Of a stretch of DNA of 64,000 bases, positions 1-64,000 are shown piece by piece. Both the position numbers and the translations under genes were made by a program. The stretch's first letter is position 1, and every line of letters starts with the position of its first letter. Below the pieces are notes generated by a model that was given only the letters and a program-made list of their open reading frames with translations, did no database searches and was not told where the DNA came from. Where the stretch lies: the NCBI GenBank assembly GCA_020725385.1, contig DYFC01000017.1, positions 48,178 to 112,177 of the forward strand, given 5' to 3'. Origin of the DNA: Nitrospira japonica. Lineage in GTDB: Bacteria > Nitrospirota > Thermodesulfovibrionia > Thermodesulfovibrionales > SM23-35.

Positions 1-2
1 CA

Positions 3-1364
3 GGTGGTATTTGGGGTAAGGGTCATAAAAAAGGCATAAAAACAGCAGGATTTTCAGAAAGAGTTAATTTTGGATCATTTGGAACTGTAAAACTCGACCC
101 GACAATTGTAATGCGTATTGAATTAAGCGGCAAAGAAAGAAAAGACTTTTACTGGAGAGGTATGACGCTTGATTATTTTAACGGAATAATGTGGGAGAAT
201 ACGGAAAGTGGAAGGAGATTGATATATAAACGTGAAGGATTTTTTACAATAAAACCTTTTAAAAAAGAAAATACATTAATACAGAAAATTTATCTTGAAC
301 CAATTGATACTGAAATCATCTTCGGAATCCCGTTAATTGTAGCTATTGAAACAAACAGCAGGATCATCTCAATGGATGAAACAAATACAATATATGTACC
401 AATGAAAAAAAATAAACAATTATTTTACACAGTGTATAGCGTTGATGAACCAATTTATTCAGGCTTTATAGAGAAAAAATATCTTCAATTGCCTGAGAGT
501 ATGGATAGAATCAAAGAGCTTGCAAGTAATATAGTTAAAGGAAAAAATAAAACTTTAGATAAAGCTATGGCAATTGAAAAACATCTTAAAGAAAAATACT
601 CTTATACACTTAATGTTCCGGAACCTTCACGTGGAATGAATCCGATTGATGATTTTTTATTTAGGACAAAAAAGGGGTACTGTGAACATTACGCTACTGC
701 AATGGTACTTATGTTAAGGTCTATCGGGATACCTTCCCGTATTGTAACAGGATTTTATGGTGGTGAAATCAATTCTTATGGAGGTTATTTAATAGTCAGG
801 CAAAGTAACGCACATTCCTGGGTGGAGGCAGTTATAGGCAATGAATGGAGAAAATTTGATCCAACTCCTGCAGTTTCTGTTGAAAAACCATCGATAATAA
901 TGCTCTATCTTGATATGATGAAAATGCAATGGAATAGATACGTTGTATCATTTAGTTCGTCGGATCAAAAAAACATTTTTAATTTATTAACATTTCCATT
1001 CAGAATACCTGACATGCCTGATTTCAGATTAAAAAAGATAAAGGATATACTATCCTTCGTTTTAATTGCTCTTATAATAAGCACAATAGCGTTATTAATT
1101 CATAAATCATCAAAGAAAAAACATTATACCTATCCGACAATTCAATATATAAAAGCAATCGGAATATTAAAGAAAAAAGGGATAAAAATAACCGATAAAA
1201 TGACTTCAACTGATATTAGGAGATTTATTAAAAAAGATGGTTTGAAAGAAAAAGTAGAAGAATTAATCACCATGTACGAAGAACATAGATTCGGCAAAAA
1301 GACATTAACTCATGAAGAAAAGAAAAGATATAAAATGCTTTTGAAACAAATAAAAGCAATCTAA
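3..1364 (+). CDS. Transglutaminase-like TgpA/DUF3488 family membrane protein, 5' partial
   Basis: Frame is open from position 3 (GGIWGKG...GFSERVNFG...VMR). Catalytic triad motifs GYCEHYATAM, HSWVE and FDPTP; C-terminal TM segment. Confidence 0.88.
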   Translation, partial: GGIWGKGHKKGIKTAGFSERVNFGSFGTVKLDPTIVMRIELSGKERKDFYWRGMTLDYFNGIMWENTESGRRLIYKREGFFTIKPFKKENTLIQKIYLEPIDTEIIFGIPLIVAIETNSRIISMDETNTIYVPMKKNKQLFYTVYSVDEPIYSGFIEKKYLQLPESMDRIKELASNIVKGKNKTLDKAMAIEKHLKEKYSYTLNVPEPSRGMNPIDDFLFRTKKGYCEHYATAMVLMLRSIGIPSRIVTGFYGGEINSYGGYLIVRQSNAHSWVEAVIGNEWRKFDPTPAVSVEKPSIIMLYLDMMKMQWNRYVVSFSSSDQKNIFNLLTFPFRIPDMPDFRLKKIKDILSFVLIALIISTIALLIHKSSKKKHYTYPTIQYIKAIGILKKKGIKITDKMTSTDIRRFIKKDGLKEKVEELITMYEEHRFGKKTLTHEEKKRYKMLLKQIKAI

Positions 1365-1415
1365 TTTATAAAGTTAGAGCAAAAATATAATATATATGCT
1401 ATCGTAAAAAGTTAT

Positions 1416-2516
1416 ATGTTAGCTTTACGAAACATTTTAAGGAGAAAGGTCAGAACACTAATAACTATTCTTGGTGTAGCGATTGGAATTTCACTTTTTG
1501 TTACTGCAATTTCTTTCAGTCATGGTTTTCAGAAGCAAATGTATGACATAATAAAAAATTACCAGGTTGATATTACTATTCAAAGAAAAGGCTCCCCAAC
1601 TCCTATACATTCAAGAATTACACGGGAAGATTATCAGAGACTTCAAAATATTGAGGAAATAGAGGGGATTTCAAGCATGATTATAGGAACTATAAGGACA
1701 AAATGGAATCCATATTTCATGATAATCGGAGTTTCAAATGACATTTTGAATTATAGGATTGGATTACTTGAGGGCAGGGTAATGCTTCCAGATAAAAAGG
1801 AAGCAATTATTGGCCAGCTTGCTTCTGAAATGTTTAATTATGGAATTAATAGCGAGATTGAGATTGGAGAAGATGAAGTTTATAAAATTACAGGTATATA
1901 TTCTACCTCGATAAGAATAATTGATGGAGCAATTTGCCTTAATTTAGAAGATGTTAGAAGGATACTAAGATTCAGTGATTATGCCAATATGCTTTTTATT
2001 CGTGTTAAACATGATGCCGATCCTGTAACTGTAATACGGAAGATTAACAATAATTTTCCCGAACTTTATGCTGCAAGGAGCAGTGATTTTTCATCTCAAA
2101 TGAGATTAAATAATACTGTTAAAGCTTTTGTATGGGCAATAACTGTTATTTCACTTTTTACTAGTTGCATCATTGTAAGCAATACATTAATTATGTCTAT
2201 AACCGAAAGGACACGTGAAATAGGTATCCTTGTGGCTGTCGGATGGAGCAGACTCAGAATAATCAAAATGATTATGAATGAAGCATTGTTGATAAGTTTT
2301 GCAGGGTGTCTTCTTGGAAATATTATCGGGATAATTCAATTGTGGATACTTAATTATGTAAATATAGCAGGACCGGGGTGGATTCCTGTTTCAATATCAT
2401 TCTGGATATTTCTTCAATCTATTATATTCTCCACCATTGTTGGTGTTTTAAGTGCTATTTCACCAGCAATAATAGCGTCGAAATTACTTCCTGCAGAAGC
2501 ATTAAGATATGAATAA
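1416..2516 (+). CDS. ABC transporter permease, MacB/FtsX family
   Basis: N-terminal RNILRRKVRTLITILGVAIGI, ERTREIGILVAVGW, C-terminal PAEALRYE. Confidence 0.9.
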   Translation: MLALRNILRRKVRTLITILGVAIGISLFVTAISFSHGFQKQMYDIIKNYQVDITIQRKGSPTPIHSRITREDYQRLQNIEEIEGISSMIIGTIRTKWNPYFMIIGVSNDILNYRIGLLEGRVMLPDKKEAIIGQLASEMFNYGINSEIEIGEDEVYKITGIYSTSIRIIDGAICLNLEDVRRILRFSDYANMLFIRVKHDADPVTVIRKINNNFPELYAARSSDFSSQMRLNNTVKAFVWAITVISLFTSCIIVSNTLIMSITERTREIGILVAVGWSRLRIIKMIMNEALLISFAGCLLGNIIGIIQLWILNYVNIAGPGWIPVSISFWIFLQSIIFSTIVGVLSAISPAIIASKLLPAEALRYE

Positions 2517-2551
2517 TCCGGATATTTTTATGGAAATACTATATTAATATT

Positions 2552-3142
2552 ATGAAAATTAAAAGTTTCGATATTTTTATTTTTTTTAATATTATTCTTT
2601 TTATACTAATGTGCATATTTGTATATTACGATAGATTTATACTTTATAGAGGGTCAGAAAATATTCTCGAATTTTATGCATATGCTTTTTTTGATCTTTT
2701 AATAATAACAATATGCTGGATATATTTTAGGAATTATGAAATAAATTTGATTACGCTCTGTCTTATAGAATTCGGAATACTTATTCATTTTGGAGGTGGT
2801 CTTATAAATATTGATGGCAAAAGGCTGTACGATAATTATTTTTTCCAGATACGCTATGATAAGTATGTTCATTTTATAAATTCATTTATTGCATGTGTAA
2901 TTACAAGAAAAGTACTTAATAATTTTGGTTTCAGTATAAGAAGACTTGAAGGGTTTGTAGTGATTTTGATTGTTCTTGGTATGGGGGCTTTAATCGAAAT
3001 AGTAGAGTATATTGTTGTCAGTACAGTGCCAGGTGCAGGAGTTGGAGGCTATGACAATAATATGCAGGACATGATTGCTAATTTTGCCGGAGGGACATTT
3101 TATTCAATAATAAAGAGATTAATACAAAAATTTTATCTTTAA
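2552..3142 (+). CDS. Integral membrane protein, DUF2238-like
   Basis: Several TM segments with H..GG, RYDKYVHF, EIVEY and DNNMQDMIAN motifs. Confidence 0.7.
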   Translation: MKIKSFDIFIFFNIILFILMCIFVYYDRFILYRGSENILEFYAYAFFDLLIITICWIYFRNYEINLITLCLIEFGILIHFGGGLINIDGKRLYDNYFFQIRYDKYVHFINSFIACVITRKVLNNFGFSIRRLEGFVVILIVLGMGALIEIVEYIVVSTVPGAGVGGYDNNMQDMIANFAGGTFYSIIKRLIQKFYL

Positions 3143-3158
3143 TTCGGTTAATTTCAGG

Positions 3159-3827
3159 CTAAACATAATAGTCTTCATCTTTTTGCCAGCCATGCTTTCC
3201 AATTAAAGGCACAAAAACACATGGTGTATGTGTTTCTTTCTCAAGTTTACCTTTTGATTTTATGACTTTAAGAAGAACTTGTGAAAATCTATCCCCGACA
3301 GGCGCAATTATTATTCCATTGTTATCTGAAAGCTGCTCAATTAAAGGCTGTGGTATTTGAGGTGTTCCGGCAGTTATTAATATTCTGTCAAAAGGTGATT
3401 TTTCTTCCCATCCCAATGTCCCATCACCTGTTTTTATGTTTATATTTTTATAGAAAAGCGAATTTAAGATATTTTTTGCACTTTCCGCAAGTTGTTCGAT
3501 ACGTTCAATGGAATATACTTCTTTTGCAAGTTCAGCGAGAATTGCTGTCTGGTATCCTGATCCAGTTCCTATTTCAAGCACTTTTTCATCTCCTTTGAGC
3601 TCAAGAAGTTCTGTCATTATAGCTACCATATATGGTTGGGAAATTGTTTGACCTTCTCCAATTGAAAGAGCCATGTCATCATAGGCTCTTGGTTGTATAT
3701 TTTCCGGAACGAACAAATGTCTTGGAACTTTTCTCATGGCATCAAGGACACGATCATCGCTGATACCACGGGGTATCAGCTGGGTTCTAACCATATATTC
3801 TCTTAAATCTTTAAAATCCATCATCAT
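3159..3827 (-). CDS. pcm: Protein-L-isoaspartate O-methyltransferase
   Basis: VPRHLFV, GQTISQPYMVA, VLEIGTGSGYQTA, FVPLIG; located next to surE. Confidence 0.96.
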   Translation of the reverse strand: MMMDFKDLREYMVRTQLIPRGISDDRVLDAMRKVPRHLFVPENIQPRAYDDMALSIGEGQTISQPYMVAIMTELLELKGDEKVLEIGTGSGYQTAILAELAKEVYSIERIEQLAESAKNILNSLFYKNINIKTGDGTLGWEEKSPFDRILITAGTPQIPQPLIEQLSDNNGIIIAPVGDRFSQVLLKVIKSKGKLEKETHTPCVFVPLIGKHGWQKDEDYYV

Positions 3828-5203
3828 ATCCTCTTTAGTATTTCTCTTGCAGCGATTACTCCTGAAGCAGAAGCCTGTATTAATCCTCTGCTTACACCTG
3901 CGCCATCTCCCACTGCAAAAAGATTTCTAATCTCAGTTTCGAGTTGATTAGAAAGTTTCAATTGTATTGAATAAAATTTTACCTCAACTCCATATAAAAG
4001 TGTATGCTCTGAATTAACACCAGAAGCAATACAATCAAGCGCTTCGATCATTTCTGTAATATCTGCAAGATAACGATAAGGGAGTGCAAAGCTAAGATCG
4101 CCCGGAGTTGCATCAGACAATGTTGGAACAACTTCTCCTTTTTCAATTCTTTCAGCAGTTGATCTTCTGCCATTTTTCAGATCTCCCAGACGTTGAACCA
4201 GTACACCTTTGCCAAGTAGATTAGCGAGTCCTGCTATATATCTTCCATAAGATATAGGATCTTTAAAGGGTTCTGTGAATGTAGTGCTTACAAGAATCGC
4301 AAAATTTGTATTTAATGTTTTTTTGTCAGTATAGCTGTGACCGTTAACTGTCCATATACCTTTTAAATATTCTTTTACTACCTCTCCATAAGGATTTACA
4401 CAGAAAGTTCTTACTCGATCATTAAATTTTTTTGATTTAAAAATAAGTTTTGGTTCGTATGTAATTTCTGTTATTTTTTCAAGCACTTTCGCGGGCAATT
4501 CTACTCTAACACCAATGTCAACCGGATTTTGAAGTACAGGAAGTTTTAAACGTTTCACCTCTTTTTCAAGCCATCTTGAACCTTCACGCCCGGGTGCGAG
4601 AATGAGGTATTCAGAAAAATATTTTGTGCCATTCTTTAATTTTATACCGCAGACACTGTTTCTATGCATCAATATCTTTTCAGCTTCGGATAAAAATAAA
4701 ATATCTATTTTATCTTTAATATATGCTTTTATATTTTCAAGAACAATTCTGCATCTGTCAGTTCCTATATGCCTTATCTTTGACGGGATTAAAGATAAAT
4801 CATATTTTAAGGCAATCGAAGAAAGATTTTTAATTGCTTCTTTATCTTCACCATAAATATGGTCAGGGGCACCATATTTAACATAGATACTATCCGTGTA
4901 ATTTATTAAATCTTCGAGCGAATTTTTATCAATATATCTCGAAAGAAAACCACCAATATCAGTCGAAAGTGTGAGCTTACCATCACTAAAAGCACCTGCT
5001 CCTCCCCAACCACTCAAAAGTGCGCACTCAGGACAGGTCATGCATTTTGTTTTTTTAACCTTCATCGGGCAGATTCTATTATGAATATCTTTGCCTTTAT
5101 CTATCATTAAAATGTGTAAATTATTATCTTCTCTGAGAAGTTCAAGAGCAGCAAATATACCGGCAGGACCCGCACCTACAATTATGACATCATATCTTTT
5201 CAT
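3824..5203 (-). CDS. NAD(P)/FAD-dependent oxidoreductase with Cys cluster
   Basis: VIIVGAGPAG Rossmann motif, C-x7-CxxCxxC, GWGGAGAFSDGK, GDGAGVSRG. Confidence 0.85.
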   Translation of the reverse strand: MKRYDVIIVGAGPAGIFAALELLREDNNLHILMIDKGKDIHNRICPMKVKKTKCMTCPECALLSGWGGAGAFSDGKLTLSTDIGGFLSRYIDKNSLEDLINYTDSIYVKYGAPDHIYGEDKEAIKNLSSIALKYDLSLIPSKIRHIGTDRCRIVLENIKAYIKDKIDILFLSEAEKILMHRNSVCGIKLKNGTKYFSEYLILAPGREGSRWLEKEVKRLKLPVLQNPVDIGVRVELPAKVLEKITEITYEPKLIFKSKKFNDRVRTFCVNPYGEVVKEYLKGIWTVNGHSYTDKKTLNTNFAILVSTTFTEPFKDPISYGRYIAGLANLLGKGVLVQRLGDLKNGRRSTAERIEKGEVVPTLSDATPGDLSFALPYRYLADITEMIEALDCIASGVNSEHTLLYGVEVKFYSIQLKLSNQLETEIRNLFAVGDGAGVSRGLIQASASGVIAAREILKRI

Positions 5204-5206
5204 GTA

Positions 5207-5971
5207 TTATATTTTAATCTTAAATCTATTTTGCAGAAACTTCAGTGCATCATAATTTGTCAGGTCAAGATGAATTGGCGTAACAGAGACATAGTTATCG
5301 AGAATAGCCTGAATGTCGGTATCTTCACCATGTTCCCAGTATGGCATTCCACCGCCTATCCAATAATGCTTTTCTCCATGTGGGTCAAATGTTTCATGAA
5401 TTGAACCATCATATACTCTCTTCCCTTGACGTGTAAGTTTAAATCCTTTGAGATTGTTTATTGGTATATCGGGTACATTTACATTGAGAAATGTATCATA
5501 AGGAAGGGAATTTTCAAGTATATACTTACCGATTTCGACCGCAACTTTCGAGGCAGTATCAAAATTAAAGGGTAGACCGGGTTTTTTACTTAATACAAGA
5601 GAGATAGCAAAAGCAGGAATACCCATTATTGTGCTTTCAATAGCAGCTGAAACTGTTCCAGAGTAAGTTATATCATCACCAAGGTTTGCTCCTTTATTTA
5701 TTCCTGAGACAACAAATGCTGGTTTATCAGGAATGATTTTATTTATACCAACTGCAACACAATCAGTAGGGGTGCCATTCAGACTAAATATATGATCATC
5801 AAGATGTTCTACTTTTAAGGGTCTATGCATTGTCAGAGCATGACTTACAGCGCTTCTTTCTCTGTCTGGAGCAACAACATAAACATCACCGATTTCTTTC
5901 ATTATTTTATAAAGTGAAATAATACCGGGAGAATGAACCCCGTCATCATTTGTAACAAGAATTATATTCAT
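5207..5971 (-). CDS. surE: 5'/3'-nucleotidase SurE (start placed at MNIILVTNDDG)
   Basis: LVTNDDG, GTPTDCV, SGINKGANLG, YSGTVSAA, VSVTPIHLDLT. Confidence 0.96.
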   Translation of the reverse strand: MNIILVTNDDGVHSPGIISLYKIMKEIGDVYVVAPDRERSAVSHALTMHRPLKVEHLDDHIFSLNGTPTDCVAVGINKIIPDKPAFVVSGINKGANLGDDITYSGTVSAAIESTIMGIPAFAISLVLSKKPGLPFNFDTASKVAVEIGKYILENSLPYDTFLNVNVPDIPINNLKGFKLTRQGKRVYDGSIHETFDPHGEKHYWIGGGMPYWEHGEDTDIQAILDNYVSVTPIHLDLTNYDALKFLQNRFKIKI

Positions 5972-6156
5972 ATGATATTGTATCAAAAATATTGATGTTG
6001 TGTAATATTTTGATAAAAAGCTTGCTCTAATTGCTATTTTTATGCAAAATATATAGGTGCTTTTTTCAAAAATTCATCCTGAAGGGGTTGGGAGAAGGAT
6101 GAGCTTAATAATTTTAAAGAACAATTATCTCAGATATTTTTGTCTTTATAAATCAA

Positions 6157-7197
6157 ATGGAACAAAAACTAACTTATAAAAAATCCGGTGTTGATATTGA
6201 TGAAGGTGAACGTTTTGTTCATATTATTTCACCGATGGTCAAAAAGACGTTCCGTAAGGAAGTCTTAACCGGAATAGGTTCTTTTAATGCTCTTTTTAAT
6301 ATTGATACCCGAAAATACAAATCACCTGTTCTTGTAAGCGGAACAGATGGTGTAGGGACAAAACTTAAAATTGCTTTTATGATGGATAAACATGACACCG
6401 TGGGGATTGACCTTGTTGCCATGTGTGTCAATGATATTCTTACAAGTGGTGCCGAACCTTTATTTTTCCTTGATTACTTTGCTTCCGGTAAATTGAATTC
6501 AAAAACAGCTATTAATGTAATTAAAGGTATAGTTAAAGGATGTAAGGAGGCAGGCTGTGCTTTGGTTGGTGGAGAAACAGCAGAAATGCCGGGATTTTAT
6601 CCCGAGAACGAATATGATCTTTCAGGGTTTGCTGTTGGAGTAGTTGAAAAAAAAGAAATAATTAATGGCTCAAGAATAAGACAAGGGGATTTGCTTATAG
6701 GTATTGCTTCTGATGGTATTCATAGTAACGGATATTCATTGGTTCGTAAGTTGTTTTTTGATATAAAAAAAATGAAAGTTGATACCTATTTCCCAGAATT
6801 AAAAAAGACTCTTGGTGAAGAATTACTAAGACCGACTAAGATTTATGTTAAAGCATTTATGGCTTTAAAGAATCAAGTTGATATTAAAGGAATGGCACAT
6901 ATTACAGGCGGAGGGATTCCCGGAAACTTACCAAGAATTTTTCCAAGAGGTATAAGTGCTGTAATTAAAGAAAATTCATGGGATGTCCCGGAGATTTTTA
7001 AGATTATAAGAGAAATGGGAAATGTGCCTAAAGATGATATGAGAAGAACCTTTAATATGGGTATTGGATATATTATAGTAGTACCTGAAGTTGATGCATA
7101 TAATGCATTGAAAATATTAAAAAAAATAGGTTATAAGTCTTTTCTTATTGGAAATATTGTGAAAGGAGGTAAAGATGTTAGATATTCTGAAAATTAA
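6157..7197 (+). CDS. purM: Phosphoribosylformylglycinamidine cyclo-ligase
   Basis: YKKSGVDI, GTDGVGTK, GGETAEMPG, HSNGYSLVRK, HITGGG, TFNMGIG. Confidence 0.97.
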   Translation: MEQKLTYKKSGVDIDEGERFVHIISPMVKKTFRKEVLTGIGSFNALFNIDTRKYKSPVLVSGTDGVGTKLKIAFMMDKHDTVGIDLVAMCVNDILTSGAEPLFFLDYFASGKLNSKTAINVIKGIVKGCKEAGCALVGGETAEMPGFYPENEYDLSGFAVGVVEKKEIINGSRIRQGDLLIGIASDGIHSNGYSLVRKLFFDIKKMKVDTYFPELKKTLGEELLRPTKIYVKAFMALKNQVDIKGMAHITGGGIPGNLPRIFPRGISAVIKENSWDVPEIFKIIREMGNVPKDDMRRTFNMGIGYIIVVPEVDAYNALKILKKIGYKSFLIGNIVKGGKDVRYSEN

Positions 7198-8026
7198 GAA
7201 TTTTCTAAGAAAAGTATTTACCCCTGTAACTATAATGTTTGTTCCTCACAGTAAGACCGAACCTTTGAACTTCAAGGTGCCTTTTATAGGAATTTTTACA
7301 ATTGTTATTCTATGTTGTTTTGGTATTGTATATATAAGTATTATTGCAGTTAATACTTATGAATACTATAGAATGAAAAATAAATTAAATTATTATTCTC
7401 AACAATTTACGGAACTAAATTCAACTATTACTTCATTAAAAAAAGCTGATGATGATTTCAGGCAGTTGTTTTCACTCAAAAATAGGGATAGAATCTTGGA
7501 GCACGCTGATGTTATCGATAGCGGCTCCATAGATTTAGATATGGAAAGCTTAAAGAAACAGATTAGCAAAACTATTGAAAATATAGATGAAATAAAAAAA
7601 TATTTGCGTTCTGAAAGAGATATATATCTATCCACGCCAAAGGGTTTTCCTGTAAATGGTAATATATCTTCTCCATATGGAATGAGAGAACATCCAAATA
7701 CAGGTTACAGAGATTTTCATTCAGGGATAGATATTTCAACTGATTCCGGTACTCCTGTGAAAGCAACTGCGGATGGTATTGTTACTTTTGCCGGTTGGAA
7801 TGGTGGAAGCGGCAATCTTGTAGCTATTGAACATGGACATGGATTTTCTACCTTTTATGCACATAATCGGTCAATTAATGTTAGAGTGGGACAAAAAGTA
7901 AAAAGAGGTGAGGTTATAAGTTATTCCGGTTCAACAGGAAATTCAACGGGACCACATGTCCATTATGAAATATGGAAAAATGGAAGAGCAGTAAATCCTT
8001 ATGAATACATAAAAGGGAGGTCATGA
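7175..8026 (+). CDS. M23 family metallopeptidase (TM + coiled coil + LytM domain)
   Basis: HSGID (HxxxD), YAHN, GPHVHYE (HxH); strong SD AGGAGG upstream. Confidence 0.93.
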   Translation: MLDILKIKNFLRKVFTPVTIMFVPHSKTEPLNFKVPFIGIFTIVILCCFGIVYISIIAVNTYEYYRMKNKLNYYSQQFTELNSTITSLKKADDDFRQLFSLKNRDRILEHADVIDSGSIDLDMESLKKQISKTIENIDEIKKYLRSERDIYLSTPKGFPVNGNISSPYGMREHPNTGYRDFHSGIDISTDSGTPVKATADGIVTFAGWNGGSGNLVAIEHGHGFSTFYAHNRSINVRVGQKVKRGEVISYSGSTGNSTGPHVHYEIWKNGRAVNPYEYIKGRS

Positions 8027-8394
8027 TGTTTTCCCGTAATTCTGAAAAACTTGAGGCATTAATTGGTGTTAATACAGAATTTAGAGGCAATATTGACACA
8101 AAAGGAACTCTTAGAATTGATGGTATTTTCGAAGGAAATATTAATGCTGATTGGGTAATACTCGGTGAAAAAGCTTCAGTAAAAGGAGACATTGAATCAA
8201 GAGGCATTGTTGTTGGAGGAAAAATAGAGGGAAACTTAAAAGCAAAAGAAATAGTTGAGATAAAATCAAAAGGTCAGGTTTTGGGGGATATTCATACAAC
8301 AAAGTTAACAGTGATTGAGGGTGGAATTTTCGATGGAAGGTCAACAATGATAAAAGAAGGATCGAATGTTGTTGAATTCCAGGTAAAAAATTAA
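8023..8394 (+). CDS. Bactofilin (polymer-forming cytoskeletal protein, CcmA family)
   Basis: Beta-helix pattern LIG...FRGNI...LRIDG.FEGNI...V.GDI...IEGGIFDG. Confidence 0.92.
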   Translation: MMFSRNSEKLEALIGVNTEFRGNIDTKGTLRIDGIFEGNINADWVILGEKASVKGDIESRGIVVGGKIEGNLKAKEIVEIKSKGQVLGDIHTTKLTVIEGGIFDGRSTMIKEGSNVVEFQVKN

Positions 8395-8442
8395 TTAGCC
8401 TAAAATGCAGTTTGAGAATTCTGTATAAAGTTCAGATAATAT

Positions 8443-8476
8443 AAAAAATGAGGGTAGTTTTAGCTACCCTCTTTTT
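8443..8476. terminator. Bidirectional intrinsic terminator
   Basis: GAGGGTAG-ttttag-CTACCCTC (8450-8471) with T5 on the plus side and A6 on the other side. Confidence 0.85.
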
Positions 8477-8527
8477 GCCTCTGGATTGCACCCGATAACC
8501 CAGAGCATATACGGTGTTTGACCCACT
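8443..8527 (-). ncRNA. Putative orphan small RNA (~85 nt)
   Basis: Lies between a near-consensus sigma70 promoter (8534-8562) and the terminator. Internal hairpin CTCTGG...CCAGAG; no convincing ORF. Confidence 0.55.
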
Positions 8528-8533
8528 TAAATT

Positions 8534-8562
8534 ATGTTAGCATATGCTTTAATATGTGTCAA
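8534..8562 (-). promoter_or_regulatory. Sigma70-type promoter with extended -10
   Basis: TTGACA-17 nt-TAACAT, with TG just upstream of the -10 box. Confidence 0.7.
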
Positions 8563-8570
8563 CAATAATA

Positions 8571-9881
8571 TTATGCTTTGATTATTTTTTTACTTTTGAT
8601 ATTTTTAATGGCATTTCTTGTATCAATTATAAGTGAACTGTTTTTTAGAATGAAATGGTAATTATATTTTGAATGGTCTGTAACTATTACAACACAGTCA
8701 TATTGTTTAAGCTTTCTTTCTGTTAATGGAACACTTTTCATAGAAAGTTCAGGATAATGTCTCATGCCTGAAAATGAAGGAATATACGGGTCATTATAAT
8801 CAACTTTTGCCCCTTTGTCTTTTAAGATGCTTATTATTTCAACTGCAGGTGATTCGCGGATGTCATCAGTGTCTTTTTTGTAAGCAACTCCGAGAATTAG
8901 GATTTTTGATTTTTTTAAGCATTTGCCATGCATGTTTAATCCATCTAAAATTTTTGAGACTACATATTCTGGCATACTTGTATTTATTTCGCCAGCAAGT
9001 TCTATAAAGCGGGTGTTAAAATCATATTCCTTTGCTTTCCATGATAAATAAAAAGGATCAATCGGTATGCAATGACCTCCTAGCCCGGGTCCGGGATAGA
9101 ATGGCATAAAACCAAAAGGCTTTGTTGATGAAGCATCTATAACTTCCCAAATATCGATTCCCATTTTATCAGAGAGGATTTTTAGTTCATTTACAAGTGC
9201 GATATTTACACTTCTGAATATATTTTCAAGTAGCTTTGTAAATTCAGCAACTTCAGGAGAGGAAACCGGAATAATTTTATTAATAACCTGTTCATATAAG
9301 ACTCTACCTATTTCTGTGCAATATCTGCTTATACCTCCGACTACTTTCGGAATATTTTTAGTGTTAAATTTTGGATTACCAGGGTCTTCTCTTTCTGGAG
9401 AAAAAACTAAGTAAAAGTCTTTTCCGACTTTTAATCCTTTTTTTTCAAATTCTGGAAGAAGTATTTCCCTTGTAGTTCCAGGATATGTTGTACTTTCAAG
9501 AGATATCAGATGATTTCTTCTTAAATATTTAGCAATTTCAAGTGTAGTATTTTTGATATAACTTAGATCAGGTTCTTTGTTCTTTTTTAAAGGTGTTGGA
9601 ACGCAGATTATTATACAATCTGTATTCCTGAGCCTTGAATAATCTGTTGTAGCTTCAAATAATTTTTTTTCTCTGACAGCCAAAATATTCTCAGAAGGAA
9701 TATGTTTTATATAACTTATACTATTATTGAGTTTCTGAACTTTTTTTATATCAATATCAAATCCTGTTACTTTAAATTGCTCCTGTGAAAAACGAATACA
9801 TAATGGAAGTCCAACATAGCCAAGGCCGATAACACCAACAGTTGCTTCTCTGTCCTTTATTTTCTGAATTAAATTTTTCAA
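8571..9881 (-). CDS. Nucleotide-sugar dehydrogenase (UDP-GlcNAc 6-dehydrogenase, WbpA-like)
   Basis: GLGYVGLP, ICVPTP, ESTTYPGTT, FSPEREDPGN, GGHCIPIDPFYL. Confidence 0.93.
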   Translation of the reverse strand: MKNLIQKIKDREATVGVIGLGYVGLPLCIRFSQEQFKVTGFDIDIKKVQKLNNSISYIKHIPSENILAVREKKLFEATTDYSRLRNTDCIIICVPTPLKKNKEPDLSYIKNTTLEIAKYLRRNHLISLESTTYPGTTREILLPEFEKKGLKVGKDFYLVFSPEREDPGNPKFNTKNIPKVVGGISRYCTEIGRVLYEQVINKIIPVSSPEVAEFTKLLENIFRSVNIALVNELKILSDKMGIDIWEVIDASSTKPFGFMPFYPGPGLGGHCIPIDPFYLSWKAKEYDFNTRFIELAGEINTSMPEYVVSKILDGLNMHGKCLKKSKILILGVAYKKDTDDIRESPAVEIISILKDKGAKVDYNDPYIPSFSGMRHYPELSMKSVPLTERKLKQYDCVVIVTDHSKYNYHFILKNSSLIIDTRNAIKNIKSKKIIKA

Positions 9882-11287
9882 TGGGGTTTTCTCCCATAAA
9901 TATCATCCAATCTCACAATATCATCTTCTCCTACATATTCGCCATTTTGAACTTCTATTATTTCAAGAGGAACTTTACCAGGATTTTCAAGCCTGTGAAG
10001 GGTTGATTTAGGAACATAGATTGACTCATTTTCATGGATATAACTCTCTTTGTCTCCAATAGTTACCTTTGCCGCTCCTTTTATTACCACCCAATGTTCC
10101 GAGCGATGATAGTGCATTTGAAGGCTGAGTCTTTCTCCCGGATTAACAACTATTCTTTTTATCTTATATCTTGTACCTTCTTCAAGAATTGTATAGCTGC
10201 CCCATGGTCTATAAGTAGTTAAATGTTCAAGAGCTTCTTTTCTTTTACTATTATTAAGAGTCTTCACTATTTCACGAACTTTCTGTGTCTCACCTTTTTT
10301 AGCGATCAACACAGCATCATCAGTGTCTATTATAAGACAGTCTTCAATGCCTATTGTAGAAATAAGCCTTTTATTGCTGATTATTAGAGTATCCTTAGTA
10401 TCAACAGTAATAGTATCACCCATTTTTACATTGCCTTTTTCATCTTTATTAGCAACATCATAAAGTGAATCCCATGAACCAATATCATTCCAATAAATAT
10501 CAAGAGGTAGTACAGTCATTTTATCGGATTTTTCTGCAATAGAATAATCGAGTGAAATATCAGGCATCTCATCAAATCTTTCAACTAATTCATCGAATCC
10601 TAACTCATACATATTAGCAATTTCTGGAGCGTATTTTTTGAACTCTTTTTGCATTGTCCTGATTTTAAATGCAAACATACCTGAATTCCAGTAATAATTG
10701 CCATCTTTTATATATTTTTCAGCTGTTTTAGTATCAGGTTTTTCAGTAAATTTATCTACTTTAAAAAATACTTGATTTCTTTGATGTCCCTTGTTTTCTA
10801 CCTTTATATAACCGTAACCTGTTTCGGGTCTTGTTGGCTTTAGTCCAAATGTAACAATATAACCTTTACGGGATATTTCTTCTGCTGTTTTTACATATTC
10901 TGAAAACTTTTCAGCCGGTCTTATCATATGATCTGAAGGAGAAACGAACAATACTTCGTCCTCTGCAGTTCCAAGCTTATCAAGACAATATTTCATGCCC
11001 AAGGCTATTGCAGGTGCTGTATTCCTTCCAACCGGTTCGAGAATAATATTATTTACCGTTTTTTTACTATTGGATATAGAATTAAGATCGGAAATAACGT
11101 GAAATTTATATTCATTGTTAGTCATTACAATTATGTCTTCAGGTGAAAAAATATTCAAAAGCCTTTTAATAGTTTGCTGTAATAGAGAGTTGTTGTCACC
11201 TAATTTCAAAAATTGTTTCGGGAAATTTTTCCTGCTCAAAGGCCATAACCTTGTGCCAGACCCCCCCGCGAGAACTAAAGCTTTCAA
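9878..11287 (-). CDS. manC: Mannose-1-phosphate guanylyltransferase / mannose-6-phosphate isomerase
   Basis: [31 protein letters not shown], cupin motifs RPWG and SLQMHYHRSEHW. Confidence 0.95.
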   Translation of the reverse strand: MKALVLAGGSGTRLWPLSRKNFPKQFLKLGDNNSLLQQTIKRLLNIFSPEDIIVMTNNEYKFHVISDLNSISNSKKTVNNIILEPVGRNTAPAIALGMKYCLDKLGTAEDEVLFVSPSDHMIRPAEKFSEYVKTAEEISRKGYIVTFGLKPTRPETGYGYIKVENKGHQRNQVFFKVDKFTEKPDTKTAEKYIKDGNYYWNSGMFAFKIRTMQKEFKKYAPEIANMYELGFDELVERFDEMPDISLDYSIAEKSDKMTVLPLDIYWNDIGSWDSLYDVANKDEKGNVKMGDTITVDTKDTLIISNKRLISTIGIEDCLIIDTDDAVLIAKKGETQKVREIVKTLNNSKRKEALEHLTTYRPWGSYTILEEGTRYKIKRIVVNPGERLSLQMHYHRSEHWVVIKGAAKVTIGDKESYIHENESIYVPKSTLHRLENPGKVPLEIIEVQNGEYVGEDDIVRLDDIYGRKPH

Positions 11288-11301
11288 TTTATAACCTCCG
11301 G

Positions 11302-12714
11302 TTACTTATAAAATTTTATACATTTATTTAATTCGTTTTCCATAAACTTTTTGTAGATATTCAAAGATTCCCGATCTTCAGCTTCAAAACGCATAACTAT
11401 AACAGGCTGTGTATTACTTGTTCTTACAAGTCCCCATCCTTTCTCAAATACCACTCTTACACCATCTATGTCATAAATTCTCTTAACTGGAAAAGGACTT
11501 TGTCCTGAAGAGATATAATTTCTAAATCTATCAACAAGTCTATCAACAATTTTTTTCTTCATATTTTCTTCGCATTCAAGGCGAATTTCCGGAGTATGAT
11601 GTAATTGAGGGATTCCTGATAACAATTTCTTCAAATTCAAGCCGGTTTTTTTCATTATTTCGATAATTCGGAAAGATGTATATAATGCATCGTCAAAACC
11701 AAAATAATCATCAGCTATAAAAATATGTCCGCTGAATTCTCCTGCAAGAATTGCTTTTTCTTCTTTCATTTTGTTTTTTACAAGAGAATGTCCTGTTTTC
11801 CACATTATGACTTTTCCACCATTTTTTTCAATATCTTCAAATACTGATTGAGAACATTTTACATCTCCTATAAAGACTGAACCTGGCAATCTTTTTAGAA
11901 TATCTCTTGCAAGTATAACCATTAATTGATCTCCCCATATAATATTACCATTATCGTCAATTACACCAATACGATCAGCATCTCCGTCATATCCTATTCC
12001 GATATCTGCTTTTTCTTCGATAGTAGTATGAATCAGATCTTTTATATAATCTACTACAGTGGGATCCGGATGATGATTTGGGAATCTACCATCGGGTTCA
12101 CAATAGAGTTGGATTACTTCACACCCCATTGATTGAATTATCTCAGGACTTACTATACCTCCGGTACCATTTCCTGCATCAATAACTACTTTTAATTTTC
12201 TATAATCATTACTGGAAAGATAAGAAAACTTTTTTTTCATGAAGTCTTTATATGCGGTATTTATCTCGAAATACTCCATATATCCTTTGACTTTATTATT
12301 TATAAATACCTTTTCTTCGATAATATATTTGAGTTCCTGTATCTTTTCTCCAAAAATTGTATCTTTGCCAACACTAATTTTAAAACCATTGTATTCTGGT
12401 GGATTATGACTTCCTGTTACCATTATGCCACCATCAAGATTTAGATGAAAGATTGAAAAATATTGTAGAGGGGTAGGGCATAAACCTATATCATATACAT
12501 TTATGCCTGTTCCAATAATACCTCTGATAACAGAATTAGCCAATGATTCAGAACTGAGTCTTCCATCCCTGCCAACACTTACCCATTTTGCATCAGGATT
12601 TACTTTTTTAAGATAAGTTCCAAAAGCAAGGCCGAGATTATAGGCAAAGTCTTCATTTATATCTTTCCCTGAAATACCACGAATATCGTATTCTCTAAAG
12701 ATGTTCTTATCCAT
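11302..12714 (-). CDS. Phosphomannomutase/phosphoglucomutase (AlgC-like)
   Basis: FREYDIRG, TGSHNP, DGDADR, GEFSGH, RTSNTQP. Confidence 0.94.
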   Translation of the reverse strand: MDKNIFREYDIRGISGKDINEDFAYNLGLAFGTYLKKVNPDAKWVSVGRDGRLSSESLANSVIRGIIGTGINVYDIGLCPTPLQYFSIFHLNLDGGIMVTGSHNPPEYNGFKISVGKDTIFGEKIQELKYIIEEKVFINNKVKGYMEYFEINTAYKDFMKKKFSYLSSNDYRKLKVVIDAGNGTGGIVSPEIIQSMGCEVIQLYCEPDGRFPNHHPDPTVVDYIKDLIHTTIEEKADIGIGYDGDADRIGVIDDNGNIIWGDQLMVILARDILKRLPGSVFIGDVKCSQSVFEDIEKNGGKVIMWKTGHSLVKNKMKEEKAILAGEFSGHIFIADDYFGFDDALYTSFRIIEIMKKTGLNLKKLLSGIPQLHHTPEIRLECEENMKKKIVDRLVDRFRNYISSGQSPFPVKRIYDIDGVRVVFEKGWGLVRTSNTQPVIVMRFEAEDRESLNIYKKFMENELNKCIKFYK

Positions 12715-12717
12715 TTT

Positions 12718-13710
12718 TTAACTATATACTTTCTTCCAGTATTTTCTTAAAAATTTAAGTTTACGTTTTACCCAATCTAAGTTTTGTATGTACCATTTAA
12801 CAGTTTTTTCAATTCCTACATCGAAAGTTACTTTTATATCCCATCCTGTTTCATTACGGATTTTTGATGAATTTAAAGAATACCTGAAATCGTGTCCAGG
12901 TCTGTCTTTAACAAATTCAATAAGACTATAGTCTTTTTCGAGCAAGTCTAATATTTTCTTAACAACTTCAATATTTTTCTTTTCCTGACCGCTCCCAACA
13001 TTATATATTTCTCCTGCAATTCCTTTATTTATAATTTTAAAAATTGCTTCGGCACAATCAGAAACATAAAGCCATTCCCTTATATTTTCACCTTTACCAT
13101 AAACTGGAATCTTTTCGTTATTTAATGCTTTTAAAATCACAACAGGTATAAGTTTTTCAGGATATTGCCATGGACCATAATTATTTGATGGCCTGACTGT
13201 TATAACAGGAAGTCCATATGTTCTGAAATATGCTCTCCCAAGCATATCTGCTGATGCTTTGCTTACTGAATATGGGGAATTTGGATTAATTGCGCTTGTC
13301 TCGGTGAAATGCCCATTATAACCGAGTTCTCCATAAACTTCATCGGTGGAAATATTAATAAATTTTTTAATGCATTTTTCTTTTGATACATCCAGAAGAA
13401 CTTGAGTGCCTTTAATATTTGTATCAATAAAAGGTGAAGCATTAAGAATACTTCTATCAACATGACTCTCTGCAGCCCAATGAACAACAATATCAGGTTT
13501 GAATTTATCGAAAATAATTCTTAAAGTTTTTATATCAGTAATGCTTCTTCTGTGAAAATCAATTTTATCAATGATATTTTTAAGACGTTCCAAATCACCG
13601 GCGTAACTGAGATTATCAACTACAGCTATTGAGTAACCCTTTTTTACTCCTGATCTTACAAATTCACTACCTATAAAACCTGCTCCACCTGTAACAAGAA
13701 TTCTTTTCAT
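12718..13710 (-). CDS. rfbB: dTDP-glucose 4,6-dehydratase
   Basis: VTGGAGFIGS, AAESHVDRSI, STDEVYG, PYSVSKA, DRPGHDFRY. Confidence 0.96.
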   Translation of the reverse strand: MKRILVTGGAGFIGSEFVRSGVKKGYSIAVVDNLSYAGDLERLKNIIDKIDFHRRSITDIKTLRIIFDKFKPDIVVHWAAESHVDRSILNASPFIDTNIKGTQVLLDVSKEKCIKKFINISTDEVYGELGYNGHFTETSAINPNSPYSVSKASADMLGRAYFRTYGLPVITVRPSNNYGPWQYPEKLIPVVILKALNNEKIPVYGKGENIREWLYVSDCAEAIFKIINKGIAGEIYNVGSGQEKKNIEVVKKILDLLEKDYSLIEFVKDRPGHDFRYSLNSSKIRNETGWDIKVTFDVGIEKTVKWYIQNLDWVKRKLKFLRKYWKKVYS

Positions 13711-13716
13711 GGTTTA

Positions 13717-14574
13717 CTAAATATCTTCCTTTTTATATAGAGTTTCAATATATCTATCAATACCTGTTTTCCAATCAGGTATATCAACATTTAAAGCTCC
13801 GGAAAGCTTCTTATTAGACATTGCTGAAAAAAAAGGCCTTTTTGCAGGAGATGGAAAGTCATTTGAATTTGCCGGTAGAACAAGATTTTCTAAGCCTGCA
13901 CGTTCTATGAAGTATCTTGCCACCTCATATCTCGAAGCATATCCGCTGTTTGTTAAGTGATAAACTCCACGAAGTCTTTTATTTATCGAAAAAAGCGTTA
14001 GGCTGACAATATCGTTGGTGTAAGTTGGAATGGAAATCTGGTCACATACTATCTTAAGAACTTTATTATTTTTAGCCCAATCCAATAACTTTGATAAGAA
14101 ATTTTGTCTTCCTTGACCAAAAACCCAGCTAACTCTGAATAAAAGAAAATTATTCATGGTATCCTGAAGATATTTTTCACCTAATAATTTACTTTGCCCA
14201 TATTTATTCAGGGGATTAGGTTCATCATCTTCATTATAAAAGTCTCTCTTCAACCCATCAAAAATATAGTCTGTACTGTAATGAACAAGCAAAATATTGT
14301 TCTTTTTACATGCAATGGCAAGATTCATAACACCTTCTGCATTTACTCGGAGAGCTATTTCATAATCATCTTCAGCCTTATCAACAAAATTATACGCTGC
14401 ACAATTTAATACAATATCAGGTTTATTTTCCTCTATTTTTTTTAGGACAGCATCCATATTTGAGATGTCAAGACTTGCCTTATCAAAAGAACAATAATCA
14501 TGTCCAAAATCTTTTAAATATTCAGGAAATTCTTTTGCAAGCTGTCCGTTAGCCCCTGTGATTAAAAATTTCAT
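13717..14574 (-). CDS. rfbD: dTDP-4-dehydrorhamnose reductase
   Basis: ITGANGQL, NCAAYNFVDKAE, STDYIFDG, YGQSKLLGE. Confidence 0.95.
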   Translation of the reverse strand: MKFLITGANGQLAKEFPEYLKDFGHDYCSFDKASLDISNMDAVLKKIEENKPDIVLNCAAYNFVDKAEDDYEIALRVNAEGVMNLAIACKKNNILLVHYSTDYIFDGLKRDFYNEDDEPNPLNKYGQSKLLGEKYLQDTMNNFLLFRVSWVFGQGRQNFLSKLLDWAKNNKVLKIVCDQISIPTYTNDIVSLTLFSINKRLRGVYHLTNSGYASRYEVARYFIERAGLENLVLPANSNDFPSPAKRPFFSAMSNKKLSGALNVDIPDWKTGIDRYIETLYKKEDI

Positions 14575-14604
14575 AAAATCTTATAAAAGTAATGAAGATT
14601 AATG

Positions 14605-15159
14605 TTAATAAACAAAATTATTATCTGCTTCCTTCAAATAAGGATGCTTTTTATCTTTTTCTGAAAGTATAGGTTCTAATATAGGCCAGTTAATATTTAT
14701 ATCAGGATCATTCCATATTATACCTCTATCACAAACAGGGGAATATTCTCTTGTGCATTTATAAAGAACTTCAGCAGTTTCTGAGATTACAACAAAACCA
14801 TGTGCAAAACCTGATGGGACATAGAGCATTAACCTGTTTTCTCCTGATAACTCAACTCCAATCCATTTTGAATAATAAGGTGAATTTTTACGTATATCCA
14901 CTACAACATCAAATATTTTACCTCTTAAGCACTGAACAAGCTTTGCCTGAGCATCGGGATTTTTTTGATAATGAAGTCCGCGCAAAACCCCTTTATATGA
15001 AAATGAGAAATTATCCTGTAAAAAGTATTCTTTGATTCCAGCTTTTAGAAAGTCTGAATATTTGTAAGTCTCAGCAAAATACCCTCTTGAATCAGAAAAA
15101 ATTTCAGGTGTTATTAAAATTACTCCCGGGATTTCTAATTGCTTAAAAGTAAATGGCAT
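14605..15159 (-). CDS. rfbC: dTDP-4-dehydrorhamnose 3,5-epimerase
   Basis: DSRGYF, GVLRGLHYQ, GFAHGF, LSEKDKK. Confidence 0.96.
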   Translation of the reverse strand: MPFTFKQLEIPGVILITPEIFSDSRGYFAETYKYSDFLKAGIKEYFLQDNFSFSYKGVLRGLHYQKNPDAQAKLVQCLRGKIFDVVVDIRKNSPYYSKWIGVELSGENRLMLYVPSGFAHGFVVISETAEVLYKCTREYSPVCDRGIIWNDPDININWPILEPILSEKDKKHPYLKEADNNFVY

Positions 15160-15163
15160 ATAT

Positions 15164-16036
15164 TTATTTAATCAATCTCATTAAATATTTTCCGTATTCA
15201 TTCTTATTAAGATTTTGGGCAAGTTTAATTAACTGTTCCTTATTTATGTAACCTAATTTAAAAGCTATTTCTTCAATACATGCAATCTTAAGCCCCTGTC
15301 TTCTCTCGATTGTTGCTATAAATTCACCTGCTTCAAGAAGGCTTTCATGTGTCCCTGTGTCAAGCCATGCAAAACCTCTACCCATTAATTCTACCCTTAA
15401 TTTTTTATTTTTCAGGTATTCTTTGTTTACATCTGTTATTTCAAGTTCTCCTCTATGTGAGGGTTTTATTCTTTCTGCGATACAAATTACTTGATTATCA
15501 TAGAAATAGAGTCCTGTAACCGCATATTTTGATTTTGGAGTTTTTGGTTTTTCTTCGATTGAAAGAACATTACCGTTTTCATCAAACTCTACAACCCCGT
15601 ATCTTTCAGGATCATTTACATAATATCCAAATACTGTGGCTCCTCCAAGATTCTCAATATCAGAATATGCTTTTTTCAGTAAATTTGTGAAACCATGACC
15701 GTAAAATATATTATCTCCAAGAACAAGGCAAACATTATCATCTTTTATGAATTCCTTAGCGATTATGAATGCCTGGGCAATTCCACCGGGATGTGGCTGT
15801 TCTTTGTATGAAAAATTCAGACCAAGATTTTCTCCTGTCCCAAAAATCTGGATAAAGCGGGGCAAATCAGCAGGTGTTGAAATGATAATAATATCCCTTA
15901 TCCCTGCGAGCATTAAAACAGATAAGGGATAATAAATCATCGGTTTATCGTATATAGGTAACAACTGTTTACATACCCCTAAAGTAATGGGGTATAATCT
16001 TGTTCCGCTTCCGCCTGCTAAAATTATGCCTTTCAT
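15164..16036 (-). CDS. rfbA: Glucose-1-phosphate thymidylyltransferase
   Basis: [44 protein letters not shown]. Confidence 0.97.
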
Positions 16037-16122
16037 TTTGTATTTTATTTTACATTACATTAATAAATATTAAAATACCTTGTTATTCACATTATTTCAA
16101 ATTTTGTGATAAGATTAGTCTG

Positions 16123-16983
16123 ATGAAAATAATTGATATTCATACTCATGGGATTGGCGGGTATGACACAAGAACTACAGATTTTAAACACCTCTTAAAC
16201 ATAGCACATCTTCATGGCTTAAAAGGTGTAGAAGAAATTCTCCTTACAATTTATCCAGCAACAATCAAATTAATGCGTGAGAACATGGAAAATATAAGAA
16301 AAGCTATGGAAATACAAAATCAATTAATTGATAATGGTTCTAAAATTATTGGAATTCATCTTGAAGGTCCTTTTCTTAATCCTGCCTATTGTGGCGCTTT
16401 AAATGCTATGACTTTTCTTGAACCTTCTGAAAAATTATTTTATGAATTGGTGGAAGGTTATGAAAATATTATTAAGATTATAACAATTGCACCGGAACTT
16501 GATGGTGCTCCTGAACTTATTAAAAAAATTTCCGACATTGGAATCATGGTAAACATGGGACATTCAGAGGCAACATACAATGAAGCTGAAAATGGATATA
16601 ATCATGGGGCAAAAGGAGTTACACATATATTCAATGCCATGAAAGGGTTACACCATAGGGAACCGGGGCTTGCAGGTTTTGGTTTGTTAAATAAGGATGT
16701 TTTTATAGAAATGATTGCTGACCCTTTTCATCTTAGTGAAAAAACAATCGAATTAATTTTTAAAGTTAAAGACCCTGAAAAAATAATTATTGTTTCCGAT
16801 TCTGTAAAAGAGACAGAAACTTATCCGGAAAACAAAGGGATATATAGCAATTATGGCAAATTGCTCGGTGGTAGTATGACTATAACTGAGTCTGCAAAAA
16901 GGCTAATTGATTCAGGATATGAAAAAGAAATAATAATGAATTGCATCACATCAAACCCAAAAAAATATTTAGAAAGGGAGTAA
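16123..16983 (+). CDS. nagA: N-acetylglucosamine-6-phosphate deacetylase-like amidohydrolase (short; start at MKIIDIHTHG)
   Basis: IDIHTHG, GIHLEGPF, IAPE, GHS, THIFNAM, IADPFH. The ORF-track start at 16000 overlaps the divergent rfbA. Confidence 0.8.
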   Translation: MKIIDIHTHGIGGYDTRTTDFKHLLNIAHLHGLKGVEEILLTIYPATIKLMRENMENIRKAMEIQNQLIDNGSKIIGIHLEGPFLNPAYCGALNAMTFLEPSEKLFYELVEGYENIIKIITIAPELDGAPELIKKISDIGIMVNMGHSEATYNEAENGYNHGAKGVTHIFNAMKGLHHREPGLAGFGLLNKDVFIEMIADPFHLSEKTIELIFKVKDPEKIIIVSDSVKETETYPENKGIYSNYGKLLGGSMTITESAKRLIDSGYEKEIIMNCITSNPKKYLERE

Positions 16984-16987
16984 ATTA

Positions 16988-17203
16988 ATGTCAGAGAAAG
17001 TTATTATTTATGGAAAGCCGGGTTGACCATATACAAAAAAAGCACTTGATGCTTATGGAGATAATGTTGAATATTATGATGTGAAAGCAGATGATAAAAA
17101 TATGGAGAATATGCTAAAGATTTCAGGCGGAATAAGAAAAGTGCCTGTAATAGTAGAAAAAGGTAAAGTTACGGTAGGATTTGGTGGTGCATGAATTGTT
17201 TAA
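16988..17203 (+). CDS. Glutaredoxin-like selenoprotein, UXX-star type, 71 aa, with Sec13 and Sec69
   Basis: MSEKVIIYGKPG-U-PYTKKALDAYGDNVEYYDVKADDKNMENMLKISGGIRKVPVIVEKGKVTVGFGGA-U-IV-stop. TGA at 17024-17026 and 17192-17194; glutaredoxin VP motif; SECIS-like hairpins follow both UGAs. Confidence 0.88.
17027..17058 (+). promoter_or_regulatory. Putative SECIS element 1
   Basis: CCATA...AAGCA-CTTGA-TGCTT-ATGG hairpin directly 3' of the first UGA, with a G in the apical loop. Confidence 0.6.
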
Positions 17204-17230
17204 TAATTTAGCGGCAGCTAAATAAAACAA
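17196..17230 (+). promoter_or_regulatory. Putative SECIS element 2
   Basis: TTGTT...ATTTAGC-GGCA-GCTAAAT...AACAA hairpin directly 3' of the second UGA. Confidence 0.7.
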
Positions 17231-17320
17231 AAATTTGCAGATTATTTATGCTTATCATACATAATGGCAATTCTTGGAGCTTCATCCTGAATAAATCCAG
17301 TAAATATGATTAAATAAAAT

Positions 17321-17803
17321 ATGTGGTATGCAATTTATTTGAAATCAGGAAAAGAAGATTCGGTTTCCTCACATCTCAAGAATGCTGGGATTGAAGTAAT
17401 TAATGCAAAGCTAAAAATAAAAAAGTTTAAAAATAATAAATTAACAGAGGTTATCGAGCCTTTATTTCCCTGTTATATATTTGCCAATTTTGATAAGGAT
17501 AAATATTCTCATATGATTACGTTTACCAGAGGAGTTCGTTATATAGTTGGAAAAAGTAATCCGTTAGTTGTAAGTGAAGATATAATTCAAGCTATTAAAG
17601 AAAATATGAATGAAAATAATTTTGTAATTATAAAACCCCGTAAATTTTCAAAAGGGGAAAAAGTTATTATTAAAGAAGGTCCTTTGAAAAATTTTTATGG
17701 AATATTTGAGAAAGAGCTTAAAGGACCAGAAAGAGTAATGATACTTCTTGAAACTCTTAATTATAAAGTGGAGATTGATGGAAGTTATCTTGAAATAGCT
17801 TAA
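17321..17803 (+). CDS. NusG paralog, RfaH/UpxY-like transcription antiterminator
   Basis: MWYAIY, EPLFPCYIF and TRGV NGN motifs; KOW domain GEKVIIKEGPLKNFYGIF; ERVMILL. Confidence 0.9.
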   Translation: MWYAIYLKSGKEDSVSSHLKNAGIEVINAKLKIKKFKNNKLTEVIEPLFPCYIFANFDKDKYSHMITFTRGVRYIVGKSNPLVVSEDIIQAIKENMNENNFVIIKPRKFSKGEKVIIKEGPLKNFYGIFEKELKGPERVMILLETLNYKVEIDGSYLEIA

Positions 17804-17899
17804 AAGAAATAATTAAGACAATGTCCAATACTACTAAAGATATTTTGACTGTAAATATCTTTATCTGTTATCTTATTCAAAATTGATAAATATTTAGAA

Positions 17900-19180
17900 A
17901 TGGTAAAAAAATCAGAAAATAAAGAATATATCAGACCCCTTGAAAGAAAAGTCGAAGCTTTAAGAATTCTTACAGAGGTATCTTCAATAATATCATCTAC
18001 ACTTGATATCCGAGAATTGATGTCTCTTGTTATGGAAAAAGCAAAAGAAATTTTAAGTGCAGATGCATGTTCGATTCTTATTTATAACAAAAAGACCAAT
18101 AAACTCGAGTTTGAAGTTGCTATATGCGGTGAAGAATCAACTTCAGAAATGTTAAAGGAAAAAATAACTCTTGATATGGGGCAGGGCATAGCTGGTTGGG
18201 TTGCACAGAACCAGCAAATTCTTGTAATTAAAGATGTAAAAAAAGATAAAAGGTTTTTTCATGATGTAGATAAAATGACTGGTTTTGAAACAAAATCTCT
18301 TATCGCTGCTCCTTTAATTGGAAGGCGTGGTTTAATCGGAGTTGCCGAAATAATCAATCCGCAAAAAGAAGATTATGACCTTGAAATATTAAGTATCCTT
18401 ACAAAGCATTTTGCAACTGCAATAGAGAATGCTATATACCATTCTGAATCTCTTGAAAGAGAAAGAATTAAACAGGAACTCGAAATTGCAGCAACATTGC
18501 AAAAAAGTTTTTTGCCTGAAAACCCTATTTTTGAAAAAGGAAAAATTAAAGTTTTCGCAATAAACATACCAGCAAGACATGTAGGTGGAGACCTTTATGA
18601 TTTTGTAGAACCGGTCAGGGGAAAAGTAGGAGTTTTTATTGGAGATGTTTCAGGTAAAGGTGTATCTGCTGCTTTATATATGGCTAAAATTATAAGTGAT
18701 TTCAGGTATATTGCACGTGGAATTAATTCTCCTTCAGAAGTTATGGGTAAATTGAATAAAGTACTATCTGGTGCGCCTAGAGGGATGTTTCTTACTGCTA
18801 TATATCTTATTATTGATGTGGGAAATGGAGAATCGGTTATTTCAGTTGCAGGGCATCCTCCCTGCATACTCATAAATAAAGATGGAATAAAGGTTCTGGA
18901 AATGCAGACGGGGCCGCCGCTTGGAATTATTGAAACTGATTTTAAGGAGAATAAGATTAGTCTAAGGAGCGGTGACAGATTAATTATGCTTACAGATGGA
19001 GTATTTGAAGCAAAAAATATTTCAGGAGAAAGAATAGGTTTTAATGCTATATTGGAGTTTATTGGAGAAAACCAAAATATTGAAAATTTGTCTGAAAAAA
19101 TAATAGGCCATATTAATGAATATTCAAAAAATACAGAAATGGCTGATGATATCACAATTGTAGAAATTAAAATCCGGTGA
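17900..19180 (+). CDS. GAF + PP2C (SpoIIE/RsbU-like) serine phosphatase
   Basis: GAF motif GQGIAGWVA; VGGDLYDF, IGDVSGKGVSAAL, AGHPP, TDGVFEA, DDITIV. Confidence 0.93.
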   Translation: MVKKSENKEYIRPLERKVEALRILTEVSSIISSTLDIRELMSLVMEKAKEILSADACSILIYNKKTNKLEFEVAICGEESTSEMLKEKITLDMGQGIAGWVAQNQQILVIKDVKKDKRFFHDVDKMTGFETKSLIAAPLIGRRGLIGVAEIINPQKEDYDLEILSILTKHFATAIENAIYHSESLERERIKQELEIAATLQKSFLPENPIFEKGKIKVFAINIPARHVGGDLYDFVEPVRGKVGVFIGDVSGKGVSAALYMAKIISDFRYIARGINSPSEVMGKLNKVLSGAPRGMFLTAIYLIIDVGNGESVISVAGHPPCILINKDGIKVLEMQTGPPLGIIETDFKENKISLRSGDRLIMLTDGVFEAKNISGERIGFNAILEFIGENQNIENLSEKIIGHINEYSKNTEMADDITIVEIKIR

Positions 19181-19584
19181 AAGATTCGGTTAAAATAATA
19201 ATACCTTCACATCCAAAGTATTTATCTGTGGTCAGGAATGTTACTTCAAAGATTGGTGAAATATACGGGATTGATGAAACAATAGTGAATGATTTAAAAC
19301 TTGCAATTGATGAAGCATGTACAAATATAATCAGACATGCTTATAAAGGTGATACAACAAAGAGAATTATAATTAGATATACAGTTAATCCCGGGCAATA
19401 TACTGTTGTTCTTGAAGATAATGGAATAAAAGCCGATAAAAATAAACTAAAGGGAAGAGATCTGAACGATATAAAACCTGGCGGACTCGGAATACATTTT
19501 ATAAAAAGAGTTTTTGATATTTTTATGCTTGATGAAAAAAAGAAAAAAGGCAATAGGCTTATTCTTGTTAAATATCTTAAATGA
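19177..19584 (+). CDS. Anti-sigma factor / Ser kinase, RsbW-like
   Basis: LAIDEACTNIIRHAY, EDNG, GGLGIHFIK; GTG start overlapping the upstream stop. Confidence 0.92.
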   Translation: MKDSVKIIIPSHPKYLSVVRNVTSKIGEIYGIDETIVNDLKLAIDEACTNIIRHAYKGDTTKRIIIRYTVNPGQYTVVLEDNGIKADKNKLKGRDLNDIKPGGLGIHFIKRVFDIFMLDEKKKKGNRLILVKYLK

Positions 19585-19913
19585 AAACTGAAATAACAGA
19601 TTTTAAAGGGAATAAAAGAATTAAGATAACAGGTGATATTGATATGCATACTTCTCCTGAACTCAGAGAAGTTCTTTTATCAATAATAAAGAAGTCAAAA
19701 AATCAGTGCGTCTGTGTGGATTTTACGGATGTTACTTATATAGATAGCTCAGGTATTGCCACATTTGTTGAAGGACTTAAAGCAATAAGGGCATCCGGGA
19801 GTAGATTATTTTTCTACGGATTACCTGAAAGTATAATGGAAATCTTCAGGTTCTCAAGACTTGATAGGGTATTTGAGATATTCAGGACATTTGAAGATGC
19901 CTTCGGAATCTAA
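19581..19913 (+). CDS. STAS anti-anti-sigma factor, RsbV-like
   Basis: GDIDMHTSPELR, YIDSSGIATFV with the phospho-Ser. Confidence 0.92.
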   Translation: MKTEITDFKGNKRIKITGDIDMHTSPELREVLLSIIKKSKNQCVCVDFTDVTYIDSSGIATFVEGLKAIRASGSRLFFYGLPESIMEIFRFSRLDRVFEIFRTFEDAFGI

Positions 19914-20703
19914 GAATATTGTAGAAGTTATAGGAAGTAAAACAAAACCTATTAAGATAAGCATACATAATATTTCATGCATTATTAATGATATTTTTTA
20001 CTGGACTTTTATCTCTCCTTTTAAAGGATTTCCCATAAGGTTTAAGGCTTGTGTTAATGAAATGGTTAAAGCAGGATATAATTCAGTTCCTATAATCTCT
20101 GTAATCTCTTTTTTTATAGGTGTTATTCTTGCTTTTCAGGCTGCTTATCAACTTAAAAAAGTAGGGGCTTTGATTTATGTTGCAAATCTCGTTGGAGTGT
20201 CTCTTACAAGAGAACTCGGACCGATAATTACAGCAATAATTGTCTCTGGAAGAAGCGGCTCTGCTTATGCCGCAGAGATAGGTTCAATGAAAGCTGCTGA
20301 AGAGATTGATGCATTGATAAGTATGGGAATAAATCCTGTCAGGTTTATTGTTGTTCCAAAACTCATAGCTCTGATGGTAATGGTTCCCGCTCTTACGATT
20401 TTTTCTGACTTGATTGGAATATTCGGTGGCTTCGTATTATCAACTACTATTCTTGAAATACATCCTTCAAATTATTTCCAGCAAACTATAAATGCACTTC
20501 TTGTTAAAGACATCCTAACCGGGCTCATGAAAGCATGGGCATTCGGAGTTGTAATAACAATAGTCGGTGTTTATCAAGGGTTTATGGTAAAAGGCGGAGC
20601 TGAAGAAGTAGGCCGTAGAACTACATCAGCTGTTGTTGCTTCTATCTTTTTAGTAATTGTATCGGATTTATTTTTCACAGCATTATTTTATTATTTCACG
20701 TAA
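19897..20703 (+). CDS. mlaE: MlaE-family ABC permease
   Basis: RELGPIITAIIVSGRSGSAYAAEIGSMK, EEIDAL, VGRRTTSAVV. Confidence 0.9.
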   Translation: MPSESKNIVEVIGSKTKPIKISIHNISCIINDIFYWTFISPFKGFPIRFKACVNEMVKAGYNSVPIISVISFFIGVILAFQAAYQLKKVGALIYVANLVGVSLTRELGPIITAIIVSGRSGSAYAAEIGSMKAAEEIDALISMGINPVRFIVVPKLIALMVMVPALTIFSDLIGIFGGFVLSTTILEIHPSNYFQQTINALLVKDILTGLMKAWAFGVVITIVGVYQGFMVKGGAEEVGRRTTSAVVASIFLVIVSDLFFTALFYYFT

Positions 20704-20704
20704 T

Positions 20705-21490
20705 ATGGAAAAAGCAATAGAAGTAGAAAACTTAGTAACACATTACGGAGATAGAGAGATATTAAAGAATATATCTTTCTCAATACCAAAAGGTTCGATT
20801 ACTGTAATACTCGGAGGAAGCGGATGCGGTAAAAGCACTTTGCTAAAACACCTTATAGGATTGCTCAAGCCAACTTCAGGAAGGATAATTATAAAGGGAA
20901 ATGATATAACAAAAATGAATGAAGATCAGATGAATGAGATAAGAAAAAAAATGGGTATACTTTTTCAGGGTGCTGCTTTGCTTAATTCAATGACAATTCT
21001 TGATAATGTTGCTTTGCCTTTACACGAACATACAAAACTTAAAGAATCAACAATTGAAATAATGGTCAGGATGAAACTTGACCTTGTTGGGCTGTCAGGT
21101 TTTGATTCTTTCTATCCTTCTCAACTTTCAGGTGGAATGAAAAAAAGGGCAGGACTTGCGAGAGCCCTTGCCTTAGACCCTGAAATGCTTTTTTTCGATG
21201 AGCCTTCAGCAGGACTTGATCCTGTTACTGCTGCCGGACTTGATGAACTTATTATTAAATTGAATAAGGTTTTCAGAATGACAATTATAGTGGTAACTCA
21301 TGAATTGCCGAGTGTATTCAAAATAGCTGATTATGTTATTATGCTTGACAAAGGCTATGTGATTTTCTCGGGAACTCTTAATGAACTGAAGACTTCTGAT
21401 AATCCAAGAATCAGAATGTTTCTTGAAAGGCAGCCTGAAGAGGAAAAATATTCACCAGATGATTATTTCAAGGTAATTGCAGGAGAGTAA
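20705..21490 (+). CDS. mlaF: MlaF-family ABC ATPase
   Basis: GGSGCGKS, LSGGMKKRAGLARALALDP, FDEPSAGLDP. Confidence 0.9.
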   Translation: MEKAIEVENLVTHYGDREILKNISFSIPKGSITVILGGSGCGKSTLLKHLIGLLKPTSGRIIIKGNDITKMNEDQMNEIRKKMGILFQGAALLNSMTILDNVALPLHEHTKLKESTIEIMVRMKLDLVGLSGFDSFYPSQLSGGMKKRAGLARALALDPEMLFFDEPSAGLDPVTAAGLDELIIKLNKVFRMTIIVVTHELPSVFKIADYVIMLDKGYVIFSGTLNELKTSDNPRIRMFLERQPEEEKYSPDDYFKVIAGE

Positions 21491-21491
21491 T

Positions 21492-22367
21492 ATGAAAGAA
21501 GAGTTTAAGGCCGGTATAATTATTGTTTCAGCTATTGTAATCCTTAGTATTTTCATAATCCTTATAGGTGGCGGCCAGTTGTTCGAGAAGTTTGATATTT
21601 ACTATGTAAAAGTAATGAACGCAGCAGGGCTCGAGACAGGTGCTCAGGTAAAGCTCGGAGGAGTTAAAGTTGGCAGGGTTTTAAATGTAAAACCTCCGGT
21701 ATCTTTTGGTGAACCTGTTAATATAGAAATAGGTCTAAAAAAAGGCACAATTCTATATAAAGGAACAAAAGCTTATATAACACAAATTGGTTTTGTTGGA
21801 GATATTTACCTGCTTCTTTCTGTAAAAGATACAACCAATGAAATTATAAAAGTCGGCTCGGTTATTCCATCTGAAGAGCATATGCAGATGGATGTTCTCA
21901 TGGCAAAGCTGAATAACCTTTCTTCATCTGTTGATAAACTCATAAATGACGTAGATAAAATATTTAGCGAAAGAAATGTAAAAGGAATCGAGAATATTAT
22001 AGGCAATACTAATAAAGCAATTGTCACAAGTTCAGAAAATATTGATAAAGTTGCGCTTGGCTTGAAGAATACAACAGAAAGACTTGAAAAAGTATTAAAT
22101 GAGATTGAAAGTCTTCTTAAAGAAAATAAAGGTGATGTTGCCCAACTTCTGAAAAGGGCGCGTGAAAATATAGACAAAGCCGGTGATATGATGAAAAGCA
22201 TAGAAAAAACTTCAAAATCGGTTGATAAAACAGTTTTGCACCAATCAAAAAATATTGACCAATTAATTAACTCTATGACAAGAACTACCGAAGAGCTTCA
22301 GGAAGTTTTACAAGAAATAAAAAATAAACCATGGAGTCTTATTTATAAAGATGGGAGGGGAGAATAA
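21492..22367 (+). CDS. mlaD: MlaD/MCE domain protein with long helical tail
   Basis: TM anchor, AAGLETGAQVKLGGVKVGRV, coiled coil, C-terminal PWSLI. Confidence 0.88.
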   Translation: MKEEFKAGIIIVSAIVILSIFIILIGGGQLFEKFDIYYVKVMNAAGLETGAQVKLGGVKVGRVLNVKPPVSFGEPVNIEIGLKKGTILYKGTKAYITQIGFVGDIYLLLSVKDTTNEIIKVGSVIPSEEHMQMDVLMAKLNNLSSSVDKLINDVDKIFSERNVKGIENIIGNTNKAIVTSSENIDKVALGLKNTTERLEKVLNEIESLLKENKGDVAQLLKRARENIDKAGDMMKSIEKTSKSVDKTVLHQSKNIDQLINSMTRTTEELQEVLQEIKNKPWSLIYKDGRGE

Positions 22368-22368
22368 G

Positions 22369-22971
22369 ATGGAAAAGAAGACTAAACTAATTTTAATATA
22401 CCTTTCAATAATAGTATTTTCTATAAGTTTATTAATGAGTGCATGTACAATGCCCCAGACAAAAATTTATAGCCTTGATTTGAATTATCCTTATAATGAA
22501 AAAGATTTGAAAAGCAAATTCTCTGAAAAGGCAGTTACGATTATTGTTAATGCACCAAGACATCTTTCGCAACCTTATATTGTCTATAGAACCTCACCAT
22601 ATGAAATGGAAATATCAAAATACTCAAAATGGGAAGCTTCTCCGCAAGAGATTATAAAAAAAGCAATGAAAGATTACCTTTCATCCTCAAGAATATTTAA
22701 AGAAGTTAAAACATCATATACTTTTCAGGAAGGCTATTATACTCTTGAGATTGATTTGAAAAAATTTGAAAGATTTGATTCAGAGAATAAATCATATGGA
22801 GAATTATTATTTGATTATATACTAATTTCTCCTGAAGGAAATGAGATTGTGTGCTCAACAATAAATAAAAGAATGGAACTTCAGGAAAAATCATTTCTCG
22901 GTCTTGCAAAAATTCTTACTAATGCAATAAAAGAAGCCTCCATTGAAATCGGTGATAAGATTGTAAAATGA
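22369..22971 (+). CDS. PqiC-like ABC transport auxiliary lipoprotein
   Basis: Lipobox MSAC, IVYR, YSKWEASP; last gene of the Mce operon. Confidence 0.8.
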   Translation: MEKKTKLILIYLSIIVFSISLLMSACTMPQTKIYSLDLNYPYNEKDLKSKFSEKAVTIIVNAPRHLSQPYIVYRTSPYEMEISKYSKWEASPQEIIKKAMKDYLSSSRIFKEVKTSYTFQEGYYTLEIDLKKFERFDSENKSYGELLFDYILISPEGNEIVCSTINKRMELQEKSFLGLAKILTNAIKEASIEIGDKIVK

Positions 22972-23047
22972 TAAATTGTCCTGAATTTAATGTGTTCCAG
23001 CTTGTAAGCTTTTTCAACCGCATTACTTGTTTGAATATATTCAATAT

Positions 23048-24403
23048 TTATAGTATCGGAAGATAACGCATATGTTCATACGGATGAATTTGAATACTAT
23101 ACTCATCCCACTCAATTTTTTTGCTCATTATAAACTGCTCAAATATATGATCTCCAAGTGTTTCTTTTAAAAGTTCACTTTCTTCAGCAAATTCCAAAGC
23201 TCTGTTAAGGCTTCCCGGAAGACTATCTATATTATATTTTTTTCTTTCTTCTTCAGTCATATGATAAACATCCATTTCTATTGGATCGGGCAGGATATAT
23301 CCTTTTTCGATTCCTTTTAGCCCGGCGTTAAGCATACACGCAAATGCAAGATATGGATTGCAGGAAGGATCAGGTGAGCGAAGTTCAACACGTGTTGCTT
23401 TTTCTTTGCCGGGTTTGTATAAAGGAACTCTTACCAGAGTTGATCTATTACGTCTTGCCCAGCATATATAGACAGGAGCTTCGTAGCCCGGAACTAATCT
23501 TTTATATGAATTAACCCATTGATTGAGTACAAGTGTTATCTCTTTTATATGTGTGAGGAGCCCTGCAATGTATTTTTTTGCAATATCCGATAGGAAGAAT
23601 GGATCTTTTGAGTCAAAAAAAGCATTTTTATCGCCAGTAAATAATGACTGATGTGTATGCATGCCACTTCCATTCTGCCCGAATATAGGCTTTGGCATAA
23701 ATGTAGCATATACATTGTATTGTTTGGCTATCTCTTTAACGATGATTCTGTATGTCATAACAATATCGGCCATTGTCAAAGCATCAGCATATCTTAAATC
23801 TATTTCATGCTGTGAATGGGCGACTTCATGATGCGAATATTCAACCTGTATTCCCATTGTTTCAAGAGCAAGTATAGTGTCTCTCCTCAAGTCTTCAGCA
23901 GCATCCAGAGGATAATCAAAATAGCCTCCTTCATCAAGTGGTTCTGTACTTTTATCGTTTTTAAAATAAAAATATTCCAATTCAGGTCCAACATAAAAGG
24001 TAAAGCCTTTTTGTTTTGCTTTATCAAGATTTACTTTTAATATGTATCGGGGGTCTCCTTTGTATGGAGAGCCATCAGGTTCGTAAATATCACAAAACAT
24101 TCTTGCAACAGCCTTTTCTTTAGGTCTCCAGGGAAGCATTACAAAAGTAGCAGGATCCGGTCTTGCTATCATATCGCTTTCATCAATTCTTGCAAAGCCT
24201 TTTATTGAAGAACCATCAAAACCCATGCCTTCATTGAATGCAAATTCAAGTTCATCAACAGGAACCGCAAAGCTTTTCAATTGTCCATGAATATCAGCAA
24301 ACCATAATCTAACAAATTTGACATCATATTTTTTTACAATTTCAAGAACATCTTTTTTATCCCTTGGTTTTTGTCCTGATTTTTTAATTTTTGCTTTTGC
24401 CAT
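23048..24403 (-). CDS. glnA: Glutamine synthetase type I
   Basis: FDGSSIKGFARIDESDM, HHEVA.SQHEID, FMPKP, NGSGMHTH, PGYEAP, ELRSPDPSCNPYL. Confidence 0.96.
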   Translation of the reverse strand: MAKAKIKKSGQKPRDKKDVLEIVKKYDVKFVRLWFADIHGQLKSFAVPVDELEFAFNEGMGFDGSSIKGFARIDESDMIARPDPATFVMLPWRPKEKAVARMFCDIYEPDGSPYKGDPRYILKVNLDKAKQKGFTFYVGPELEYFYFKNDKSTEPLDEGGYFDYPLDAAEDLRRDTILALETMGIQVEYSHHEVAHSQHEIDLRYADALTMADIVMTYRIIVKEIAKQYNVYATFMPKPIFGQNGSGMHTHQSLFTGDKNAFFDSKDPFFLSDIAKKYIAGLLTHIKEITLVLNQWVNSYKRLVPGYEAPVYICWARRNRSTLVRVPLYKPGKEKATRVELRSPDPSCNPYLAFACMLNAGLKGIEKGYILPDPIEMDVYHMTEEERKKYNIDSLPGSLNRALEFAEESELLKETLGDHIFEQFIMSKKIEWDEYSIQIHPYEHMRYLPIL

Positions 24404-24427
24404 TTTAATTCCTCCGGAGTTTATTAA

Positions 24428-25126
24428 TTACTTAATTTCTTTAAAAAATAATTTGTAAAAATTTCTTGCCCTACCTTTATATTCCTCATATATGCGTTCA
24501 GTTTCATTAATTATATTTTCTATGTCTGGATTATCATTCAACCATTCAAGGATCATCTCACGTGTAACCTCTATATGAAATTGGAATGCATATATATTAT
24601 TCCCATATCTGAATGCCTGGTGTTTATACATTTTAGAACTTGCGAGAAGAACAGCGCCATTAGGTAAAGTAAATGTGTCGCCATGCCAGTGGAATACTTT
24701 AAATTTTTTCCAGAAATCTCCAACAGCAGGATGCTTTGCAAGTTGTCTCATTAAAGGATCTTTGATCCCTTCGCCTGTAAGTTCAATATGGTGCCAGCCT
24801 ATTTCTTTCTCATCACCGGGATAAACGTCGGCACCAAGACAATGTGCAAGTAGTTGTGCTCCAAGACATATACCCATAACTTTAATATCTCTATTTATTG
24901 CTTCTCTGATAATTCGGGAGGCTGCTTGAAGATGGGGGTATTTATCCATTTCATAAACACCCATAGGGCCGCCAAGTATTATAAGTGCATTATATTTTTC
25001 AAGTGAAGGTGCAATTTCTCCTGAGCCAAGTTCTACTATTTTAAAACTTATATGTTTTTCTTTAAGAAAATCTCCGATAGTCCCGGGACCTTCAGTTATA
25101 ATATTTTTGACAATTAATACTGCCAA
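24428..25126 (-). CDS. Class I glutamine amidotransferase
   Basis: LGGPMGV, GICLGAQL, HWHGDTF, FQFHIE; TTG start with GGAGG SD. Confidence 0.9.
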   Translation of the reverse strand: MAVLIVKNIITEGPGTIGDFLKEKHISFKIVELGSGEIAPSLEKYNALIILGGPMGVYEMDKYPHLQAASRIIREAINRDIKVMGICLGAQLLAHCLGADVYPGDEKEIGWHHIELTGEGIKDPLMRQLAKHPAVGDFWKKFKVFHWHGDTFTLPNGAVLLASSKMYKHQAFRYGNNIYAFQFHIEVTREMILEWLNDNPDIENIINETERIYEEYKGRARNFYKLFFKEIK

Positions 25127-25250
25127 TACAACCTCCTAAAGAAAGCTTATAGCAAAGAGATGAGAGCTAAAGTATTAAGCTACAAATTTTATGACTTTGT
25201 TACATGTTATCCGGATTATGCGACAGCTTTATATAAAGTATACAAATAAA

Positions 25251-28037
25251 TTATTTGTAAATTACAGCCGAGATTTGTGACAAATTAAACCTTATTCTTT
25301 CTAATTTCTCAATTAACTCTTCTTTGGAAGTTAGGTTAATTAATTTTATTATTATATCAAGAATATCAGAATTTATCTGCAATACATTTAAATTATTCAT
25401 TCTTAGAATAGTGTCAATTGTTCTAAGAAATCTGTGAGATTCTATAAGAAAACTTGAAGTTGACTTATCAATGAGAGAGAAAGAATCTATTTTTTTTAAT
25501 GCTTCAAATGTATTTTGAATAATAATATCAGGGAATATGTCAGCATATTTCAATTGTATATATTGAACAATAAATTCTATTTCTTTAATTCCGCCAGGAC
25601 CTAATTTCAAATCATACCCTTTTTTTTCTTTTGAGATTTCTTTTATTATTCTTTGCCTCATTTCCTGTAAATCCTGCGAACGAATATCTTTTTTTCTCTT
25701 TAAAATGATTTTTCTTCTCAAATTCTCAAAGTCATTAATCAAGAAAAGGTTGCCTGCTACAGGGCGAGCTTTAATCAATGATTGTATTTCCCATGGTTTT
25801 GCATTTCTTAAAAAATATTCTTCATACCCTTTAATGTTGTTTACAAGAATTCCTTTTGAGCCATCAGGTCTTAATCTCAGATCAACTTTATATGCAATTC
25901 CTGTATCAGTATATTCTGTCAGCAGTTTTATAATCTTGTCTGGAAATTCATTATATACTTTGTCTTCAGAAACAATAAAAATAAGGTCAAGATCTGAACC
26001 GATATTAAGTTCCTTTGAGCCATAACCACCAAATGCTATTATTGCAAATTTTGTATCAGGCATTAAAGAAGAAGTAATTATTTTTAGAATCGCATCTGCT
26101 ATTGAGCTCAACCTTTCCATAAAACTATATACATCAAGTATGCCTGTAATAAAAAATATACCTGATTTTAACTCTTCATAGGATTTGAATTTCCGGATGC
26201 TTTGGTTTATTTCATTTGTTTTAAGCATTATTTGAATCATCTCTTCAAATCGTTTAAAATTACCATTAATATGCTGCAAATCAAAAATACTTTCAATATT
26301 TTCTATATTAAGTAAAGACCTTGTTAAATAACTGCTTGTTGAAAATGTCTTAATAATTATTTCTATAAGCTCGCGTCTTTCTTTTAGTATTCCAGTAAAG
26401 GATGCATGCTCTCCTATCTTGTCTATGAAATTAGTAAGATTTAAAAGCGCTTTGTCTTTGTTTGTTGCTTTTATAATTTCATCAAGAAAATAAGCTATAA
26501 CTTTTCTCAGAGATGTTCTTTCATACAAGGTTTTATATGTAGTTAACTGTTCCTGCAGTAGTCTGATATTTTTAAATGCCTCGTTAGGATCGGTAAAACC
26601 TTTGAACTTAAGAAAATCAAAAACAGCCTCATCTGGCAGTTCTTCAAATACAGAGAGTATAGAATCAGTTGATTCAGCAGTATCTTTAAAGAGAAGGTTA
26701 TACATGTCTCTTACTTTAAATCTTTGGAGTTTTAATTTGGACATAAAAACTGCTTTATTATCAAAAAGCATTTTCTTTGCAAGTATCTCAAGTTCCTCAT
26801 CCGAAGAAGGAATAATATAGGTTTGGGTGTCATCCCTCATTTGAAGAAAATGTTCAATCCTTCTTAAGAAAAAATAGCTGTTACTTAATATATCACTATC
26901 GTCTTTTGAAAGAAGATTTTCAATTAATAATTCATTCAAAGTTTCAGAAATTTTTCTTTTTCTTAGATTATCTTTTTCTCCACCGTATAACAACTGAAAA
27001 GCATGAACAAAAAACTCAACTTCTCTAATGCCGCCATAACCTCGTTTTATATCATTTGTATCAGAGATACTATCGATTCTTTTTTTAAGACTTTTTATCT
27101 CTTCAATATCATTATAATCGAGTGATTTTTTCCAGATAAATGGTTCTATGCCTTTTAGAAAATATAAGCCCAATGAAGTATCTCCTGAGATGTATCTTGA
27201 GCGAATTAAGGCAAATCTTTCCCATGACTTTCCCCATGATTCATAATATTGAAAACAGGCATTTAAAGGAGTTGAGATAGATCCTTTTTGACCATTTGGT
27301 CTAAGTCTTAAATCAACCCTGTAACATATACCATCTTCTGTAATAGTTTGAAATAAATTAGTAATTATTTCTGTTAATTTGCAGAAATATTCGTGTGAAT
27401 TTATTCTGTTTTTCAAAATGCCGGATGCTGTTCTTATGCCTGAAGATATTTGTCTTTCTGAAAGATAAACAGTCATAATATCAATGTCTGAACTATAATT
27501 AAGTTCTTCTGCACCAAGCTTTCCGAGACCTATTATGGCGAAAGAATTGTCTTTAATATCTCCAAAGTTATCTTTCATTAATTTAGAAGACATATTAAGA
27601 GCAATTTCAATTAGTGCATCTGCAAGTACAGTCAGTTCAAAGGCACTCTCTTCTGTACTAATTTTTCTGGAAAGATCTCTTAAAGTTATTCTTAGTAAAT
27701 AATCTTTTTTTAGTGTTCTCAGTATTTCAAGACATTGTTTTTTATATTCATAATCCCGTAGATTTTTTTCTAATCTTTTATAATCTTTAATTATTTGTTC
27801 TTTAGAAATTGGTGAATCTATTTTTTTTAAAGATGAAGTGAGACTTTCAGGCTTAATGAATGAATAATCAGCAAGAAACTGACTACACGAAAATAACATT
27901 GCAATATTTGAAAGAAATGCAATATTCTGTTCGATAAAGTCAGGATGCGTAGTTTGCATTCTTTGCAAATTCTTAAGACATCTTGGTTTGTCAGGGGTTG
28001 TATCTGAAATATCATTAATAAGTTTGATAATATTCAT
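25251..28037 (-). CDS. glnE: Glutamine synthetase adenylyltransferase/deadenylase
   Basis: Two nucleotidyltransferase halves: GKLGAEELNYSSDID / RVDLRLRPNG and GSKELNIGSDLDL / KVDLRLRPDG; KLGPGGIKEIEF. Confidence 0.93.
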   Translation of the reverse strand: MNIIKLINDISDTTPDKPRCLKNLQRMQTTHPDFIEQNIAFLSNIAMLFSCSQFLADYSFIKPESLTSSLKKIDSPISKEQIIKDYKRLEKNLRDYEYKKQCLEILRTLKKDYLLRITLRDLSRKISTEESAFELTVLADALIEIALNMSSKLMKDNFGDIKDNSFAIIGLGKLGAEELNYSSDIDIMTVYLSERQISSGIRTASGILKNRINSHEYFCKLTEIITNLFQTITEDGICYRVDLRLRPNGQKGSISTPLNACFQYYESWGKSWERFALIRSRYISGDTSLGLYFLKGIEPFIWKKSLDYNDIEEIKSLKKRIDSISDTNDIKRGYGGIREVEFFVHAFQLLYGGEKDNLRKRKISETLNELLIENLLSKDDSDILSNSYFFLRRIEHFLQMRDDTQTYIIPSSDEELEILAKKMLFDNKAVFMSKLKLQRFKVRDMYNLLFKDTAESTDSILSVFEELPDEAVFDFLKFKGFTDPNEAFKNIRLLQEQLTTYKTLYERTSLRKVIAYFLDEIIKATNKDKALLNLTNFIDKIGEHASFTGILKERRELIEIIIKTFSTSSYLTRSLLNIENIESIFDLQHINGNFKRFEEMIQIMLKTNEINQSIRKFKSYEELKSGIFFITGILDVYSFMERLSSIADAILKIITSSLMPDTKFAIIAFGGYGSKELNIGSDLDLIFIVSEDKVYNEFPDKIIKLLTEYTDTGIAYKVDLRLRPDGSKGILVNNIKGYEEYFLRNAKPWEIQSLIKARPVAGNLFLINDFENLRRKIILKRKKDIRSQDLQEMRQRIIKEISKEKKGYDLKLGPGGIKEIEFIVQYIQLKYADIFPDIIIQNTFEALKKIDSFSLIDKSTSSFLIESHRFLRTIDTILRMNNLNVLQINSDILDIIIKLINLTSKEELIEKLERIRFNLSQISAVIYK

Positions 28038-28052
28038 ATAAAAAGAGAGTGA

Positions 28053-29021
28053 TTAAAGTGGAAAATTAAGATCGAGAATTCTTTTTCTTAAAATTAAAAT
28101 CTCAAATGAAATCGCAGCCATAGAAGCCAATAATGATAGAAAACCAACATTTGCATTTAATACCGAAGAAACTCCGTTATCAGCATAAAGTAATGAAATT
28201 ACCCTGTCTCTTAAAATAATTGGAAGTATCAATACATCCTGTGGTGTTCCTGATAGAAGGCGTATTAAAGCTTCATTTTCTTTTACATTAAGAATAGGTC
28301 CTCTGTAACTGCTTTTATTTCTTAATACATCTGAGAACACCGATTGTCCTTTTTCTTGCATAGAAAAAGTTTCAACATTGAGTCCTCTGCCTTTCCAGCC
28401 CATGATTGTACCGCTTTTTACAGTGAATAACGCTGTACGTTTTGCAATTTTATATGCCTCATTTAACAATAAACCTGCTATTCCCTCTTTGTCTTTAACT
28501 TCAGTAAAAGCGATCTTTATTTTATTAATCGAGTTTTCTTCAATTTTGGTTTCGGGATTGAAACGGTCACTTAAACTTATAAAACGTACATTCCTCTTAA
28601 TCCCGTAGTATTTTTCAAGAGAATATAAAAGACGCATTTCGGATATTACGTATGGAATAATATCAAAACCTGTAATAAAACGTAGTTCATCGAGTTCTCT
28701 TATATCTTTCGGATTAAGCATAGCAGTGTGCATTCTGCTTCGTTCTTTTTTAAAGGGAAGAATTTTATATTTATCAATTACGTCAATACTGATTGATGAT
28801 ATAATATCTTCCGGAATATTGTTCAATAAATCGAGCGGTGCAGGGGCCACTTTGAAGTATTTGCTTAGGAATTTTGTTAGTTCTGTTTCATCAATGTATC
28901 TTAACTCGAGAAGATTAGTCCCTATTCTCCCTCCAAATTGTATCTGCCTTTTTAACGCTTGTTCAAGTTGTTGCGTTGTTATGAGCGCTTCTTTTACAAG
29001 TGCTTCACCAAGTTTCATCAT
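28053..29021 (-). CDS. MshEN (GspE N-terminal) domain protein with GAF-like C-terminus and no ATPase
   Basis: Tandem motif KLGEALV...LEQALKRQ...RIGTNLL; ILPIILRDRVISLLYADN. Confidence 0.75.
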   Translation of the reverse strand: MMKLGEALVKEALITTQQLEQALKRQIQFGGRIGTNLLELRYIDETELTKFLSKYFKVAPAPLDLLNNIPEDIISSISIDVIDKYKILPFKKERSRMHTAMLNPKDIRELDELRFITGFDIIPYVISEMRLLYSLEKYYGIKRNVRFISLSDRFNPETKIEENSINKIKIAFTEVKDKEGIAGLLLNEAYKIAKRTALFTVKSGTIMGWKGRGLNVETFSMQEKGQSVFSDVLRNKSSYRGPILNVKENEALIRLLSGTPQDVLILPIILRDRVISLLYADNGVSSVLNANVGFLSLLASMAAISFEILILRKRILDLNFPL

Positions 29022-29059
29022 AATACATTATTAATTTTTGCATAAAAAATATCAAGATG

Positions 29060-29875
29060 TTATTTTTTAGAAGGATTGAGATTATGCACTATCTCCGCGC
29101 CTATCAAGAATATACAGGAGGAATAAAATACCCACAATAAAAATACAACAAAAGCTGATAGAGGGCCATATATTGTCCCGAATTTTACAACTGAGCCAAC
29201 ATACCAGGTAAATACATGTTTTGCTATTTCAAGTAATATGGTAGTAAATAAAGCACCTGACAAAGCGTGCTTGATTCTTATCTTACTTTTTGGGAAAAAT
29301 AAATACATAATAGTCACAGTAAAAAGGACTGTAAAAAAAGGTATTACATATCTGATAAGCAAAGCAGTAATTAAGCCTATTCTAAGTGTGGGAAAAGTCT
29401 GCTTTAAAGTTTTCAGTAGCGGAATCAATGAAGTAGTAGCAAATGAGATAAAAATAGTTATTATTATAAAAGTTATCATTATTATAGAGAAAATTACAGA
29501 CCAGAAAAAAGATCTTTTCTTTTTTACTTTGAATATTATGTTTAATGCATTCTCAAGAGATGCAAATACTTGTATTGATAAAAAACCATACAATAAAAGA
29601 CTCAAAGTACCTATTGCTTTGTAAGAGATAAGCTTATTGAGTTCTTTTATTATTCCTGAAGTAATCTCGGGGAAAAACTCTATTAATCTATGAGAGAAGA
29701 ACTCATAAAAACCATGATATTTACCGAGTATGTACCCAAGTATAGTAATTAGAAAAAGACAGAAAGGAACCATTGCCATCATAGCAAAATAGGATATAGA
29801 GCCAGCTAGCATTACTCCATTATCCCTGAAGAAGTCAATAAAACTTTTTGAGATAATCTTTATAAATTTCAACAT
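29060..29875 (-). CDS. YihY/BrkB family membrane protein
   Basis: LAGSISYF, LENALN, IYGPLSAFVVFLLWVFYS...GAE. Confidence 0.9.
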   Translation of the reverse strand: MLKFIKIISKSFIDFFRDNGVMLAGSISYFAMMAMVPFCLFLITILGYILGKYHGFYEFFSHRLIEFFPEITSGIIKELNKLISYKAIGTLSLLLYGFLSIQVFASLENALNIIFKVKKKRSFFWSVIFSIIMITFIIITIFISFATTSLIPLLKTLKQTFPTLRIGLITALLIRYVIPFFTVLFTVTIMYLFFPKSKIRIKHALSGALFTTILLEIAKHVFTWYVGSVVKFGTIYGPLSAFVVFLLWVFYSSCIFLIGAEIVHNLNPSKK

Positions 29876-29915
29876 AATTAAAATTATTTTAACTTAACTT
29901 ATTGAATTTATGAAT

Positions 29916-31220
29916 TTATTTCTTTTTAATGTATATTCTTATTGGTGTGCCTTTAAAGGAGAAATGATTTCTTAATATCTTTTCAATATGTCTTATATGG
30001 AAGTCTTTAAAAGCTTCTGGGTGATTTGTAAATAGTATAAATACAGGAGGAGCGGTTTTAATTTGTGTAATATAATATATTTTTACAGTTCTGCCTTTAT
30101 AGCTTGGAAGGTTCGAGGTAGATAATATTTCATTAAGAACCCTGTTTAGTTCAGCAGTCTGGATTCTTTTATTACGTTCTTTAATAATTTCATCTATTAT
30201 CGGAAAAATTTTTGTAACCCTTTTTTTTTCAAGAGCTGATATAGTGATGAAAGGCGCATACTGCATAAACCACATTTTTCCGAGTAGTTCTTTACCAAGA
30301 ATTTTATAATCATTTTCAGGGTTTTTCATTAAATCCCATTTATTAAGAATAAAAATAGCACCTTTACCATATTCTTCGACAATGCCTGCAATTTTTTGAT
30401 CCTGTTCTGTTATTCCTTCAGATGAATCAATAACTATTAATGCTACATCACACCTTTCAATACTTTTTAAAGCTCTTACCAATGAATACTTTTCTACGGA
30501 ATAACTGAATTTATCTTTTTTTCTTATGCCTGCTGTATCAATAAGAAGATATTTTTTACCGTAGTAGGAACATATACTGTCAATCGAATCTCTTGTTGTG
30601 CCGGGTATAGGGCTCACAATCATTCTTTTTTTACTCAGGAGTGTATTAATCAGAGTTGACTTTCCTGAATTTGGTTTGCCGACAACAGCGATTTTCGGGA
30701 AAATTGCAGATTCTTCTTTATATTCAGGAAGTAAGGACACAAGTTTTTCCATAAAATCATCATAACCATAGCCTGTTGCTGCGGATAATGGTATCAGTTC
30801 TTCAGAACCTATTGCATAGAAATCGTATAATCTATCTTCCCGTGAATATGCATCTATTTTATTTACAGCCCAGATTACTTTTTTCCCGGATGCTCTAATT
30901 TTTTTTGATAGTTCAATATCAGGAGGAGTTAATCCTGCTTTACCATCAAGCAAATGGATGATGACATCTCCTTCTTCAATAGCAAAAAGAGCCTGTTCTG
31001 TAACCTGTTTTATGATTTCATCATCTGCTTCTGGATAAAAACCTCCGGTATCAACAACAATAAAGTGTTTTCCTTCCCATTCTGCATCAAGATAATTACG
31101 GTCTCTTGTAACCCCGGGTATGTTTTCTATAATAGCTGTACGTGTACCTGTAATTCTGTTAAAAAGTGTTGATTTGCCTACATTTGGTCTTCCAACGATT
31201 ACTACTATAGGTTTAGGCAT
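29916..31220 (-). CDS. der: Ribosome biogenesis GTPase Der
   Basis: Two G domains (GRPNVGKSTLFN, GKPNSGKST), DTGG/DTAG, C-terminal GTPIRI. Confidence 0.97.
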   Translation of the reverse strand: MPKPIVVIVGRPNVGKSTLFNRITGTRTAIIENIPGVTRDRNYLDAEWEGKHFIVVDTGGFYPEADDEIIKQVTEQALFAIEEGDVIIHLLDGKAGLTPPDIELSKKIRASGKKVIWAVNKIDAYSREDRLYDFYAIGSEELIPLSAATGYGYDDFMEKLVSLLPEYKEESAIFPKIAVVGKPNSGKSTLINTLLSKKRMIVSPIPGTTRDSIDSICSYYGKKYLLIDTAGIRKKDKFSYSVEKYSLVRALKSIERCDVALIVIDSSEGITEQDQKIAGIVEEYGKGAIFILNKWDLMKNPENDYKILGKELLGKMWFMQYAPFITISALEKKRVTKIFPIIDEIIKERNKRIQTAELNRVLNEILSTSNLPSYKGRTVKIYYITQIKTAPPVFILFTNHPEAFKDFHIRHIEKILRNHFSFKGTPIRIYIKKK

Positions 31221-31726
31221 ATATATTTTTTAAACTCCTCCACCATTTGTATCCATAATTCTGCTATTTCTTTTAATTTATCATCAAACTCCCTGTAATT
31301 GATAGCAGGCTCCATTACATCAAATAAAGAATCACAAAAATACCAGTTGCAACCTGAAGGTCTAAAAACTCTATTTAGAGAACAGCCATTTTTATTTAAG
31401 AAATGGCATGGTTCTGAATCGTTTTTACTAAAATCAACTTCAGGTATTTTTGCCTCTATGGCATGAAGGTAGATAAGATCTTCGAGATTGAAACGGCCAT
31501 GCTTACTGATACAACATACATTTTTACAATCGGGACAAACATTATCAGTAGCACTTTGAATAAAATAATCTATATCTTGTATGCCCTTTTTTATTTTTAC
31601 CGAAAGTTTTTTTATATATGCTATCTCATCATTCTGTTTGTTAAATAATTGTTCCATAAAGATAAGTAGCGACTTATAATCATTAATTTCTCTTAAATTG
31701 TAATTATCTAATATTTTTATATTCAT
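31205..31726 (-). CDS. Cys-rich hypothetical protein (CxxCxxxCC; YkgJ-like Zn/Fe-S chelating)
   Basis: CPDCKNVCC, CHFL..NGC.L...RPSGCNWYFC. Confidence 0.6.
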   Translation of the reverse strand: MNIKILDNYNLREINDYKSLLIFMEQLFNKQNDEIAYIKKLSVKIKKGIQDIDYFIQSATDNVCPDCKNVCCISKHGRFNLEDLIYLHAIEAKIPEVDFSKNDSEPCHFLNKNGCSLNRVFRPSGCNWYFCDSLFDVMEPAINYREFDDKLKEIAELWIQMVEEFKKYICLNL

Positions 31727-31752
31727 AATTCATGTGATATTTTGGTCTGAAT

Positions 31753-31780
31753 TAAAGATTTTTTTTATAATTGACGATAT
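31753..31780 (+). promoter_or_regulatory. Sigma28 (FliA)-type promoter upstream of the 6S-like RNA
   Basis: TAAAG-15 nt-GACGATAT; same layout as the element upstream of the MCP gene. Confidence 0.55.
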
Positions 31781-31789
31781 TAATATTAA

Positions 31790-31945
31790 GCTATCCCGGG
31801 TTTTGAGAGCAGAGGGAATAAATATAGTGTGTAATCCCGGAGTGCATGATGTGGTGTGCATGCTCTTCTAAATACAGAGAAGCCTAAAGCATCAGCCAGG
31901 GTTAAAATGTTATAAGAGCCTCTTTAGCAGATCAAAATCCGGGAC
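31790..31945 (+). ncRNA. ssrS: 6S RNA or 6S-like RNA
   Basis: 13-bp closing stem TCCCGGGTTTTGA/TCAAAATCCGGGA, AGAGG/CCTCT, A-rich central bubble, TAATCC-GG/CC-GGGTTA, TGATGT/GCATCA. Apical GGTGTGCATGC...GAAGCCTAAAGCA resembles 6S RNAs from memory; no covariance search was run. Confidence 0.75.
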
Positions 31946-31999
31946 AAGATTTAACTTAATATATATATCAAGCTATCATCTCTTCACCTTCTACTAATC

Positions 32000-32027
32000 A
32001 AAAGGGTTCAGGTTTTTGAACCCTTTT
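32000..32027. terminator. Bidirectional intrinsic terminator
   Basis: AAAAGGGTTCA-ggtttt-TGAACCCTTTT between the convergent 6S-like RNA and DegT gene. Confidence 0.85.
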
Positions 32028-32034
32028 AAGATTT

Positions 32035-33168
32035 TTAATTTATTGCAAATATTTTTTTTAATACATTTACAATATGTAATACTTCCGATTTTTTAAGTAA
32101 TGGATACAAAGGTAAAGATATGGTTCTCTGACCAATTTCCTCGGCAACAGGAAAATCCCCTTCTTTAAATCCATAAGTTTTTCTGTAATATTTTAACAAA
32201 TGGATAGGTCTATAATTTACAGCAACACCTATATTATTTTTCTGAAGTGACCATACAATCTGGTCCCTTCTTCTTGCAGGTACTAAAATTGTAAAAAGAT
32301 GTCTTGCATGTTTAAGCCCGGGTAACGTCTTTAATAGGTTAATCTCTTTTATTGTTTTCAAAAAAGTCTCATAATATTCCCAAAGTTGATTACGTTTTTC
32401 CCATAATTTATCTATCCGTCTCAATTGACCAAGTAAAAGAGATGCTTGAATATTATCCATGTTGTATTTCCATCCAAGAACCGGCATATCCCAGTGACGG
32501 TATTTCCCTGTATATCTATCTGCAGCAGATTTATCAATACCATGTAAACGTAACATTCTTAGGATCTCTGCAAGTTTTATATTATTTGTGCTTATAGCTC
32601 CTCCTTCACCTGAAGTAATATTTTTCGTAGCATAGAAACTGAAACAAGCAGCATCGGAGATTTGCCCTGGTTTTAATCCTGCGCGTGATGCCTCGATTGA
32701 ATGTGCGGCATCTTCTACTATTTTTAACTTATATTTGGAAGCTATTTTGTAAATTTTTTTCATATCACACATTTGCCCGTACAGATGTACAGGCAAGATT
32801 GCTTTTGTTTTTTCAGTAATAGCAGTCTCAAGAAGTTCTGCATTCATGTTGCCGGTGTCTTCTTCTACATCCACAAATACAGGTTTTGCACCTGTGTGCA
32901 AAATTGAATTGGCTGTTGCACAAAAACTCATTGGAGTTGTTATAACTTCGTCTCCATTTCCTATCCCGAGGGCCAGTAAACTAAGATGAAGAGCGGCTGT
33001 ACAGCTTGTAACGCCAACAGTTTGTTTTACACCCAGATACTTAGAGAAGGCTTCCTCAAAAAGGGCGACTTCAGTGCCGGTAGTAAGAAATATTGACCTG
33101 AGAACATGATTCAGCCTAAACAAATCATCATTATTAATGTTATGACGAAAAAATTCTATCTTTTTCAT
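32035..33168 (-). CDS. DegT/DnrJ/EryC1/StrS aminotransferase (ArnB-like)
   Basis: SCTAALHL, PVHLYGQ, EDAAH, FSFYATKNITSGEGG (PLP Lys), SLPLYP. Confidence 0.93.
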   Translation of the reverse strand: MKKIEFFRHNINNDDLFRLNHVLRSIFLTTGTEVALFEEAFSKYLGVKQTVGVTSCTAALHLSLLALGIGNGDEVITTPMSFCATANSILHTGAKPVFVDVEEDTGNMNAELLETAITEKTKAILPVHLYGQMCDMKKIYKIASKYKLKIVEDAAHSIEASRAGLKPGQISDAACFSFYATKNITSGEGGAISTNNIKLAEILRMLRLHGIDKSAADRYTGKYRHWDMPVLGWKYNMDNIQASLLLGQLRRIDKLWEKRNQLWEYYETFLKTIKEINLLKTLPGLKHARHLFTILVPARRRDQIVWSLQKNNIGVAVNYRPIHLLKYYRKTYGFKEGDFPVAEEIGQRTISLPLYPLLKKSEVLHIVNVLKKIFAIN

Positions 33169-33260
33169 AAAATATAGAAAAGAATATTTATTTTACTAAT
33201 GTAACATGATTATAAATATCTGAATATGATAAAATTAAATTAAAAAACTTTAAAAGAATC

Positions 33261-34220
33261 ATGGATAATATAATACCAGAATTTTCAATAGTTATTCCTG
33301 TTTATAATGAACAAGAAAATATTCCCGAGCTTTATAAAAGATTAACCGAAGTAATGGATACACTTTGCACTTCCAGAGAACTATCAATAAATTATTATGA
33401 AATAATTATGGTAGATGATGGAAGTACAGATGGTTCATGGGAAATCATAAAGAAACTTCATTATGACGATAAAAGGGTCAAAGGCATAAATTTTTCACGT
33501 AATTTTGGACATCATATAGCAATTACTGCAGGACTTGATTACATAAAAGGTAATACTGTAATACTCATGGATGGAGACCTGCAGGACCCGCCCGAAGAGA
33601 TCCCGAAACTTTATCAAAAATTTCAGGAAGGGTATGATTTAGTTTACGGAATCAGACAGAAAAGAAATGACTCTTTATTTAAGATATTGACTTCAAAGTT
33701 TTTCTGGTGGATTCTTAGAAAATTTTCAGGGGTGGAAATGCCAAAAGATCAAACAATGCTTAGAGTTCTGAGTAAACGACTTGTTGAATCTATAAAACAA
33801 ATGAGAGAAAATGCGAGGTTTATTCATGGAATGATGGCATGGGTAGGTTTTAATTCCGCTAATGTTGAAATCAGGCATAATCCCAGAACAAAAGGTAAGA
33901 GTAAGTATAATCTACCCAAGATGTTTAAATTAGCTTTTCATGCAGTGACTTCATTTTCAGCTATTCCTTTAAAACTTGCATCCTATCTGGGATTTTCAAG
34001 CTCATTTCTAAGTTTTCTAATAGGATTATATTTCTTATATAAAAAGATTTTTTTTAACATTCCGGTTCCAGGTTATGCTTCTATAATAGTTTCGGTTTTT
34101 TTCGTTGGGGGTATTCAATTATTAGTGCTCGGGATAATGGGAGAATATATAGGAAGAACATATCAGGAAGTGCAGCGCAGACCTCTTTATATAATTAAGG
34201 AATCATTTATTGAAGAATAA
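33261..34220 (+). CDS. GT2 polyprenyl-phosphate glycosyltransferase (GtrB/ArnC-like)
   Basis: IPVYNE, VDDGSTD, SRNFGHH, MDGDLQDPPE, two C-terminal TMs, GEYIGR. Confidence 0.92.
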   Translation: MDNIIPEFSIVIPVYNEQENIPELYKRLTEVMDTLCTSRELSINYYEIIMVDDGSTDGSWEIIKKLHYDDKRVKGINFSRNFGHHIAITAGLDYIKGNTVILMDGDLQDPPEEIPKLYQKFQEGYDLVYGIRQKRNDSLFKILTSKFFWWILRKFSGVEMPKDQTMLRVLSKRLVESIKQMRENARFIHGMMAWVGFNSANVEIRHNPRTKGKSKYNLPKMFKLAFHAVTSFSAIPLKLASYLGFSSSFLSFLIGLYFLYKKIFFNIPVPGYASIIVSVFFVGGIQLLVLGIMGEYIGRTYQEVQRRPLYIIKESFIEE

Positions 34221-34929
34221 AATACCAATAATTGAATTAAAATGGGATACCAGATTATTCAATAAAAAGATCGGGAGGCTTTGTTTACTTCCAGGTTACA
34301 TAAATAAGATTGACAAAATTATAAATGAAGCAAAATCCAAAGGCTTTTTATATTTAACCTGCAGAATTGAACCACCCAAATTTTCACAGATTCGTTTATT
34401 AGAATCTGCAGGATTTTATTTAACCGATGCAGGATTAACATTGGAAATAAAAACACCGAATTTATATTTAGGTGAAAATTTAATCAAAGTTCCTATCAAT
34501 ACAGCAACTATTACGGATATTCCTGTTTTAAAAAAGATTGTAAAATCACTTTTTCTTCATAGTAGATTCTATCACGACCCGTTTTTTACTAAAGATGATG
34601 CTGATAAAATCTATCAAGCATGGATTGAAGATGCAATAAAAGGGATTTCTGCCGATATCGTTTTCTGGGTAAAAAATAAAGGTTTCATTGTTTGTAAAAA
34701 ATCCCGTTTAAAAACAGGCGAAATTTCATTAATTGGGGTGGTTGATAAATTTAGAGGCAAAGGAATTGGTAAAGCATTATTGGCTTCATCATTAAAATGG
34801 TTTGATAAGGAGGGTTTCAGTAAGGTAAGGGTAAGAACGCAGTTAATTAATATCAATTCTTTGAATTTTTACCTTTCTCATGGATTTTATGTGTATTCTT
34901 GTGATATGGTGTTTGGAAAAATACTATAA
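34210..34929 (+). CDS. GNAT acetyltransferase, WecD/RffC-like (NDP-aminosugar N-acetyltransferase)
   Basis: LKWDTRLF, SRFYHDP, YQAWI, RGKGIGKAL, VRTQLIN..SLNFY. Confidence 0.8.
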   Translation: MKNKIPIIELKWDTRLFNKKIGRLCLLPGYINKIDKIINEAKSKGFLYLTCRIEPPKFSQIRLLESAGFYLTDAGLTLEIKTPNLYLGENLIKVPINTATITDIPVLKKIVKSLFLHSRFYHDPFFTKDDADKIYQAWIEDAIKGISADIVFWVKNKGFIVCKKSRLKTGEISLIGVVDKFRGKGIGKALLASSLKWFDKEGFSKVRVRTQLININSLNFYLSHGFYVYSCDMVFGKIL

Positions 34930-35027
34930 CTTTTACAGATTGTAAAGTATTTTTGAATCGGGAGATACAGATAAATCTTCCTAATTGAATTAAATTAATA
35001 CATCACTGATGGAGGTATTTATTTAAA

Positions 35028-35504
35028 ATGGATAAAAAGCCTGTTTTGGTTCTAGGAATCGGTAATCTGCTTTTCAGAGACGATGGGGTAGGACTTCACG
35101 TGGTAGAAAGACTTAAAACTATGTCATTGCCTTCAAATGTTGAGATAATAGAAGGAGGAATAGCAGCTTTTGATATAGTATATATGATTGAAAACAGAAA
35201 AAAAGTTATAGTTATAGATGCTATAAAAGCAGAAGGAGAACCGGGAATGATATACCGCTTTACCGGAGATGATTTTATTGAAAAAAGAAAAAATGCATTG
35301 AAATCACCTGCTGAAGCTGAATTTGCGGATTATTATAATACAACGTGCATTATGGGAACAGCTCCGGAAGAGCTTATTGTAATAGGCATAGAACCATTCG
35401 ACACAGGAGATAAAGACGGAAAGCTTAAAATCGAGTTATCTCCTGTGCTTCAGTCAAAACTACCTGATATTATTGAGATGGTTTTAAAAGAAATAAGGAT
35501 TTGA
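35028..35504 (+). CDS. Hydrogenase maturation protease paralog 1 (lacks the conserved His)
   Basis: LGIGNLLFRDDGVG, VIDA, PGMIYR, IGIEP; SPAE where SxH is expected. Confidence 0.85.
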   Translation: MDKKPVLVLGIGNLLFRDDGVGLHVVERLKTMSLPSNVEIIEGGIAAFDIVYMIENRKKVIVIDAIKAEGEPGMIYRFTGDDFIEKRKNALKSPAEAEFADYYNTTCIMGTAPEELIVIGIEPFDTGDKDGKLKIELSPVLQSKLPDIIEMVLKEIRI

Positions 35505-35568
35505 TAATTATTTTTTTAGGTATAAAGGCCAAATTATAAATTAATAATAGTCGAGAGGTTGAGATTAA

Positions 35569-36036
35569 ATGGATAAAAAACCTATTTTGATTTTGGGTCT
35601 TGGCAATCTTCTCTTGAAAGATGAAGGAATAGGAGTGCATGTTGTTCAAAGAATGATGAATATGTCATTGCCCCCTGATGTTGAAGTTCTTGATGGCGGT
35701 ACACTTGGCATGAAGCTTATCTATTATATTGAAAACAGAACCAAGGTTATTGTTATAGATGCTGTGTTAATCGATGATCAACCCGGAACAATTTACCGTT
35801 TTACAGGTAAAGACCTGTTGGAAGGAAATGCATGTCAATTATTTTCTGCTCATGATATTAATTTTACCCATGTTTTAAAAAATGCCGAGATGTTTGGGAA
35901 TACACCAGGTGAAGTAGTATTTATCGGAATTAAACCGGAAGATATAAGTCCCGGAATTGAATTAACTCCAGTAATTGAAGCACAGATTCCGAGAATTCTT
36001 GAATTGGTATTAAAAGAAATCGAAGTCTCAAAATGA
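35569..36036 (+). CDS. Hydrogenase maturation protease paralog 2 (HyaD/HybD family)
   Basis: LGLGNLLLKDEGIG, DGGTLG, VIDA, SAHD, IGIKP. Confidence 0.92.
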   Translation: MDKKPILILGLGNLLLKDEGIGVHVVQRMMNMSLPPDVEVLDGGTLGMKLIYYIENRTKVIVIDAVLIDDQPGTIYRFTGKDLLEGNACQLFSAHDINFTHVLKNAEMFGNTPGEVVFIGIKPEDISPGIELTPVIEAQIPRILELVLKEIEVSK

Positions 36037-37880
36037 TATTGAGAGCCTCGAAATTTATATTTATTTCACTTGTTTTTATATTCATATTCGGAATGTTTGC
36101 CGGACGTATATGGGACCCTGATTTCTGGTGGCATTTGAAGACGGGTGAATATATTTATTCTACCGGCTCTTTGCCGGAGACTGACCCTTTTGCTTATACT
36201 TCTCTTCCTAAAGATCCTTTAAACCCTGAATCTAAAAGAATCAAATTTATTTTAACTTCTTACTGGCTTTCTCAAATAATATTTTTCTTAATTTACAAAA
36301 TGGCAGGATTTCAGGGAATTATAATTTTTAGAGCAACAATTCTCACGGCACTCGTTTTTTTTGTTTATATGGCGATTAAAAGGGAAGGCGCTAACTTCTA
36401 TACTTCAATAATCATGATTATTCCCTTGGCTATAATATTGAGCAATTTCACCGGTGAAAGACCACAGCTTTTTTCTTTCTTTTTTTCATTTCTTCTTATT
36501 TATTTATTTGAAGGTTTCAGAATGTCTAAAATAAAAATTTCTTGGTCTTCATATCAGGAAATCAACTCAGAACGCCGACATGCCAATTTATTATATCTAT
36601 TACCTGTCCCTTTCATTATGCTCCTGTGGGCAAACATGCATGGCGGAGTTTTTATAGGGGTTGCAATTCTATCTATATATGTTATCTGTGAAATTATTAA
36701 ATTCTTTAGATATAAATCCGCGAGTGTTCTGTCTTCCAAAGAGCTAAAAATACTCGTTATAATCGGTTTCATCTCGATTTTAATGACAATTTTAAATCCA
36801 AATAAATGGGATGTTTTTTCTGTTTTGATTGAGTTTCAAAAAAGTAAATACATGGAATCAATTGTTGAGTCAAGGTCACCTTTTAATTTTCTTTCCTCGG
36901 GTTTTTATAATCAAGAGCTTATAACATATATTTTTTTAATAATAATTTGTATCTTCTTTATGATTATAAATTTTAAACGCCTGGATATAACAGATATTGG
37001 AATAGTATCATTTTTTCTCTATATAAGTGTTACTTCGGCAAGAACAATACCTTTTTTTGCAACAATATCTACCTTGTTTATAGCACGTTATGCAATAAAA
37101 ACTATAAGAACGCTAAATTATATCGAGAAATTAAGAAGTTTCGCTGGAAAAATTAAATTAGGATCTCTACAATCTGTATTGATAACTTCATTGTCAATTG
37201 TTTTGTTTATAGTTCTTGTGAACACCAGAATAATGAATAAGGGCATTGTGTGGGAGAGATATCCTAAAGGTTCTGCTGAATTCCTGAAAAATAATAAGAT
37301 TTATGGAAATATGCTGAATCCATATGTATGGGGAGGTTATCTAATATGGACATTATATCCTGATTATAAAGTTTTTGTAGATGGAAGAGGTTTGATAGAA
37401 GAAGTTTTTTTCCAGAATTCCAAGATATTTAGTGCGAATTTACAGCAGTTTGGGGATATTCCTGAATGGCAGGCTTTTATGAAAGCATATAATATAAATT
37501 TTATAATAACTTATTCTGTTAATGATTTCTCCGGCAAGCTGATTCCAATTATTCCATTTATTATGAATGACCCTGAATGGTTATTTGTATATATGGATAA
37601 TAATTCACTGATATTTGTTAAAGAAAGTCCTGAAAATTCCGGAATTATCGAGAAATATTCGATGCCAAAAAAATGGGTATGGAATGAAGTTATAACAGAG
37701 GCTGCTTACAAAGTTAAAAAAGTGCCTGAAAAAACTAATTTTTATATAACAATGGGAGATGCTTTTTTTGCCAAACAGGATTTCCAGGATGCAAGAACAA
37801 TGTATTTGAAAGCCAGAGAGTTTAACCCTTCAAATCCGGTTGTAATTCAAAGACTAAATTCATTGAACTCAATACAATAA
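36033..37880 (+). CDS. Polytopic membrane protein, probable GT-C-fold glycosyltransferase, with C-terminal TPR
   Basis: DPDFWWHLKTG after TM1, ERPQLF, LWANMHGG, many TMs, WGGYLIW..VFVDGR, terminal TPR-like helix pair. Confidence 0.6.
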   Translation: MILRASKFIFISLVFIFIFGMFAGRIWDPDFWWHLKTGEYIYSTGSLPETDPFAYTSLPKDPLNPESKRIKFILTSYWLSQIIFFLIYKMAGFQGIIIFRATILTALVFFVYMAIKREGANFYTSIIMIIPLAIILSNFTGERPQLFSFFFSFLLIYLFEGFRMSKIKISWSSYQEINSERRHANLLYLLPVPFIMLLWANMHGGVFIGVAILSIYVICEIIKFFRYKSASVLSSKELKILVIIGFISILMTILNPNKWDVFSVLIEFQKSKYMESIVESRSPFNFLSSGFYNQELITYIFLIIICIFFMIINFKRLDITDIGIVSFFLYISVTSARTIPFFATISTLFIARYAIKTIRTLNYIEKLRSFAGKIKLGSLQSVLITSLSIVLFIVLVNTRIMNKGIVWERYPKGSAEFLKNNKIYGNMLNPYVWGGYLIWTLYPDYKVFVDGRGLIEEVFFQNSKIFSANLQQFGDIPEWQAFMKAYNINFIITYSVNDFSGKLIPIIPFIMNDPEWLFVYMDNNSLIFVKESPENSGIIEKYSMPKKWVWNEVITEAAYKVKKVPEKTNFYITMGDAFFAKQDFQDARTMYLKAREFNPSNPVVIQRLNSLNSIQ

Positions 37881-37925
37881 TTATTATATTTCTCAAAAAT
37901 ACCTTTTCAAATAAAAATCATCGGA

Positions 37926-37948
37926 TTAACCCTCCTTAGGCGGGTTAA
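37926..37948 (+). terminator. Hairpin downstream of the membrane protein gene
   Basis: TTAACCC-tccttaggc-GGGTTAA; weak U-tract. Confidence 0.45.
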
Positions 37949-37950
37949 CT

Positions 37951-38140
37951 TAAAAAATGCATTTGAAATAATGCAGATGTTGCAAGAAAATTTATTTTTC
38001 GATACCTTAGTGGACGCTTAAAGATGATTTACCATTAACTTTTTTATTCATTACCAATAAATATCTTTTGATATAAAAATTATCGAGTTAAGTAAATTTT
38101 TGAGCAATGTCTGCATTATTTGGGTTAAATGACTTTTTGA
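37951..38140 (+). repeat. Long nested imperfect inverted repeat (~190 nt rod)
   Basis: AAATAATGCAGATGTTGC (37966-37983) pairs with GCAATGTCTGCATTATTT (38104-38121), plus three further nested stems. Confidence 0.75.
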
Positions 38141-38161
38141 GCAAGTCTGTTTTTTTCGGGT

Positions 38162-38189
38162 TAAAGAAATAATTTCAAATGGACGATAA
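38162..38189 (+). promoter_or_regulatory. Sigma28-type promoter of the MCP gene
   Basis: TAAAG-15 nt-GACGATAA; MCP genes are typical FliA targets. Confidence 0.65.
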
Positions 38190-38326
38190 TTTAATTAAAG
38201 TATTAAAAATAAAATGTGCAGTTTTCAAAGAAATCACCTCTGTATTCTTTGTCAAAGCAAATTGGTTAGGTTGATAATCTGAAACAGATGTCTTTTCAAT
38301 GAATTACTGCGCAAGGAGGTTTAATT

Positions 38327-39967
38327 ATGTTTAAGTATCTTAAAAACATGAAAATCAGGTACAAATTATGGCTGGTTGTTGGTGTTATGATGTTCGGAAT
38401 TATAACAGTTGGAACGATGTCGGCAGTCGAGTTAAAAGGAGATCTTTTCAAGGAAAAGGAAACAAAGACACGCCATCTTGTTGAGACCGCATATGGAGTA
38501 ATAGAAAATTATTACAATCAATTTAAAGAGGGTAAAATTTCAGAAAGAGATGCCCAGGCATTTGCAATAGCTGCAGTGAAAAATTTAAGGTATGAAGAAA
38601 AAGATTATTTCTGGATTAATGATATGCAGCCAAAAATGATTATGCATCCTTTTAAACCAGAACTTGATGGAAAAGATTTATCGGATTTTAAAGATCCTAC
38701 GGGAAAGGCACTTTTTGTAAGTATGGTTGAAGTTGTAAAAAATTCAAAAGGGGGTTACGTAAGTTATATGTGGCCAAAGCCGAATTATAAAGAACCTGTG
38801 CAAAAAATATCTTATGTAAAAGGTTTTGAGCCATGGGGATGGATTATAGGAACCGGTATTTATGTCGATGATGTTAATGCTACGGTAAAGAAAGAAATAC
38901 TGAAGATAATTACTATACTAATTCTTATAGTAGCAATATCTTTTTTCATTGCAACAACTATAATCAATGGATTGCAGAAACAATTGGGAGGAGAGCCTTC
39001 ATATGTGGCTCAAATAGTTCAAAAAGTTTCTGAAGGTGATTTAAGCATTGAGATAGTAACAAATAAAAAATATGAAAATAGCCTTTTATATCATGCAAAA
39101 ATAATGGTTGATAAGCTGAAAAATCTTCTTGGAGAAATAAAGTCAACAGCAGATACACTTGCCTCTGCAAGCCATGAACTTTCAGCAAGCGCAGAACAGA
39201 TGTCAAGAGGCGTTATTGAACAATCAGGTAGGGCGTCTCAAATAGCTACAGCTTCAACAGAGATGTCCCAGACTATAATAGATATTGCTAAAAATTCGTC
39301 TAATATTGCTTCTTCTGCTTCTGAAACTGTGAATATTGCAAATAACGGTGAAAAAATAGTTGATAAATCGGTTGATGAAGTAAAAGCAATAGCAGCTACG
39401 GTTAATGAATCTGCCAGTTTAATGTCTTCTTTGGGTGAACGCTCAAAGCAAATAGGCGATATACTTAATGTAATAAAAGATATTGCAGACCAGACAAATC
39501 TACTTGCATTGAATGCCGCAATAGAAGCAGCAAGGGCCGGAGAGCAAGGGAGGGGTTTTGCAGTGGTTGCAGATGAAGTTAGAAAGCTTGCAGAAAGAAC
39601 TGCTAAAGCTACATCGGAGATAGGGAGTATGATATTTGGAATCCAGAAGGAGATGGAAGCTACTGTTGAATCCATGAATGCCGGTACAAAAAAGGTAGAA
39701 ACCGGAGTAGAGTTTGCTGCTCAGGCTGGAGATGCTTTGCGTCAGATTGTAAAAAGTGTGAGTGAACTTCAGTCAATGGTTCAACAGATTGCTACAGCAA
39801 CGGAAGAAATGTCAACGACTTCAGAACAAATTAGCGGTGATATTGAGACGATCGCCAATGTATCAAAAGAAACTTCTGTCAGTTCGGAACAGATATCAAA
39901 AGCTTCTTCGGATCTTTCAAGATTAGCCGGAAATTTACAAAATGTAGTTGGTTTATTCAAAGTTTAA
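38327..39967 (+). CDS. Methyl-accepting chemotaxis protein with Cache sensor domain
   Basis: YFWIND...MIMHP...YMWPKP Cache domain between two TMs; [40 protein letters not shown]. Confidence 0.96.
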
Positions 39968-39995
39968 ATTTATAATTCTAAATTAAATCTTTTCA

Positions 39996-40029
39996 AATAA
40001 AGGGCTCCAACAAAAATGAGCCCTTTATT
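39996..40029 (+). terminator. Intrinsic terminator after the MCP gene
   Basis: AATAAAGGGCTC-10 nt-GAGCCCTTTATT. Confidence 0.8.
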
Positions 40030-40356
40030 ATATTTTCAAATATAATATTTATATCCCAATTTATCTTATTTATCTTCAGAAAAACTAATTCATTAAAAAA
40101 GAAAATAGTTGAAATATAATACTGTGATTTTTTAGAATAAAAAATAAATATATTACAATTTAAACATAAATATAATAAAAATTATAAAGGCTTTTTAAAA
40201 CATTATTGAATCACTCTGCAATTTTGATATTTGTAAAAAGTTCTTCGATTGTTGTTGTATTTCTGTCAGAAGTGAATCTCAAAAGTTTTTCAAAACCTGT
40301 TATATTGACAAAATAGTATTCTTGTCTTTAAAAGAGTCTTTTCATCGGGGGTATTA

Positions 40357-41385
40357 GTGTTAAAAGTTTTAAATAGAAAAGTAAATAAAATAAATAAATG
40401 TAAAGGAAAATCTTCTGAAAACAATAACTTACATGAAACCAAAAGAAAAGTTTTGAAAAGTAGGAGTAACAAAGATTACAGGCACTTTCATAAACATCAA
40501 GATCCTGAATTATATTATAAAGCTATAATAGAAGCTTTTGATGGTTTAATTTATATCTGTTCATCTGACTACCGTATAGAGTTTATGAATCGGCAATTTA
40601 TAGATAAAATCGGGTATGATGCCACAGGTGAGTATTGTTATAAAGTTTTTCATGATAGAACTGATGCATGTCCATGGTGTGTAAATAAACGTGTTTTTAA
40701 TGGTGAAACAGTCCGTTATGAAACAATGATTCCAAAAGAAAACAAATGGTATTATGTTATGAATACACCTATTTATTATAAAGATGGAACTATGTCAAAA
40801 CAATCTTTGATGATTGATATAACTGAAAAGAAAATAATTGAAAATGCATTAAAGGAGAGCGAAGACAAGTACAGAATACTTTATGAAAATAATACTTCAA
40901 TGTATTTTACTGTTAATAAAAATGGAATTATCATTTCAGTTAATCACTTTGGTGCAGGACAACTCGGGTATTCTGTTGAAGAATTAATAGGCACATCGGT
41001 ATTAAATCTTTTTCATCCGGATGATAGAAAATTGGTGAGTGAACAATTCGAGAAATGTTTTATAAATCCTGATAAAGTGGAATACAGGGAATTCCGAAAA
41101 ATTCGCAAAGATGGAAGTATTTTATGGGTTAAAGAAAGTGCACGTGTAATAAATAAAGCAGATAAGAGCCAGATTATTCTTGTTGTATGCGATGATATCA
41201 CGAAAAGAAAAATCATTGAAGAGGAATTAAGAAAAAGCCGGGATGAACTTACTCAAAGAGTAAAAGAACTTGAAGAATTTTATGATCTTGCTGTTGGAAG
41301 AGAATTAAGAATGATAGAAATAAAAAAACAGAATAAAAAACTTAAGGAAGAACTTGCAAAATTTAATGTTTATTTTGACGAATAA
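40357..41385 (+). CDS. Tandem PAS-domain protein with no output domain (start uncertain)
   Basis: PAS with CY..FH...CPWC; second PAS HPDDR...RKDGSILWV...DITKRK; C-terminal coiled coil GRELRMIEIK. Confidence 0.8.
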   Translation: MLKVLNRKVNKINKCKGKSSENNNLHETKRKVLKSRSNKDYRHFHKHQDPELYYKAIIEAFDGLIYICSSDYRIEFMNRQFIDKIGYDATGEYCYKVFHDRTDACPWCVNKRVFNGETVRYETMIPKENKWYYVMNTPIYYKDGTMSKQSLMIDITEKKIIENALKESEDKYRILYENNTSMYFTVNKNGIIISVNHFGAGQLGYSVEELIGTSVLNLFHPDDRKLVSEQFEKCFINPDKVEYREFRKIRKDGSILWVKESARVINKADKSQIILVVCDDITKRKIIEEELRKSRDELTQRVKELEEFYDLAVGRELRMIEIKKQNKKLKEELAKFNVYFDE

Positions 41386-41400
41386 CTTCATTTGTTAGTT

Positions 41401-42813
41401 ATGAAAATTCCTCCACATGAATATCATATTTATAAAAATCTTATAGAAAATACTGCTGAAATAATTCAGACAGTTACTCCTGATGGACATTTTATTTTTG
41501 TAAATAAAGCATGGTATAAAACTCTTGGATATTCTCATAATGAATTAAGTTCTTTAAATTTAAACGATATTATACATCCTGATCATAGAAATCATTCTAA
41601 AACCCTATTTGATAAAATAAGTAAATCAAATAAATCTTTATTAGTTGAGACCGCATTTATAACAAAAGATGGCAGAAAAATATATGTTGAAGGCAGTATA
41701 CATAGAATTAGTCAGGCTAATAAAGTTTTATATATTCAATGTATTTTTCGTGATGTTACAGAAAAAAAGATTTACATGGAAATTATTGAAAATGCTATAA
41801 ATGAATGGAGAATTACATTTGATTCCATGCCATGCGGTGTTTTAATAATTGATCTTGATTGTAATATAAAAAGAACGAATAGATATTTTGCAAATATTTT
41901 TAAATTACAGATTGAGGATATAAAAGGTTTGAAATGTAGTGAGGTATTAAAAGATGTAGAACTTCAAAATGTTTTTAGGAAAATTATTTATGAAAAAACA
42001 TTTCCTTTAGAGACAATACAATATAATCTTAAAGAAATTAATAAAAGTTTCATGATTGATTTTACTCCAATTCCAGCAAGCGATGGAATTACAAGATCTA
42101 TTATTCTTACTTTTGTCGATGTTTCAGAAATAAAAAATAAAGAGAAAAAACTTGTGGAAAGCAGAGACGCTTTTTTTAATATGCTCAAAGACCTCGATTA
42201 TTCTTATAAAGAATTAAAGGATCTTTTCGAAAATTTAATACGCTCTTTTATTAATATGATTGAGGCAAAGAGTCCATGGACAAAAGGACATTCTGAACGT
42301 GTTACCGATTACGCTTTAACTATTGCCACTGCATTAAATTTTGAAGAAGATGAATTAAATGATCTAAAAATAGCTGCTTTACTTCACGATATTGGTAAAA
42401 TTGGTACTTATGATTTATTACTTGACAATCCAAATAGACTTACAGAAGACGAGTTACAGCTCATTTATATGCACCCGATTAAGGGTGAGAATATATTGAA
42501 GCCAATAAAACAGATGAGAAAAATATTACCTATTATAAGACATCACCATGAACGGATAGATGGCAGTGGTTATCCGGATGGCTTAAAAGGGGATGAAATA
42601 CCTCTACCGGCAAGGATATTAAGTATCGCGGATGCGTTCGATTCGATGACATCAAACAGACCATATCGAAATGCTGGAACCTATGAGTATGCTATCTCGG
42701 AACTTAAGAGTTGCAGCGGAACTCAATTTGATGGCGGACTTGTTGACGTTTTCTTGAAACTTTTATATAAGTCCGGGATTCGCAAAACACAGGAGTTTCC
42801 GGTTAATTTTTAG
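41401..42813 (+). CDS. PAS-PAS-HD-GYP c-di-GMP phosphodiesterase
   Basis: GHSERV, LLHDIGK, HHERIDGSGYPDGL, ADAFDSMTSNRPYR. Confidence 0.93.
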   Translation: MKIPPHEYHIYKNLIENTAEIIQTVTPDGHFIFVNKAWYKTLGYSHNELSSLNLNDIIHPDHRNHSKTLFDKISKSNKSLLVETAFITKDGRKIYVEGSIHRISQANKVLYIQCIFRDVTEKKIYMEIIENAINEWRITFDSMPCGVLIIDLDCNIKRTNRYFANIFKLQIEDIKGLKCSEVLKDVELQNVFRKIIYEKTFPLETIQYNLKEINKSFMIDFTPIPASDGITRSIILTFVDVSEIKNKEKKLVESRDAFFNMLKDLDYSYKELKDLFENLIRSFINMIEAKSPWTKGHSERVTDYALTIATALNFEEDELNDLKIAALLHDIGKIGTYDLLLDNPNRLTEDELQLIYMHPIKGENILKPIKQMRKILPIIRHHHERIDGSGYPDGLKGDEIPLPARILSIADAFDSMTSNRPYRNAGTYEYAISELKSCSGTQFDGGLVDVFLKLLYKSGIRKTQEFPVNF

Positions 42814-42814
42814 T

Positions 42815-43810
42815 TTATGTAATTACTTCAGAAAGAATTCTTTTACCGGTTCTGCTTTCACAGCTAAAAACAGGTAATCTATGATTTTTAGTACGCTTTT
42901 GGTAGTACATTAATTTATCTGCTGAGTCTAATAATTCATGAACAGAACTAACTGTATTTGCATTGTATATTGAAATACCGGTACTTACTGAAAGATTATA
43001 AGGATGTCTTTGCAATTTATTATATTCTTCAAAATTATCATGTAATCTTTTTGTAATTGCTTCTATGGTATTATAAGTAGTATCTATTGTTAGAACAACA
43101 AATTCATCCCCTCCAATACGTGCCAGAATATCCGATTCTCTAAATGTCCTTTTAAGGATATTTGCTGTATTAATAAGTGCACTGTCACCTTCTTTATGAC
43201 CGTGATTATCATTTATAAATTTAAGATTATCAACGTCCGCAAAAATAAAAAGTATTTCTTTTTTTAGTCTTTTTGCAAGTCTTAAATGTTGTTCGGCAAG
43301 ATTTATAAAACCTCTTCTATTATATAAACCGGTTAATTCATCTATAAGTGAAAGCATATGTAATTGGTCCAGCATATTTTTTTTATCAGTGATGTCTCTT
43401 GCGATCCATTGTATTGCATAAGGGAAACCTTCTTTAAAAAGAATTGAAGCCTCTGATTCAACCCATATAAATTCTCCATTCTTTTTCTTTAGTCTTAACA
43501 CAAGCGGACTCTTATTGGTGTAGTTATTATTTAAGAGATCAATAAAATTAAGAGCCGATTTTATATGTTCTTCTGAAAAGAAAGCTGTCAGATTTATTTT
43601 TTTAAATTCCTCTATTTTATATCCGAGTAGATTTAAAGTAGCATTATTTGCGTCAATAAAATTGCCTTTAAGGTCATGTATATATATGCAATAGAATAAA
43701 CTATTATAAAGAGCATTATATCTTATTTGTATTTCTTTACAATATATTACTGGTTCACTGGAGCCGGATGTCCCGCATTTATTTTTTAAAGCACTATTTA
43801 ATTTTTCCAA
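42815..43810 (-). CDS. PAS-GGDEF diguanylate cyclase
   Basis: DELTGLYNRRGF, DVDNLKFINDNHGH, RESD I-site five residues before GGDEF. Confidence 0.94.
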   Translation of the reverse strand: MEKLNSALKNKCGTSGSSEPVIYCKEIQIRYNALYNSLFYCIYIHDLKGNFIDANNATLNLLGYKIEEFKKINLTAFFSEEHIKSALNFIDLLNNNYTNKSPLVLRLKKKNGEFIWVESEASILFKEGFPYAIQWIARDITDKKNMLDQLHMLSLIDELTGLYNRRGFINLAEQHLRLAKRLKKEILFIFADVDNLKFINDNHGHKEGDSALINTANILKRTFRESDILARIGGDEFVVLTIDTTYNTIEAITKRLHDNFEEYNKLQRHPYNLSVSTGISIYNANTVSSVHELLDSADKLMYYQKRTKNHRLPVFSCESRTGKRILSEVIT

Positions 43811-43843
43811 TGAGCCCTCCTTTTAAAAATTTAATAAATTTTT

Positions 43844-43860
43844 AGCAAATAAAATGCCAA
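43844..43860 (-). promoter_or_regulatory. Sigma54 promoter of the diguanylate cyclase
   Basis: TGGCAT-TTTAT-TTGCT (-24/-12). Confidence 0.72.
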
Positions 43861-43939
43861 TTTGTTAGTAAAGAGCAAAGAACGAATAGCGAAGAGAAAA
43901 ATATTAATTGATTAATTTTTTTCCAGAACAATTGTTTTT

Positions 43940-43955
43940 AGGCATAAACTTTGCT
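43940..43955 (+). promoter_or_regulatory. Possible sigma54 promoter (divergent)
   Basis: AGGCAT-AAACT-TTGCT. Confidence 0.55.
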
Positions 43956-44060
43956 CCTATGTATTGTAATAAGTTTGAAATTGTCAGAATATTGACGACG
44001 TTTGGGTAATATAAATTACTTAGTAAGTATAAGATGTCAAAAAATTAACCCGGTAATAAA

Positions 44061-44204
44061 ATGGATATTAATCCGGCAAATAAAATTTATGAAACTCCTG
44101 TAATAAAAAGGGAAGAGAATACAGGTCTTCCTGATAAAAGAAAACAAAAAAGAGAAAAGAAGGAACAGGACAAAGGAGTAAGGAAAGTTGACATCAAGGT
44201 ATAA
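44061..44204 (+). CDS. Small charged hypothetical protein (47 aa)
   Basis: MDINPANKIYETPVIKREENTGLPDKRKQKREKKEQDKGVRKVDIKV; stop lies 1 nt before the next ATG. Confidence 0.6.
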   Translation: MDINPANKIYETPVIKREENTGLPDKRKQKREKKEQDKGVRKVDIKV

Positions 44205-44205
44205 G

Positions 44206-44601
44206 ATGCTTAGAAATACAAAAACAAAAGAGAAAGAACTTTTATCACTTGAACTCTCTGAAGTTAAGGACATCGCTGACATTATTTTTAAGAGATTAAA
44301 CAGGAAGATAGAAGTTCTTGAGGCTATTGAAAATTCAGTAGATGAAAAAATAAAAGTTCTTGAGAAACTGATACAGAAAGCTGAAGCAGCACAATCATCT
44401 TTATCCAAACTTGACCGTCATGGAGAAATAGCTTTAATGGGAAGAAGAGGTATGAGCAGCCGTGAAATAGCTGAAGCACTTGATGTGCCTGTTGGAGAAG
44501 TTGATTTAATCCTTAATCTGAAAGGCATTAGGACAGGTGCAAATACCTCTTCTGAAAAAGTTAAACAGGAAAAAATTTCCAATCAGGTAATATTTACCTG
44601 A
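44206..44601 (+). CDS. Flagellar-locus coiled-coil + HTH-like protein (DUF2802/DUF6115-like)
   Basis: Coiled coil followed by GMSSREIAEALDVPVGEVDLILNL. Confidence 0.65.
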   Translation: MLRNTKTKEKELLSLELSEVKDIADIIFKRLNRKIEVLEAIENSVDEKIKVLEKLIQKAEAAQSSLSKLDRHGEIALMGRRGMSSREIAEALDVPVGEVDLILNLKGIRTGANTSSEKVKQEKISNQVIFT

Positions 44602-44643
44602 GATTTAAATTGAAAAATTCCCTCCTATTACCCCTCTTTCATC

Positions 44644-44674
44644 AGGGTTCGGGAAAATACCCGAACCCTTTTTA
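44644..44674 (+). terminator. Intrinsic terminator
   Basis: AGGGTTCGGG-aaaata-CCCGAACCCT-TTTT. Confidence 0.88.
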
Positions 44675-44748
44675 TTTTATTTGTCTAAATAATAAAGATG
44701 TTACACGATAAACTATATCTAAGTATGTATTCAAGAAGTATAATCAAA

Positions 44749-44776
44749 AGATTCCTCACATTCGTTCGGAATGACA
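44749..44776. repeat. REP-like dispersed element half-site
   Basis: AGATTCCTCACATTCGTTCGGAATGACA resembles the widespread GTCATTCCGA...GAATCT intergenic repeat family (from memory); single copy in this window. Confidence 0.45.
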
Positions 44777-44916
44777 AGGTAGAGAGGTTTAAAATTACAG
44801 AAAAAGAATTTGTAATGATTGATAAAGGTTTAAAATAACAAAAAACCAACTATAAAAAAACAAAAAGTCGTGAAATAAAAGTATTAACTGAGTAGAATTT
44901 TATTTAAAAAACAAAC

Positions 44917-44932
44917 TGGCATTATGTTTGCT
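44917..44932 (+). promoter_or_regulatory. Sigma54 promoter of the flgF operon
   Basis: TGGCAT-TATGT-TTGCT. Confidence 0.78.
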
Positions 44933-44943
44933 TAAAAAAAGGC

Positions 44944-45645
44944 ATGAATAAAGGAATTTATATAGCACTTTCAGGAGCAGTTTTAAAAAATACACAGGTG
45001 GAGATTATTTCGCAAAATCTTGCAAATGCAGCATCTACCGGTTACAAAAAAAACAAAGTGTCATTCAAAGATTATATGTTGCCAGTAACACAGGAATCTG
45101 CTGACGGAAGAGCAATGAGTGAACTCTCTGCAATAAAAACTGATTTTTCAGAAGGAACGATGATAAAAACAGGAAATACACTTGATATAGCTATTGATGG
45201 TAAGGGATTTATTAGTCTTGAGGACGGATTTTATACACGTAGAGGTGATCTTAAGATATCTTCTGACGGATATCTTAGAGCCTTTAATGGATTTAAAGTG
45301 CTTGGTAACGCAGGTCCTATTCGTTTGCAAGGAGGCATAATTCAAATTGATAACAACGGTGATGTTTTTGTAAATGGTCTGTTAACTGACACGATTAAAC
45401 TTACTGATTTTGAATCAACTGATAATCTCGTAAGAGCAGGTAATAGCCTTTTTAAGACCGCTGAGAAAGGTTTTAAGGCAAGTACTTTTGTAAGACAAGC
45501 ACATCTTGAAGCATCCAATGTAGATGTATTCAGAGAAATGGTTTCAATGATAGAGACAATGAGAGAATATGAGACATTTCAAAAAGCTATAAGAGCTTTT
45601 GATGAAGCCTCAGAAAAGATAAACAATGAGTTAGGGAGGTTTTAA
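44944..45645 (+). CDS. flgF: Flagellar basal-body rod protein FlgF
   Basis: ISQNLANA..GYK, TGNTLDIAIDGKGF, LEASNV; precedes flgG. Confidence 0.9.
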   Translation: MNKGIYIALSGAVLKNTQVEIISQNLANAASTGYKKNKVSFKDYMLPVTQESADGRAMSELSAIKTDFSEGTMIKTGNTLDIAIDGKGFISLEDGFYTRRGDLKISSDGYLRAFNGFKVLGNAGPIRLQGGIIQIDNNGDVFVNGLLTDTIKLTDFESTDNLVRAGNSLFKTAEKGFKASTFVRQAHLEASNVDVFREMVSMIETMREYETFQKAIRAFDEASEKINNELGRF

Positions 45646-45648
45646 AAA

Positions 45649-46437
45649 ATGCTAAGATCATTATTTATTGCTGCAACAGGTATGGAAGCTCAAAAACTGA
45701 ATATAGATGTAATAGCAAATAATCTAGCGAATGTTAATACAGTTGGCTTTAAGAAAAGTAGAGCGGATTTTCAAGAATTAATATATCAGGATTTAAGAAC
45801 ACCCGGGGCTATTTCTGCTGAAGGTTCTCAAATACCATCCGGTATCCAAGTCGGGCTTGGTGTTAAACCTGTTGCAGTTCAAAAATTATTTCTTCAGGGA
45901 GATTTTGTTCATACAGGTAATCCACTTGATCTTGTAATAGAAGGAGATGGTTTTTTTCAGATAACAATGCCTGACGGAACGATAGCTTACACGCGTGCTG
46001 GAACATTTAAACTTGACAGCGAAGGTAGAATAGTTAATTCAGATGGTTATCCGCTTGAACCTGCTATAACTGTACCTGCAAATACTATCAGCATAACAGT
46101 TGGTTCTGACGGTAAGATTCAAGCATTACAATCCGGAAGTACTACTCCTACAGAAATAGGGCAGATTGAACTCGCAAGATTTATAAATCCGGGTGGACTT
46201 AAGGCAATGGGTAAAAATTTATTTACAACATCAGGCTCTTCAGGTGAGGCAACAACAGGAAATCCTTCAACAGAAGGCCTCGGTACCATAGCTCAGGGAT
46301 TTATTGAAATGAGTAATGTAAATATTGTTGAAGAAATGGTAAATATGATTGTTAGTCAAAGAGCTTATGAAATAAATTCAAAAGCTGTTCAGGCTTCGGA
46401 TGAAATGCTTCAAACTGCAAATAACATCAAGAGATAA
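45649..46437 (+). CDS. flgG: Flagellar basal-body rod protein FlgG
   Basis: [49 protein letters not shown]. Confidence 0.97.
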
Positions 46438-46450
46438 AAGGTTGTAGAAA

Positions 46451-47179
46451 ATGAAATTTAGTAATCGTAAAATATCATCTAAAAAAATAGATAAACCATT
46501 ATTATCAGGCAGGCAATCTTTGACACCTTTATTGTTACTTTTACTTTCATGTATTAATCTTCTTCCTTCTGTTTCAATGGCAGGGCCATGGAATTTAGAA
46601 GATACTCTTAAAGAATACGTTAAAAATGTATATCCATGGCCTGAAATTATGATCAGTGATATTGTGGTAAAAGGTGATATGCCTGATATTAAGCCATCAA
46701 AAATAATGGTTCAAAAAGGATTACCCGGAAAAACTGTTTTTTTACTTGAATTTGATTCTTCGGAAACATTATCTGTTATTGCAAATGTGAAAGCATTTGA
46801 TAATGTGATTTCAGTCAAAAGAGCTTTCAAGAAAGGTTATATTCTTCAAAAAGAGGATTTATATACTTTACTTATGGATGTTCAGCGCATACCCGCTGGA
46901 TCTTTAAAAGACATAAAAAGTGTAGTAGGCAAATCACTAAATCGTTCAGTTCTTGCAAATACTCCAATTACTGCAGGAATGGTGATAGATTCCTATACTG
47001 TTAAAAAAGGGAAGAAAGTTCTTCTTCTGGTTGAAGGTGAAAATTACAGAATCTCAACTACAGGTGAAATTAAAGAAAGTGGTTCTGTTGGGGATTATGT
47101 CAAAGCTTTAAATATTGCTTCTAAAAAAGTTATTTCAGGATTGCTTATCGATGAAAACACATTAAAGGTGGAACTATAA
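46451..47179 (+). CDS. flgA: P-ring chaperone FlgA
   Basis: SAF domain, VKKGKKV, G..G.VGD.VKALNIASKKVISG; gene order. Confidence 0.88.
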   Translation: MKFSNRKISSKKIDKPLLSGRQSLTPLLLLLLSCINLLPSVSMAGPWNLEDTLKEYVKNVYPWPEIMISDIVVKGDMPDIKPSKIMVQKGLPGKTVFLLEFDSSETLSVIANVKAFDNVISVKRAFKKGYILQKEDLYTLLMDVQRIPAGSLKDIKSVVGKSLNRSVLANTPITAGMVIDSYTVKKGKKVLLLVEGENYRISTTGEIKESGSVGDYVKALNIASKKVISGLLIDENTLKVEL

Positions 47180-47866
47180 ATGCGGAGTATAAACTATTTG
47201 ATTGCTTTTATATTTTTATTTTCTGCCTGTGCTACAACAAAAGTTGAACTTCCACCCGAGCCACCAAAATACGTCTATGAAAATAGAGTAGCAGAACACC
47301 CAGCTTTAAATTCTTTGTGGAGGGACTCTGCAAGCCTTTATGAAGACCCAAAAGCGAGGAGGCTGAATGACCTTGTTACAATCAGGGTTGTAGAAAATAT
47401 CACCGGTTCTGGCAAAGCTGATACAAATACTAACAAAAAATCATCACTTGATGTGAGTGTAGAAAAGTTTTTTGGAGTGCCTACAAATCTTGGTTTAAAT
47501 AATCTTTATGGAAAAGGAAATACTTTTTCCCCTTCGGTGAAAGGTTCTGCTGAAAATGATTTTCAGGGAAGTGGAGAAACAACAAGAGAAGGAAGACTTG
47601 TTGGAACAATAACTGCAAAAGTTGTTGAAGTAATGCCTAATAATAATCTTGTGCTTGAAGCAAGAAAAGAAATAACAATAAACAATGAAAAACAAATACT
47701 TATTCTCACAGGTGTAATAAGACCCGATGATATTCTTGTTGACAATTCTGTTGTTAGTAGCAGAGTTGCAGATGCAAAGGTTTATTTTGTTGGTGATGGT
47801 GTTGTTCAGGAAAAACAAAAGCCGGGTTGGCTTGTAAGAATACTGGATGATGTATGGCCATTTTAA
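47180..47866 (+). CDS. flgH: L-ring protein FlgH
   Basis: Lipobox FSAC, DLVTIRVVE, TAKVVEVMPNNNL, GVIRPDDI, PGWL...WPF. Confidence 0.95.
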   Translation: MRSINYLIAFIFLFSACATTKVELPPEPPKYVYENRVAEHPALNSLWRDSASLYEDPKARRLNDLVTIRVVENITGSGKADTNTNKKSSLDVSVEKFFGVPTNLGLNNLYGKGNTFSPSVKGSAENDFQGSGETTREGRLVGTITAKVVEVMPNNNLVLEARKEITINNEKQILILTGVIRPDDILVDNSVVSSRVADAKVYFVGDGVVQEKQKPGWLVRILDDVWPF

Positions 47867-48993
47867 GAATTCAAAACTCAAAACTCAAAATTCAAAATTC
47901 AAGAATAATAAAATTTTTTTTAATATTTTTCTTTATATTATCTTCGACTTTAACAGTAAATGCTGAACGAATTAAGGATATAGCTGATTTTGAAGGTGTA
48001 AGAGAAAATCAATTGATAGGTTACGGGCTTGTCGTTGGTCTCGATGGTTCAGGTGATAAAGGAAATGCAACAATGCAGGGAATAGCAAATATGTTACAGA
48101 AGATGGGATTAAATGTTAATCCTAACGATATAAAGGCAAAAAATACTGCTTCTGTCATGGTTACAGCAAATCTTCCACCTTTTCCAAAAGCTGGCACAAA
48201 GGTAGATGCATTGGTCTCAACAATTGGTGATGCAAAAAGTCTTCAAGGCGGCACCCTCCTCCTTACCCCGCTAAAGGGACCCGATGGTAAGATTTATGCT
48301 CTTGCACAGGGTCCCGTATCTATCGGTGGATTTGTAGGTGGCGGTGCAGGTAATACAGTCCAGAAAAATCATCCAGCATCAGGAAAAGTTCCTGAGGGAG
48401 TAATAATTGAAAAGGACCTCCCATTCATTCTTGGAAATGGTGGAGATTTAAGAATTTTCCTGAAAAGACCTGATTTCACTACTGCGTCTGATATGGCGAA
48501 AGTTATAAATGAAGAATTAAAGGGTGGTTATGCTGTTACAATTGATCCAACAACAGTGAAAATTAGAATACCTGATGAGTACCTAAAAAATATTGTTGGT
48601 TTAATAACAAAAATTGAATCCTTGGATGTAAATGTTGACACACCTGCTATTGTTGTAATTAATGAAAGAACAGGAACCGTAGTTATTGGTGAAAAGGTCA
48701 GGATTGCGCCTGTGGCAATAGCCCACGGAAATCTTACTATTGAGATAAAAACAGAGTATAAGGTTTCTCAACCATCATCTTTTGCTCCTGAAAAAGCTGA
48801 GACAGTTGTTGTACCTAAAACAGAAGTAAGCGCGAAAGAGCAAAAGGCTTCGTTAATACAGGTATCCGGGGTAACACTCGGTGAGATAGTAAGGGCCCTT
48901 AATGCACTGGGAGTAACACCAAGAGATATGATCTCAATACTTCAGGCTTTGAAAGCCTCAGGTGCTTTAAGAGCTGAATTGGAGATAATTTAA
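47854..48993 (+). CDS. flgI: P-ring protein FlgI
   Basis: RIKDIA...GVRENQLIGYGLVVGL.GSGD, SLQGGTLLLTPL, INERTGTVV, GALRAELEII. Confidence 0.96.
   Translation: MAILRIQNSKLKIQNSRIIKFFLIFFFILSSTLTVNAERIKDIADFEGVRENQLIGYGLVVGLDGSGDKGNATMQGIANMLQKMGLNVNPNDIKAKNTASVMVTANLPPFPKAGTKVDALVSTIGDAKSLQGGTLLLTPLKGPDGKIYALAQGPVSIGGFVGGGAGNTVQKNHPASGKVPEGVIIEKDLPFILGNGGDLRIFLKRPDFTTASDMAKVINEELKGGYAVTIDPTTVKIRIPDEYLKNIVGLITKIESLDVNVDTPAIVVINERTGTVVIGEKVRIAPVAIAHGNLTIEIKTEYKVSQPSSFAPEKAETVVVPKTEVSAKEQKASLIQVSGVTLGEIVRALNALGVTPRDMISILQALKASGALRAELEII
47870..47904 (+). repeat. Heptamer tandem repeat (YTCAAAA)x5 within the flgI 5' coding region
   Basis: TTCAAAA CTCAAAA CTCAAAA TTCAAAA TTCAAGA. Confidence 0.85.
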
Positions 48994-48996
48994 GTT

Positions 48997-49491
48997 ATGG
49001 ATATTATTCAGGATTTATCAAATAACTATTACAGCAATATTGAACAATTAAAAAGCAGAAATGACTCTGAAGCTATTAAGATAGTTGCAAGAGAAATGGA
49101 GGCAGTTTTTCTTCAAGAACTGATTAAAGAAATGCGCAAAACTACTGGTCAGTCTTCGGAAAACTCGTTTGGTAATGATATGTATATGGGCATGTTTGAT
49201 ATGGAACTTGCAAGGGTTTTGTCAGAACACGGAACAGGACTCCAAAAAATGCTTATAGAAGGGTTGTCAAGGCTTAAAGAGAAACATGATAATAATAACT
49301 ATAACAAATTGAATAATAAAGAAAAAATCATATCAGAAGATAAAGTTTATTCTAATAAAAAAGGAATATCCTCTCTCTCACCTCCTTCCCCCTTACCCCT
49401 TCAGGAGAAAGAAGAAAGTTCTTCATTAATAAGGGGTAAAGGGGAAGCTTTTTTATTGCCTGTAAAGAAAGACAGAGGTGAATTTGATTGA
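48997..49491 (+). CDS. flgJ: FlgJ rod-binding domain protein without a muramidase domain
   Basis: EMEAVFLQELIKEMRKT, MYMGMFDMELA, GTGLQKML. Confidence 0.82.
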   Translation: MDIIQDLSNNYYSNIEQLKSRNDSEAIKIVAREMEAVFLQELIKEMRKTTGQSSENSFGNDMYMGMFDMELARVLSEHGTGLQKMLIEGLSRLKEKHDNNNYNKLNNKEKIISEDKVYSNKKGISSLSPPSPLPLQEKEESSSLIRGKGEAFLLPVKKDRGEFD

Positions 49492-49532
49492 AAATATATT
49501 TTATGGTAAAGGTATATAACCCTATATGAAAT

Positions 49533-49559
49533 TAAAGAAATATTACAGAATTCCGATAA
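49533..49559 (+). promoter_or_regulatory. Sigma28 promoter of flgM
   Basis: TAAA-15 nt-TCCGATAA. Confidence 0.8.
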
Positions 49560-49595
49560 AAAAAGAAACGTTTCTCATTTTTAGAGGAGGGTAAG

Positions 49596-49889
49596 ATGAA
49601 AATTCAGGGTAATAAACCTGCAGAGGGGCAGGAAATAAGCATTAATGCTCAGAAAACTGGAAAAGTTGATGTAAAAGAAAAAGTTACTCAGCCTGAAAAA
49701 ACAAAATCTACAAACGACAGAGTTGATATTTCAGGAAAAGGTAAAGAAATAGCGGAGTTAATGGCGCAAATAAATCAATTGCCTGATATAAGAACAGACA
49801 AGGTAAATGCTGTTAAAAAAGCTATCGAAACCGGAAATTATAAAATCGATCCTGTGAAAATAGCACAGAAGTTTCTTGATGAAATATAA
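49596..49889 (+). CDS. flgM: Anti-sigma28 factor FlgM
   Basis: DRVDIS, PDIRTDKVNAVKKAIETGNYKIDPVKIAQKFL. Confidence 0.93.
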   Translation: MKIQGNKPAEGQEISINAQKTGKVDVKEKVTQPEKTKSTNDRVDISGKGKEIAELMAQINQLPDIRTDKVNAVKKAIETGNYKIDPVKIAQKFLDEI

Positions 49890-49938
49890 AATTGAATCAA
49901 GAAATTTTTTGCTTTAATGAGGAATATATTAGATAGAA

Positions 49939-50394
49939 ATGACTACACTCGAACGTATTAAAAGCGTAATTATAGAACAAATAAGCGGTTATAGGGCTTT
50001 ACTCGAGTTATTACAAAAGGAAAGATTATATCTTTTGAATTTTGATGCTCAGGGGGTTGAATCTGTATCAAAAGAAAAAGATGTTGCAATAATACGTTTG
50101 AGACTCATAGAAGAAGAAAGAATACGTTTAATAAATAAATATTTATCTGAAAACAATCTAAGATGTGAATTCACGTTACAGAAACTAATAGAGTTAACAG
50201 GTGATAATAACCTGAATATATTAAGAATGCAATTAATCTCACTTATGCAAAGCATCGAAGAATTGAATTCTTTTAATATGATTCTCATAGGCCGCTCACT
50301 AAATTTTGTTAAACATTCAATGGCTTTTCTTGAATCTGTTGGAATAGATGTAGATCAACTTTATAAGGGAGCAATATTTTCAAAGGAGATTTAA
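49939..50394 (+). CDS. flgN: Flagellar chaperone FlgN
   Basis: Helical protein, LLELLQKE, N..N..LI..SL; between flgM and flgK. Confidence 0.8.
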   Translation: MTTLERIKSVIIEQISGYRALLELLQKERLYLLNFDAQGVESVSKEKDVAIIRLRLIEEERIRLINKYLSENNLRCEFTLQKLIELTGDNNLNILRMQLISLMQSIEELNSFNMILIGRSLNFVKHSMAFLESVGIDVDQLYKGAIFSKEI

Positions 50395-52014
50395 GTGTAT
50401 TTATTAAGTCTTTTTAATATTGGCAAATCTGCAATATTTACAAGTCAGACCGCTCTCAATGTAACGAGCCATAATATTGCTAATGTAAATACCCCGGGGT
50501 TTAGCAGGCAGGAGGCCGTACTTGAGGTGTCAACACCTATAGCTATGCGGGGGGGATTCCTTGGAAGCGGTGTTAATGTAGAGCATATAAGAAGGCATTA
50601 TGATAACTTTATTCAATCACAACTTTTGGGACAATATCAAAATTATGGAAGATCAACAGCTCTTGAGGATGCATTCAGTCAAATAGAGCAAATTTTTAAT
50701 GAAGCAAAAAATATGGGATTATCAGTTCCACTATCGGATTTTTTTAATTCCTGGCAGGACTTAAGCGCAAATCCTGAAGGACAAACTCAGAGGACTGTAT
50801 TACTTCAGAAGACTGGAAATCTTGTAATTGCAGCGAAGAGGATGGAACGGGGCATTATTGATAATTTAAGTAATTTAAATCAACAAATATCCGATATTGT
50901 TAATCGTGTTAATACCATAGCATCCCAAATTGCAGATCTTAATGAAAGAATTATTTCATCAGAAGGTTCATTTAATACAGGGCAGGCAAATGACCTTAGG
51001 GACCAAAGACAAAATCTTTTGAATGAACTCAGCCAGCTTGTGGAAGCTTCTTCTTATGAAGAAAAAGATGGTTCGATTAATATTTCGGTTGGAATGAAAA
51101 GCCTTGTATATAAAGGTGAATATAATGCTCTTAGTGTAAAAATAGACGAAGAAGGCAATAGGGAAATTTATCTTGAAAATTCAAATATTACTTTGAAAAT
51201 AAATAAAGGGCAGATTGGGGGTATTATTTCTGCAAGAGATACCATTCAGGATAATCAATTAAAAGGTCTTAGAAGATTTATCGCATCTCTTATCAAAGAA
51301 ATTAACTTGATTCATCAAAATGGATACGGACTTGATGGAACTACCGGGAATAATTTTTTCAATCCCCTTGATTTATCTATTGGAAATTTTTCTTCAGGTG
51401 CAAGTATAACAGGTTCTATAACAAGTCTTTCACAGTTAACCCTTGATGAATATGAGATAACATTTGATGGTTCGGGAAATTATCATGTATTAAATAAAGA
51501 TACAGATACTGAAGTTGCAACAGGTGCTTATATTTCCGGAAATCCAATAAATTTTGATGGAATTTCAATAACAATTACAGGTGCTGTAAATTCAAATGAC
51601 AAATTTAGCGTCAGTCCTTTGACAGGTGTAATACAGAATTTTGGTACAGCAATAAGTGATTACAGAAAAATTGCTGCTTCAGGTTCTTATTCAGGGTTAC
51701 CCGGAGACAACACCAATGCTCTAAATATAATTAATCTTGCAGAGAAGAATTTATCCGAACTCGGTGGCAAGACTTTTACAGGATTTTATAAAGGAATTGT
51801 GTCTGATATTGCCATGTTAACAAGCTCTGCTTCAGATAGTTTGACATTTGATGCAAAATTGCTCGAGGAAATAAATATGAGAAGGGAATCTATATCAGGT
51901 GTTTCTCTTGATGAAGAAGCAGCAAATTTAATTAAGTACCAGCGCGCATTTGAAGCAGGGGCAAGAATTATCAAAGTAACAGATGAACTGCTTCAGACAA
52001 TAATGAACCTATGA
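50395..52014 (+). CDS. flgK: Hook-associated protein FlgK
   Basis: VTSHNIANVNTPGFSRQ, ANDLRDQR, SISGVSLDEEAANLIKYQRAFEA; GTG start. Confidence 0.96.
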   Translation: MYLLSLFNIGKSAIFTSQTALNVTSHNIANVNTPGFSRQEAVLEVSTPIAMRGGFLGSGVNVEHIRRHYDNFIQSQLLGQYQNYGRSTALEDAFSQIEQIFNEAKNMGLSVPLSDFFNSWQDLSANPEGQTQRTVLLQKTGNLVIAAKRMERGIIDNLSNLNQQISDIVNRVNTIASQIADLNERIISSEGSFNTGQANDLRDQRQNLLNELSQLVEASSYEEKDGSINISVGMKSLVYKGEYNALSVKIDEEGNREIYLENSNITLKINKGQIGGIISARDTIQDNQLKGLRRFIASLIKEINLIHQNGYGLDGTTGNNFFNPLDLSIGNFSSGASITGSITSLSQLTLDEYEITFDGSGNYHVLNKDTDTEVATGAYISGNPINFDGISITITGAVNSNDKFSVSPLTGVIQNFGTAISDYRKIAASGSYSGLPGDNTNALNIINLAEKNLSELGGKTFTGFYKGIVSDIAMLTSSASDSLTFDAKLLEEINMRRESISGVSLDEEAANLIKYQRAFEAGARIIKVTDELLQTIMNL

Positions 52015-53090
52015 GAATAACAACATCAATGATATTTAACCATATTGCCTCTTCTTTACAAAAGGACATAGAAGAGTATGCTCATCTAAATGAACGACTT
52101 GCAACAGGCAAGAAGCTTAACAAAATATCCGATGATGTAACAGGCTCTATGAATGCTTTAGGGTATAGATTAAATATCAGCATTAATGATCAATATAAAA
52201 GAAATATAAATATGACAAATATCCAGCTTGATTACACCACCAAAATTTTGGACTCTGTTTCTGATAGTTTGATCAATCTCCATGAACTGGCTGCTATGGG
52301 TAATAATGCTCAATCAGAAGATAAAAGAATGTTTTATTCAAAACAAGCTGCTGACTGGAGGGATTATTTTCTAAGTCTTTCTAACAGTAAGCTGGATGGC
52401 AAATTTATTTTTTCGGGAAATAAAACCGATAAACAAACCTTTGTTTATAATTCTTTAACCGGAAAATATGACTATCAGGGAGATAACAGCGAGATAAATG
52501 TTCCAATAGATAAAGAGGCTTCTATTGTAATGAATATTCAGGGAAGCAGGGCTTTCAGCCTCAGTTTGACCGAACCTTTGCCTACCACTCTGTCGGACGG
52601 TACCCCGGTCAGTTTCAACCAGTCAAAAGATCCTTTAACAGGTATCAATACAGTAACAGTAACAATAGGTAACTCGGGCGAGCCCGATTATGATATATTT
52701 ACATTTTCTAATTTTATGGATATAGCCAATATAATGAGTTATGCATGGCAATATAATGATATAAATGGTAGCAGTCTTAATTCAGATCCAGAAATAGCAG
52801 AAAAAATGGCTCTACATCGTATAGCAGCACTCGCAAAACCAATAGATGATGCCCGTGTTCAAACTCTGGGCATTCAGTCCGAGATAGGTACAAGACAAAT
52901 AGTTCTCAATGATCAGAGTAAAAGGCTTAGTAGTAGTACAATTGTTATGCAAAATGCACTTACAAAAATAGAAGATGCTGACATGACTGAAACTGCAACA
53001 GAGTTACTTAAAACTCAAACTGCGCTTGAAGCACTCAGGGCATCAGCTTCAAAAATAATATCTCAATCGCTTCTTGATTTTCTCAAATAA
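52011..53090 (+). CDS. flgL: Hook-associated protein FlgL
   Basis: MRITT, LATGKKL...SDD, FIFSG.KTD, IEDADM, SLLDFLK. Confidence 0.94.
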   Translation: MRITTSMIFNHIASSLQKDIEEYAHLNERLATGKKLNKISDDVTGSMNALGYRLNISINDQYKRNINMTNIQLDYTTKILDSVSDSLINLHELAAMGNNAQSEDKRMFYSKQAADWRDYFLSLSNSKLDGKFIFSGNKTDKQTFVYNSLTGKYDYQGDNSEINVPIDKEASIVMNIQGSRAFSLSLTEPLPTTLSDGTPVSFNQSKDPLTGINTVTVTIGNSGEPDYDIFTFSNFMDIANIMSYAWQYNDINGSSLNSDPEIAEKMALHRIAALAKPIDDARVQTLGIQSEIGTRQIVLNDQSKRLSSSTIVMQNALTKIEDADMTETATELLKTQTALEALRASASKIISQSLLDFLK

Positions 53091-53275
53091 ATCTTTTGTA
53101 AAGTGCCATCAAGCTCACCGGTTAAAATTTTCATTAATAGGAAATTTTTACTCTATTAAGATTTCCCCGAATAATGCAAATATCGCAAAAAATTTATTTT
53201 ATGATTATTTGTCCCGTCTTGCCTTTTGGCTTTCGCTCTATTAACCGCTGTTTTTTATGATTAGAATTATTTATT

Positions 53276-53291
53276 TGGCAAGACATTTGCT
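53276..53291 (+). promoter_or_regulatory. Sigma54 promoter of the glycosyltransferase genes
   Basis: TGGCAA-GACAT-TTGCT. Confidence 0.75.
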
Positions 53292-53335
53292 ATCTTATTT
53301 TAAATAATAAAAATTATGTTTAAGAGGGTTTGAGT

Positions 53336-56300
53336 ATGTCTATATGTATTGCCGGGATGCATAGATCAGGGACTTCTATGGTTGCGCGACTTTTAAATAT
53401 CTGTGGATTATATCTGGGCGAAGAAAAAGATATTATGAAACCTCAAAGTGATAACCCTGAGGGTTTCTGGGAAAATAATCATTTTGTAGAAATTAACGAT
53501 AAAATTTTATCATCAAATGGGTATGGATGGGATCTCCCGCCAGTAAGTAATTATATTGATTTCAAAAAGGTGAATAATGAAATAAAGAACGATGCGAAAG
53601 CTCTTATTGAATCTATGGAACTTAATACTCCATGGGGCTGGAAAGACCCTCGAAATAGCTTGAATCTCATTTTCTGGAGGGAATTGCTCCCGGATTTGAA
53701 AGTAATCATTTGTCTTAGAAATCCTCTTGAAGTAGCAATGTCATTAAAAAAGAGAGGTAATAGTTCTTGTGCTTTTTCTTTTAATCTCTGGTACTTATAT
53801 AACAAAACAATTTTTGACAATATAGAACCGGAAAGAGTTCTTATTACCCATTATGCTTCTTTTTTTATAAACCCGGTTTATGAAATAAAACGTTTATTGA
53901 ATTTTACAAAATTAAATATTGATAATGAAAAAATACACCACGCCTGTTCAAGTATAGCCAGTAAATTACGTCACTATAATTATTCAGAAAATGATTTAAT
54001 AAACGCCGGCGCATCTGAAGAAATCATAGGACTGTATAATAGTATGTGTGAAAAATCCGGCCCGGTTCTCAAACACTATAAAATAACAAGTAGTGTGAAT
54101 GTAGAAAATATCAATATCAAAATACACGAACTTGAAGAATTAATTCATGAATATCCTGATTACGCAGTTGCATATAATGATCTCGGAGTAATTTACCATC
54201 AAATTGGGCGAAAAGAGAAATCTTTAACATGTTATGAAAAAGCTGTATCTTTAGAACCGGAAAATATTTTGTTTCAGAAGAATCTTGCTGATTATTACTG
54301 TTATGAATTAAACCGCTATGAAGAAGCTGCAAAAATTTATACCAGAGTTCTTGCGCAAAATAATAATGATGTTGAAGCACTTCTTCCTATAGGACATATC
54401 TGTATGATTCAAAAGAATTATAATGAAGCAGTATATTTTTATAAAAGAGTTTTGGAAATTGAGCCACAAAATAAAATTGCGTTTGAAAAATTAGAACAGC
54501 TTTCTAAACTTGATTACAGTAATGATTATCCACTTGAAAAAATGGAGAAAGATTGTATTGACATAAATATCGAGAATGCATCTAACAATGAATATTCGGT
54601 TAAAGTTACGCAGTTTAATGAAATTAAATTAATGGACTTTAAAAACGATGTAACAGAAAAAAATAATTTAATTTTAAAAACAGGAATGACGTCCATAATT
54701 ATTCCTGTTTTTAACAAGATTGAATATACGAAAAAATGTCTTGAAGCTATTAGAAAAAATACTCCTGCGGAGAAATATGAGATTATAGTTATTGATAATG
54801 CCTCTACAGATGGGACAAATGATTTTCTTAAATTGCAAGGGAATGGCATAAAGTTAATTACAAACACACAAAATATGGGTTTTACTTTTGCATGTAATCA
54901 GGGTGCTAAAATTGCTACCGGAGAGTTTGTACTCTTTCTTAATAATGATACAGAGCCACAAACAGGTTGGCTCGAGAGTATGGTTGAGCTAATGCAATCT
55001 GATAACATGATTGGCATTACGGGTTCTAAACTTATTTATCCTGATGGAAGACTTCAAGAAGCAGGAGGAATAGTTTTTAGTGATGGTAGCGGGTGGAATT
55101 ATGGGAGGTTTGATGATCCTTTTAAGCCTCAATATAACTATGTAAGAGAAGTTGATTATGTTTCCGGGGCATCATTAATGATACGCCATCCTTTGCTCAA
55201 AAAATTGAATTATTTTGATGAACGATATTCTCCCGGATATTATGAAGATACAGACCTATGTTTTGGAGCAAGGTCTCTTGGGTATAAAGTAATGTATTGT
55301 CCTTTTTCTATAGTTATTCACCATGAAGGAATAACAAGCGGAACCGATATTAAATCAGGAATGAAAAAGTTTCAGGTCATTAATAGGAAGAAATTCATAA
55401 ATAAATGGAAAGAGGACTTAAAAAAACAATATCTTCCAGATAGTAAAAATGTTATAAATGCAAGTGAAAGAAATACTAAAGGCAATATAATTATTATTGA
55501 TCCTTTCCTTCCAAAATTTGACAGAGCTTCAGGCTCACTCAGACTTTACTCAATGATAAAAATACTAAAAGAGCATAATTACCATATAACATTTATAGCG
55601 AGAAATGGTCGAGGCCAAAAACAATATGAAAGAATACTTAATTTTATTGGAATAGAAGTATATGCAACCGATCCAGAAAGATTGAAAAAACTTGGGATTA
55701 ATTTTGACGCAAAACCAATTAATATTGCTGAAATATTAACAATAAGACATTATGATATAGCAATCTTATCCTTTTATGAGATAGCTGTTCAGTATCTTGA
55801 TATTATTAGAATATACTCACCTGAAACAAAGATATTGATAGATACAGTTGATATACATTTTGTTAGAGAAATACGCATGGCGGAAGTTATGAATGACAAA
55901 ACTCTATTTAGAAAAGCGCATAAAACAAAAAATGAAGAATTATCTATTTACCGAAAGGCTGACGCAATTATAACTGTAACTGATAAAGATTGGGAACATG
56001 TTTCGGGTTATTTGCCGGGCATGAAGCATTTTGTTATCCCAAATATTCATGAAATATCAGAGGAAACTATTGAAAATACAAGCCGTAAAGGATTAATCTT
56101 TGTGGGTAACTTCAATCATCCACCTAATGCTGATGCAATATTATTTTTTATAAATGATATTTTCCCTATTATAAAGAAAAAAATTAACGATGTAACTTTC
56201 ACAATAGTTGGTAATAATCCACCTGAAGAGATATTAAAACTTCACAATAATAAAGACATCTTAGTAACTGGTTATGTGCCTTCAACAACTCCATATTTGC

Positions 56301-59300
56301 AATCAGCGAGAGTATCTGTAGCTCCTCTTAGATATGGAGCGGGAATGAAAGGTAAGATAGGTGAAGCAATGTCCCATGGATTACCTGTTGTAACAACTTC
56401 AATTGGGGCAGAGGGAATGGGAATTGTGAATGGAGAAAATGCTTTGGTTGCAGATACACCTGATGAATTTGCTGAACAAGTCTATCAACTTTATACCGAT
56501 GATAATAAATGGATAAAAATTTCTGAGTCAGGTAAAAATTTAATTAAAGATAACTATTCTAAAGAAAAAGTTGGTGAAATTATCACAAGAATATTGGATG
56601 AGTTAATTGAGAAAAAAACATATTCTGTAAGTTTTATAGATGAAAAGAAAATAACTAACGAATTGACTTCAATAATTATTCTTACCTTTAATGAAATTAA
56701 ATATACAAAAAAATGTTTTGAAAGTATTAAGACTTATACGCCTGAATCTCATGAGATAATTTTTGTTGATAATGGTTCAACAGATGGGACTGTTAAATGG
56801 CTCAGACAACTTGTAAATGAAAATAAAAATATAAAACTTATAGAAAACAAAACCAATCTCGGTTTTGCTAAGGGTTGCAATCAGGGAATTAATATGGCAT
56901 CAGGTGAATATATACTTCTGTTGAATAATGATGTTGTAGTTACAAAAGGTTGGCTCTCGGGAATGCTTGATTGTATTAAAAGAGAAGAATCTATAGGCAT
57001 CGTTGGCCCGATGACAAATAATATAAGCGGAATTCAGAGGGTCATTGATTATGAAAATATTAATTTAGAGAATTTATTTGATTATGCAGAATCGTTCATG
57101 GAAAAAAATAAATACAGAAGAATACCTGTCAGAAGGGTAGCTGGTTTTTGTATGTTATTCAAGTATGAGCTTGTGAAGGATATTGGTATGCTTGATGAAT
57201 CTTTTGGTTCTGGAAATTATGAAGATGATGATTTTTGTCTTAGAGCAATTCTTTCAGGATACAGGAATTATATTGCTGGAGATGTATTTATTTATCATTA
57301 CGGAAGTAGAAGTTTTAAAGGGAATGGAATAGATTACAGAAAAGCAATAGAAAAAAACCAGAAAATATTTAAGAAAAAGTGGAACATAATCGATAGCAGC
57401 AGTTTATCAGGGGTAAATTTAGCTTTAATAAAGTGTCTTGAAAAAGCTGATATATATAGACAAAAAGGAAGGTATGAAGATTCGGTAAGGGAATATATTA
57501 AAGCAATACAAATTAATCCTGATGACGTAAAAAGTTATTATGCTTTTGCAGAGATGTTGGTAGCTGAGAAAAAATATCAAGATGCTCTGGATGTTTTAAA
57601 ACAGTCACCTGCTCTGGAAGAAGATTTAAATTTAATACTTCTTAAAGCCCTATGTTTCGAAGGTCTTGAGCTTATACCAGAGGCTGAAGAATGTATTGAT
57701 AAGATATTATTTTACGATAAATCTAATGTATATGCCCTTAATTTAAAAGGTCAAATAGCTTATAAAAAAGGCAATGTAATAGAATCAGAAAAAATATTTA
57801 GGCACATAACAGAATTAAATCCATCATATGGAGAACCATTCACAAATCTTGGTATTTTAAGATGGTCAGAAGGAAAATATGAAGAAGCATTAAATCTAAC
57901 TGAAAAAGGTTTTATACTCTCACCGAATAATAATGATATTGCTTCAATTTATCATTCAATTGTCTCTGCATTAGGTAAATATTCCAGATCTGAGAAAGTA
58001 ATGAAAGAGGCAAAGGCACTATATCCTAATAGTAGAAAAATAACATTTTTGCTAATTGACGTTCTTATAAAACAGAATAAAAATGTAGAAGCACTCAATT
58101 ATATCCAGGAATCAATTACATCTTTTGGGAAAGATGACGGAATTATTGAAGCAGCACTTGAAGTAAGAAAAAGAATTGACGAAGCAAGTCAAGACAACGA
58201 TTTAACCCCGTCAAAAAAATTACAAAAAACCGTAAAAACTCTTTCATTATGCATGATTGTTAAAAATGAGGAAAATACTCTTCCTGATTGTCTGAATAGT
58301 ATTAGAAATATTGTTGATGAAATTATTATTGTAGATACAGGTTCAACTGATAGAACTAAGGATATTGCAAAGATATATGGTGCTAAGATTTATGATTTTA
58401 AATGGACAAATGATTTTTCTGAAGCAAGAAATTATTCTTTGTCAAAAGCAAATTGTGACTGGATACTCATTCTTGATGCGGATGAGATAATTTCTCCTAT
58501 AGACCATGACAGATTAAAAGAATTAATTAATAAAAAACAGAATGTCGCATATTCTATTACAACCCGCAATTATGTAAATGTTTTTAATTTAGCAGGATGG
58601 ACCTCAAACGGGAGCATTTATAGTAAAGAAGAAAAAGGGAAGGGATGGTTCCCGAGCACAAAAGTGAGATTGTTTCCAAATAAGAAAGGCATAAAATTCC
58701 ACAATAAAGTACATGAATTAGTCGAACCTTCGCTTAAGGAAATTGGTATTCAAATAAAAAATTGTGATGTGGCTATACACCATTACGGCAAACTTAATGA
58801 TGATCATGTAATAGAAAAAGGTAAAGATTATTATAAACTCGGTATTCAAAAGATCGAAAATACAACAGACCCGAAAGCTCTTTACGAGCTTGCTATACAG
58901 GCTGGAGAACTTGATAGGCATCGAGAAGCCGTAGAATTATGGAAAAAACTTCTTCAAACTACTTCATCTTTGTCAGATAATATTCTTCTTAAAGCTTATA
59001 TAAATATGGGTCATGCTTATTTCCATTTGGGGATGTATAAAGAAGCATATGATGTCTCAAAAAAGGCTTATCTTATTTCTCCGGATTCACAGGATGCAAT
59101 AATGAACTATTCACTTTCAGAAGTGTGGATAGGAGAAGCTGAAAAAGCTATTACTCTTATAAGAACTCTGCTTGAAAAGAAACCCGATTTCCCTCAAGCT
59201 ATAGGTCTCCTCGGGATCGCTTATATGATTAAAGGGGATGAGGAAAAGGCATATAAATATCTCGAAAAGATAAAGAAAAAAGGTTTTAATTGTTCAAAAT

Positions 59301-59443
59301 TTATTTATGATCATGCAAAGATACTTACCAGTACGGGCAAACGTGAATGTGCAATCATACTTATTAGGAAAGCCATAGAAATGAATTTGCTCGATGAACA
59401 ACTACGGGATATATACGAAGAAGACATAATATTAAAGGGTTAA
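53336..59443 (+). CDS. Giant multidomain protein: sulfotransferase-TPR-GT2-GT4-GT2-TPR-GT2-TPR
   Basis: GMHRSGTS/WGWKDPR; SIIIPVFN...FLNND; VAPLRYGAGMKGKIGEAM; SIIILTFN...LLNND; LSLCMIVKNEE...LDADE; TPR blocks. ATG 53336 fits the SD better than TTG 53330. Confidence 0.9.
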   Translation: MSICIAGMHRSGTSMVARLLNICGLYLGEEKDIMKPQSDNPEGFWENNHFVEINDKILSSNGYGWDLPPVSNYIDFKKVNNEIKNDAKALIESMELNTPWGWKDPRNSLNLIFWRELLPDLKVIICLRNPLEVAMSLKKRGNSSCAFSFNLWYLYNKTIFDNIEPERVLITHYASFFINPVYEIKRLLNFTKLNIDNEKIHHACSSIASKLRHYNYSENDLINAGASEEIIGLYNSMCEKSGPVLKHYKITSSVNVENINIKIHELEELIHEYPDYAVAYNDLGVIYHQIGRKEKSLTCYEKAVSLEPENILFQKNLADYYCYELNRYEEAAKIYTRVLAQNNNDVEALLPIGHICMIQKNYNEAVYFYKRVLEIEPQNKIAFEKLEQLSKLDYSNDYPLEKMEKDCIDINIENASNNEYSVKVTQFNEIKLMDFKNDVTEKNNLILKTGMTSIIIPVFNKIEYTKKCLEAIRKNTPAEKYEIIVIDNASTDGTNDFLKLQGNGIKLITNTQNMGFTFACNQGAKIATGEFVLFLNNDTEPQTGWLESMVELMQSDNMIGITGSKLIYPDGRLQEAGGIVFSDGSGWNYGRFDDPFKPQYNYVREVDYVSGASLMIRHPLLKKLNYFDERYSPGYYEDTDLCFGARSLGYKVMYCPFSIVIHHEGITSGTDIKSGMKKFQVINRKKFINKWKEDLKKQYLPDSKNVINASERNTKGNIIIIDPFLPKFDRASGSLRLYSMIKILKEHNYHITFIARNGRGQKQYERILNFIGIEVYATDPERLKKLGINFDAKPINIAEILTIRHYDIAILSFYEIAVQYLDIIRIYSPETKILIDTVDIHFVREIRMAEVMNDKTLFRKAHKTKNEELSIYRKADAIITVTDKDWEHVSGYLPGMKHFVIPNIHEISEETIENTSRKGLIFVGNFNHPPNADAILFFINDIFPIIKKKINDVTFTIVGNNPPEEILKLHNNKDILVTGYVPSTTPYLQSARVSVAPLRYGAGMKGKIGEAMSHGLPVVTTSIGAEGMGIVNGENALVADTPDEFAEQVYQLYTDDNKWIKISESGKNLIKDNYSKEKVGEIITRILDELIEKKTYSVSFIDEKKITNELTSIIILTFNEIKYTKKCFESIKTYTPESHEIIFVDNGSTDGTVKWLRQLVNENKNIKLIENKTNLGFAKGCNQGINMASGEYILLLNNDVVVTKGWLSGMLDCIKREESIGIVGPMTNNISGIQRVIDYENINLENLFDYAESFMEKNKYRRIPVRRVAGFCMLFKYELVKDIGMLDESFGSGNYEDDDFCLRAILSGYRNYIAGDVFIYHYGSRSFKGNGIDYRKAIEKNQKIFKKKWNIIDSSSLSGVNLALIKCLEKADIYRQKGRYEDSVREYIKAIQINPDDVKSYYAFAEMLVAEKKYQDALDVLKQSPALEEDLNLILLKALCFEGLELIPEAEECIDKILFYDKSNVYALNLKGQIAYKKGNVIESEKIFRHITELNPSYGEPFTNLGILRWSEGKYEEALNLTEKGFILSPNNNDIASIYHSIVSALGKYSRSEKVMKEAKALYPNSRKITFLLIDVLIKQNKNVEALNYIQESITSFGKDDGIIEAALEVRKRIDEASQDNDLTPSKKLQKTVKTLSLCMIVKNEENTLPDCLNSIRNIVDEIIIVDTGSTDRTKDIAKIYGAKIYDFKWTNDFSEARNYSLSKANCDWILILDADEIISPIDHDRLKELINKKQNVAYSITTRNYVNVFNLAGWTSNGSIYSKEEKGKGWFPSTKVRLFPNKKGIKFHNKVHELVEPSLKEIGIQIKNCDVAIHHYGKLNDDHVIEKGKDYYKLGIQKIENTTDPKALYELAIQAGELDRHREAVELWKKLLQTTSSLSDNILLKAYINMGHAYFHLGMYKEAYDVSKKAYLISPDSQDAIMNYSLSEVWIGEAEKAITLIRTLLEKKPDFPQAIGLLGIAYMIKGDEEKAYKYLEKIKKKGFNCSKFIYDHAKILTSTGKRECAIILIRKAIEMNLLDEQLRDIYEEDIILKG

Positions 59444-59463
59444 CTAAAGAAATGGACTCATAA

Positions 59464-62142
59464 ATGAAAAATCATAAGAAAACAAAAACAAACGAAGTTC
59501 AGGATTTATTGCAGTACGCATTAAAGAATCATCGGGCAGGGAATTTCGATGAGGCAGAAACTGTTTATAGAAAGATAATCAATAGGTATCCTAAGCAGGC
59601 AGATGCATTACATCTACTCGGTTTAATAGAATATCAAAAAAAGAATTATGAAGTTGCTGAACTACTAATAAGGAAAGCTATCCTATGCGATAGGAATGTA
59701 CCTTTCTTTTTTCTTAACCTCGGGAATGTATTGAGAGATCAGGGAAGGATTAATGAGGCTGTCGAATATTATAGAAAAGCTATAAGAATAAATCCTGATT
59801 TTCCAGAAGCAAGATACAATCTTGCCAATGAATTGTTCAAAAAAGGTTTTTATGAGGAAGCTATATCTAACTATAAAACAGCAATATCATTAAATCCCTT
59901 TATTGCAGAGTTCTATTTCAATCTTGCAAGGGCGTATCAGGAATCTGCCCGGTATGAAGAATCTGCAAACAGTTATGAAAAAGCTTTGTCATTGAAGCCG
60001 TATTATCCTGAAGCTTTTTATAACCTCGGCATTATATTTCAGGAACAGAAAAAATATAATGAGTCTGCAAATTATTATATTAAGGCGATTCATATGAAAC
60101 CCGATTATGAGGCTGCCTATTATAATCTTGGAGATGTTCTAAATGAAATGGAAAAATTCGATGAAGCCGAAACATATCTTAAGAAAGCTATTTCGATAAA
60201 GCCTGATTTTGCGGAGGCTTATAATAATTTGAGTATTTCTTTAAGGAATCAAGGAAAAATAGAAGAAGCCCTCGAAGCGAGCAAAAAAGCCCTTGATATC
60301 CGATCTGATTTTGCAGAGGCATACAACAATCTTGGAATTGCTTTTAGGACGATGGGTAATATTGAAGAAGCTATCCGCAGTTTTAATAAAGCATTGACAG
60401 TAAATCCTTACTTATCAGAGGCTCATTTTAATATGTCTCTTGCTATGTTATCATCCGGGGATTTCAGAAATGGCTGGAAAAAATATGAGTGGAGGTTTAT
60501 GAGAAAAAATGCAATATTCAGGGACATACGAATACCTTTATGGGATGGGATCCCGCATGGTGATAAAACAATACTTGTATACTCGGAGCAAGGAATAGGA
60601 GATGAAATTATGTTTATCTCATGTCTTTCTGATTTGATACAAGTATGGGGTTGTAGTATTGTCGTTGAATGTGACAGAAGGCTTAAGCCTCTTTTTTCGA
60701 GATCGTTTCCAGATGTTGAGTTTATTGAAAGAGGAAGTAAGTTACATAATTTTGATTTCAGAATACCAATAGGAAGTCTGGCAAAATTTTATAGAAATTC
60801 ACTGGAAGATTTTCCCGAGAAGAAATCTTATCTTATCCCTGATACCCGGAAGCTTATTATTTGGAAGGAGCGGATGAATGAACTTGGGCCAGGCTTGAAA
60901 GTTGGTATATCATGGCGTGGAGGTAAAGACCCCGCTGCACGAAGCTTGAGATCGACAAATTTAGAGCAATGGATGCCGGTATTTTATGTCAAGGGAGTTG
61001 AATTTATAAATCTACAGTACGGAGATTGCTACTCCGAAATTAATGATTTCTTTAAAAAATATGGTATTAGAATAAATGACTGGGAAGATGCCGACCCTTT
61101 AAATGACCTTGATTTTTTTGCTGCACAGGTTTCAGCTCTTGATCTCGTCATTTCTATTGATAATTCAACAGTGCACATGGCCGGAGCTCTTGGAATTCCG
61201 GTATGGACTTTACTACCTTATGGTGGTGACTGGAGGTGGATGCTAAATTATGAGGATACACCATGGTATCCGAGTATGAGACTTTTCAGACAAAAGAATC
61301 ATTGTAGATGGGAAGAGGTTTTTGAAAGGGTTGCATGGTCTCTGTCGAAATTGGTAGAGTCCGGGCATATCGAGAAACCATTGGATGAAAATTCATATAA
61401 AAAGCACTTATATAATAAAAATTGCGGTAATGGAAAAAATATTAATGCTTCATATTCTAATAATAAGAAGTGTACAAATAAAAATAATTCACTTAGATGC
61501 GCGGTTGTTACACCTGTAGGTCCGGGACACGAAAATATATATAAAGAATGTCTTGAATCTGTACAAAAAGCATCTACAAATAACAAAGGAAAATTCGCTG
61601 AAATAATTCATTTAGTCATAGATGATACCGGAGGCAAAATCGGAAGGTCAAATGCAAGAAATATAGGTATTAAGAAAGCTGCTGACACAGGAGTGGATTG
61701 GATATTTTTTCTTGATGCAGACGATATAATGATGCCATTTGCATTTGAATATGTTTCTCCTTATCTTGATTATTACGATGGTATCTGGGGATCTATATGG
61801 ACCATTGAATCAGAAGATCCGGAGCCTAAAGAAAGACCCGGGCAGTTGCATTTCATTTACAATTTTGATGAATTGTTCTACTGTGATCCTTTTTTAACTC
61901 TACAGATGGGTCATTTTGTGAAAACATCTGCAGCTCTTGAAACACCTTTTAATGAGAATCTTGATGCTGGAGAGGATTTTGAGTATTATCTCCGTCTCTG
62001 GAAAAAATATACTTGTATTAAGATACCGCTACCTTTTTTCTATAACCGCAGGGGGTTACATTCTACAGGGTTACACTCAGCTACAGGAAGAGATTGGAGA
62101 CAAACTGTCGAAAATATTTTTAGAAAATATCGTCAAGGTTAA
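59464..62142 (+). CDS. TPR-repeat protein with GT9-like domain and C-terminal GT2-like domain
   Basis: About 9 TPRs (AEAYNNLG), EQGIGDEIMF, VGISWRG, LDLVISIDNSTVHMAGALG, WRW..PWYPS; FFLDADD. Confidence 0.87.
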   Translation: MKNHKKTKTNEVQDLLQYALKNHRAGNFDEAETVYRKIINRYPKQADALHLLGLIEYQKKNYEVAELLIRKAILCDRNVPFFFLNLGNVLRDQGRINEAVEYYRKAIRINPDFPEARYNLANELFKKGFYEEAISNYKTAISLNPFIAEFYFNLARAYQESARYEESANSYEKALSLKPYYPEAFYNLGIIFQEQKKYNESANYYIKAIHMKPDYEAAYYNLGDVLNEMEKFDEAETYLKKAISIKPDFAEAYNNLSISLRNQGKIEEALEASKKALDIRSDFAEAYNNLGIAFRTMGNIEEAIRSFNKALTVNPYLSEAHFNMSLAMLSSGDFRNGWKKYEWRFMRKNAIFRDIRIPLWDGIPHGDKTILVYSEQGIGDEIMFISCLSDLIQVWGCSIVVECDRRLKPLFSRSFPDVEFIERGSKLHNFDFRIPIGSLAKFYRNSLEDFPEKKSYLIPDTRKLIIWKERMNELGPGLKVGISWRGGKDPAARSLRSTNLEQWMPVFYVKGVEFINLQYGDCYSEINDFFKKYGIRINDWEDADPLNDLDFFAAQVSALDLVISIDNSTVHMAGALGIPVWTLLPYGGDWRWMLNYEDTPWYPSMRLFRQKNHCRWEEVFERVAWSLSKLVESGHIEKPLDENSYKKHLYNKNCGNGKNINASYSNNKKCTNKNNSLRCAVVTPVGPGHENIYKECLESVQKASTNNKGKFAEIIHLVIDDTGGKIGRSNARNIGIKKAADTGVDWIFFLDADDIMMPFAFEYVSPYLDYYDGIWGSIWTIESEDPEPKERPGQLHFIYNFDELFYCDPFLTLQMGHFVKTSAALETPFNENLDAGEDFEYYLRLWKKYTCIKIPLPFFYNRRGLHSTGLHSATGRDWRQTVENIFRKYRQG

Positions 62143-62522
62143 TCTTTGTCCGAGCCTCTCAATCCTGCTGCAATATTTAAATTGATATTTATAAGAATTG
62201 TCAATTTGTCGGATTCCGGAAAAGCCATTACTTCAAAGATTCTTTTATCAATAAATATGCTAAGACTGAGAAGATCTTCTTTTAATTTTTTTGGTAACGG
62301 ATTTTCCGGCTTTGCCAGTTCTGTTTGAAATATACTCCATATAAATTGATTGAATCTAAGAGCATCTTTGAGTCTATTCTCATGTCCTTCTGTGTCCCAT
62401 CTATCCTGACATGCCAGAAGTTTTAAAGCTGCCTGTGTTAAGACCGATGCTTCAATTTCCCGGCCTGACATACTAATTTTCTGGGTCTTTCTATAAGCTT
62501 CTACTTGTTGTGTTGCGAACAT
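62139..62522 (-). CDS. flaF: Flagellar biosynthesis regulator FlaF
   Basis: GREIEA.VL..AA..L, ALRFNQFIWSIFQ, NPLP..LK..LLSLSIFI, LININLNIAAGL. Confidence 0.9.
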   Translation of the reverse strand: MFATQQVEAYRKTQKISMSGREIEASVLTQAALKLLACQDRWDTEGHENRLKDALRFNQFIWSIFQTELAKPENPLPKKLKEDLLSLSIFIDKRIFEVMAFPESDKLTILININLNIAAGLRGSDKD

Positions 62523-62901
62523 TATTTACAACCTCCTCTTCATAGTTAATTAATTTACGTGCAAGTTTTAAGGCTTTATAATATTTATTAGAGAGAATAT
62601 GCTCACTTATTTGATCAATGATGTGAAGTAACCTTGGAGCAGCATCAATTAAATCATGAACAATTTTCCAATATAAATTATGATATTCTTTCAGTTTTTT
62701 TTCATCTATATACATAAGCTGAATTATGAAATAAAGACGTTTGCATGGAGTAGTAGCATCTTTTTCGCTCATTATATCTTTTTCCCTTAATATAGGGACA
62801 TCATTTTCAACAATAAGAATAGAGCGAGCGCTGCCATTTGTTACGACAGCGCCGCCTATAATTACCCGTTCCCGTAGTTTCAATGTTATTTTTAGCGCCA
62901 T
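62491..62901 (-). CDS. flbT: Flagellar biosynthesis repressor FlbT
   Basis: MALKITLK..ERVIIGGAVVTNG, ILREKDIM...ATTPCKRLYFIIQLMYI, YYKALKLARKLI.YE. Confidence 0.92.
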   Translation of the reverse strand: MALKITLKLRERVIIGGAVVTNGSARSILIVENDVPILREKDIMSEKDATTPCKRLYFIIQLMYIDEKKLKEYHNLYWKIVHDLIDAAPRLLHIIDQISEHILSNKYYKALKLARKLINYEEEVVNNVRNTTSRSL

Positions 62902-62904
62902 TTT

Positions 62905-63408
62905 CTATACCAGTCCCAATAATTCAGAATGATTTACAGTTATGCTGTATGAGCTTGAATCAGAAAAAGATTTTTTAACTTCCATGCTTTTAATTTCTGC
63001 TTCAAGTTCCTGGATTCGTTTTTCTTCAGGAATAATTTTTTTTCCAGTGTTTTGTTCTAAAGAAAACCGGGCTATTTGTTCTCTGAACAACAAGAAGTTC
63101 TTTAGAAGTCTTATTCTGTCTTCGCTACCTGGCGGATATGGAGGATAGAATTTGTTCAGAGATAGATTTTGAGATTTAACATGTGAAATATAGTCTTTTA
63201 TAACCTCATCAGTATTATGTGTTTCTTTAAAAATATTTTCAGCACCGGAATTTTTGTCAGGATGATGAACAAGTTGGGATTTTTCATTAATAGTTTTCTT
63301 AATCTTAATGTTATTTCCACTGACTTGAGACAGTTTGCGTTCGCTATCCTTTTTGATATTGTCAGGATAAATGTTGTATATATTTGATCCTATTTTCCCT
63401 ACTGACAT
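62905..63408 (-). CDS. Hypothetical protein between flagellin and flbT
   Basis: Open 167-aa ORF in operon orientation with the motif KFYPPYPPGSEDRIRLL. Confidence 0.7.
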   Translation of the reverse strand: MSVGKIGSNIYNIYPDNIKKDSERKLSQVSGNNIKIKKTINEKSQLVHHPDKNSGAENIFKETHNTDEVIKDYISHVKSQNLSLNKFYPPYPPGSEDRIRLLKNFLLFREQIARFSLEQNTGKKIIPEEKRIQELEAEIKSMEVKKSFSDSSSYSITVNHSELLGLV

Positions 63409-63425
63409 GTTATCACCCGGCCCCT

Positions 63426-63457
63426 ATATGGAGAGGGGGTAAAACCCCTCTCCATAT
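63426..63457 (-). other. Strong stem-loop at the flagellin 3' end (no U-tract)
   Basis: ATATGGAGAGGGG-gtaaaa-CCCCTCTCCATAT, a 13-bp perfect stem. Confidence 0.75.
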
Positions 63458-63462
63458 TAATA

Positions 63463-64000
63463 TTAGAATAACCTCAATACAGACTGTGCTGCCTGTGAAG
63501 CAAGAGACAATGCTGTAGTTCCAAGAGCCTGTCTGGTCTGCAACATTAGCATGTTAGCTCCTTCTTCGTTCATATCAGCCAATGTCAGCTTATCAGCACC
63601 TGTCTGTAGTGTGTTGATCATACCAGTTGTAAATTCCTGACGGATAGTGATAACGCTTAAGTTCGATGCGAGTGTTGATGCTTGTGATCTAAGAGTACCT
63701 AAAGCTGCATCAAGGTCGCTAACTGCTGCATCTATGTCTGTATCAGCAGCCCAATCATTTTGTGCTGCACTAATGCTAAGGCCTGAAGATGAGGCATCAA
63801 ATCCACTTACTGTTAATGAACTGCTACCATCTTCATTGAAATCAACAGTGAGGTCTCCGCTATCAAGAAGATTAATTCCCTTATATCCTGAATCACTTGC
63901 GAGTTCATCAATTTGATCAAGTAATGCATCAAATTGTGTAGCAAGAGTTGAACGGCCCGCTGCATCAGCTGAACGTGCTGATTGTGTGAGACCTTTTGCT
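63463..64000 (-). CDS. fliC: Flagellin, 3' part (gene starts beyond the window)
   Basis: C-terminus reads GADKLTLADMNEEGANMLMLQTRQALGTTALSLASQAAQSVLRLF-stop (TAA at 63463-63465). Confidence 0.93.
   Translation of the reverse strand, partial: AKGLTQSARSADAAGRSTLATQFDALLDQIDELASDSGYKGINLLDSGDLTVDFNEDGSSSLTVSGFDASSSGLSISAAQNDWAADTDIDAAVSDLDAALGTLRSQASTLASNLSVITIRQEFTTGMINTLQTGADKLTLADMNEEGANMLMLQTRQALGTTALSLASQAAQSVLRLF

Follow-up and report, generated by a model that had tools for sequence, protein, structure and literature searches.

A short intergenic region of a 2.46-Mb hot-spring Nitrospirota genome (G000) carries what its conservation in sequence and fold marks as a real, conserved, structured RNA, best classed with the 6S family as a divergent variant and not as a standard member. 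The RNA lies within the 64-kb stretch of DNA analyzed here (the window), stands behind a promoter box of the sigma28 (FliA) type, and co-occurs with flagellar genes in its genus. In the usual view, a genome has a single 6S RNA, or at times two, which serves as a housekeeping-sigma regulator linked to growth phase. The full explanation proposed here, that of a third 6S paralog driven by FliA and acting in a 6S-like manner, has about an even chance of holding as a whole, and its components differ in strength.

Organization of the Locus

Two minus-strand genes are separated by 308 nt, and this gap holds the promoter box, the rod, the tail, and the terminator on the plus strand (Table 1). The terminator, which the original prediction had placed behind the RNA, is kept in the congener G005, where substitutions in both arms of the hairpin turn an A-U pair into G-C. 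Being palindromic, with A- and T-runs on its two sides, it probably serves the convergent DegT-family gene as a terminator too. The organisms that host the compact RNA are uncultured. One metatranscriptome of the same study has zero cover over 31200–32400 and is uninformative either way.

Table 1. Coordinates of the compact RNA locus and of other features discussed in the text. Positions are those of the window unless preceded by a label beginning with C or L.
Feature	Position	Strand	Basis or remark
TAAAG, −35-like element of sigma28 (FliA)-type promoter	31753–31757	+	Identical in G005, G003, and two metagenome contigs
GACGATAT, −10-like element of sigma28-type promoter	31773–31780	+	15 nt after TAAAG
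Predicted transcription start	31787–31790	+	Placed by the usual sigma28 −10-to-+1 distance
Predicted 6S-family RNA body, 154 nt	31793–31946	+	Match to covariance model R1, and fold
Closing stem, 5′ strand	31794–31806	+	Pairs with 31932–31944; 13 bp
Closing stem, 3′ strand	31932–31944	+	Fold and alignment of compact copies
Enlarged A/U-rich central loop, 5′ side	31811–31835	+	Fold
Short AGAGG helix inside the 5′ loop side	31811–31815	+	Pairs with 31919–31923
Apical (internal-stem) domain, 6S consensus ...GAUGUGGUGUGCAUGC-hairpin-GAAGCCUAAAGCAUC...	31836–31901	+	Identity to sister-genus RNAs
Central loop, 3′ side	31902–31931	+	Without the CACCCAC element of canonical 6S
Tail from RNA body to terminator, 53 nt	31947–31999	+	Contains ATCATCTCTTCACCTTCTAC, common to G005
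Intrinsic terminator hairpin	32000–32027	+	1 found versus 0.3 expected
173-aa Cys-rich ORF, divergent neighbor, without Pfam match	31205–31726	−	
der/engA	29916–31220	−	Follows the 173-aa ORF
DegT-family aminotransferase gene	32035–33168	−	Convergent to the RNA
6S-like RNAs of rrn leaders, plus strand	L096 1501–1655; L099 1501–1655; L101 1501–1660; L105 1501–1662	+	
6S-like RNAs of rrn leaders, minus strand	L116 1427–1583; L121 150–302; L124 1177–1332	−	
RpoD-like sigma factors of G000	C31:69914–70516; C58:989–1591; C15:39789–40409; C21:11530–12135		

The divergent neighbor is a 173-aa ORF that overlaps the start of der/engA in the window. Homologues of its product, with 36–80% identity, are encoded at 24 loci of Nitrospirota/Thermodesulfovibrionia metagenome-assembled genomes (L038–L061). 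The RNA is absent from 23 of these 24 loci, the sole carrier being the locus of the G005 lineage, so its position here is not ancient.

Part of the 3′ tail, ATCATCTCTTCACCTTCTAC (31975–31996), is identical in G005, and its complement resembles a Shine-Dalgarno (SD) sequence followed by ATG. The segment might be an anti-SD-like seed or might merely reflect low divergence; a shared 20-mer is weak evidence because G000 and G005 are 86% identical here. The tail that bears it is absent from the copies of the G003 type (G003 and two metagenome contigs). The tail also holds the SD-like AGAAGGTG...ATG on the minus strand; the small ORF that it opens, read by eye, extends for just 3 codons in G000 and ~23 in G005 and was dismissed as a gene.

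Membership in the 6S Family

Across 57 genomes of the bacterial family, the Rfam model of 6S RNA (RF00013) finds matches in 56, with one to six per genome (six in G043). Each genome has one strong main copy, scoring 75–102 bits, along with weaker paralogs at 25–57 bits. The weaker paralogs were sorted by eye and given labels of our own: multi-copy Type 2 and ~150-nt Type 3. Type 3 RNAs, for example those of G024 (L005), G008 (L006), and G045 (L092), score 41–51 bits with RF00013, whose gathering cut-off is 46.4 bits. The ~150-nt Type 3 lineage is widespread in the order Thermodesulfovibrionales.

The compact RNA itself escapes RF00013, which gives no match at the gathering score in the 64-kb window and none at E ≤ 10 either in 31600–32150 or in the whole genome; the ortholog locus of G005 has none at E ≤ 1. 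No other Rfam family reaches its gathering score in the window either, and none matches 31600–32150 credibly, the best matches being at chance level (E 1.6–8). The original prediction had listed the lack of an RF00013 match beforehand as refuting, a bar that proves too strict because the model is borderline for the closest relatives of the RNA (41–51 bits against the cut-off of 46.4). The miss is likely due to the loss of the GGGAG/CACCCAC helix that adjoins the bubble in canonical 6S RNAs.

Homology is carried by these relatives. In a DNA search over 41 related genomes, the whole element is recovered with 86% identity in G005. The apical domain, described beforehand as 6S-like, is 75% identical over 31836–31901 to RNAs of two sister genera, G024 and G008, and these score 46.3 and 51.4 bits with RF00013, that is, about the cut-off. 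A covariance model, R1, was built from six Type 3 RNAs of sister genera (alignment A2), the candidate being left out; one of the six sources is RF00013-positive at 51.4 bits, and the others score 41.5–46.3 bits. R1 matches the candidate over its full length (model positions 1–152 of 152) at 79.5 bits with an E value of 2.6e-17, and the G005 ortholog at 76.6 bits. Both outscore every Type 2 RNA (41–64 bits) and every main 6S RNA (43–57 bits) in a comparison of R1 over 25 sources; overall, R1 recognizes main 6S RNAs at 36–57 bits. End to end, the candidate aligns with Type 3 RNAs at 74% mean column identity, with 62 invariant columns in an eight-sequence alignment (A1). On this transitive evidence, the RNA is very probably a 6S-family homolog by descent, as had been suggested for it.

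Its architecture is that of 6S RNA (SsrS) in several respects: a rod with a closing stem, a large central loop or bubble, and an internal stem with a terminal hairpin, the last carrying the apical consensus GGUG.GCA.GC-hairpin-GAAGCCUAAA. In contrast to 6S RNA, it has no RF00013 match, and the conserved GGG...CCCAC helix (RF00013 consensus ~59–61 and 128–134; the GGGAG/CACCCAC helix) is absent. These two features are why it is filed as a divergent variant. Neither rny, zapA, nor ygfA adjoins it, a context that is typical of 6S genes and not strictly defining.

Secondary Structure

The original prediction described a ~155-nt rod with a closing stem and an A-rich bubble, and the fold bears this description out: the 154 nt from 31793 to 31946 fold at −48.1 kcal/mol (z = −3.47; as good in 1 of 200 shuffles), with a 13-bp closing stem and an A/U-rich loop. 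Among ten aligned RNAs (three compact and seven Type 3), 94.2% of cells pair, versus 32–48% when the partners are slid by 1–3 columns. Both-side changes occur in 15 of 45 pairs, and the covariation score is reached by none of 500 shuffles of the same ten RNAs. Relative to Type 3, the closing stem has double changes at three positions (U-A to C-G twice and G-C to U-A once). Invariant G-U pairs, for instance at columns 67/101 (GU in 10/10), fix the plus strand as the one on which the structure is maintained.

Conservation is uneven along the rod. The closing stem is fully paired in all five compact copies, and helices 5–7 are paired at 90–100%. Helices 2–4 of the Type 3 fold, which surround the bubble, hold in just 38–57% of cells in the compact clade (53% for helix 4), and the columns of the GGGAG/CACCCAC helix (A1 columns 52–54/129–131) are broken in both the candidate and G005. 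The compact clade thus has a wider A/U-rich open region, within which a short invariant GAGG/CCUC pairing may remain. Since helices 2–4 are so poorly held, the geometry that mimics a promoter for RNA polymerase (RNAP) may be altered or lost. For the G003 copy, the minimum free energy fold of the single sequence differs in the interior, and its structural reading rests on the alignment over that fold.

6S Copies and Their Distribution

RF00013 finds two loci elsewhere in G000, one of them beside rny, in answer to the earlier call for a copy-number check. The main copy (C10:29896–30081, minus strand; 186 nt, 75.9 bits) lies directly upstream of rny and ~18 kb before the window, which agrees with the claim that the compact RNA lies outside the usual 6S locus. 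The other (C2:10824–10999, plus strand) scores 50.6 bits. R1 finds exactly three loci in G000, namely the candidate, the C2 copy, and the main copy. The RNA had been proposed as a second, shortened paralog; it is a third locus, and it is shorter than the main copy (154 versus 186 nt), while its nearest relatives are already ~151–155 nt long.

Five distinct copies of the compact RNA were found, in three species of the genus and on two metagenome contigs. In a tree of 18 RNAs, from which a truncated Type 2 match was left out, the three genome copies of the compact RNA form a clade with support of 100/98. The tree resolves little beyond this clade; a promoter-boxed RNA of G095 may be its sister, and the G008 RNA falls elsewhere.

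The context of the G003 copy differs from that of G000 and G005 and comprises ABC transporter and HSP20 genes. No terminator is visible 3′ of the RNA in the G003-like copies. In L102, L135, and L137, a strong SD sequence and a small ORF lie ~50 nt downstream of the RNA on the same strand; in L135 and L137, this ORF encodes a small hydrophobic product (MFLFLSGFFAG...). Given the missing terminator and the SD and ORF downstream, the RNA of the G003 lineage could be part of an mRNA leader or co-transcribed with the ORF.

Other members of the family have arrangements of their own. In G001 and G004, Type 2 RNAs occur in near-identical triplicate, and their flanks are conserved, with a TTGAAA-N17-TAAACT promoter upstream and GGAGCCATATAAGGG downstream; this arrangement suggests a recent duplication or a mobile unit. 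Seven 6S-like RNAs (R1 52–80 bits), from seven genomes in three families (f1, f5, and f9), are located in the rrn leader, with the 16S rRNA gene starting no more than 160 nt downstream. The five of family f1 were not reported by RF00013 in the 57-genome run. A terminator-like hairpin precedes several of these rrn-leader RNAs.

The Sigma28-Type Promoter Box

The FliA consensus is TAAA-N15-GCCGATAA, and the usual distance from a sigma28 −10 element to +1 is 6–8 nt. The box upstream of the RNA, TAAAG-N15-GACGATAT (31753–31780), matches this consensus. The 64-kb window has two matches to the pattern TAAAG-N14/15-GMCGATAW, at 31753 and at 38162–38189 before a gene for a methyl-accepting chemotaxis protein (MCP), against 0.02 expected from 100 shuffles, which upholds the claimed likeness of the two elements. 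In its strict N15 form, the pattern has two sites in the whole 2.46-Mb genome, at the RNA and at the same MCP gene.

The box is present in all five distinct compact copies, that is, in every one found, with spacers that vary; its conservation in relatives had been posed as a check. In G005 it reads TAAAG-N14-GACGATAT, its spacer differing from that of G000 by three substitutions and a 1-nt deletion, and in G003 it reads TAAAG-N15-GTCGATAA with an unrelated spacer. Two metagenome contigs related to G003 (L135 and L137) also have the box with GTCGATAA and different spacers. The distance from box to RNA body is 12 nt in G000, G005, and G008 and 14 nt in G003. A rival sigma70-like element, TTGGTC-N18-TATAAT, had been pointed out over the same stretch; no site directly upstream of the RNA passes a sigma70 scan, this one included, and its TATAAT is not kept in the G005 ortholog, where it has become TACTAAT. 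In G003, a possible TTTACA-N17-GAAAAT overlaps the box, with TTTACA changed to TTTTAG in L135 and L137.

Such boxes are enriched before the 6S-family RNAs collected here. Within 160 nt upstream, a box occurs at 5 of 82 distinct 6S-family RNAs versus ~0.18 expected at the rate of the G000 genome. The five are the RNAs of G000, G005, G003, and G008 and one copy of G095, all belonging to Type 3 or the compact clade. The box of G008, before a Type 3 RNA, is similar (GCCGAAAA). G095 is a 4.7-Mb, FliA-positive genome of family f6 with three Type 3-like RNAs, one of which (L128 1501–1654, minus strand) has a perfect TAAAG-N14-GCCGATAA box 40 nt upstream; the other two have none. In genera g20 and g38, Type 3 RNAs stand behind sigma70 promoters that resemble TTGACA-N17-TAACAT, even where FliA is present, so sigma28 control is no general property of the Type 3 lineage. 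For the compact RNA, the conserved box makes FliA-dependent transcription likely.

Relation to the Flagellar Regulon

G000 encodes FliA on C60, at 30800–31474 (239.7 bits versus a cut-off of 189.6), and the box of the RNA resembles those of the late flagellar and chemotaxis genes of this genome, in line with its original description as FliA-type. The likeness to the flgM promoter noted earlier also stands: TAAAG-N14-TCCGATAA at 49533–49559 precedes a gene confirmed as FlgM by Pfam. Boxes of this type also stand before motA, cheW, the gene that immediately follows fliA, and two MCP genes; another, TAAAG-N14-GCCGATAA, precedes an N-terminal flagellin fragment located where a contig ends.

Three of the six genomes of the genus have the RNA, and these are exactly those with FlhA (G000, G005, and G003). 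The other three, G001 (100% complete), G002 (81%), and G004 (92%), yielded no copy of the RNA and no FliA, FlhA, or FlgI. This co-occurrence of 3/3 versus 0/3 is statistically weak because the three species with flagella may belong to a single clade. G003 (91% complete, 460 contigs) has FlhA and FlgI, but no FliA was found there. In G008 (95% complete), no FliA, FlhA, or FlgI was found despite the box.

G000 also encodes four long RpoD-like sigma factors (frames of 437–515 aa) besides FliA. The protein encoded on C21 (L134 89–1510, minus strand) spans regions 1.1 to 4, and its gene has TAAAC-N15-GACGATAA 18 nt before the ATG. Judging by this box, the gene may be a FliA-driven RpoD paralog, with a leader that would be very short.

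Comparison with Known Regulatory RNAs

Mycobacterial Ms1 is a 6S-like rod that is missed by standard 6S models and associates with RNAP. The compact RNA resembles Ms1 as a 6S-like rod unrecognized by those models. One source mentions Ms1 together with 6S among the RNAs that associate with RNAP (PMC11077062).

The nearest relatives, the Type 3 RNAs, are collinear with the compact RNA over its full length, share its closing and apical stems, and belong to the same length class. Unlike it, they keep the GGGAG/CACCCAC helix, and most have promoters of the TTGACA-N17-TAACAT type. The main 6S copy differs in length, at 186 nt against 154 nt. Most bacteria have one 6S gene and some Firmicutes two, according to the available portions of the literature (PMC8876501; PMC8414754). 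Unlike the two-paralog systems, such as 6S-1/6S-2 of B. subtilis, the RNA described here is a third copy, and its promoter is of the sigma28 type instead of the sigma70 or sigmaS type.

Two precedents bear on these departures. B. subtilis 6S-1 RNAs cut down to the bubble with two short arms still go through the 6S cycle in vitro (PMC8876501), and a compact 6S form can therefore be functional. Likewise, an ECF-type promoter has been proposed for ssrS in Cupriavidus in the accessible part of another report (PMC13492112), so an alternative-sigma input to 6S has precedent. As a non-coding RNA of the late flagellar regulon, the compact RNA is comparable to the sigma28-dependent sRNAs of E. coli (MotR and FliX) and C. 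jejuni. In the available portions of their descriptions, those RNAs differ in acting by base pairing, several are derived from UTRs, and none is described as 6S-like (PMC10578931, PMC11187230). The accessible parts of the literature on 6S with sigma28 or FliA and on 6S in Nitrospirae describe neither a FliA-driven 6S RNA nor a 6S expansion in Nitrospirota; the survey of Wehner et al. (2014) falls outside this coverage.

Proposed Role and Alternative Explanations

The proposed explanation is that the RNA is a third, strongly diverged 6S-family member descended from the ~150-nt Type 3 lineage. It keeps the closing stem typical of 6S and an apical stem that bears the 6S consensus, and it has lost the GGGAG/CACCCAC helix, which leaves a larger open A/U-rich loop. 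It would form a separate transcription unit, running from the FliA-type promoter to the terminator hairpin at 32000–32027. Because a FliA-type promoter would drive it, the RNA should accumulate upon FlgM export, as the late flagellar genes switch on. Its action would most likely be 6S-like, in that an open-promoter mimic would occupy an RNAP holoenzyme and thereby shift sigma competition during late flagellar assembly. By analogy with 6S RNA, a function in RNAP binding is slightly favored; the idea of RNAP sequestration or of a decoy for an alternative holoenzyme, already raised in the original prediction, is pure inference.

The loss of the bubble-flanking helix, with helices 2–4 only 38–57% paired, and the lack of an RF00013 match would also suit a FliA-regulon sRNA that derives from a 6S gene, no longer binds RNAP, and acts by base pairing or protein binding, for instance via the enlarged loop or the CU-rich 3′ tail. 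This alternative is unlikely. In its favor, regulation by base pairing is what the available portions of the literature describe for the sigma28-dependent sRNAs known from E. coli and C. jejuni (PMC10578931, PMC11187230), and the tail run ATCATCTCTTCACCTTCTAC is common to G000 and G005. It is opposed by the distribution of conservation, which is strongest at the 6S-specific apical sequence and the closing stem and leaves no obvious single-stranded seed, and by the missing tail of the G003-like copies. The same two losses, of helix and of RF00013 match, together with a patchy occurrence in three of the six genomes of the genus, would be expected of a decaying, non-functional 6S duplicate. Such decay is very improbable, since the copies of G000 and G003 have diverged strongly and yet keep their closing and apical stems 90–100% paired despite both-side substitutions, the clade of the three genome copies is supported at 100/98, and the promoter is maintained throughout, as is the terminator in G000 and G005.

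Another possibility concerns the promoter, namely that a functional 6S paralog is transcribed by a housekeeping-type sigma and that the sigma28-like box is incidental. Most 6S RNAs, the Type 3 RNAs of g20 and g38 included, have sigma70-type promoters, G003 has the possible TTTACA-N17-GAAAAT overlapping its box, and G008 has a box where no FliA was detected. What makes this possibility quite unlikely is that no sigma70-like site passes the scan directly upstream, that the sigma70 hexamers are unconserved while the sigma28 half-sites are invariant or near-invariant in all five copies, and that five boxes are seen among the 82 RNAs where ~0.18 would be expected by chance. Lastly, the functional element could lie on the minus strand and serve the 173-aa gene/der operon, either as its promoter region or as a structured 5′ leader, given that 31727–32034 also folds well on that strand (z = −4.48) and that the divergent gene starts just 27 nt from the box. 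This reading has next to no probability and was rejected because the 6S homology runs on the plus strand and the invariant G-U pairs would become A-C mismatches on the minus strand; moreover, the element is absent at 23 of 24 loci of 173-aa homologues, and in G003 the RNA lies in an unrelated context.

Implications

The case shows that genuine members of the family escape RF00013, so that counts of 6S copies in Thermodesulfovibrionales are too low. A broader and doubtful extension is that the 6S fold has radiated there into promoter-specific modules, each reporting one transcription programme to RNAP: the main copy of the ssrS-rny locus, the sigma70-driven multi-copy paralogs, the copies upstream of 16S rRNA genes, and the sigma28-driven compact form. 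As part of this same doubtful extension, the widened bubble could be tuned to another holoenzyme, either that of one of the four RpoD-like sigmas or, as a feedback decoy, E-sigma28. If the proposed explanation is true, sigma competition would receive a new input from a 6S-derived RNA wired into the late flagellar programme of FliA, and completion of the hook-basal body would also alter the amount of free RNA polymerase.
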